The notes beneath the pieces were generated by a model. That model saw only the letters and a program-made list of their open reading frames with translations. It had not been told where the DNA came from and did no database searches. The translations under genes were made by a program, and so were the position numbers. A stretch of DNA of 36,789 nt from positions 1 to 36,789 of the forward strand of contig JBFRWN010000019.1 of NCBI GenBank assembly GCA_051439605.1, read 5' to 3'. Every line of letters starts with the position of its first letter. Within the stretch, counting starts at the first letter, position 1. The DNA comes from Synechococcus sp. GTDB taxonomy: Bacteria; Cyanobacteriota; Cyanobacteriia; Thermostichales; PCC-7336. This document shows, piece by piece, positions 1 through 36,789 of this stretch.

Positions 1-79
1 ACTGGCGCGGCGACAATACTTTGGGGGTTGCCCCATGGGAATATAGCTCGATGCCAGACTTTCTATTCTCAATACCAAA

Positions 80-116
80 AGCCCTTCACTCTTTCCTCAC
101 ATTAGAGTGGAGGGCT
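80..116. terminator. Probable intrinsic terminator hairpin
   Basis: Arms AGCCCTTCACTCT (80-92) and AGAGTGGAGGGCT (104-116) have one mismatch/wobble. An A-run at 77-80 gives a U-tract on the minus strand, about 170 bp downstream of the pentapeptide gene stop. Confidence 0.5.
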
Positions 117-288
117 GCTTGGTTGAAGCCTAAAGTAATGCCAAAAAATATGGATGCACGATAAGGTGCTTGGGTTGTGTGTTAATCGTTATGAATTTGG
201 CCGTAAAATTTAATCTCTAACCATAGGTCTAGAACAACGCCGGTCATTGGAACTGTCACGTTCTGCGAAGACTCGTCAGGAATAGCTG

Positions 289-936
289 TCAGGGCATAAA
301 TTCCATACCTGCTTCTAGGGGGTCGAAGCCCTCTGGAAACAAAGTATTGAGGTCGAACATTGCCCCTTCAAATTGGACATCAAGGGCTTTAGCTTCACCA
401 TTTGCCTCTAGGGAAATTGATAGAACATTGCTAATGGCTGAGTCTGTTTCAGGGGAAGGCTTGGATACTGTGGACTCAGATTCATCAACCTGTAAAGGAG
501 CGCCATAGACAAACAGGATCGTACGATCAAGATTGGCCCCTCGCAAATCCGCCTCCTGAAGATTGGCCCCCCGCAAATCGCTGCCCGACAGGTTGGCAAA
601 ACTGAGGTTGGCACCCTTGAAGTCTGTCCCACGCAGATTGCTAAGGCGTAAATCTGCCAAATATAAGTTGGATTCAGCCAAGTTAGCACCTTCTAAGCTG
701 GCGGGAACTGGCCCTTCTCGGTAGAGTTTCGCCCTTTGTAGATTAGAGCCGGATAGGTTGGTGTAGCTCAGATCGACCCCTCTTAAATTGGCATCTTGCA
801 GATCGCATTCCGTACATGTGCCCGTTTCAATCAGAGCGTAATAGGGGGCCAGATCTCTTCCCTGAACGGCAATTGCTGCTATCAAGGCGATTGTTAGGCC
901 GCTTCCAAGCACTACTGGAGATTTCATGGACATCAC
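289..936 (-). CDS. Pentapeptide repeat protein with N-terminal hydrophobic/signal segment
   Basis: Tandem A(D/N)Lxx repeats (ANLRG VDLSY TNLSG SNLQR; ANLSF ANLSG SDLRG ANLQE ADLRG), preceded by the 'LIETGTCTECDL' motif typical of exported cyanobacterial pentapeptide proteins. Confidence 0.9.
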   Translation of the reverse strand: MMSMKSPVVLGSGLTIALIAAIAVQGRDLAPYYALIETGTCTECDLQDANLRGVDLSYTNLSGSNLQRAKLYREGPVPASLEGANLAESNLYLADLRLSNLRGTDFKGANLSFANLSGSDLRGANLQEADLRGANLDRTILFVYGAPLQVDESESTVSKPSPETDSAISNVLSISLEANGEAKALDVQFEGAMFDLNTLFPEGFDPLEAGMEFMP

Positions 937-1445
937 CCTGCCGCTAAAGGACCATCAGTATTGTTTAAACAAGCTATTCGACACACCGCACATTTAGTAT
1001 AGCAATTCGATTCTAATCCGTTTAGGCCACTATATATAGTCTCAATATAACTTGAGGTTTCCGGAGGAAACCTGCAGTGTGATATACGAATTTCTGACGT
1101 ATCTGGAGTCCTGATGCTAGGTGGCTACTCACTTTTCGAACTTCTGAGTTTAAGCTGGCTGCGACTAAGGTGGCTGATTTCATGCTGAGCGAGCGCACGG
1201 GGACCCAGCTGTGAATCAGCATCTCGACTTACGATCCACTTGCAACAAATCCTACGGAAAATTGCCAATGATACTGATGACGGGTGCAATGCCTGCTACC
1301 TGAAACTGAACCGTGGCGCTTTTTGCTTTTAAGTGAATGCTCTCGGTCTATTAGCATCTACAGGCTGCTCTATAAAATGTTACGGAACGTATGATGCTGA
1401 TTCAAGGTTGGTTGATATAACAGAAGTAGGGCTATATCAAATAAT

Positions 1446-1703
1446 ATGTTGCAAGACTACAGACTTATTCGTAATTACCAGGCTATGACAGATGCCATGG
1501 TCGATTTGTGGCAGCGGGGCTATCGCTCTGACGATTTAAGGCTAATGATTGATGGCTACCTGCTGGCTCTCCGCACGTTGGGAACGTTTGAGCCGTTTGA
1601 AATTCGCCGGCTGGAAGAGGAGACAATTCGTTTTCTCTACGATCGCGCGAATTTTGAAACCCCTTTGCCAGAGCTGGAGACAGAGACGATGCCTCGCTAC
1701 TAG
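1446..1703 (+). CDS. Conserved cyanobacterial small protein (DUF6761-like)
   Basis: MLQD..IR.YQ..TDA.V.LW.RGYR..D.R...DGYL.ALR....EP..I.RLEEE..R.LYD..NF pattern, recognised from memory as a conserved cyanobacterial family. Confidence 0.75.
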   Translation: MLQDYRLIRNYQAMTDAMVDLWQRGYRSDDLRLMIDGYLLALRTLGTFEPFEIRRLEEETIRFLYDRANFETPLPELETETMPRY

Positions 1704-1727
1704 GGCAGCGTTAGCTCGAAGGCTCTG

Positions 1728-2606
1728 CTAGAGTGAAGTTCCTACGATCATCCCCGCCAGGATGATGAATCCGACAGTGACGTTCTGGCGAAATATCTTT
1801 GGAAATATAGCTTTTGAAGGCTGCCACTCGTGCAGCTTTTTTGTTTGCCATACCCAGATTGCAGAAGCCGCAGCAAGGGTTACGTAGTAGGCCCAGTGCA
1901 GTTGCAAAATTAATCCCGTGCAAAGCAAGAAGATCGCAGCCCCCAGAAAGAACAGTCCGATCGCAGCGGGAGCAAAGGGGCCAAAAAAGCGCGCACTGGA
2001 GCGAATGCCGACTTTTTCGTCATCCTCGCGATCGGAAAGGGCGTATACCGTATCGAATCCTAGTGTCCACAGCACAGTGGCCGCCCAAAGGGTGAACGTG
2101 GCAGGTTCCCAAATGGGGCGATCGTTTGCTTGGCCTGTGACTGCGGTCCAGCTAATCAGAACTGCAAATCCCCAAGCCAACGCCAGGACCAACTGGGGTA
2201 CTGGAAAGACTCGCTTAGCGCCTGGGTAAAGCGCAATCAAGGGAACAGCTGCGGCGCAGAGGACAAAGGTTACAGGGTTAAGAAAGGTCGCCAACATAAA
2301 GGCACATGCAAGTCCTACTAGACCCACAACTATACCTACCGCGAGGGATAGACGTTTCGATGCCAGCGGACGGTTCTTAGTACGTTCGACCTTAGAGTCT
2401 AAATTCCGATCCCAAATGTCGTTGACAACGCAGCCCGCTGCACTGGTAGCCAGAGTGCCCACAACGATGATAGAAATCAGGGAAATCGGCGGTGTACCTC
2501 TAGCTGCCAAAAAAGCCCCCCACAATGCGGGAACCATCAGAATCAGTCGTCCAGCGGGTTTATCCCAACGCAGTAATTGAACGATCGCTAGCAATGTCGG
2601 ATTCAT
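1728..2606 (-). CDS. ubiA: 4-hydroxybenzoate solanesyltransferase (UbiA family, plastoquinone biosynthesis)
   Basis: LLRWDKPAG start, Asp-rich motifs NDIWDRNLD and YALSDREDD, RTKNRPLAS, multiple transmembrane helices. Confidence 0.92.
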   Translation of the reverse strand: MNPTLLAIVQLLRWDKPAGRLILMVPALWGAFLAARGTPPISLISIIVVGTLATSAAGCVVNDIWDRNLDSKVERTKNRPLASKRLSLAVGIVVGLVGLACAFMLATFLNPVTFVLCAAAVPLIALYPGAKRVFPVPQLVLALAWGFAVLISWTAVTGQANDRPIWEPATFTLWAATVLWTLGFDTVYALSDREDDEKVGIRSSARFFGPFAPAAIGLFFLGAAIFLLCTGLILQLHWAYYVTLAAASAIWVWQTKKLHEWQPSKAIFPKIFRQNVTVGFIILAGMIVGTSL

Positions 2607-2740
2607 AATGTGGGATTCAATAGGCGTTTCAAACGTCAGAGGGAGGAAGATGATCTACACAAACAATCCCGGAACGAGTTAGAGGGTATAAAACTGGGGT
2701 ATGTCCCTCAGAGCATCAATTGGGTAGGCCAGATACGCAC

Positions 2741-4033
2741 TTAGTTTAACTGAGAGGCTGACAGTATAAAGCTGATCAGGAATCCAGCAATGGTGGCCAG
2801 CGAAACCACTCCTCCCCCCAATTCGAAGGCTTCGGGCATCATCGTACTGGCTAACATTGCCAACACCGCTCCTCCGGATACCGACTGAATCACGGCTCCA
2901 GTTGCGGGAGAAATGGCATTCACTAGCAGGCTTCCCCCCAGTGCACATGCGCCCACTAAAATGACTTGGCTACTCCAGAGACCTAAAATTTTACGGATGC
3001 TGTAACCTGCCTGTCGCATGCCAATTGAGCTGGTTAACGATTCAGGCAGGTTAGAGATAAACACCGCAAGCAAAAACGCAGTGCCTGTGGAAGGGGTATG
3101 AGTGGCCATCCCTAACACGATCGCCTCCGGAATATTGTCGAGCATTGTGCCCACAAAAATGGCCAGCGGAGCACTGCTGGTAGCCAAAGACCTTGCCATC
3201 TGTTGTTCTTCGGCGGGGGACAAATCCAATTCGATACTGTCGATCGCTTGTTGACGCCACGCGGCTAGATTCGCTTCAGCCCGCACCCTAGAGGTGTTGG
3301 TGGTTTGCAGCCGCCGAGCGAGCACCCGGCTGAGGGAACTTGCCAGATGGGGGGAACGGGCAATCAACTTGTCGAAGTGAGGACGGTCTAGCCGGAAAAT
3401 GTTCATGCCGCTCTTGGCCACAACGGTGGCGGAGCGGGGTTCTCCTGTCAGCAAAGCCATCTCCCCAAACACTTCACCCGCATCCAGATTCGCGATCGTC
3501 GTATTGTCAACTTCTACAGTGGCTTCACCGCTGGCAATCATCCCCAGCCAATCCCCCATATCTCCCTGTTCAAACAGAACTTGACCGGCGGGGACGGAGA
3601 CCTCTTGCACCATGCCCACGATCGCCTGGGCTTCTTCAGGGGGAATCTCCTGCAATACACGGATGTGGGAAAGGGCGCTAAGGACAGTTTCGGCTTCCTC
3701 TTGGCGACGATGAAAAAGAAAGCGGCGACGATTGGCGGGGTGGCGCAGAAATCCGCCCAAGCGGTCAACGTACTGAGTCGCTAAAGTGAAACAGCCTCCC
3801 CCCAAACAAAAGCCAATGGCAATGGGCAAAACCCCGTTGGCCTCAAAGACGGGGAGAGCGATTTCAAATGCGATTGCCGAAATTAAAGTGCCGCTGCCAA
3901 ATGCCATGACGGCTGCGGACAGAGCACGGCGAGGTCGCCAAACTAAACCCAACAGCGATCCTAGCAGCAGGCTCGACGCGGCAAGTAGACCCTGAAAAAG
4001 GGCACTAAGGGGCATGCAATCTCGGTGGGGCAT
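2741..4033 (-). CDS. ZIP (Zrt/Irt-like, GufA-type) transporter with internal cyclic-nucleotide-binding domain
   Basis: Three N-terminal TMs (AFGSGTLISAIAFE), then a CNBD (GQVLFEQGD..D...I.SG; GEVFGEMALLTGEPRSATVVA), then five TMs with ZIP-like LDNIPEA / ISNLPES motifs and C-terminal GGAVLAMLASTMMPEAF. Confidence 0.85.
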   Translation of the reverse strand: MPHRDCMPLSALFQGLLAASSLLLGSLLGLVWRPRRALSAAVMAFGSGTLISAIAFEIALPVFEANGVLPIAIGFCLGGGCFTLATQYVDRLGGFLRHPANRRRFLFHRRQEEAETVLSALSHIRVLQEIPPEEAQAIVGMVQEVSVPAGQVLFEQGDMGDWLGMIASGEATVEVDNTTIANLDAGEVFGEMALLTGEPRSATVVAKSGMNIFRLDRPHFDKLIARSPHLASSLSRVLARRLQTTNTSRVRAEANLAAWRQQAIDSIELDLSPAEEQQMARSLATSSAPLAIFVGTMLDNIPEAIVLGMATHTPSTGTAFLLAVFISNLPESLTSSIGMRQAGYSIRKILGLWSSQVILVGACALGGSLLVNAISPATGAVIQSVSGGAVLAMLASTMMPEAFELGGGVVSLATIAGFLISFILSASQLN

Positions 4034-4204
4034 CGACGGGTTGATTGTATCGTCCCAAGTGGCGCGTAGAGCACTGAGGGCAATCGTGTTTGATGTCTCC
4101 GTAAGATTGGAGACGCATCAAGAAGAGACTATGTAGCGGAGACGATCTCAATGGTGGGTTCTCTCGATATGCTGTAACCGTTCGCCACCCCCCCAAAAAA
4201 ATCT

Positions 4205-5626
4205 ATGACTGCCGCAGTTCCTGCTTCAATCTCTGCCCCCATTCAGTTCGGAACGGATGGATGGAGAGCGGTGATTGCCGATGAGTTTACCTACGCCCAA
4301 GTTCAGCGGGTGGCTCAAGCAAGTGCCCGCGTACTGGCCGAGACTTACTCGGGGAATGGCATCGTAGTTGGGTTCGACAATCGATTTCTATCGGAGGAAT
4401 TCGCCCGCAGCGCCGCCGAGGCGATCGCGGCGATCGATATCCCCGTCAAACTTTCTATCTGTGCGGCACCAACACCCGCTTTTAGCTGGGCTGCCAATCA
4501 ATTGGGACTGTATGGGGCAATTGTCATTACCGCCAGCCACAACCCTCCAGAATATTCCGGCATCAAAATTAAGGGAGCCTTTGGTGGCTCTGTGACTGCA
4601 GAGGTCACCCGCCACGTGGAAGCGTTGCTTGAAAAGCTACCCGTGGCGATTCAATCTGATCGGGAGCCTGGAATTGAGGCGTTCGATCCCTGGCCGATGT
4701 ACCTAGAACAGCTCGGCCGTCAGGTGGATCTAGAAGCCATCCGGAATTGTTCTGCCAAAATTTGGATCGATGCTTTACACGGCTCTGCGGCGGGGGGAAT
4801 GACTCGACTTCTGGGCGATCGCATTCAGGAATTGCGTGGCTATCGCGATCCTCTGTTTGGCGGAATGTCTCCAGAGCCTCTGCCTCCCCAGCTGGCCGAT
4901 ACGATGGCAACCATTGCTGAGGATGAAGCCCCTCTCAAAGTAGGGCTTGTCTTCGACGGCGATGGCGATCGGATTGCAGGGGTCGATGGATCGGGCAGGT
5001 TTCTCAGCCCGCAGATCTTAATCCCAGTCTTGATTGAGCATTTGGCAGAACGTCGAGGTTATCGTGGTGAATTGGTCAAAACAGTGAGCGGCTCGGAATT
5101 GTTTGCCAGGGTGGCTGACCTCTACAACATTCCCGTTACGGAAACGGCAATCGGGTTTAAGTACATTGCCGATCGCATGTTAGCCACCGATGTCATGCTG
5201 GGCGGGGAGGAGTCCGGAGGCATCGGCTTTACCGGACACATTCCCGAGCGGGATGGCATGCTATCCGCCCTGTACCTGCTGGAGGCGATCGCCGCGACGG
5301 AACAAGATCTGAGCGATATTTATGTCCGACTGCAAGCAAAGACCGGCTATACCTCTTACTACAACCGACGCGATCTGAATTTAGGGGACAAAGGCAAGCA
5401 GGAGGCATTAATGGGCTCCTTAGACAGCAATCCCCCTACACAGATTGAAGGGAGGGAGGTTATCGAGCATCTTACGAAAGATGGTCACAAATTCGTGTTA
5501 AACGATGGCAGTTGGCTGATGATTCGCGCCAGCGGCACCGAACCAGTGCTTCGGCTCTATTGCGAAGCCCTCAGCTCCGATGCAGTTGAATCTTTGTTGG
5601 ATTGGGCGGAGAATTGGGCGTCTTAG
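4205..5626 (+). CDS. Phosphoglucomutase/phosphomannomutase family protein
   Basis: FGTDGWR, catalytic ITASHNP, metal loop FDGDGDR, GEESGG, IRASGTEP. Confidence 0.95.
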   Translation: MTAAVPASISAPIQFGTDGWRAVIADEFTYAQVQRVAQASARVLAETYSGNGIVVGFDNRFLSEEFARSAAEAIAAIDIPVKLSICAAPTPAFSWAANQLGLYGAIVITASHNPPEYSGIKIKGAFGGSVTAEVTRHVEALLEKLPVAIQSDREPGIEAFDPWPMYLEQLGRQVDLEAIRNCSAKIWIDALHGSAAGGMTRLLGDRIQELRGYRDPLFGGMSPEPLPPQLADTMATIAEDEAPLKVGLVFDGDGDRIAGVDGSGRFLSPQILIPVLIEHLAERRGYRGELVKTVSGSELFARVADLYNIPVTETAIGFKYIADRMLATDVMLGGEESGGIGFTGHIPERDGMLSALYLLEAIAATEQDLSDIYVRLQAKTGYTSYYNRRDLNLGDKGKQEALMGSLDSNPPTQIEGREVIEHLTKDGHKFVLNDGSWLMIRASGTEPVLRLYCEALSSDAVESLLDWAENWAS

Positions 5627-5707
5627 GGGGAGAGACCCTTTATAAAGCCTTCTCGTGCCAAGCTTGGATTACATTGAAAAAGACTCAAACTAATTGAAAT
5701 CTTTTCA

Positions 5708-6802
5708 ATGACTGCCACCGCCCTCACCCCTGATGCCATTCTGGACGTGCTGCGCCCCGTCCAGGATCCCGAGCTACGTAAGAGCTTGGTGGAGCTGAAT
5801 ATGATTCGCAATGTGGTGGTGACCGGAGAGGATGTCGCGTTTACGCTTGTCCTGACCACTCCAGCCTGTCCGCTGCGGGAATTTATCGTGGACGAATGCA
5901 AAGAGGCCGTTCGCTCGCTGGGCATCGTGGGCCAAATCGATGTGGATGTGACTGCGGAAACCCCTCAGTTTGTTAGCAGCTTGCCCGACAAACGGGGTAT
6001 CGAGGGGGTACGCAACATCGTTGCAGTGACCAGCGGTAAGGGGGGGGTAGGCAAGTCTACCGTCTCAGCCAACCTGGCTGTGGCCCTTGCCAAAACTGGG
6101 GCGCGGGTGGGTATTCTCGATGCCGATATCTACGGGCCAAACATGCCTATGATGTTGGGGCTTCAGGGACAGCCGGTGGAGGTGAAAAAAAATGCCGCTG
6201 GCGAAGAAACGATGTACCCAGTGGAAAACCACGGTATCAAGCTGGTGTCTATGAGCTTCTTGATCGATCCTGACCAGCCTGTGATTTGGCGGGGGCCGAT
6301 GCTGAATGCCATCATCCGTCGTTTTCTCTATGACGTGGCTTGGGGAGAATTGGATTACCTGATTGTGGATATGCCCCCCGGCACCGGGGATGCCCAGCTG
6401 ACGCTGGCTCAGGCCGTTCCCATCGCTGGAGCTGTCATTGTTACCACGCCTCAGCCGGTGGCCCTACACGATGCCCGCAAAGGCTTGAAGATGTTCGAGC
6501 AGTTGGGGGTCCCCATTCTGGGCATCGTGGAAAATATGACCTATTTCATCCCGCCGGATATGCCCGAGAAGCGCTACGACCTATTTGGTTCGGGGGGTGG
6601 GGAAAGAACCGCCCAAGAACTAGGGATTCCTGTGCTGGGCACCGTTCCAATGGAAATTCAATTGCGCCAACAAAGTGACAGCGGTCAACCTATTGTCGTG
6701 AGTAACCCCGAATCCGAGTCAGCAAAAGCATTGACGGCGATCGCTAAAACCGTTGCCGGCAAGGTTTCTGTTCAAGCCCTAACGAACCGTCCGGGGCTGT
6801 AG
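5708..6802 (+). CDS. mrp: Mrp/NBP35/ApbC Fe-S cluster carrier ATPase (HCF101-like, with N-terminal DUF59 domain)
   Basis: N-terminal DPEL..S.V.L...TTPACP domain, deviant Walker A GKGGVGKST, DADIYGP, WRGPM, DMPPGTGD. Confidence 0.93.
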   Translation: MTATALTPDAILDVLRPVQDPELRKSLVELNMIRNVVVTGEDVAFTLVLTTPACPLREFIVDECKEAVRSLGIVGQIDVDVTAETPQFVSSLPDKRGIEGVRNIVAVTSGKGGVGKSTVSANLAVALAKTGARVGILDADIYGPNMPMMLGLQGQPVEVKKNAAGEETMYPVENHGIKLVSMSFLIDPDQPVIWRGPMLNAIIRRFLYDVAWGELDYLIVDMPPGTGDAQLTLAQAVPIAGAVIVTTPQPVALHDARKGLKMFEQLGVPILGIVENMTYFIPPDMPEKRYDLFGSGGGERTAQELGIPVLGTVPMEIQLRQQSDSGQPIVVSNPESESAKALTAIAKTVAGKVSVQALTNRPGL

Positions 6803-6856
6803 AACTCAAGAGGGTTTCTTGACCTGATTTCTATGCTGGGTTTTCACTATTGGCTG

Positions 6857-7297
6857 CTAGGACTGGGGGAACTGTACCAGCACAGCCGTAGCAAAGGCAT
6901 AGTCACCATCGTGGCTGAAGCTGAGTTGCCAGCTTGCCAGCTCAGGATCCCCCCCCAGTCGGCGCAACACATCTATCCCACGGCCATGCAACACAACTGA
7001 TGGGGCTCCCGAGAGGGCACGCCGAATTTCCACGTCTCGATATCCCACCCCCTTCCACCCTACGCCTAAGGCTTTGACGGCGGCTTCTTTGGCTCCCCAG
7101 CGTCCAGCAAGACGATGCAACGTGTGGGCTGGGGAGCGAAAGCAGTAGTCTCGCTCGGCAGGGGTGTAAACCTTGTTCAAGAAGCGATCTCCAAACCGAT
7201 CCAGGGCTTCCTGAATACGGGGCATATGAACTACATCCGTGCCGAGCCGAACTAAAGGGTGCTGCATGTATCTAGCCAGCTTGTTATCTAGACCCAC
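6857..7297 (-). CDS. acpS: Holo-[acyl-carrier-protein] synthase (AcpS-type PPTase); alternative start ATG at 7267
   Basis: GTDVV, GRWGAKEAAVKALG and LSFSHDGDYA motifs; single-domain length of about 135-146 aa. Confidence 0.92.
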   Translation of the reverse strand: MGLDNKLARYMQHPLVRLGTDVVHMPRIQEALDRFGDRFLNKVYTPAERDYCFRSPAHTLHRLAGRWGAKEAAVKALGVGWKGVGYRDVEIRRALSGAPSVVLHGRGIDVLRRLGGDPELASWQLSFSHDGDYAFATAVLVQFPQS

Positions 7298-7387
7298 CTT
7301 AGCGAGTCCAGCGATACCATCATCCAGAAAGATTGACTAACAGTTGAAGTGCCCCAGTCGCGTGTTGAATCAGGAGCTAATTTTGCA

Positions 7388-7633
7388 CTATTGACGTGAC
7401 TTTGCTTTATCCAAACGTAAAGGGCGCCCCATAAAATCAGCCCCGTTTGCCACCTCGATTGCTTCATCCTCCTGTTCCGATGAAGCCAAATTCACAAATG
7501 CAATTCCTTTGCCCCGTCCGCTTTCTCGATCGACGGGAATACTAACAGATTTAACTTCCCACTTATCACTGAAAAATCCAGTCAGATCGTCTGAGGAAGC
7601 AGTGTAATTTAAATTGCCAACAAATATGGTCAT
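7388..7633 (-). CDS. RRM-type RNA-binding protein (cyanobacterial Rbp family, no Gly-rich tail)
   Basis: RNP2 IFVGNL, 'P.DRESGR' followed by RNP1-like KGIAFVNL, G...MGR.LR..KA ending. Confidence 0.9.
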   Translation of the reverse strand: MTIFVGNLNYTASSDDLTGFFSDKWEVKSVSIPVDRESGRGKGIAFVNLASSEQEDEAIEVANGADFMGRPLRLDKAKSRQ

Positions 7634-8100
7634 AAACCTGCTAGAGGGATCTCTAGTGCGAAATTCGGAGCTGCAAGAATGGGTATATAGAAGTTCTTCA
7701 CTTCTACCACGACGAATTGGACCATCCGAGAAACATAACAGGATGTAACGATAAATTTTCTTAAAAGTTAACTCGGCTTCATGTCAACATTTTGTGTACA
7801 TCAATTGGACGATTTAAGGTCTAGAATTATGAATTTATGCACATGGGAAAACATCTGCTTAGCTTTGGTGATGCTTGCGGTAGGAGAGGGTTGCTTTTGC
7901 CCCAGAGGCAATCCCTGGGAACGGTCGTGGAAGGTCCGATCGCCAAGAGATACAGAGTGTCTGGCAGTGCAATTCCTACGATGTTTAGGATGCAGGTTTA
8001 GAGTCAGTCGCTTGACGGACAACGATCGTTACAATCCAAGGGAAGAAATGTGACTCTCAAAGGGGAGGCACGACCTGGTGGTTCTTAATGGGAGGTCAAG

Positions 8101-9132
8101 GTGCTGATTTCGGAGATTGCTGAACGACTCAGCTGCACTTGGGATGGGAAGGATGTAGAGATCTTAGGGGTAGCAGCCCTCAACGAAGCGCAGGCGGGTC
8201 AACTGACGTTTATCAGCGACCCCAAATATCTGCCGCTGTTAGAGCAGACCAACGCTAGTGCAGTTATCTTGGATGACAAAACCCCTGCGCCTCTAGGAGT
8301 AACTTGTCTGCGTACTCCCAGCCCCCGATTAGCTTTTGCCAAGGTTATCGAATGGTTCTACACCCCTTATCGAGAGCAAGCGGGTGTTCATCCCAGCGCC
8401 GTGGTAGCACAAGATGTGGAATTGGGGGTAGATGTGGCCATTGGGGCCAATGCCGTCGTCATGTCGGGGGTCAAGCTGGGCGATCGCACCCAAATTCACG
8501 CCAACGTTACCCTGTACCCCAACGTGAGCGTCGGTAAGGATTGTGTGCTGCTGGCCAACTGCGTTCTGCACGAACGCACCCAAGTGGGCGATCGCTGCAT
8601 TATCCATAGCGGCACCAGCGTGGGGGATGACGGATTTGGGTATGTGACTCAAGCGGATGGTAGTTGGTATCGCATGCTGCAATCAGGCCATGTGGTGTTG
8701 GAAGACGGCGTGGAGTTGGGGGCAAACGTGGCGATCGATCGGCCGGCGGTGGGGGTAACCCGCATTGGCACGGGCACCAAAATCGACAATCTAGTCCAGT
8801 TAGGCCACGGTGTCGAGATTGGGGCCAACACGTTGCTTTGTTCTCAGGTGGGAATTGCGGGGGGTACCAAGCTGGGTCGCAATGTACTCCTAGCGGGCCA
8901 AGTGGGGGTGGTGGACCACGTGGAGCTGGGCGATCGCGTGATGGCGGCAGCCCAAACGGGTATTTCCAGCGATGTGCCAGATAAAACAATTGTCGGGGGC
9001 TACCCCCATCAAACAGCACGGGATTGGAAGCGTACGGTGGCCGTTCAACGGAAACTACCGGAACTCTCTTCCGATGTCCGGCGTTTGAAGCAGCGTTTAG
9101 CGGAGATTGAGGATAAACTCACCTCGTTATAG
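8101..9132 (+). CDS. lpxD: UDP-3-O-(3-hydroxyacyl)glucosamine N-acyltransferase
   Basis: Hexapeptide repeats, G.DGFGY, GTKIDNLVQLGHGV; GGAGG RBS upstream of the GTG start. Confidence 0.95.
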   Translation: MLISEIAERLSCTWDGKDVEILGVAALNEAQAGQLTFISDPKYLPLLEQTNASAVILDDKTPAPLGVTCLRTPSPRLAFAKVIEWFYTPYREQAGVHPSAVVAQDVELGVDVAIGANAVVMSGVKLGDRTQIHANVTLYPNVSVGKDCVLLANCVLHERTQVGDRCIIHSGTSVGDDGFGYVTQADGSWYRMLQSGHVVLEDGVELGANVAIDRPAVGVTRIGTGTKIDNLVQLGHGVEIGANTLLCSQVGIAGGTKLGRNVLLAGQVGVVDHVELGDRVMAAAQTGISSDVPDKTIVGGYPHQTARDWKRTVAVQRKLPELSSDVRRLKQRLAEIEDKLTSL

Positions 9133-9270
9133 CAGTTGCCATCTCAATTAGGGCAGCAAGGCTCTTCCTCAGTCAGACTCTGGATGGTTGAGATGTCATA
9201 CGCGATTCGACGGTCGCGAGACAAGTGCTAGTGACTTGAGCTGAACGACATTAGTGGGTGTGTTCTCGGC

Positions 9271-10764
9271 ATGAATGAAAGCAGGGTTTCAGGGGCTGGC
9301 AAACAAGTTTCTACCCAGTTGCGAATGAGGCCATTGTGGCTGGCTTTGGCACTGGGTTTTACTCTGGGGGCGGGAGCGCTAGGGATACAGGTATTGGCCG
9401 GCAGTAGCTTTGCATCGGCACCGTTTGGCAGAGTGAAAACCTGGGGAAATGGCGATAGCGATCTTCGAAAGGCTTCAGCTCTTAACTTAAGCTCAGAAAA
9501 TCGAGCGCCAGAGCATCCAGTTGCTCGCTCTTCGCTCGCATTGACGGCAGACCCACAACCCGCGTCCGGCAAGCTATATTTACCCAATCCACCTGTCCCA
9601 GAGCTGGAAATACCCGAGAAAGTGGCTCAAAACGTTATCCCTGCGGCTCTTCCTCCGGTGTCGTCGGAGTACCAAACTTACGTCGATCGCTTTTTAGATC
9701 GCCTTCAGTCCCAGGGGTTTACGCCACAGGGCCAAGGAGTCATGTTTGTATCTCTAGACGGGTTTGAACTGGCAGGGCATCAGCCCACCCAAAGCTTGCC
9801 AGCAGCCTCAGTTACAAAACTAGCTACCAGTTTGGCCGCCCTGGAGATTTGGGGGCCCGAACACCGATTTACGACTCGAATTTATACCGTGGGAGAAGTG
9901 CGCGATCGCGTACTTTATGGCGACCTGATTGTGGTGGGTGATGGCGATCCTTACTTTGTTTGGGAGGATAGCTTCGCGCTTGGGTCTGAAATTAATCGGT
10001 TGGGTATTCGCCACGTGACTGGGGATTTCAGGGTGCTGAATTCCTTTTACATGAACTACTCTACAAACCAGACTAGAAGCGCAGAACTCCTGCGGTGGGG
10101 GATGCATCAATCTTTATGGCCCCAAGCAGCCCGCAGCCAATACGTTAAATGGGCTCTCCTGCATCCCCTCGCCCCTACACCTAACCTCAGTTTCTCTGGA
10201 AAAATTGAAACTGGCGGGGTCTTACCCGAGTCTGCCTCCCTCTTGCTCGAACACCATTCTCCTCCTCTGACCGATATTCTCAAAGCCCTCAATAGCTTCA
10301 GCAACAACGCCATGGCAGATATGCTGGCCAGCCGTATGGGGGGAATCTCCAAGCTTGTGGATGCAGTGGTGCCGTTCGTACCCCAAGGAGAAATGCAGGT
10401 GGTCACCGCTTCGGGGTTGGGACGAGGGAATCAGTTTTCTCCCAGAGCGGTAGTGGGCATTCTAGCCGCCCTAGATCGGATAGCCCGGCAAGAGGGATTA
10501 AAGTTAGAGGACTGGTTGCCTGTGGTGGGGCAAGATCCAGGAACCCTGAGGCGACGTACGGCTCCTACCGGAACCGCGGCCAAGAGTGGCACGTTGAATA
10601 GCGTGGCTACGCTGGCAGGAATCCTGCCCGATCGCACGTATTTTGTTCTGCTCAACCAAGGGTGGGATTTAGCTTCCATTCGATCTCAGCAGGATCGGCT
10701 GCTGCGGGAAGTGTTACAAGTGTCTGTAGATCTCGATTCCCCACAGGTTGATGCAAGCAATTAA
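9271..10764 (+). CDS. dacB: D-alanyl-D-alanine carboxypeptidase/endopeptidase (peptidase S13, PBP4-like)
   Basis: N-terminal TM; SxxK (ASVTK), GDGDP, SxN (SNN) and KSG motifs. Confidence 0.85.
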   Translation: MNESRVSGAGKQVSTQLRMRPLWLALALGFTLGAGALGIQVLAGSSFASAPFGRVKTWGNGDSDLRKASALNLSSENRAPEHPVARSSLALTADPQPASGKLYLPNPPVPELEIPEKVAQNVIPAALPPVSSEYQTYVDRFLDRLQSQGFTPQGQGVMFVSLDGFELAGHQPTQSLPAASVTKLATSLAALEIWGPEHRFTTRIYTVGEVRDRVLYGDLIVVGDGDPYFVWEDSFALGSEINRLGIRHVTGDFRVLNSFYMNYSTNQTRSAELLRWGMHQSLWPQAARSQYVKWALLHPLAPTPNLSFSGKIETGGVLPESASLLLEHHSPPLTDILKALNSFSNNAMADMLASRMGGISKLVDAVVPFVPQGEMQVVTASGLGRGNQFSPRAVVGILAALDRIARQEGLKLEDWLPVVGQDPGTLRRRTAPTGTAAKSGTLNSVATLAGILPDRTYFVLLNQGWDLASIRSQQDRLLREVLQVSVDLDSPQVDASN

Positions 10765-10996
10765 GCAAATTGTCGATCGCGTTCTCGTTGCAGCCATCTT
10801 TGCTGTATTTGGGGCATTTGCTTGGTTTGCAGTGGCGGTGTCTGGGGCGGCGATGGGGATGTCGTTGGGGTATGGCCTGTGGCTAAAACTTTGGCAGCCC
10901 TTGTTTCAACCCATTTTAGGAGTGGTGATGGCAGGGGCGTTATTGAGCGGTACCTGGAGTTGGATTCAGAGGCAGCGGGAGAGATTTTCACAGTAA
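10751..10996 (+). CDS. Conserved cyanobacterial small membrane protein (2 TM), overlapping the dacB stop
   Basis: Hydrophobic 81-aa ORF with an LW.KLWQPLF.P..G..M.GALLSG pattern recalled from cyanobacterial hypothetical proteins; the 14-bp overlap suggests translational coupling. Confidence 0.7.
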   Translation: MQAIKQIVDRVLVAAIFAVFGAFAWFAVAVSGAAMGMSLGYGLWLKLWQPLFQPILGVVMAGALLSGTWSWIQRQRERFSQ

Positions 10997-11248
10997 TTGC
11001 GACAGTTTGGGCGAGTGAAGGGTCAATGACTAAAGGCCCGACACACCGCGTGAATGAGCCAAATTCCATATCTGGCTAAATCTGATGCGGACGATCGCCG
11101 CAGTCTCTCAGCCAAATAAACCACGATTTGTAGCAGTTATCTTAAGTTCGATTGTGCTGTAAGGGCGATCGCTGTCCTCACCAGCAGAAGCAGACTACAT
11201 TTCATGGCAGGAGTGACCGTTGCGACCGGTTGAAGGCCGGATACTGCC

Positions 11249-12271
11249 ATGAAATTCTACGTGCTTGAGGCATTTGGGCTACTGCTGAAAACCATGCCCT
11301 TTATCCTGATTCGGTTGGGAACCTATGCCCTGCTGGGGTTAGGGCTGGCCATCTATTTCGCGATCGCAGGTGGAATTGCCTGGTTATTGGGGCAATTGCT
11401 GGGTCCTTTGGGGGTGATTGTGTTTCTAATTGCGGTTGCGGGTGCTTGGGGCATTGTGCAGTGGGCCACAAAATACTTTTTTTACTTGCTCAAAGCAGCC
11501 CATACAGCTGTGATGACCGAAATTATTGTCACGGGGCAGCTGCCGCCAGGGTCGCAGGTGGCCTACGGCAAACAGCAGGTGACCGAGCGATTCCGCGATA
11601 CCAGCATCATGTTTGCCGTCGACCAGTTGGTGGATGGAATTGTGCGTAGCTTTAATAACAAGTTCGCGCGTGTGGCAGATTTGTTGCCCATACCCGGCCT
11701 GGATAGCCTAGTGTCGGTGGTGCAAACAGTGGTGAAATTCGCCACGACCTTTGTGGATGAAGCAATTCTCAGTCGGGCTTATCGACAACGGGAGCACAAT
11801 GTGTGGGCGGTGGCGCGGGATGGGGTGATTTTGTACGCCCAAGCTTGGAAAACAGTCTTGGCCAATGCTGTTGCTCTTTCGTTGCTAAGCATTGTCGAAA
11901 TTTTGGTGGTTTTAGTGGTGCTGGGTTTGCCGGCGATTGCTTTAGGGTGGCTGGCTCCGGGGTTGAAAACCTCGTTGGGAATTTTGGTGTTACTGGCTGC
12001 TTGGATGTTCAAATTGGCCGTTACCGATGCCCACGCAATGGCCGCCACATTGCTGGCTTATCACCGCAGCACCGAAGGTTTAGAACCCGACCCTGAATGG
12101 CAGGAACGGTTGTCTGCTGTGAGTGACAAGTTTAGAGAACTGATGAAAAAGGCTGCTGAGGCGGTTGGAGAAATGAAAGGTCGGTTATCTTCAGTGACTG
12201 ACAACATGTCCGGTCAACCAGATGCTCCCCAGGGTAAAGGAGACCAATCGGAATTGGAACCGAATGGATAA
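11249..12271 (+). CDS. Hypothetical multi-pass membrane protein
   Basis: 340-aa ORF with two TM clusters (about aa 15-80 and 200-265) flanking an amphipathic region; followed by a terminator. Confidence 0.75.
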   Translation: MKFYVLEAFGLLLKTMPFILIRLGTYALLGLGLAIYFAIAGGIAWLLGQLLGPLGVIVFLIAVAGAWGIVQWATKYFFYLLKAAHTAVMTEIIVTGQLPPGSQVAYGKQQVTERFRDTSIMFAVDQLVDGIVRSFNNKFARVADLLPIPGLDSLVSVVQTVVKFATTFVDEAILSRAYRQREHNVWAVARDGVILYAQAWKTVLANAVALSLLSIVEILVVLVVLGLPAIALGWLAPGLKTSLGILVLLAAWMFKLAVTDAHAMAATLLAYHRSTEGLEPDPEWQERLSAVSDKFRELMKKAAEAVGEMKGRLSSVTDNMSGQPDAPQGKGDQSELEPNG

Positions 12272-12341
12272 GTTCACTCAATCTAGGCCTTTCATCATCA
12301 GCGTGACGAATGCGATGTAGGCCGCTGCGCTTCCAAATACA

Positions 12342-12372
12342 TAAGCCCCCACCTGAGAACGGTGGGGGCTTA
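12342..12372. terminator. Bidirectional terminator between convergent genes
   Basis: Perfect 12-bp stem TAAGCCCCCACC / GGTGGGGGCTTA with a 7-nt loop, between the 12271 (+) stop and the ahcY (-) stop at 12423. Confidence 0.8.
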
Positions 12373-12422
12373 CTTAATGCCTATCAACACTGATAGGGAA
12401 GACAAACCGAAAAGGAAAAAGC

Positions 12423-13808
12423 TTAGTACTTGTAGCTGTCAGACTTGTAAGGACCTGCCATAGGCACGTTGATGTAGTTGGCCTGTTGGTCGGTTAGCTG
12501 GGTAACGGTGCCGCCGAAGCCCTGCACCATATAGCGAGCCACTTCCTCATCCAGTTGCTTGGGCAGCACTTCAACCGTTAACGCTGTGGCCTTCTCCTCA
12601 GCCGGTAAATCGGCAAACTTACGCTCGAACAGGTACATTTGCGCCAGAACCTGGTTTGCGAAGGAGCCATCCATAATGCGAGAGGGGTGACCGGTGGCGT
12701 TACCCAAGTTCACCAAGCGACCTTCCGCCAGCAGAATGAGGAAGTCCTGAGGATCGTCGCTGCGATAAACCTGGTGTACCTGAGGTTTAACCTCCGCCCA
12801 ACGCCATGTACTGCGCATATAGGCGGTGTCGATTTCGTTATCGAAGTGACCGATGTTGCAGACAACAGCACCAGGCTTGAGGCTCTTGAGCATTTCTGCA
12901 TTGCAAACGTTGACGTTACCGGTGGCGGTGACCACCAAGTCAGTGTGATTCAGTAGGGCGTGGTTGATGCAATTTGCAGTCCCGTCGTTGATGCCGTTGA
13001 TGAAGGGGGAGACCACTTCGAAGCCGTCCATACAAGCTTGCATGGCGCAGATGGGATCCACTTCGGTCACTTTGACAATCATGCCTTCCTGACGCAGAGA
13101 GGCAGCAGAGCCTTTACCCACATCGCCATAACCAAGGACCAATGCCTTCTTGCCGGCCAGAAGATGGTCGGTGGCCCGCTTGATGGCATCGTTGAGGCTG
13201 TGGCGGCAGCCGTACTTGTTATCGTTTTTGGATTTAGTTATCGAGTCGTTAACGTTGATGGCGGGAACTTTGAGGGTGCCCGCTTCTAGCATCTCCAACA
13301 GGCGGTGAATGCCGGTGGTGGTTTCTTCGGTAACGCCGTGGATATTCTCCAGCATCTGAGGGTAGTTTTCGTGAATGTGGCTGGTGAGGTCGCCGCCATC
13401 ATCCAAAATCATGTTCGCATCCCACAACTGGCCGTCAGGGGTGCGGCAGGTTTGTTCGATGCACCAGATGTATTCCTCTTCGGTTTCCCCTTTCCATGCG
13501 AATACAGGCATACCCGACTCAGCGATCGCCGCAGCGGCATGGTCTTGGGTGGAGAAAATATTGCAGGAGGACCAGCGAACTTCGGCCCCCAACTCGCAGA
13601 GGGTCTCAATTAGGACCGCCGTCTGAATCGTCATATGGATGCAGCCAATAATCTTGGCTCCTTGCAGAGGCTTGGCCTGGCGATACTTGGCCCGAATGGC
13701 CATCAGGGCAGGCATTTCACTCTCGGCGATCGCAATTTCCTTGCGACCCCAACCGGCAAGGGAAATATCTGCGACTTTGTAATCTTTGGTTAGGACTTGA
13801 GTGCTCAT
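12423..13808 (-). CDS. ahcY: S-adenosyl-L-homocysteine hydrolase
   Basis: [58 protein letters not shown]. Confidence 0.97.
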
Positions 13809-14322
13809 GGTTCTGTCTAGAGATTCAGGTTAACTGCCTGGCTAATGTGTGTTTCGAACTTGAGGAATTGGATGGATGCAAACTAAATCAATCGACAACA
13901 GTCCCAGACAAGGTGACAGTCTTCGACTCGGCGATCGGTCTCAAAATCAGCGAAAGTTCTTCGACAATCGACAGTGAGATAGCAAGTCGTGACCCATCAG
14001 CTGTTCTGGAACGTTGAATTTTCCGATATCTAGACCACTGAGTGGACTAGCATCTCGACTCCAGATTTCGCTCGATTCGTCACAGTTAGGAGGCAGACTT
14101 GCCTATTCGCTGCGATGTATTCAAGAAGCATTGTAGCGCAAGGGCGGAATGCTTATGGGAATGAACGTGTATGGTCAAGATCAATGGTCGATAGAGAATC
14201 CCCTGGAGCGGTTTAAGGAGAATCTTTGGGCGCGATCGCCTGCCTCTGATGTTGTTCCACACCTGGATGCCTGTGCTGACCCAATCAACAGTTTTGGAGC
14301 AAGAGGCTGTCCGCAGAACAAA

Positions 14323-15429
14323 CTAACCGAAACTGACCGTTAGGTAGGGCTCTTGGAATTTTGCCCCAGTTACCTGTCGTCCCGCCAAACCTTTAGGTAG
14401 TGCTAGATTTCGCCGCTGATCTCCAGCCGTGATCGTGAGTTCGGGGCCAGATTGGCTGAGCTCAATTTGAGACTTGCTAAATCCTGGAATGAAAAGTTTT
14501 ACCGTACGTTGGCTCAGACTGATATCCACCGGTGGCGGTACAGAAGGTGGAGCTAGCACTGGTGCAACCGCATCCACTAACAACGACCAATCGCCACTGG
14601 CGAGAGCCGGAACTGCATGCACGGGAATGGGCTCGAAGTTATGCGCTCCCACAGTGCCACTGCCTTGAGAGGTGACAAATGCCCCCCCCACAGTCAGTCC
14701 TACCATTTGGGCGCTGCCCCACAAGAAACGGGCGGTGTCCACAGCCACTGAATCCTGAGAGGTGACTAGATAGGCACGCACTCGGTTGGGGTTGTCGATC
14801 GCGGTTTTGCCTTCATCCAGCAGGTCAGTGCCCTTGCCGCTGCGCGCCTGGGAAATGAGTTCATCCGCCGATGGAGCAGCACCTGAAGTGACTGCTTGCA
14901 GCAGGGGATCGGCGAAAGGGCGCAGGGTGCGGAAGAGATCGGAGTTAAAAAAGGCGTCTGAGGCTCTGCGTCGGTACCAGCTACCGACCTCAGGGGTGCC
15001 AAAAGAGCGCAGAGTAGCCAAGTTTCCGGTGCCATCGTAAACGATGGCATCGTATTTGCCACTGCTATAAAAATCTCTTAGAGCGTACAAGGCCGTGGCA
15101 TCATCCATTCCCGGCAAAACGGGGATTTCTTGTGGATAAATCTGTTTGAAAAAAGGCTTGTCGAGATATTGTTTTTCGAACGCCTTAACCATCTCCCAGC
15201 CGCTTTCCAGCGAGCTAGTCCCTCGCAGTTGAACCGCACTCAGATTGGTTTCAACTGGCTGAGGCTCGTGGGTTAGCGTTACCCCCAGTAGAAATGACGC
15301 CGAGAGGCCAATCTCGTGGCTGACAAACAGCGTTCGCTTACCTTGTTGTGCGGCTGCTTTAGCCGCAGCGATCGCCACTGTGGTTTTGCCAGCGCCACCT
15401 TTACCCAGAAATGTGAGGATTAAACTCAT
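14323..15429 (-). CDS. ArsA/Get3-family ATPase of the Get3d (All4481-like) type with C-terminal alpha-crystallin-like domain
   Basis: FLGKGGAGKTT P-loop, PGMD, YD..VYDG, no CxxC, C-terminal 'LFIPGFSK.QIELSQSGPELTITAGDQRRN..LP' domain. Confidence 0.85.
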   Translation of the reverse strand: MSLILTFLGKGGAGKTTVAIAAAKAAAQQGKRTLFVSHEIGLSASFLLGVTLTHEPQPVETNLSAVQLRGTSSLESGWEMVKAFEKQYLDKPFFKQIYPQEIPVLPGMDDATALYALRDFYSSGKYDAIVYDGTGNLATLRSFGTPEVGSWYRRRASDAFFNSDLFRTLRPFADPLLQAVTSGAAPSADELISQARSGKGTDLLDEGKTAIDNPNRVRAYLVTSQDSVAVDTARFLWGSAQMVGLTVGGAFVTSQGSGTVGAHNFEPIPVHAVPALASGDWSLLVDAVAPVLAPPSVPPPVDISLSQRTVKLFIPGFSKSQIELSQSGPELTITAGDQRRNLALPKGLAGRQVTGAKFQEPYLTVSFG

Positions 15430-15583
15430 TGTGCAAATGTTTGATGATGATTACCTATCCTGACACTGTTCGCTTAGCGGGCGTAAAGAATTGCGCGCTA
15501 ACCAGGCAATCGGAAAGACAGTTTGCTGAGGTAGGAACAGTTCTCCCGAATTGAGGATTTTTCCATGCGGATAAGACAAGTAA

Positions 15584-15898
15584 CTATGTACTGCTTCCGG
15601 TATCCGCAGAATCTTGCGTTGATTCCTGCATCAACCTTTGCAATTTTGGGCTGGGGACAAATGCTGGCAAGCGGGCAGCCGGAACCATAACCGGCTGACG
15701 GGTGCGCGGGTGCAACGTTTGGCGAGACTTGCGCTGTCGAGTCTTGAACGTGCCAAAGTTACTGAGGGTAACCGCTTCATCCCGTGCAAGTGCTGCAGAG
15801 ATGGCATCGCAGGTTGCATCTACTGCGGCAGAAGCCAGTCGGATCGATAAACCATCAACCTGCTCAGCCACCTGACGAGCTAACGTGCTCCGATCCAT
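15584..15898 (-). CDS. HU/IHF-family DNA-binding protein (divergent)
   Basis: V.L..FGTF....R..R...P.T.....PA...P.F.P pattern; GAGG-type RBS upstream. Confidence 0.85.
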   Translation of the reverse strand: MDRSTLARQVAEQVDGLSIRLASAAVDATCDAISAALARDEAVTLSNFGTFKTRQRKSRQTLHPRTRQPVMVPAARLPAFVPSPKLQRLMQESTQDSADTGSST

Positions 15899-16015
15899 AG
15901 CACCCTCAGTAATTTTGCAAAGTCGACAATTTAATATAGCGGCAGCAAAGTGAATGTCTAGAGTCAGCCCCTTGAAGGGTTGGTCCCAAGAAAGCGGAGC
16001 CTACGAATTCAAGAT

Positions 16016-16210
16016 TTATGCTGTGGCTAGTTCTTTCTCATAGAACCAAGCGACAGTATTGTCCTCAAATTCAACAAGGTAGCCAATAGTGCTGCCGTCA
16101 AGGATCCGGTTACCAGTAACGGTGCCAACTGAACCGATGCGCTCCTCAAACTCGGACTGACCGCGATCGGCTAGGGCTTGGATTTTAACTTTATCTCCCA
16201 CGCGGAGCAT
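16016..16210 (-). CDS. petP: PetP / DUF2862 (cytochrome b6f-associated SH3-like subunit)
   Basis: 64 aa from the ATG at 16210: VG.KV.I..L.DR......IG..G.V......DGS.IG..VEF.D....WF.E.EL. Confidence 0.8.
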   Translation of the reverse strand: MLRVGDKVKIQALADRGQSEFEERIGSVGTVTGNRILDGSTIGYLVEFEDNTVAWFYEKELATA

Positions 16211-16338
16211 AACGAGTGATTCCTTCAGCGATGATTTAGAAAGCAAACGTTTAAGAAACGTTGTTAATAGTGGCACTGCTTAACCGCAGCGGTGCTGTTG
16301 AGATAGTACGGCAAAACGTCAGCCACGGAGGCACCTTT

Positions 16339-17109
16339 TTGAGCGAAACCCAACAAGACTGGATTGCGGTTGCACTAGGGAATAGCCGCAGCCTGTGGGG
16401 ATGGTACAGAGACGATCGCCTTCTGCGGTGGCAGCGGTGTTTGCCTGCAGGACAACCCGATTGGGTGACCCATGCTGGTAGTACCCCCATTGTGTTGGCA
16501 GAAGTCGGTAGTCCCGAACACCGTCCTCCGTTACTCAATGCCATGCTCGAACGGGACCTCTCCAGCATCTGCGTTCTCTCTCCAACTTTGGTGCCGCTCG
16601 AGAATCAGTACGAAAGCTTGGGGCTCGATCGCTCGTTAGTTCTGGTGGGGGCTGCTTCCCGCTGGGGTTGGCCAACGTTGGTGGTGGATGGGGGCACGGC
16701 ACTGACTCTTTCTGCCGCCAATTCCCAAGGGCAGTTTGAGGGCGGGGCTATTCTGCCGGGTTTGGAGTTACAGGGGCGATCGCTGCACGACTACACGGCT
16801 GCCCTGCCTCAGGTTCAGTTCCACTATCGCCAGCACAATTTGCCACGCTGGGCCACGTCCACCGAAGGGGCTATCCGTAGCGGAATTTATTACGGAGCCC
16901 TAGCTACCGTTCAATCCTTTATCAGTGACTGGAGGGACCGTTATCCCAACAGCATCACGGTCTTCACTGGGGGGGATGGGGAATTATTGCATCAAGGGGT
17001 TGCGATCGCAGATAGCCATTATGATGCTGCTTTGATATTGCGGGGCATGTTAGTTTGCTGGCAAGCCAAACGGCACGAGGGCATCTCTGATGCTGTCCGT
17101 CATGAATGA
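16339..17109 (+). CDS. coaX: Type III pantothenate kinase; TTG start at 16339 preferred
   Basis: GNSR, SLGLDR, VVDGGTALT, GGAILPG, TGGDG; GGAGG RBS at 16327-16331. Confidence 0.9.
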   Translation: MSETQQDWIAVALGNSRSLWGWYRDDRLLRWQRCLPAGQPDWVTHAGSTPIVLAEVGSPEHRPPLLNAMLERDLSSICVLSPTLVPLENQYESLGLDRSLVLVGAASRWGWPTLVVDGGTALTLSAANSQGQFEGGAILPGLELQGRSLHDYTAALPQVQFHYRQHNLPRWATSTEGAIRSGIYYGALATVQSFISDWRDRYPNSITVFTGGDGELLHQGVAIADSHYDAALILRGMLVCWQAKRHEGISDAVRHE

Positions 17110-17226
17110 ACGAACATTTTTAGATGGCCCGAGTCGTATGTCTAAGCCCTTGATTGGCAAAGCTTCCACTAGAGTCTGAGTGATATGATCGCCAGTGTCA
17201 CTAAACCAGGCATCAAGCACTGACTC

Positions 17227-20088
17227 ATGATCCAAGCCCTGCAGAGAATTTTGGGCGATCCCAACGATCGCAAGGTGAAGCAGTATCGACCACAGGTCAA
17301 GCTGATCAACTCGCTCGAGATTGAAATTGCTTCCCTTTCGGATCAGCAACTGCAGGCCAAAACCACCGAGTTTCGCCAGCGCCTGGCTAACGGCGAACCG
17401 CTTGACGATCTCGTTCCCGAATCGTTTGCTGTTGTGCGGGAAGCCTCCAAGCGCGTGCTGGGGCTGCGGCATTACGATGTCCAGCTGATCGGGGGGATGG
17501 TGCTCCATCGTGGGGAAATTGCTGAGATGAAAACCGGGGAAGGCAAAACCCTGGTCTCCACTCTGCCCGCTTACCTGAACGGTCTCACCCAAAAGGGCGT
17601 TCACATTGTGACCGTGAACGACTATTTGGCCCGCCGTGACGCCGAATTGATGGGTCAGGTGCATCGTTTCTTAGGGGTTACTGTTGGCTTGATCCAGAAC
17701 GGGATGCCGGGGGCGGAAAAGAAACGCAACTACGGCTGCGATATTACCTACTGCACGAACAGCGAGCTGGGTTTTGATTACCTGAGAGACAGCATGGCTG
17801 GCACGATTCAGGAGGTGGTTCAACGTCCGTTTAATTTCTGCATCATTGACGAGGTGGATTCCATTCTGGTGGATGAAGCCCGGACGCCGCTGATTATTTC
17901 TGGACAGGTGGATCGACCCACCCAGAAATATATGAAGGCAGCGGAAGTTGCCCAAAACCTGGAAGCAGGAGAAGAAGATTCTGGTGAAGGGGATTACGAA
18001 GTTGACGAAAAGGCCCGCAACGTCATTCTGACGGACGAAGGCTTTGAGAAAGCAGAGCAGCTGTTGAGGGTCACGGACCTGTTCGATCCCAAAGACCCCT
18101 GGGCTCACTATATTTTCAACGCGGTTAAGGCAAAGGAACTCTTTACCAAAGATGTGAACTACATCGTTCGCAATAAAGAAGTGGTGATTGTGGATGAGTT
18201 CACCGGCCGCGTTATGCAAGGACGTCGCTGGTCTGATGGCCTGCACCAAGCATTAGAGGCAAAAGAGCGCGTACCCATCCAGAAGGAAACCCAGACGCTG
18301 GCTTCAATCACCTACCAGAATCTGTTCCTGCTCTATCCCAAGTTGTCTGGTATGACCGGTACCGCCAAAACCGAGGAGGCGGAATTCGGCAAAACCTACA
18401 ATCTTGAAGTAACTGTGGTGCCCACCAACAAACCCAATATCCGTCGGGATGCTCCAGATGTGGTTTACAAGAACGAACGCGCCAAGTGGTTGGCGGTGGC
18501 CAACGAAATCAAGGAGATGCACGAAATGGGACGCCCGACGCTGGTGGGCACCACTAGCGTGGAGAAGTCCGAAATTCTCTCCAGCATTCTGAAGCAGATG
18601 AAGATTCCTCATAATCTGCTGAATGCAAAACCGGAGAATGTGGAGCGGGAGTCTGAGATTGTGGCCCAAGCGGGCCGTCGCGGTGGGGTGACCATTTCCA
18701 CCAACATGGCGGGTCGAGGCACTGACATTATCCTGGGGGGCAACGCCGAATTTATGGCTCGCCTCAAAGTCCGCGAGCGCCTCATGCCTAAGCTGGTGCG
18801 TCTCGAGGACCCCACGACTGCAATGGTGGGAGCTGCTAAAGGCAAAGGCAAAGGATTCTCCCCCAGCGGCAAACCGAAAAACTGGGCGATCGCCCCAGAG
18901 TTTTATCCCTGCGAGCTATCGGCGAACATCAGCGAACGGCTGGATAAAGCAGTAGAGGCCTCCGTTTCCAAATATGGCCCCAACCGTATGCAGGAATTGC
19001 AGGTGGAGGAAATCTTGGCGGTGGCTTCTGAAAAGGGGCCCGTAAGCGATCCAGTAATATTGCACATTCGCGAGGTGTTCCAGCACATTCGGGATGAATA
19101 CGAGACCGTCACCGATGCCGAGCACGAAGACGTGGTGAAGCTGGGTGGTCTGCACGTTATCGGTACCGAGCGCCACGAATCCCGGCGCATTGACAATCAA
19201 CTGAGAGGTCGTTCTGCCCGTCAAGGGGACCCTGGGTCTACCCGGTTCTTCCTCAGTCTGGAGGACAATCTCCTGCGTATCTTTGGAGGAGATCGCATCG
19301 GTCGCCTGATGGATATGTTCCGCGTTGAAGAGGATATGCCCATCGAGCACCCCATGCTGACCGGCAGCCTGGAAAACGCCCAGAAGAAAGTCGAAACTTA
19401 CTATTACGACATCCGCAAGCAGGTTTTCGAGTACGACGAAGTGATGAACAATCAGCGTAAGGCGATTTACGCCGAACGCCGCCGAGCTTTGGAAGGGGAA
19501 AACCTGCGGGATAAAATGCTGGATTACTGCGGCAACACCATGGATGACGTGGTCAGTGCTTACGTGAATCCGGACCTGCCACCGGAGGAATGGGAACTGG
19601 ACAAGCTGGTGGGCAAGGTGCAGGAATTTGTGCCGCAGTTGAGCGAGTTAAAGGCGGAAGACATCGGCGAGATGCCCTTCGACGACATGAAGGCTTACCT
19701 GACCGAGCAAATTCAACTAGCCTACGAATCTCAAGAATCCTACGTCGATACCTTCCGCGAAGGATTAATGCGGGATGCCGAGCGGTTTTTCCTTCTGCAA
19801 CAGATCGACACACTGTGGCGGGAACACCTACAGCAGATGGATGCTTTGCGGGAGTCGGTCGGTCTGCGGGGGTACGGTCAAAAGGATCCCCTGATTGAGT
19901 ATAAGAACGAGGGCTACGAGCTGTTCTTGGACATGATGGTGGATATTCGCCGCAACACAGTTTACAGCCTGTTCCAGTTCAAGCCTCAAACTCCAGCGGC
20001 CCAGCAGGCGGCAGCGGTTGCTGCTGGCGAGGCTGACGGTGGTAGTGAAGGCGATAGCGGCGTAATTGAAGCTGAGTTTGAGGAGTAG
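17227..20088 (+). CDS. secA: Preprotein translocase subunit SecA
   Basis: [53 protein letters not shown]; cyanobacterial-type insertion; no SEC-C tail. Confidence 0.98.
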
Positions 20089-20101
20089 TAGCGCGGGCTA
20101 G

Positions 20102-20695
20102 ATGGCAATTGAATTGATTGTGGGGCTGGGGAATCCCGGCCTCAAATATGAAGGCACCCGCCACAACTGTGGCTTTATGACAACAGAGTGTCTCAGCAAG
20201 CGCTGGCAGGTACCCATGAAAGAGAACAAGCGCTTTCATGGGCGTCTTGGGGAAGGGGTGGGGCCAGTCGGCAAATTGCGCCTGTTAGAACCGACTACCT
20301 ACATGAATCGTTCGGGTCAGTCGGTGCGAGCGGCGGCAGATTGGTTCAAGCTCGATCCTGCTTCGATCCTCGTTGTGTACGACGACATGGATTTGCCGTT
20401 TGGGCGCTTGCGGCTGCGGCTGTCTGGCTCTGCAGGCGGTCACAACGGCATCAAGTCCATTATTCAGCATTTGGGGACGCAGGATTTTCCCCGACTTCGT
20501 ATCGGAGTGGGGGCTCCGGCGGGCGATCGCGATGCCATCGGCCATGTTTTGGGAGGGTTTACCCCCAAAGAGAAACAGTATCTGCAAGAGGTGATCGAGA
20601 CGTCTGCCGATGCGGTAGAAACTTGCTTGAAAAAAGATGTGCGGACGGCCATGAATCGATTCAATCCAAAGATGATTGGCGAACTGGCGGGGTAA
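20102..20695 (+). CDS. pth: Peptidyl-tRNA hydrolase
   Basis: LIVGLGNPG, TRHNCGF, PTTYMNRSG, DDMDL, GSAGGHNGIKS. Confidence 0.96.
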   Translation: MAIELIVGLGNPGLKYEGTRHNCGFMTTECLSKRWQVPMKENKRFHGRLGEGVGPVGKLRLLEPTTYMNRSGQSVRAAADWFKLDPASILVVYDDMDLPFGRLRLRLSGSAGGHNGIKSIIQHLGTQDFPRLRIGVGAPAGDRDAIGHVLGGFTPKEKQYLQEVIETSADAVETCLKKDVRTAMNRFNPKMIGELAG

Positions 20696-20786
20696 GCTGA
20701 TGGGCTGATTAATTCTGAGCGCTGTTCAAGATTTTCCGAGTGGTTGCATGATGTAGGGGTAGTTCGCCCAGTTTTAGGTTTGCCTG

Positions 20787-21887
20787 ATGCGATCTCCTGT
20801 CATTCTCGACCCCAGTACCGCAGACCTGGAACGCTGGCTGCAGGAGGAGATCGCACCTTGGGCAGCTGAGATCGATCGCGATCCGGCTGCTTTACGGGAG
20901 GCATTTCAACTGCTAGGCAAGCAAAATCTTCTGGGATTGAAGGTTCCTGAGACGCTAGGTGGACTCGGCTGGTCAGCGGTCAATACCTTTCGGTACGCAG
21001 AGCAGGTGGCTCGATATTCCGGGGTTCTGGCGTTTTTGCAAACACAGCATCAGAGCGCAGTGAGTGCTCTGGCCCAGTCGGACAACCCAGGGCTGAAGGA
21101 CAAATATTTACGGCCAGCGGTCAGCGGAAAAATTGGCTTGGGGGTTGGATTTTCTCACTTGCGTCGTAGTGATTCTCCTGCAGTAACAGCAGTGGCCAGC
21201 TCTGGAGGATATCGCGTTAACGGTACCGTGCCATGGATTACGGGCTACGGTACTTTTCAGCATTTTCTTTTGGGGGCTCAACTGCCGGATGACCGAGCGC
21301 TATTTGCCTTGACTCCGTTTCGGGAGATCGAACAAGCAAGCGGAGCGTTAGTCTTGAGCGAACCCATGGCGTTAGCAGCGATGCAGTCCACCCAGACAGT
21401 GACAGCCACCCTCACGGATTGGTTCGTGCCAAACAACTTGGTATTGGATATCAAGCCTGCAGGATGGATTCAAGTCCGCGATCGCCTGAATCCCCTCAGC
21501 CACAGTTGTTTTGCGTTGGGGTGCGCGCAGGCTGGGTTGGATGTGCTGCAGAGGGGTCGGAATCCAGTGTTTCCGGCGATCGCGAAGACGTACCGAATAC
21601 TGGAGCAGGAGTTCGATCGATGTCGTTCGGAAACCTACGCGGCTCTGACCCAAGTGGGAGATGGCAACCGCCTGGACTTACGCGCTTGGGCGATCGAGCT
21701 AGCTGTTCGATGCGCCCATGCTGCTGTTGCTGCATCCCGTGGAGCGGCTAATTTTAGCCATCACCCGGCTCAGCGAATTTACCGGGAGGCGCTTGCCTTC
21801 ACGGTGTTCGGACAAAATACTGACGTCATGAACGCCACTCTCAAGCGGGTGGCCATGCGGTCTGCCAGCCCGTTACTCAACGATTAG
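20787..21887 (+). CDS. Acyl-CoA dehydrogenase-family flavoprotein
   Basis: LLGLKVP...GG.G, YRVNG...WITG and HPAQR.YREA motifs of the ACAD fold. Confidence 0.8.
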   Translation: MRSPVILDPSTADLERWLQEEIAPWAAEIDRDPAALREAFQLLGKQNLLGLKVPETLGGLGWSAVNTFRYAEQVARYSGVLAFLQTQHQSAVSALAQSDNPGLKDKYLRPAVSGKIGLGVGFSHLRRSDSPAVTAVASSGGYRVNGTVPWITGYGTFQHFLLGAQLPDDRALFALTPFREIEQASGALVLSEPMALAAMQSTQTVTATLTDWFVPNNLVLDIKPAGWIQVRDRLNPLSHSCFALGCAQAGLDVLQRGRNPVFPAIAKTYRILEQEFDRCRSETYAALTQVGDGNRLDLRAWAIELAVRCAHAAVAASRGAANFSHHPAQRIYREALAFTVFGQNTDVMNATLKRVAMRSASPLLND

Positions 21888-22201
21888 CGTGCTATACAGG
21901 CATCTTCCCGGGCTCAAGGTGCTACACAACAAAATTGCGACGAGTTCTTAAGCAAATACTGAGGTATCAGGACTCCAAACGAGACCGCAGCTAGGATTAA
22001 GCTGCCCGAATTTAAGGGCTAAAGGGTAACAGCTGCAGATATCTGGACATTTCTCTAGGCTATCCCTGCGGCCAAGTTGCCCCCAACCGCTGCTTGCCTC
22101 ACCCTCCGCTTGAGTTCGCGATCGCTGAATTCAGCTACCAACGAACGTTGGCGACAGGAGAGGAGCACTGCGGACGTACATATCATTTGCAGAGATGGGA
22201 C

Positions 22202-23182
22202 ATGGGACAAATCCCAATTTCACTGATTACCCTAGTTTTAGGCATGCTGGTCACCCTTGCCAGCGTTTGGATCGGCCAACATAACGGGCTGCTCCCAGAG
22301 CAGGCATCCATCCAAGCACCGCTGGTGGACAACTTTTTCAACACCATGATTGGCATTGCCTTTGCCCTCTTTTTATTAGTGCAGGGGGCAATTATTTTAT
22401 TTGCCATCCAATATCGACAGCGGGAAGGGGACGACTCAGATGGTCTACCAGTAGAGGGCAACGTCTCTCTCGAAGCCTTCTGGACCCTTATTCCCACGGT
22501 CATCGTGATGGGTCTGGGCATCTACAGCGTCGATATCTTTGCCCAAATGGGTGGTTTTGTTCCCGCTCAACCCGCAGTAGAGATCGCGGAAACTCCTCAA
22601 GAGTATTCTCTAGAGCTGGCGTCTAGCAGCCTCGAAGGTGAGGGAACAGATTCCCTCCTTGAGAACAAACTGCCCACGTTTGGCTACGGCGGCAACCCCG
22701 CCGAGACGGACCTCACCGTCGATGTGACCGGTCTGCAATATGCCTGGCTGTTTAACTATCCTGGCTACGACATTTTGGCAGGTGAATTACACGTGCCTGT
22801 GAATCAGACCGTGCAACTCAATCTTCAAGCACAGGACGTCATCCACTCTTTTTGGGTGCCGCAATTCCGGCTCAAACAGGACGCCATCCCGGGACAACCC
22901 ACCCAGCTTAATTTCACCGCTAACCGCATTGGCTCCTATCCCGTTGTCTGTGCGGAACTGTGCGGTGCTTACCACGGCGGCATGCGTACGGAGGTGGTGG
23001 TGGAATCGGCGGAAGACTTTGCCGCGTGGCTAGAGGAAAACCAGATGGTGGCCCAACAGCGTCAGGATAATGCCCTGGCCTTTCAATCCCCAGGGGTCTC
23101 TAGCATTTCAGGTTCGACCTTTGCCGACGAGCACGTACACCACATGGGGCTTCACCATCAGCTAGAGCCTCAAACCTCTTAG
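22202..23182 (+). CDS. coxB: Cytochrome c oxidase subunit II (CuA-containing); ATG 22202 preferred
   Basis: DVIHSFWVP and an intact CuA motif CAELCGAYHGGM; N-terminal TMs. Confidence 0.93.
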   Translation: MGQIPISLITLVLGMLVTLASVWIGQHNGLLPEQASIQAPLVDNFFNTMIGIAFALFLLVQGAIILFAIQYRQREGDDSDGLPVEGNVSLEAFWTLIPTVIVMGLGIYSVDIFAQMGGFVPAQPAVEIAETPQEYSLELASSSLEGEGTDSLLENKLPTFGYGGNPAETDLTVDVTGLQYAWLFNYPGYDILAGELHVPVNQTVQLNLQAQDVIHSFWVPQFRLKQDAIPGQPTQLNFTANRIGSYPVVCAELCGAYHGGMRTEVVVESAEDFAAWLEENQMVAQQRQDNALAFQSPGVSSISGSTFADEHVHHMGLHHQLEPQTS

Positions 23183-23228
23183 CGAATTTTTCATTCCAAT
23201 TCCCCTTTAATTCTGAGCATTCGAATCT

Positions 23229-24899
23229 ATGGCACAGGCATCCATTCCAGTGGGACGGGCTTCTGAGCCCCCCACCCCTTCCCCACATCCCAAGCAGTGG
23301 AAGTGGTACGACTACTTCACGTTTAATATTGACCACAAAGTTATTGGCATTCAGTACATCGTCACTGGGTTTATCTTCTATCTCATCGGTGGATTGATGG
23401 CGATGGTGATGCGGGCAGAACTGTATACACCCGATTCTGACCTGCTCGATCCCAACTTTTACAACGCCCTCTTAACCAACCACGGCACCATCATGATCTT
23501 CATGTGGATTGTGCCTGCCTCCATCGGTGGCTTTGGCAACTATCTCTTGCCGCTGATGATTGGGGCGCGAGATATGGCGTTTCCTAGGTTAAATGCGTTG
23601 GCGTTTTGGCTGGTGCCCCCATCAGGGGCGCTGCTGCTGGGCAGCTTTCTATTCGGTGGCGCACAGGCAGGCTGGACCTCCTATCCTCCCCTCAGCCTCA
23701 TCACAGCCACCACCGCTCAGTCCATGTGGATTCTCAGCATTGTCCTCGCGGGAACTTCCTCCATCATGGGTTCGGTGAACTTCATCGTGACTTTGTTCAA
23801 ACTACGGGTGCCCAGTATGAGCTGGGACCAACTGCCCTTGTTTTGTTGGGCGATTTTGGCGACGTCTATTCTGGCGCTGGCCTCCACCCCTGTCTTGGCA
23901 ATCGGACTAACGCTGCTGCTCTTCGACATCAACTTCGGCACGTCATTTTTTAAGCCGGATGCCGGCGGCAATGTGGTCATGTACCAGCACCTATTCTGGT
24001 TCTATTCCCACCCTGCAGTTTACCTGATGATCCTGCCCATCTTCGGCATCATGTCGGAGGTGATCCCCCCCCACGCCCGCAAGCCAATTTTTGGCTACAA
24101 GGCGATCGCCTATTCCAGCTTGGCCATTTGTGCCGTTGGTTTATTCGTGTGGGTGCACCACATGTTCACTAGCGGTACTCCCCCCTGGATGCGTATCTTT
24201 TTCACCATCTCCACTCTGATTGTGTCGGTGCCCACTGGGGTGAAAATCTTTAGCTGGGTAGCCACCCTGTGGCAGGGCAAAATTCGCTGGAACAGCCCCA
24301 TGCTGTTTGCCCTCGGTTTGCTGTCGATGTTTGTGATTGGTGGGCTCAGTGGCGTCACCCTTGGCACGGCTCCGGTCGATATCCACGTTCACGACACCTA
24401 CTACGTCGTGGCCCATTTCCACTACGTGCTGTTTGGGGGATCGGTGTTTGGCCTCTACGCCGGTCTGTATCACTGGTTCCCCAAGATGACGGGCCGGATG
24501 TACAACGAAACATGGGGGCGGATTCACTTTGTCCTCACCCTGATTGGCACCAACCTGACTTTCCTACCCATGCATTACCTGGGTCTACAGGGTATGCCTC
24601 GAAGGGTGGCCATGTACGATCCCCAATTCGAGTCCCTCAATCACCTCTGCACCTTCGGCTCCATTCTGTTAGGTTTATCCGTTTTCCCGTTCTTCATCAA
24701 CATGATTTGGAGCTGGATCTACGGTCCCGAGGCCCCCGGTAACCCTTGGCGCGCGTTAACTCTAGAGTGGACCACCACTTCTCCCCCCATCGTCGAAAAT
24801 TGGGAGGAGTTACCGGAAGTAGAATACGGCCCTTACGAATACGGCAGCGGGATTGAACCCCCTGAATTCGGGCATTTGGAACCCGAGCCCGTTTCTTAA
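23229..24899 (+). CDS. coxA: Cytochrome c oxidase subunit I (A2-type heme-copper oxidase)
   Basis: DHKVIG, NHGTIM, WFYSHPAVY (YS motif), WVHH, HDTYYVVAHFHY, GMPRR. Confidence 0.97.
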   Translation: MAQASIPVGRASEPPTPSPHPKQWKWYDYFTFNIDHKVIGIQYIVTGFIFYLIGGLMAMVMRAELYTPDSDLLDPNFYNALLTNHGTIMIFMWIVPASIGGFGNYLLPLMIGARDMAFPRLNALAFWLVPPSGALLLGSFLFGGAQAGWTSYPPLSLITATTAQSMWILSIVLAGTSSIMGSVNFIVTLFKLRVPSMSWDQLPLFCWAILATSILALASTPVLAIGLTLLLFDINFGTSFFKPDAGGNVVMYQHLFWFYSHPAVYLMILPIFGIMSEVIPPHARKPIFGYKAIAYSSLAICAVGLFVWVHHMFTSGTPPWMRIFFTISTLIVSVPTGVKIFSWVATLWQGKIRWNSPMLFALGLLSMFVIGGLSGVTLGTAPVDIHVHDTYYVVAHFHYVLFGGSVFGLYAGLYHWFPKMTGRMYNETWGRIHFVLTLIGTNLTFLPMHYLGLQGMPRRVAMYDPQFESLNHLCTFGSILLGLSVFPFFINMIWSWIYGPEAPGNPWRALTLEWTTTSPPIVENWEELPEVEYGPYEYGSGIEPPEFGHLEPEPVS

Positions 24900-24990
24900 G
24901 TTTGCTTGGAATGCAGAAGGGATTGCCATCTCGCCTGCATTCCGTTTCGGCCTACTTAACACTTTGCTGTTTGTTACCGAGTCCTAAATT

Positions 24991-25620
24991 ATGCAAGGCT
25001 CTACTGTTGATTCTTCTCAACCCACCCTTAGCGCCGAGATGGTATCTGCCGCTGAGGACCTCCACGGAGGACATGCCGACAATCGCCTACTAGGTCTACT
25101 GATATTTTTGGCGTCTGAATCCTTGATGTTTGGCGGTTTGTTTGCCACCTATTTGATGTTTATGTTCACCAAAACCTCTTGGCCCCCTGAAGGCACAGAG
25201 GTAGAGCTGTTCCTGCCTACTATCAACACCGTCATTCTGGTGTCCAGTAGTTTCGTGATTCATTTCGGCACCAAAGCCATTCAAAAAAACAACGAGAGCG
25301 GTCTCAAACAATGGTTTTGGGTCACCGCCGCAATGGGAGCCGTTTTTTTAGGGGGACAGGTTTACGAGTACGCAACCTTAGGATACGGGCTGACCACGAA
25401 TTTATTTGCCAACTGCTTTTACGTGATGACCGGCTTTCACGGCTTGCACGTCCTAGTAGGAATTCTGTTGATCCTGGGTGTGATTTGGCGAGCCCGCCGG
25501 CAGGGTCACTATTCTTCATCTGCCCATGTCGGGGTGGAGATGGCGGAAATCTATTGGCACTTTGTGGACATCATCTGGATTATACTGTTCGCCCTGATTT
25601 ATATCCTGACGACGATCTAG
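24991..25620 (+). CDS. coxC: Cytochrome c oxidase subunit III
   Basis: FLASE..MF, TGFHGLHV, YWHFVD..W. Confidence 0.95.
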   Translation: MQGSTVDSSQPTLSAEMVSAAEDLHGGHADNRLLGLLIFLASESLMFGGLFATYLMFMFTKTSWPPEGTEVELFLPTINTVILVSSSFVIHFGTKAIQKNNESGLKQWFWVTAAMGAVFLGGQVYEYATLGYGLTTNLFANCFYVMTGFHGLHVLVGILLILGVIWRARRQGHYSSSAHVGVEMAEIYWHFVDIIWIILFALIYILTTI

Positions 25621-26093
25621 GGTCCTATGCCCTCACTAATCTCTCCTTACAAGCGGTCATGTATGGCCGCTTTTGTCTGTCTTAAGGAGATGTATTTCCT
25701 TGGGTTGAATTTTTTGAAGTTGTATTCCGACAGAGCTTCGACACGCTGAACGGCTAGCAACAAGATGAACGTCAGAGGCATTGTTGCTTTCCCAATCAAT
25801 CGAACCCAAAAAATGCAAGTTAAAATAAGATTTTTACATTTATTCACATTTCTCTCATCTTACTAGATATGGTGGTCGAGGCAGATTTAAAGCTGAAGAA
25901 AACATTAATGCCGATCGCATGTACGTGTGCGTTCCTTTTGCTGGTAAACGACATCCTGTCGTAGACAGGAACCATACTTTTAATCCTTCGCTAGACTATC
26001 TGTGGTTAGGTGAAGCTTAATCCTTGATAAACGCTGGCTAAGAGAACGGCGGTTAGGATATCACTAGACCAGTAGGCATTACCGTCAGAACCC

Positions 26094-26576
26094 ATGACAC
26101 AGTCGAGCTCTCCTACATGCGCCCCCTGTATTGTTAGTTCCGGGATCGTGGTTAATCGCTGCGATATTCATCGACTGCTATGCGATTTGGGCCAGGTGAG
26201 ATATTTCGATGTTGTTGATGATGCTGTGGTCACCAGCGGCACAGGTTACATCATGGAGGTGTTCTCCGACTCCCAATGCGCCACGGTGGCGATTGGCCGC
26301 ACCCTCTATATCAATGTCTGCAGTTTTGACTATCTCCAACTCAGTACAGATTTAGAGCAGCAGGTAACCTTCGACCTCGTGCAAGAGTCTCGTACCCTTC
26401 GCCTGATGCCCATTAGCTCGTCCATTGATGGCGACCTCCTGAGTAATCACGACGCCCATGCCCTTGAAGAAGCGGTTGCCGAAGTATTAGCCGCTAGTTT
26501 TGATGCCCATGCCGACAACTGCAATGACTGGCGAGAGTTTGACAAGAAAGATAGGGGTAGTGAGGGACGACAGTAG
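26094..26576 (+). CDS. Conserved cyanobacterial hypothetical protein
   Basis: APCI...GI.VN..D..RLL.DLG.V.Y...G.G...EVF......T......LY.NV.SFDYL.L...FDL.QE...LRL.P pattern recalled from cyanobacterial hypotheticals; acidic tail. Confidence 0.75.
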   Translation: MTQSSSPTCAPCIVSSGIVVNRCDIHRLLCDLGQVRYFDVVDDAVVTSGTGYIMEVFSDSQCATVAIGRTLYINVCSFDYLQLSTDLEQQVTFDLVQESRTLRLMPISSSIDGDLLSNHDAHALEEAVAEVLAASFDAHADNCNDWREFDKKDRGSEGRQ

Positions 26577-26831
26577 ATCCCTATTGTTTTGCCTAGATTT
26601 GGGCTGTCTGAGAATTTAGTGGGATTAGAGATTTTTTGGCTTAGCTGCCAGTTGATGAAGCTAAGCCTCGTATTGCAACTGCCCATCGCTCCATTCTTGG
26701 TTGCAAGACATCGCCCAACTCTTGCCGAAGCCGAATGGGATTCCTCAATCACAACTTTCCTCTCCGGCAAATCCCCTGCAGAGGTAGGGCGTGCTGCTAT
26801 AGTCTAAAGCTGGACTTTGTAGAGAACTGAC

Positions 26832-28214
26832 ATGAGTCAGACAGAATACGACTTAATCATTATTGGCGCAGGGGTAGGCGGACATGCGGCTGCCCTGCAT
26901 GCGGTTTCCTGCGGTTTAAAGACCGCCATTGTTGAATCGGCGGAAATGGGTGGAACTTGCATCAACCGTGGCTGCATCCCCTCCAAAGCTCTTCTGTCTG
27001 CAGCCGGTCGCCTGCGGGAGATTCGTGAAGCGTCTCATCTGGGGATTGCGGTCGGGGAAGTATCTTTCGATCGCGCGGCAATAGCCGACCATGCCAACAC
27101 AGTGGTGAGTAAAATCCGCAGCGATATGACCAAGTCCCTACAAAAAGCCAAGGTTGACATTATCGAAGGCTTCGGAAAACTGACTGCTGCTACTGCGGTG
27201 GAGGTCACTGCTGCGGATGGCGCAGTCACCAGCTACAGCGCCAAAGACGTCATTGTTGCCACGGGGTCTACTCCCTTCGTGCCCCCCGGCATTGAGATTG
27301 ACGGCACCACAGTCTTTACAAGTGACCATTCCGTTCGGCTAGAGTCCTTGCCCGAGACGCTGGCGATTGTGGGTAGCGGCTATATCGGCCTTGAGTTTTC
27401 GGACGTCTATACCGCTCTGGGATGCAAAGTGGTCATGCTAGAGGCACTGGACAAGCTAATGCCCGCCTTCGACCCCGACATTGCCCGCCTAGCAAAAAGA
27501 TTGCTGATCGAAGGTCGAGACATCGACACTCACGTCGGAGTATTTGCCCAGAAAGTCACTCCTGGCAGTCCTGTCAAAATCGAGCTTTCCTCTGGCGAAA
27601 CCCTAGAAGTAGATGCTTGCCTGGTGGCTACCGGTCGCGTACCCGTCACCCGCGAGTTAGGCCTAGATGCCCTTGGCATCGACATCGGTCGGCGTGGGTT
27701 TATCCCCGTCAACGATCGCTTGGAAACCGCGGTCCCCCATTTATGGGTCATTGGCGATGCCACCGGCAAAATGATGCTGGCCCATGCTGCCTCCGCTCAA
27801 GGTATCGCTGTAGTCAACACCATCTGTGGCCGAGAATCTGGAGTTGACTACCGCAGCGTCCCCGCTGCCGTATTTACCCATCCTGAAATGGGCTTTGTGG
27901 GTCTCACCGAGCCCCAAGCGAAAGAAGAAGGCTACAAAGTCGGTACCGTGCGCACCTACTTCGGCGGCAACTCAAAGGCGATCGCCTCTGGCGACACCGA
28001 CGGTATTGTCAAGCTGGTATACGACAAAGAATCCGGCGAGCTCCTAGGGGCCCATATTTTTGGCCCCCACGCCGCCGATCTCATTCATGAAGCCTCTCAG
28101 GCGGTTGCAAAACGCTCGACGGTACAGGACCTAGCCACGCTAGTCCATACCCACCCCACCTTGGCAGAAACTCTAGAAGAGGCCTATCACCGTGCAGCAC
28201 GCGCTGTGAAGTAG
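26832..28214 (+). CDS. lpdA: Dihydrolipoamide dehydrogenase
   Basis: GAGVGG, redox disulfide GGTCINRGCIPSK, GSGYIGLE, GKMMLAH, HTHPTLAE. Confidence 0.96.
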   Translation: MSQTEYDLIIIGAGVGGHAAALHAVSCGLKTAIVESAEMGGTCINRGCIPSKALLSAAGRLREIREASHLGIAVGEVSFDRAAIADHANTVVSKIRSDMTKSLQKAKVDIIEGFGKLTAATAVEVTAADGAVTSYSAKDVIVATGSTPFVPPGIEIDGTTVFTSDHSVRLESLPETLAIVGSGYIGLEFSDVYTALGCKVVMLEALDKLMPAFDPDIARLAKRLLIEGRDIDTHVGVFAQKVTPGSPVKIELSSGETLEVDACLVATGRVPVTRELGLDALGIDIGRRGFIPVNDRLETAVPHLWVIGDATGKMMLAHAASAQGIAVVNTICGRESGVDYRSVPAAVFTHPEMGFVGLTEPQAKEEGYKVGTVRTYFGGNSKAIASGDTDGIVKLVYDKESGELLGAHIFGPHAADLIHEASQAVAKRSTVQDLATLVHTHPTLAETLEEAYHRAARAVK

Positions 28215-28227
28215 CGATCATAGTCAG

Positions 28228-28938
28228 CTACCGATCGCCCAATATCTGCTTCGCAATCTCCAAATCCCAAGGGGTTGTCAGCTTAATATTGGTCTCCTCC
28301 CCCATCACCAACTCCACTGAAATTCCCACCTTCTCAAACAACGATGCGTCATCCGTCACTGCCCATCCTTCCGCCACCGCCCGTCGATGAGCATCGATCA
28401 ACGGAGCTAGCTTGAACCCCTGAGGCGTCTGCGCTGCCCATAACTGACCGCGATCGGGGGTATCCACAATTTCTTGCCCCACCAGCAGTTCTGAGGAAAG
28501 AGGCGAAGGACGCACCATCTTAATGGTGTCTTTGACGGGAATCGCCGCGATCGCACCTGTTGCGAGGTCCAGAGCGGCGGAGCAACGGTCAAACAAATCT
28601 GGTGAGGCAAGGCATCTAGCTCCATCGTGAATCAGGACGCGATCGACATTTCCGATTTCTTCCAGTCGCTGCAGACCGCGAAAGACCGATTCCTGCCGGG
28701 TATTTCCCCCCTGAATCAGTTCCACAGGAACATCCAAGTTTTCCCTCTGCAAGATTTGCTCGAACTGAGGGAAATCGTGCGGTTGTCCGATAATACCGAT
28801 CCAGTCTGTGGTGGAAGCTGCCGACGCCGAGCGCAGGGTCCAGGCCAAAATTTCTCGTTCTAGCACCGGAAGCAATAATTTATTGCGGTCCGCCCCCATT
28901 CGGCGACCGCTGCCTGCAGCGGGAATCAACAAATGCAT
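28228..28938 (-). CDS. ispD: 2-C-methyl-D-erythritol 4-phosphate cytidylyltransferase
   Basis: PAAGSGRRMG, GG.TRQESV, IHDGARC, AQTPQGF, TDDAS, NIKLTTP. Confidence 0.96.
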   Translation of the reverse strand: MHLLIPAAGSGRRMGADRNKLLLPVLEREILAWTLRSASAASTTDWIGIIGQPHDFPQFEQILQRENLDVPVELIQGGNTRQESVFRGLQRLEEIGNVDRVLIHDGARCLASPDLFDRCSAALDLATGAIAAIPVKDTIKMVRPSPLSSELLVGQEIVDTPDRGQLWAAQTPQGFKLAPLIDAHRRAVAEGWAVTDDASLFEKVGISVELVMGEETNIKLTTPWDLEIAKQILGDR

Positions 28939-29139
28939 CTGCCTGCCTCGCTCTGATTGACCTCACAACGGTTCATCGCTAAGGATGCGACTTCCGGTGG
29001 GTTAAACCAACAGACATCGTAAGGTATCGCGCGATTGTCACCTAATGTGTCGTTAATTTTTTGGCAATGTGTTTTCCAATAGGGGGGGGCTGCTTGTTTG
29101 AGGAAAAGTTTATGGGGTTGGGACTGGCGTTAAGAGGTT

Positions 29140-29256
29140 GCGAAGGGGCGGTTTTGCCCCCTCGCGCTCCCGCGAGCGCTTCCCCTGCACTCCTCCAAGA
29201 AGACATACGGGTTAACGCAAGAGTTATGGTTTGCGTTTGAGGGGATGCATAGGAAG
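29140..29256. repeat. GC-rich multi-hairpin REP/MITE-like element
   Basis: Stems GCGAAGGGGC/GCCCCCTCGC (29140-29165), GCGCTC/GAGCGC (29164-29179) and AACGCAA/TTGCGTT (29214-29237), plus an imperfect outer inverted repeat at 29179-29198 / 29237-29256. Confidence 0.45.
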
Positions 29257-29292
29257 GTTGTTTCTTGGGGGGAATTATAGGGCTGGCTACTT

Positions 29293-30237
29293 TTATGGTG
29301 TTGGGTAATTGGCGAGGAAATCTGTGTAGGCTTGCTGAATGCCCTCCCTCAATGGCGTGGTAGCTTGCCAGCCGAGACCGGTCAAGCGGGATACGTCCAT
29401 GAGTTTGCGAGGGGTGCCATCCGGTTTGCTGGCGTCGAATTTTAGCGTTCCGGTAAAGCCCACCACATTGGCAACTGTCTCTGCCAGCTCGCGAATGCTG
29501 ATGTCTTCTCCAACGCCGATGTTGATGAAGGTTCCGATATCTTTTGCAGAATGATGTTCCATTAAATACACGCAGGCATCCGCTAAATCATCGCTATACA
29601 AAAACTCTCGTCTGGGATTTCCCGTGCCCCACACGTTCACTGTGGGGGCTTTAGTTTCTTTAGCTTCGTGCATCTTGCGGATGAGTGCGGGCAATACGTG
29701 CGATCTTTCGGGATCGTAGTTATCACCCGGCCCATAAAGGTTGGTGGGCATGACGCTGATATAGTCGGTGCCGTATTGCCGGTTGTAGGCATTGCACATC
29801 TCGATACCGGCAATTTTGGCGATCGCGTAGGGTTGGTTAGTGGGTTCCAATTCTCCCGTTAGCAAATACTCTTCTTTTAAAGGCTGGGGGGCAAATTTGG
29901 GATAGATGCAACTGGAACCCAGAAAGAGGAGCTTTTTCAGGCCGGTCAAACATGCAGAGTGGATGACGTGGGTTTCGATCGCCAGATTTTCGTAAATAAA
30001 TTCTGCTGGATAGGTATTGTTGGCGTAGATTCCACCAACTTTGGCAGCAGCTAACATGACGCAATTGGGCCGCTCTGACTCGAAGAATTTGCGGACTGCC
30101 ATGGCATCCAACAAATCTAGCTGGGATCGGGTGCGGGTGAGAATGTGTTCGTAGCCCCCGGCTTGTAGGCGACGAACTAGTGCCGAACCCACTAGACCGC
30201 GATGTCCGGCGACAAAAACTGTATCCCGTTTATCCAT
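29293..30237 (-). CDS. fcl: GDP-L-fucose synthase
   Basis: [57 protein letters not shown]. Confidence 0.96.
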
Positions 30238-30260
30238 GATGTGGGTTGCCTGGATACCAA

Positions 30261-31349
30261 TTATTCGTGATAGTCATGGGTAATAAAGCCACGATCTTTA
30301 AGGAGGCGATCGCGCTTGGCAGCAACAAGATCCTCCCTGACCATTTCTGCCACTAATTCCTCCAAGGTGGTGCTTGGAGTCCAGCCCAGTTTCACGCGGG
30401 CTTTGCTGGGATCGCCGATTAAAGACTCTACCTCAGTTGGACGATAGTAGTGGGGATCCACCTCTACAATGCATTTTCCGTCCTGGCCGTATCCTTTTTC
30501 TTCAGGGCCGCTCCCCTTCCAGGTCACAGTTATTCCAACTTCTTTGCAGGCGGTTTCAATAAACTCTCGAACGCTGTATTGTATCCCCGTAGCAATCACG
30601 TAATCCTCCGGTGTGTCCTGTTGCAGCATCCTCCACTGCATTTCGACGTAATCGCGGGCATGTCCCCAATCTCGTTTGGCATCCAGATTGCCAATGTAGA
30701 GTCGGTCTTGCAAACCCAACTTGATGCGGGCGATAGCTCGGGTGATCTTCCGAGTCACAAAGGTTTCGCCTCGGAGAGGAGATTCGTGGTTGAACAGGAT
30801 TCCGTTGCAAGCATACATGCCGTAGGCTTCTCGGTAGTTCACTACGATCCAGTAGGCATACAATTTGGCAACGGCGTAAGGCGATCGGGGGTAAAAGGGT
30901 GTGGTTTCTGTTTGCGGTATCTCTTGAACTAAGCCGTATAGTTCGGAAGTAGATGCTTGGTAGAAGCGGGTCTTATGCTCCATTCCCAATATGCGTATGG
31001 CGTCCAGCAGGCGTAACGTACCCAGGCCATCGGTATTGGCGGTGTACTCGGGGGTTTCAAAGGAAACAGCAACGTGGCTTTGGGCACCTAGATTATAAAT
31101 TTCATCCGGCTGTACATCCTGGACAATACGGATCAGGTTTGTGGAATCGGTGAGATCGCCATAGTGCAGTAAAAATCGACGGTTTTCTACATGGGGATCT
31201 TGATACAGATGATCGATGCGTGAGGTATTGAATAAAGACGAACGTCTTTTTATGCCATGAACTTCATAGCCCTTTTCAAGCAACAGTTCAGACAGGTAGG
31301 CACCATCTTGGCCAGTGACACCCGAAATCAGTGCAACTTTTCGGTTCAT
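30261..31349 (-). CDS. gmd: GDP-mannose 4,6-dehydratase
   Basis: [48 protein letters not shown]. Confidence 0.97.
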
Positions 31350-31924
31350 CAAGTTATAACCTTTCCTCGACTGTAGTGAAAATATTCAGCAACGATTTCA
31401 AGAGAACAGCGAGCCGCATAAAAGCGGATGGAAATGAGTAGGTCGAAACGAATGCCGCAGTATGTAGGGGGTAAAGTTGGCTAATAGTGCCAGAAACAGA
31501 CAAGTCTCGCAATCCTACAGGGTTTGTTATTACAACATATCTGAAACCTCAGATTAGCTTCAACACTCGCATGCATAACAGTTTCGAGACTGTAGACAGG
31601 AACTTGAAAGACAAAGTAGCGGGATATGATAGAAAACTGCAATGAAAGATAAAAGCAGTTTAGGCCATACAAAGTGAGAGCGCAAATAAAGAGTTGAATA
31701 CAGTAAAAAATACTAAATCGATGAATGCGATCGAGCGCAATGAGAATAACTAACGCCCAGCCCGATCGGCAGATGTCTATTTGCACCTAAGTAAGCTTTT
31801 CACAAAGATCTTGAGAAATCTCAATATCTAGAGGCTATTCGACCGGAAATACCCGAAGCAAGTCTGATAGGATGTTAGGAAATATTCTTAGAGTAGCCAT
31901 GCCATTGTAATGCTTCAGAAAATT

Positions 31925-33412
31925 CTAAAGGACGAGTAAATCATCTACAAGATTAAGCCCCTGGGGAATCAACTTTCCGCCCAAAGCTGAATCCTTAATC
32001 CAGCCATCGATAATTACTGGTTGGCGATCGCCTGAGTTGTTTCCTTCTGCAGAGCAATGTACGCCATACTCAGAACAATCGCGTATGTAGGTTCTTGTCA
32101 AAATAATGTCACTGAGAATATCAAGTCTTTGTAACCTAACCCCTGATTTCCGACAGTTCATAATAGAAGCACAATTGATGAATATAGAGTTAACAGAGCC
32201 AGTATGGGGCTCGATATTGATGCCATGATTTGCCACTCCAAAGATTCTTGGACTATCTATAACAATACCAGAGCAATCATTCAGATAAATCCCATCATAT
32301 CCGCTGACATTATTATTTTGCTTAGTAATAGTAGCTCCTATGATTTGTGCATCTCGTACTTCTTCTAGTCTAATTCCATCTTCGTTAGTACCGGGTTTAG
32401 AACGTGATGCGCTATCGACAATCATCGGTGAGATTAAGGAAAGTCCAGTAACTGTATTTCCTGTACCAGGATGAGCTTTAAATCCACATTGGCCTGATTT
32501 ACGAATAATAGGCCCGACAAAGGAGATATGCTCGCTTTGAAACGTGTCAGGGCCACCAATACGAATCCCATGTTCTCCAGAATCTTCAATAATAACTCCA
32601 TTGAAGATTGCATTTTTAACAGAACTCAAAAGAATTCCATTGTGGCCTGGCTTATGTTCTGAATTAGGGGAGAGACCGGTGCAGGTCAATGCATTTACTG
32701 TGAAATTCTCAACATTACGAAGAAAAAGTCCTCGACTGTAAGACTCGATTCTGATTTTATCAATTGTGAGATTTTTGCAATTAAAGGCAACAACTGCTTT
32801 ATCACAGCCACGACATATAATCTGCCCCACCTTTATATTATCACCTCGCAATTGAATCATTCCATCAAGAATATCGTTTCCTCTTGCAACTTGAACTGTG
32901 CTGGACACTGATAATTGAGCAACTTGACATCTTTCGCTCAAAACAATACATCTCTGAAGCATAGAGGATTTGGAGATCTCTAAACACAAAGTATCTGCGA
33001 CAACTTGCTTTTCTAATTTCAAGACTGCTGCATTTCCTCGGACTGCTCTGTCTGTTAGAAGTTTTAGCTGGCCAATAATTCGAGTTCGTTCGGGAACAAC
33101 GAGGCGTGAAACGAGATAGACATTTGAAGGGTTAGGAAAAAATATTGAGCCGCCTCTCGCATCATTGAACAGCTGTTGCAAAGCATCAGTATCGTCATTG
33201 ATGCCATCACCTTTGAGATTAAAGGAATCCGGTACCAAAAAGCTTTTAATTGAATCTTTTTGAAGATTATGATTGCTTGATAGAAATTCGGTGCTCTCTG
33301 TTTGTGTAGAATTTATTTCTGCTTGTCTAGAGCAACTTAAACCGAACAAGCTTGATGTGCCTGCAGCTGCTGCAGCAATTGCAGATTTACTTACAAAACT
33401 ACGCCTTTCCAT
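31925..33412 (-). CDS. Tat-signal right-handed parallel beta-helix protein (pectate-lyase-3/tailspike-like glycan-processing enzyme); ATG 33412 preferred
   Basis: MERRSFVSK twin-arginine motif after an AAGGAG RBS; cap motif KGDGINDDTDALQ; repeated beta-helix rungs (GHNGILL, GEHGIRI, NEDGIRL, GYDGIYL, ANHGINI). Confidence 0.75.
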   Translation of the reverse strand: MERRSFVSKSAIAAAAAGTSSLFGLSCSRQAEINSTQTESTEFLSSNHNLQKDSIKSFLVPDSFNLKGDGINDDTDALQQLFNDARGGSIFFPNPSNVYLVSRLVVPERTRIIGQLKLLTDRAVRGNAAVLKLEKQVVADTLCLEISKSSMLQRCIVLSERCQVAQLSVSSTVQVARGNDILDGMIQLRGDNIKVGQIICRGCDKAVVAFNCKNLTIDKIRIESYSRGLFLRNVENFTVNALTCTGLSPNSEHKPGHNGILLSSVKNAIFNGVIIEDSGEHGIRIGGPDTFQSEHISFVGPIIRKSGQCGFKAHPGTGNTVTGLSLISPMIVDSASRSKPGTNEDGIRLEEVRDAQIIGATITKQNNNVSGYDGIYLNDCSGIVIDSPRIFGVANHGINIEPHTGSVNSIFINCASIMNCRKSGVRLQRLDILSDIILTRTYIRDCSEYGVHCSAEGNNSGDRQPVIIDGWIKDSALGGKLIPQGLNLVDDLLVL

Positions 33413-33820
33413 AAGTGAGTATCTCCTTAGTAAGAATTTAGGTTGAAAATTCGGGAACGAAAGAAGGCCTGGGTTGCTGAGGATGGGCATCAGCCATCAA
33501 TGGCTGCTAAAAAGGTTAGGTTAATGTACGTCCATGCTGCCAGTAGAATGGATTATCGCTGAGCAATGCCGTCGTTTGCTCAAACCGCTGCATTATGCGT
33601 GAGCCACTAGTGACTTTACGTTATGTCTCGGCTAAGTGCAGGAAAACTCGGCCAAATTGTCATCCGGTGAAATCTCCGGATAGCCAAGAAAATACCACCA
33701 TAGCTTTGACTTTTTCATTAAGGAATGCAATAACTAAATCGACGTATGTCCCCGGCTTTGCGAGGTGTATGCCTCTTTTTTGTAGGATAAGTTGAGTGAG
33801 CCGCATGCTCTTAATGTCAA

Positions 33821-34591
33821 CTAACTCGGCATTACAAAGGTCTTGTAAGAAAGCTGCGCTAACTTTATATTTCTGGGGGATCTATTTCTTGCCCATAGAT
33901 TCTTTGTAGGTTTACTTATTGCAGGGAAACCTTTTGCAGAAGACATCCTTGGCACTTCACTGGTAACTAAGGCACCATAGCCTATAACACTGCAGGCGCC
34001 AATCTTAGGACACATGAAAATCTTTGCTTTCTGTCCAACCCAAACATGGGGCTCAATATGCAAGGATTTACGTCGGGTAGCGATCTCGTTTGTTTCGGTA
34101 TTGATGAAGACATGTCCAGAGTGAGTCCTTATCTCAACACCTGAGGCAAACATACAATCATCGCCAAGCAAAATGCCAGAATGGGAAACGTTGATTTTAA
34201 TATCATTTGAAGAAATACCTTTACCAATAATTACATCGCAATTATCTCTAACCTCAACTAAACCTGAAAACTTACACCACTTCGTGTTGCCACAAAGAAA
34301 AACATTGCTATTACTTCCAAGAAATTTAATTTTAAGATTGCTATTATAATTTCCAGAGATAAATATTTTATTATTTCGGCAAGAAGCAGAATTCTTGTGC
34401 TTAATGGTTGGAAGTTTTAGGGATGAAGATCTTGAACTTTTTATATATACATCAAAAGAATCATTTGAAAACTTATTTTTACTCGTTAAGGAAAATATAC
34501 CTTCATCTCGATGAATCACGGATAGTGAAGCATTAATATCAGGGATACTAAAAGATCTGCCGAAAATTTTTATCGCTTCATCGAAAGTCAT
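33821..34591 (-). CDS. Hexapeptide-repeat (LbH) O-acetyltransferase, polysaccharide-modifying type
   Basis: LGDDCMFASGVEIRTHSGH and HIEPHVWVGQ...IGACSVIGYGALVT motifs; AT-rich codons. Confidence 0.75.
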   Translation of the reverse strand: MTFDEAIKIFGRSFSIPDINASLSVIHRDEGIFSLTSKNKFSNDSFDVYIKSSRSSSLKLPTIKHKNSASCRNNKIFISGNYNSNLKIKFLGSNSNVFLCGNTKWCKFSGLVEVRDNCDVIIGKGISSNDIKINVSHSGILLGDDCMFASGVEIRTHSGHVFINTETNEIATRRKSLHIEPHVWVGQKAKIFMCPKIGACSVIGYGALVTSEVPRMSSAKGFPAISKPTKNLWARNRSPRNIKLAQLSYKTFVMPS

Positions 34592-34862
34592 AATCTATAA
34601 GTAAACTACGTTACGAGACATTTAAGAAAATTGGATTACACTCAATGCACGGGGTGATTGTATCTTAGAAGAAATCTCGCTATTGTGAAGGTATCTTAAT
34701 GAAGATTTTCGGCAGACATAAGATCTGTTGAGTAATTTTTGTCTTACATTCATTGTTTTCAACTAAAAGGACCTAAGAAGCTACTCGTCTTTTGGCCAGG
34801 TGATTAAAGTAGTAAAATCTTCATCATTCAGGGAGCAAGAAAGAGAAGAATTTTCAAGAACG

Positions 34863-35090
34863 GGTCGTGAACCAAAGAAGCGTGTGATGCGTCATAAGAG
34901 TGGGTTGAGTACGTACGTAGAGATGAAATGTCTATTTTGCGATCATCCCAAAGCCCACAAATACGGTAAGACGAGTAAAGGTAGCCAACGTTTCCTCTGC
35001 ACCAACTGATAGCGGACCTATACTGACACCTTTCGATACCTTGTACTACCGACGCCGGTAGTACACTGAATGTAAAGATAGACCTTAGTT
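34863..35090 (+). pseudogene. IS1-family left end with degraded InsA zinc-finger ORF
   Basis: ATG at 34923 gives MKCLFCDHPKAHKYGKTSKGSQRFLCTN, then TGA TAG where C-Q is expected, then RTYTDTF, a frameshift near 35031-35033, and DTLYYRRR. Putative left end GGTCGTGAACC at 34863. Truncated by IS4. Confidence 0.75.
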
Positions 35091-36576
35091 CAATGGCACT
35101 GAAATAAAGGCATAGAGAAAGGCTCAACGGCCGGATGTGAAAGGATCGCAGCCAGAAGAGCCCCAAACGAATTGTCCCCACTATGCCGAATCGAGCCGAG
35201 ATCCTCAAGCAGAAATTGCTCAACAGTATGGGCCTACCCTGGCAGGAGTTGTTACCCGCCTCAGCGATCGAGAAAGTGCTGGCAGACGAACAGGTGAGCT
35301 ATCGGCAACGTGTCTACACCCCAGTCGTGACCTTGTGGATGTTTCTGTCTCAAGTGCTAGATGCAGACAAGAGTTTGCAAAATGCAGTCAATCGAGCGAG
35401 CGCTTGGTTGACGGTGGCAGGAGGAGCAGTTCCTTCATCAGATACAGGAGCCTACAGCAAAGCACGCAAACGCCTGCCAGAGGGAGTGGTCAAGCGACTG
35501 TTGCAGCAAACCGCAGAGGGGATTGAGGCCAAAGTCGAACACGAGCAATTGTGGTGTGGTCGTCCCGTCAAAGTCTGCGATGGCACCTCAGTCCTGATGA
35601 GCGACACCAACGCCAACCAGCAGGTGTATCCCCAACACAGCAACCAAGCAGCGGGCTGTGGATTTCCCATTGCCCAACTGGTAGTGATGTTCTCCCTGAC
35701 CACAGGAGCCGTCTTGGATGCGATGCTGGCTACCTTCTCCACTAGCGAGTTAACGCTGGCCCGTCAGCTTTACCAACAGCTCCATGCACAGGATGTGGTG
35801 CTAGCCGATTCGGCCTTCGGCACCTATGCGGATCTGGCTTTGGTGCAAGCCGCCGGAGCGGATGGAGTCTTTCGCAAGCAGCACGCTCGCAAGACCGATT
35901 TCCGCACAGGCAAAAAGCTCGGCATCGGCGACCACATTGTCACCTGGTTTCGACCCGCCAAGTCGGCCTCAGCCTTAGCAGAGCAAGACTTTGCTCGTCT
36001 GCCAGCAACCTTGCTCGTGAGAGAGGTTCACTTGCTCCTCTATCGCAAGGGCTTTCGGCCCAAAGAGATTATCCTAGTCACCACTCTGCTCGACCCCCAA
36101 CAATATTCCAAGCAGAAGCTAGCCGACCTGTATGACCGGCGCTGGCAAGCTGCTGAGGTTAATCTCAAACATCTCAAAACCACTTTGAATATGGAGATGC
36201 TCACCGCTCAAACGCCCCAGATGGTGCGCAAAGCAATCTGGGTGCACATGATGGCCTACAACTTACTACGCACCTTGATGTGGCAAGCCCGCCCAACAGT
36301 TGCTGACGGGAAAACTCCGCAGCTATCGCTGCAAGGCACTCGTCAAGTTTTCAACCAGTTCGTCCCGCTGTTGGCAACTGCCAGCCAACAGTCGCATCGC
36401 TCTCTCGACCGCCAACTGTTGGTGCTAGTTGCACAACAATTACTTCCCTTGCGTCCGGGTCGGATTGAACCGAGGGTTCGAAAAAGGAGACCCAAGCCCT
36501 TTCCCTTGATGAAGCACCCAAGACCTATTCTCAAGCGTAAGCTAACTGCGTAGTTCGGCTTATTTCAGTGCCATTG
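35091..36576 (+). mobile_element. IS4-family insertion sequence, 1486 bp, structurally complete
   Basis: Perfect 17-bp terminal inverted repeats CAATGGCACTGAAATAA (35091-35107 and 36560-36576) enclosing one transposase ORF; no flanking direct repeat. Confidence 0.93.
35183..36553 (+). CDS. IS4-family DDE transposase
   Basis: DDE residues in VCDGTS, LADSAFG and the YREK-like YDRRWQAAEVNLKHLK; C-terminal RPGR.EPRV.KRRPK. Confidence 0.92.
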   Translation: MPNRAEILKQKLLNSMGLPWQELLPASAIEKVLADEQVSYRQRVYTPVVTLWMFLSQVLDADKSLQNAVNRASAWLTVAGGAVPSSDTGAYSKARKRLPEGVVKRLLQQTAEGIEAKVEHEQLWCGRPVKVCDGTSVLMSDTNANQQVYPQHSNQAAGCGFPIAQLVVMFSLTTGAVLDAMLATFSTSELTLARQLYQQLHAQDVVLADSAFGTYADLALVQAAGADGVFRKQHARKTDFRTGKKLGIGDHIVTWFRPAKSASALAEQDFARLPATLLVREVHLLLYRKGFRPKEIILVTTLLDPQQYSKQKLADLYDRRWQAAEVNLKHLKTTLNMEMLTAQTPQMVRKAIWVHMMAYNLLRTLMWQARPTVADGKTPQLSLQGTRQVFNQFVPLLATASQQSHRSLDRQLLVLVAQQLLPLRPGRIEPRVRKRRPKPFPLMKHPRPILKRKLTA

Positions 36577-36784
36577 CACTTTACATGCCGTCTTTAGTTG
36601 CAACTCGCGTTAACCCAGTGATTAAGACTTTCTACCAGCGTTTGCTTCAGCGAGGCAAACTCAAAAAAGTCGCTTTGACTGCTTGTATGCACAAACTCCT
36701 GCTCATCCTCAACGCCATTGCCAAAAGTGGTCAGCCCTGGTGCAATCCCATAGCAAGAGAGGCTTGACTTCCAAGACAATCGCT
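36577..36784 (+). pseudogene. IS110-family transposase C-terminal fragment plus element right end
   Basis: (A)LYMPSLVATRVNPVIKTFYQRLLQRGKLKKVALTACMHKLLLILNAI..SG.PW is the typical IS110 C-terminus; followed by a CTTGACTTCCAAGACAATCGCT right-end-like sequence. Confidence 0.85.
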
Positions 36785-36789
36785 TACAT

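Follow-up and report, generated by a model that had tools for sequence, protein, structure and literature searches.

The open reading frame at 2741..4033 on the minus strand of the window (the whole 36,789-nucleotide stretch of DNA that we analysed) encodes a 430-aa membrane protein with a predicted ZIP fold together with one cyclic-nucleotide-binding domain (CNBD) inserted between TM3 and TM4. We propose that the protein is a cAMP-modulated elevator-type importer of divalent metal, probably Mn2+/Fe2+ rather than Zn2+, a reading to which we give an even chance. SLC9C1 is already known as a secondary transporter modulated by cAMP, and ZIPs and CNBDs are each known too; what is new here is the combination of ZIP and CNBD in one protein, which makes it a new variant. 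Known ZIP control is exerted by the metal itself (Zur, His-rich loops, endocytosis), and a cyclic-nucleotide domain in the regulatory loop would place metal uptake under a global second messenger.

Fold and architecture of the window protein

The database gene call for this ORF is 424 aa and the two closest relatives are also 424 aa long, so translation probably starts at M7, at position 4015. From there, ZIP TM1-TM3 (3761..4015, residues 7-91; all protein features given here lie on the minus strand) were delimited by model helices, hydropathy and alignment columns, and they are followed by a basic linker (3704..3760, residues 92-110) that contains G93-G94-F95-x-R97, the CNBD (3305..3703, residues 111-243), a linker to TM4 (3173..3304, residues 244-287) and TM4-TM8. 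There are eight hydropathy peaks, three before the CNBD and five after it. An earlier note on this DNA had read ZIP TM1-3, a CNBD at about nt 3300-3680 and ZIP TM4-8 in one ORF, and the hydropathy peaks, a fold match to BbZIP and a PF00027 match all bear this reading out. Hundreds of full-length homologues rule out a chance fusion or mis-assembly.

To place the CNBD with respect to the membrane, we used the positive-inside distribution of charge. Loops 1-2, 3-4 and 5-6 contain Lys and Arg, whereas loops 2-3, 4-5 and 6-7 have none, which puts the TM3-TM4 loop, and the CNBD with it, in the cytoplasm; a long TM3-TM4 loop on the cytoplasmic side is a feature of the ZIP/SLC39 family.

We found that an AlphaFold model built from 120 sequences (mean pLDDT 78, pTM 0.57) matches eight BbZIP entries by structural alignment with Z 18.6-21.0, ahead of all CNBD structures. 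The comparison with BbZIP had been proposed as a check, and its best match is entry 7z6m, with Z 21.0 and an rmsd of 2.3 Å over 203 residues that span positions 6-401 of the model. The next structural matches are the CNBDs of HCN, MloK1, SthK and PKA (Z 16-18, up to 18.1), which cover approximately residues 100-245. The pose of the CNBD relative to the membrane part is not fixed by the model (pTM 0.57; linker pLDDT about 50). The Pro-Glu metal motifs of TM4 and TM5 are present as P302-E303 and P330-E331, with D299 and N328. Taken together, the eight membrane segments are predicted to form a ZIP fold of the 3+2+3 type.

The ZIP part of the window protein was not detected by Pfam, NCBIfam or PDB sequence searches: the Pfam Zip family (PF02535) did not match the protein itself, no ZIP came up when the C-terminal half was searched against PDB sequences, and the Foldseek match list was filled by the CNBD. 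The ZIP part was revealed only by structural alignment and by scans of homologues, in which 49 of 62 diverse sequences match Pfam Zip at E<=0.01. Thus, of the split Zip domain with a nested PF00027 that had been expected, the nested domain is found in this protein (E 1.3e-18), while PF02535 is matched in its homologues only.

The nucleotide-binding domain and its family

The CNBD contains N-terminal helices, a beta-roll (residues 143-216), a hinge and a C-helix, and the beta-roll, hinge and C-helix are all supported by Pfam, the model, Foldseek and structural alignment. PF00027, at residues 145-226, is the sole Pfam match in the window protein. Foldseek and structural matches are to the domains of PKA-R, MloK1, HCN, SthK and CRP, and identity to the MloK1/SthK domains is 25-33%. 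Both peptides quoted in the earlier note are present, one being the phosphate-binding cassette at residues 189-203 (3425..3469; G190, E191, R200, S201) and the other lying within the C-helix at residues 228-243 (3305..3352), which carries the conserved R241.

To ask how well the binding residues are kept, we compared two alignments. G190, E191 and R200 are invariant in 120/120 close homologues (alignment A1) and are found in 62/62, 55/62 and 52/62 diverse homologues (alignment A2, mean column identity 34%). Among single-CNBD proteins, near-duplicates included, the triad is intact in 215 of 231, so the cassette deserves the description "intact" that it had been given, and this conservation points to selection for binding. 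In tandem forms the triad is kept in 1/34 at each domain, and the cassette Arg is mostly replaced by His (18/34 and 29/34). The linkers are conserved as well. R241 is present in 120/120 (A1) and 51/62 (A2) sequences, W259 in 120/120 (A1) and 61/62 (A2), and R97 in 62/63 single-CNBD, 16/16 tandem and 22/22 CNBD-less rows. In the model, the path into the domain runs from TM3 through a Gly-Gly break and a basic helix to the CNBD; the path out, modelled with low confidence, runs from the C-helix through a helix at 249-265 that carries W259 to a helix continuous with TM4 (273-310). In the window genome there are 14 matches to the CNBD, along with four frames for class III cyclases.

Scoring of 8000 candidates gave 533 homologues at E<=0.001. 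In 178 of the 270 proteins that we collected, the order is ZIP-N, CNBD, ZIP-C, and the family is diverse, since 57 of these 178 are further 50%-identity cluster representatives. Two CNBD segments were found in 36/270, comprising 33 true tandem forms (520-630 aa) and 3 single domains split by the profile, and 5/270 have no CNBD. The best 80 of 556 confirmed loci include 45 of cyanobacterial type and 35 from other bacteria (Bacteroidota, Ignavibacteria, Myxococcota, Gemmatimonadota, Competibacteraceae, Elusimicrobiota, Latescibacterota, Spirochaetales and others). Within the phylum of the window, 28 of 401 genomes match the C-terminal query; 11 of the 401, the window genome included, match over the whole query in frames of 428-459 aa, 3 of the 28 have frames of 611-622 aa, and the rest are short or partial. 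The phyletic survey that had been suggested thus places the architecture in cyanobacteria and in several other phyla. All clusters returned by an atlas search were nameless and carried these same domains.

The same subfamily has many members without a CNBD, which indicates that the CNBD is dispensable. These relatives share the histidine-free metal site described below (DGxPES in 87/93 and SNxPEG in 87/93). Four CNBD-less relatives, with loops of 44-120 residues that contain 3-14 His, are nested among the CNBD-bearing rows of our tree, as if the TM3-TM4 loop were a swappable sensor slot. The tree has 110 rows and was built from membrane columns only; its CNBD-less rows come from the 120 best matches of one query, and its outgroup comprises nine similar sequences from a single group. 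The test rejects one clade holding every CNBD-bearing row (p-AU 0.0001), but it does not reject a clade of the CNBD-bearing rows plus the four long-loop CNBD-less rows (p-AU 0.81), which outscores the free tree. The root of the quick tree is unreliable, as the constrained tree is 24.8 log units better, and the branch to the HNxPEG-type ZIPs is long. Most simply, the CNBD would have been inserted once into an ancestor of the short-loop D/S type and later duplicated, with several losses; this account of gain and loss is tentative, because the sampling of CNBD-less and outgroup sequences is narrow and the outgroup branch is long.

These data bear on whether the CNBD gates transport at all. The protein could be a working ZIP whose CNBD binds cyclic nucleotide without gating and serves dimerisation, stability, localisation or partner binding, like the CNBH domain of CNNM proteins. 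Apparent loss of the CNBD more than once within the family, the large CNBD-less sister group, the unfixed domain-domain pose and the CNNM4 precedent all speak for this explanation; however, the binding triad and R241 are strongly conserved, linker residues are conserved on both sides of the CNBD, and the CNBD is placed precisely in the loop by which BbZIP is locked. We consider it fairly unlikely and prefer gating.

A close named relative is Slr0593 of Synechocystis sp. PCC 6803 (P74736, BAA18856.1, gene name samp), which is 46% identical to the window protein over its full length (E 6e-125) and shares with it the order of domains, the cassette and the D/S metal site. Slr0593 differs in lacking the stretch of the W259 linker helix, seen as a 13-residue gap in the pairwise alignment. 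The two proteins fall in one 8-row clade (SH-aLRT 99). By full-length similarity, shared architecture, this clade and single copy, the window protein can be assigned to the Slr0593 orthologous group. Slr0593 is also called SyPK, and Yoshimura et al. (2000) reportedly showed that it binds cAMP. One family member is identical to the Synechocystis PCC 6803 protein BAA18856.1, named "cAMP protein kinase regulatory chain", and we connected this accession to the locus tag slr0593 by the same name and the same length of 434 aa. A kinase-subunit role was rejected for the window protein, which has a single CNBD amid membrane helices, no kinase family match and no tandem CNBDs with an inhibitor site; the "protein kinase" labels of homologues are mis-transfers, given that no kinase, DNA-binding or pore domain is present.

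In published supplements, slr0593/P74736/samp (434 aa) is listed as a "cAMP binding membrane protein" of unknown function (PMC7133116, PMC9880817), and the protein was detected by mass spectrometry (PMC9880817). The family has therefore not gone wholly unnoticed, although Slr0593 has long been listed as a cAMP-binding protein and not as a transporter; we found no account of it as a transporter in the open full-text literature, from which subscription journals are mostly missing. According to the expression data of PMC3516471, slr0593 mRNA is lowered after 3 and 12 h of iron starvation (log2 -1.3) and an antisense RNA drops together with it; this early drop in the mRNA disfavours an iron-scavenging role. 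One table that we examined contains no sense transcription unit for slr0593, which suggests low expression.

Metal site, gene neighbourhood and likely cargo

To identify the residues of the metal site, we aligned the family to nine canonical HNxPEG ZIPs, so that the equivalences given here come from this alignment and not from a residue-level alignment to BbZIP. In BbZIP the site is made up of 177-HNhPEG and 207-QD/NhPEG, to which M99 and a glutamate of TM6 are added (PMC5573306). In TM4 of the window protein (3104..3172) the motif is D299-N300-x-P302-E303, with Asp in place of the His of HNxPEG; this position is Asp in 101/101 family rows as compared to His in 9/9 canonical rows. In TM5 (3011..3088) the motif is S327-N328-x-P330-E331, and the canonical His/Gln position is mostly Ser/Ala in the family. 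TM2 carries L50, E57 and P61, spaced like M99, S106 and P110 of BbZIP (numbering from PMC5573306 and PMC10372143), and the Met position is Leu in the family. In TM6-TM8 (2756..2998, residues 346-426), V360 occupies the position of the M2 glutamate, which is Ser/Thr in most relatives and Glu in 9/9 canonical rows, and a conserved P400-E401-A402 follows TM7. Thus, HNxPEG in TM4, (H/Q)(N/D)xPEG in TM5, the binuclear centre with its TM6 glutamate and the DxxxPHxH exit-site sensor, all features of GufA/ZupT-type ZIPs, are absent, and the alignment shows no equivalent of M99, H177, Q207, the TM6 glutamate or the exit site of BbZIP.

What the family keeps is both motif glutamates, both prolines, the TM5 Asn and a Glu/Asp at the entrance position. 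The carboxylates D299, E303 and E331 are found in 63/63, 57/63 and 62/63 single-CNBD rows and in 22/22 CNBD-less rows. From these columns we infer one oxygen-lined metal site formed by D299, E303, N328, E331 (and S327), with E57 at the entrance; the histidine-free D/S site is the hallmark of a large subfamily of ZIPs. In ZIP8, preference for Zn or for Mn/Fe/Cd depends on whether the entrance and M1 site carry His or Gln/Glu (PMC10372143), and by this analogy Mn2+/Fe2+ would be a likelier substrate than Zn2+. The tests laid out in the earlier note assumed zinc; zinc is not the obvious substrate of a site without His (D-N/G-x-P-E, S-N-x-P-E and no M2 glutamate), and complementation of znuABC/zupT mutants alone may miss transport.

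We found no Zur-like box in the 189-nt region upstream of the start (4016..4204), which is common to the divergent phosphoglucomutase/phosphomannomutase gene: the best match has 6 mismatches in the 12 specified positions of the consensus. CRP- and sigma70-like sites were also not found in this region. Across 50 homologue upstream regions, a Zur-like box within 1 mismatch occurs in 0/50, the same as in shuffles, and Zur-, CRP- and NtcA-like patterns are no commoner than in shuffles. The same pattern gives 25 sites in the window genome, two of them no more than 180 nt upstream of ZnuA-family genes, of which this genome has five matches. The absence of a Zur-box-like palindrome noted earlier is thus confirmed; as support for post-translational control it is weak, because a non-zinc substrate explains the absence equally well.

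The gene neighbourhood contains a UbiA-type prenyltransferase downstream and the divergent phosphoglucomutase, and both look incidental. There is no conservation of neighbours beyond related genera among 650 ORFs from the best 80 of 556 loci and the first 9 kb of the window. When we scanned with Pfam the two nearest ORFs on each side at loci with a full-length gene call (95 non-cyanobacterial proteins, and 89 cluster representatives of 166 cyanobacterial ones), we found no recurring metal-homeostasis, phosphate-uptake or cyclase neighbour in the 184 proteins, save a CDF exporter cluster beside the gene in 2 loci; two single potassium-channel genes were also seen.

These observations weigh on what the protein carries. 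A Zur-controlled zinc importer was rejected as first choice, given the lack of His in the site and of a Zur-like box. An ordinary zinc importer under cAMP control is likewise very unlikely: the gene is the sole ZIP-like gene found in a 99.98%-complete genome, in single copy, and CNBD-less relatives carry the automatic name "ZIP family zinc transporter", but the metal site has no His, and neither this gene nor the 50 homologue regions have the Zur-like box that lies within 180 nt of two ZnuA-family genes. With several canonical ligands and the exit site missing, the protein may transport only weakly or carry a different ion.

The same losses would suit a sensor or transceptor in place of a bulk importer: its changed ZIP site would bind an ion or let little of it through, and its output would be a conformational signal in the cytoplasm that combines the ion and cyclic-nucleotide inputs. 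The lack of a metal regulon signature, the five ZnuA-family matches and the low expression suggested for slr0593 fit this picture; however, CNBD-less relatives have the same D/S site and no signalling domain, and there is neither an output domain nor a conserved partner gene. We regard it as unlikely. Gating of another cargo or direction (Mg2+ or Ca2+, efflux or thylakoid-lumen delivery), possibly with cGMP as ligand, seems to us no more probable than such a sensor. By general coordination chemistry an oxygen-only site suits hard cations, and a Ser after the cassette Arg can accept either purine; the residue, S201 here, is Ser in 164/231 and Thr in 31/231 proteins. Against this, the positive-inside topology is that of an ordinary ZIP, and characterised ZIPs, as described in PMC9873690, move d-block ions into the cytoplasm. 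Import of Mn2+/Fe2+ remains our preferred reading, and a 2020 review of Synechocystis allows that further low-affinity Mn2+ uptake systems may exist in this organism.

Proposed mechanism and comparison with known systems

When the TM3-TM4 loop of BbZIP folds back, both release and the elevator switch are blocked (PMC10256678), and in the ZIP elevator TM3 belongs to the static scaffold and TM4 to the moving transport domain (PMC9873690, PMC9278863). The CNBD would therefore straddle scaffold and transport domain. We propose that nucleotide binding would close the C-helix (228-243), that this closure would pull the W259 helix and the helix running into TM4, and that the resulting shift of TM4 would alter the elevator and hence the transport cycle, more likely by activating it. 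On the analogy with CNBD-gated channels and SLC9C1, we lean modestly towards cAMP as an activator rather than an inhibitor. The built-in metal sensor of BbZIP would be replaced by a second-messenger input, and metal uptake would be tied to the cAMP state of the cell, not to metal level.

Gating is favoured because the CNBD is inserted in the loop that controls BbZIP transport and because the linker residues R97, W259 and R241 are conserved. It is weakened by the unfixed CNBD pose, the lack of recurring metal or cyclase neighbours, the abundance of CNBD-less members and the precedent of CNNM4, in which a CNBD-like domain binds no cyclic nucleotide, although CNNM4 lacks the Glu and Arg that are kept here. 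The most specific form of our proposal, a first second-messenger-gated ZIP that is a histidine-free, single-site Mn2+/Fe2+ importer with an elevator directly unlocked by cAMP, is tentative and falls somewhat short of an even chance.

The combination of ZIP and CNBD is visible in automatic annotations. In the open full-text literature, from which subscription journals are mostly missing, we found no description of this architecture and, in agreement with the earlier note, no characterised ZIP regulated by a cyclic nucleotide; the accessible parts of a 2012 survey of zinc genes in marine cyanobacteria and of the 2020 Synechocystis review mention no such transporter. If the proposal is true, Slr0593 would be a route by which Synechocystis takes up metal for its photosynthetic apparatus in response to light and carbon, and the TM3-TM4 loop would be an exchangeable sensor slot that can be short and basic, His-rich, occupied by one cAMP domain, or occupied by two His-substituted domains for another ligand. 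It would also provide a compact model for allosteric control of an elevator transporter and a testable function for Slr0593, an orphan membrane protein listed as cAMP-binding in the principal model strain of the cyanobacteria.

BbZIP and other GufA/ZupT-type ZIPs resemble the window protein in the eight-helix fold, in the prolines that kink TM4 and TM5, in the glutamates of these two helices and in a cytoplasmic TM3-TM4 loop that serves as a regulatory site. In contrast, His177, Gln207, Met99 and the TM6 glutamate of BbZIP are replaced, there is no DxxxPHxH zinc sensor, identity is 18-20%, and a 190-residue CNBD insert stands where BbZIP has a 20-residue loop. The CNBD-less DGxPES/SNxPEG ZIPs (about 250 aa) share the histidine-free site and the basic motif after TM3, and they differ in having a short loop (median 19 aa) and no sensor domain; from sequence they are likely the parent group, and we found no characterised member of this subfamily in the open literature. 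The earlier note had called the TM3-TM4 loop regulatory and usually His-rich, and the regulatory position stands, whereas the loop of CNBD-less members, at about 19 residues, is basic and not His-rich.

Among transporters with a CNBD, the sperm Na+/H+ exchanger SLC9C1 is a secondary transporter modulated by cAMP through a CNBD (PMC10620091, PMC6052114). It has another fold and cargo, and its CNBD lies in a C-terminal cytosolic region together with a voltage sensor, whereas the CNBD of the window protein separates the scaffold helices from the transport helices. MloK1, SthK, HCN/CNG channels, PKA/PKG and CRP share the CNBD fold and cassette; unlike in the window protein, their CNBDs belong to tetrameric channels, as C-terminal domains, or to soluble regulators. 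The CNNM2-4 magnesium transporters also combine a metal transporter with a cytosolic domain of CNBD fold (CNBH). The CNBH of CNNM4 binds no cyclic nucleotide, which is explained by its lack of the cassette Glu and Arg that, with the Gly before them, hold the ribose and the cyclic phosphate (PMC6940986). In contrast, the window protein has both, as E191 and R200, and it is the tandem-domain relatives that resemble CNNM more.

Forms of the TM3-TM4 loop among ZIP-CNBD relatives

When we aligned homologues of the ZIP-CNBD protein, we found that a branch of about 610 aa (P0142, P0143 and P0146, among others; alignment A3) carries two domains of the cyclic-nucleotide-binding (CNBD) fold within one TM3-TM4 loop. 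Genes for this tandem branch are present on G335:C51, G185:C208 and G068:C22, and in genome G068 the single- and tandem-CNBD forms co-occur. In the tandem branch, the Glu of the phosphate-binding cassette is gone and the Arg is replaced by His in most members; these proteins likely bind a different ligand, or a metal. Protein P0128 represents a second, separate tandem duplication, and here the Gly-Glu...Arg cassette is intact in both domains.

Four homologues (P0228, P0235, P0236 and P0261) are without a CNBD, are nested among CNBD-bearing relatives and have longer loops containing 3-14 His each. Together, the nested position and the His-containing loops suggest that the nucleotide sensor was swapped for a metal-sensing loop in these proteins. 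A large group of ZIP proteins (P0293-P0400) also lacks the CNBD; its members carry the motifs DGxPES and SNxPEG, and their loop is basic and only short. We found no characterised member of this group.

Gene neighbourhoods and the source genome

In two related loci (L038:6416-7384 and one more), the ZIP-CNBD gene is convergent with a CDF cation-efflux gene. Elsewhere in the source genome (G000), a class III nucleotide cyclase adjoins two CNBD genes (C117:11850-15192), possibly as a dedicated cNMP module. Zur/Fur-like palindromes cluster on contigs C41, C59, C71 and C93 of G000, and these clusters are probably metal-uptake loci.

Within the window, a Pfam scan identified GDP-fucose-type synthesis genes with an adjoining beta-helix (pectate-lyase-like) protein, then an IS4-family transposase (29293-33490, minus strand; 35183-36553, plus strand). 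ORFs of 340 aa (11249-12271, plus), 160 aa (26094-26576, plus), 101 aa (31481-31786, minus) and 256 aa (33821-34591, minus) had no Pfam match.

Transcription of the Synechocystis relative

In one table of the PMC4195498 supplement, slr0593 of Synechocystis sp. PCC 6803 is listed solely opposite the recA transcription unit, as its antisense partner. The 3' UTR of that unit spans 564 nt, and the antisense RNA reported for slr0593 may be read-through of this 3' UTR.
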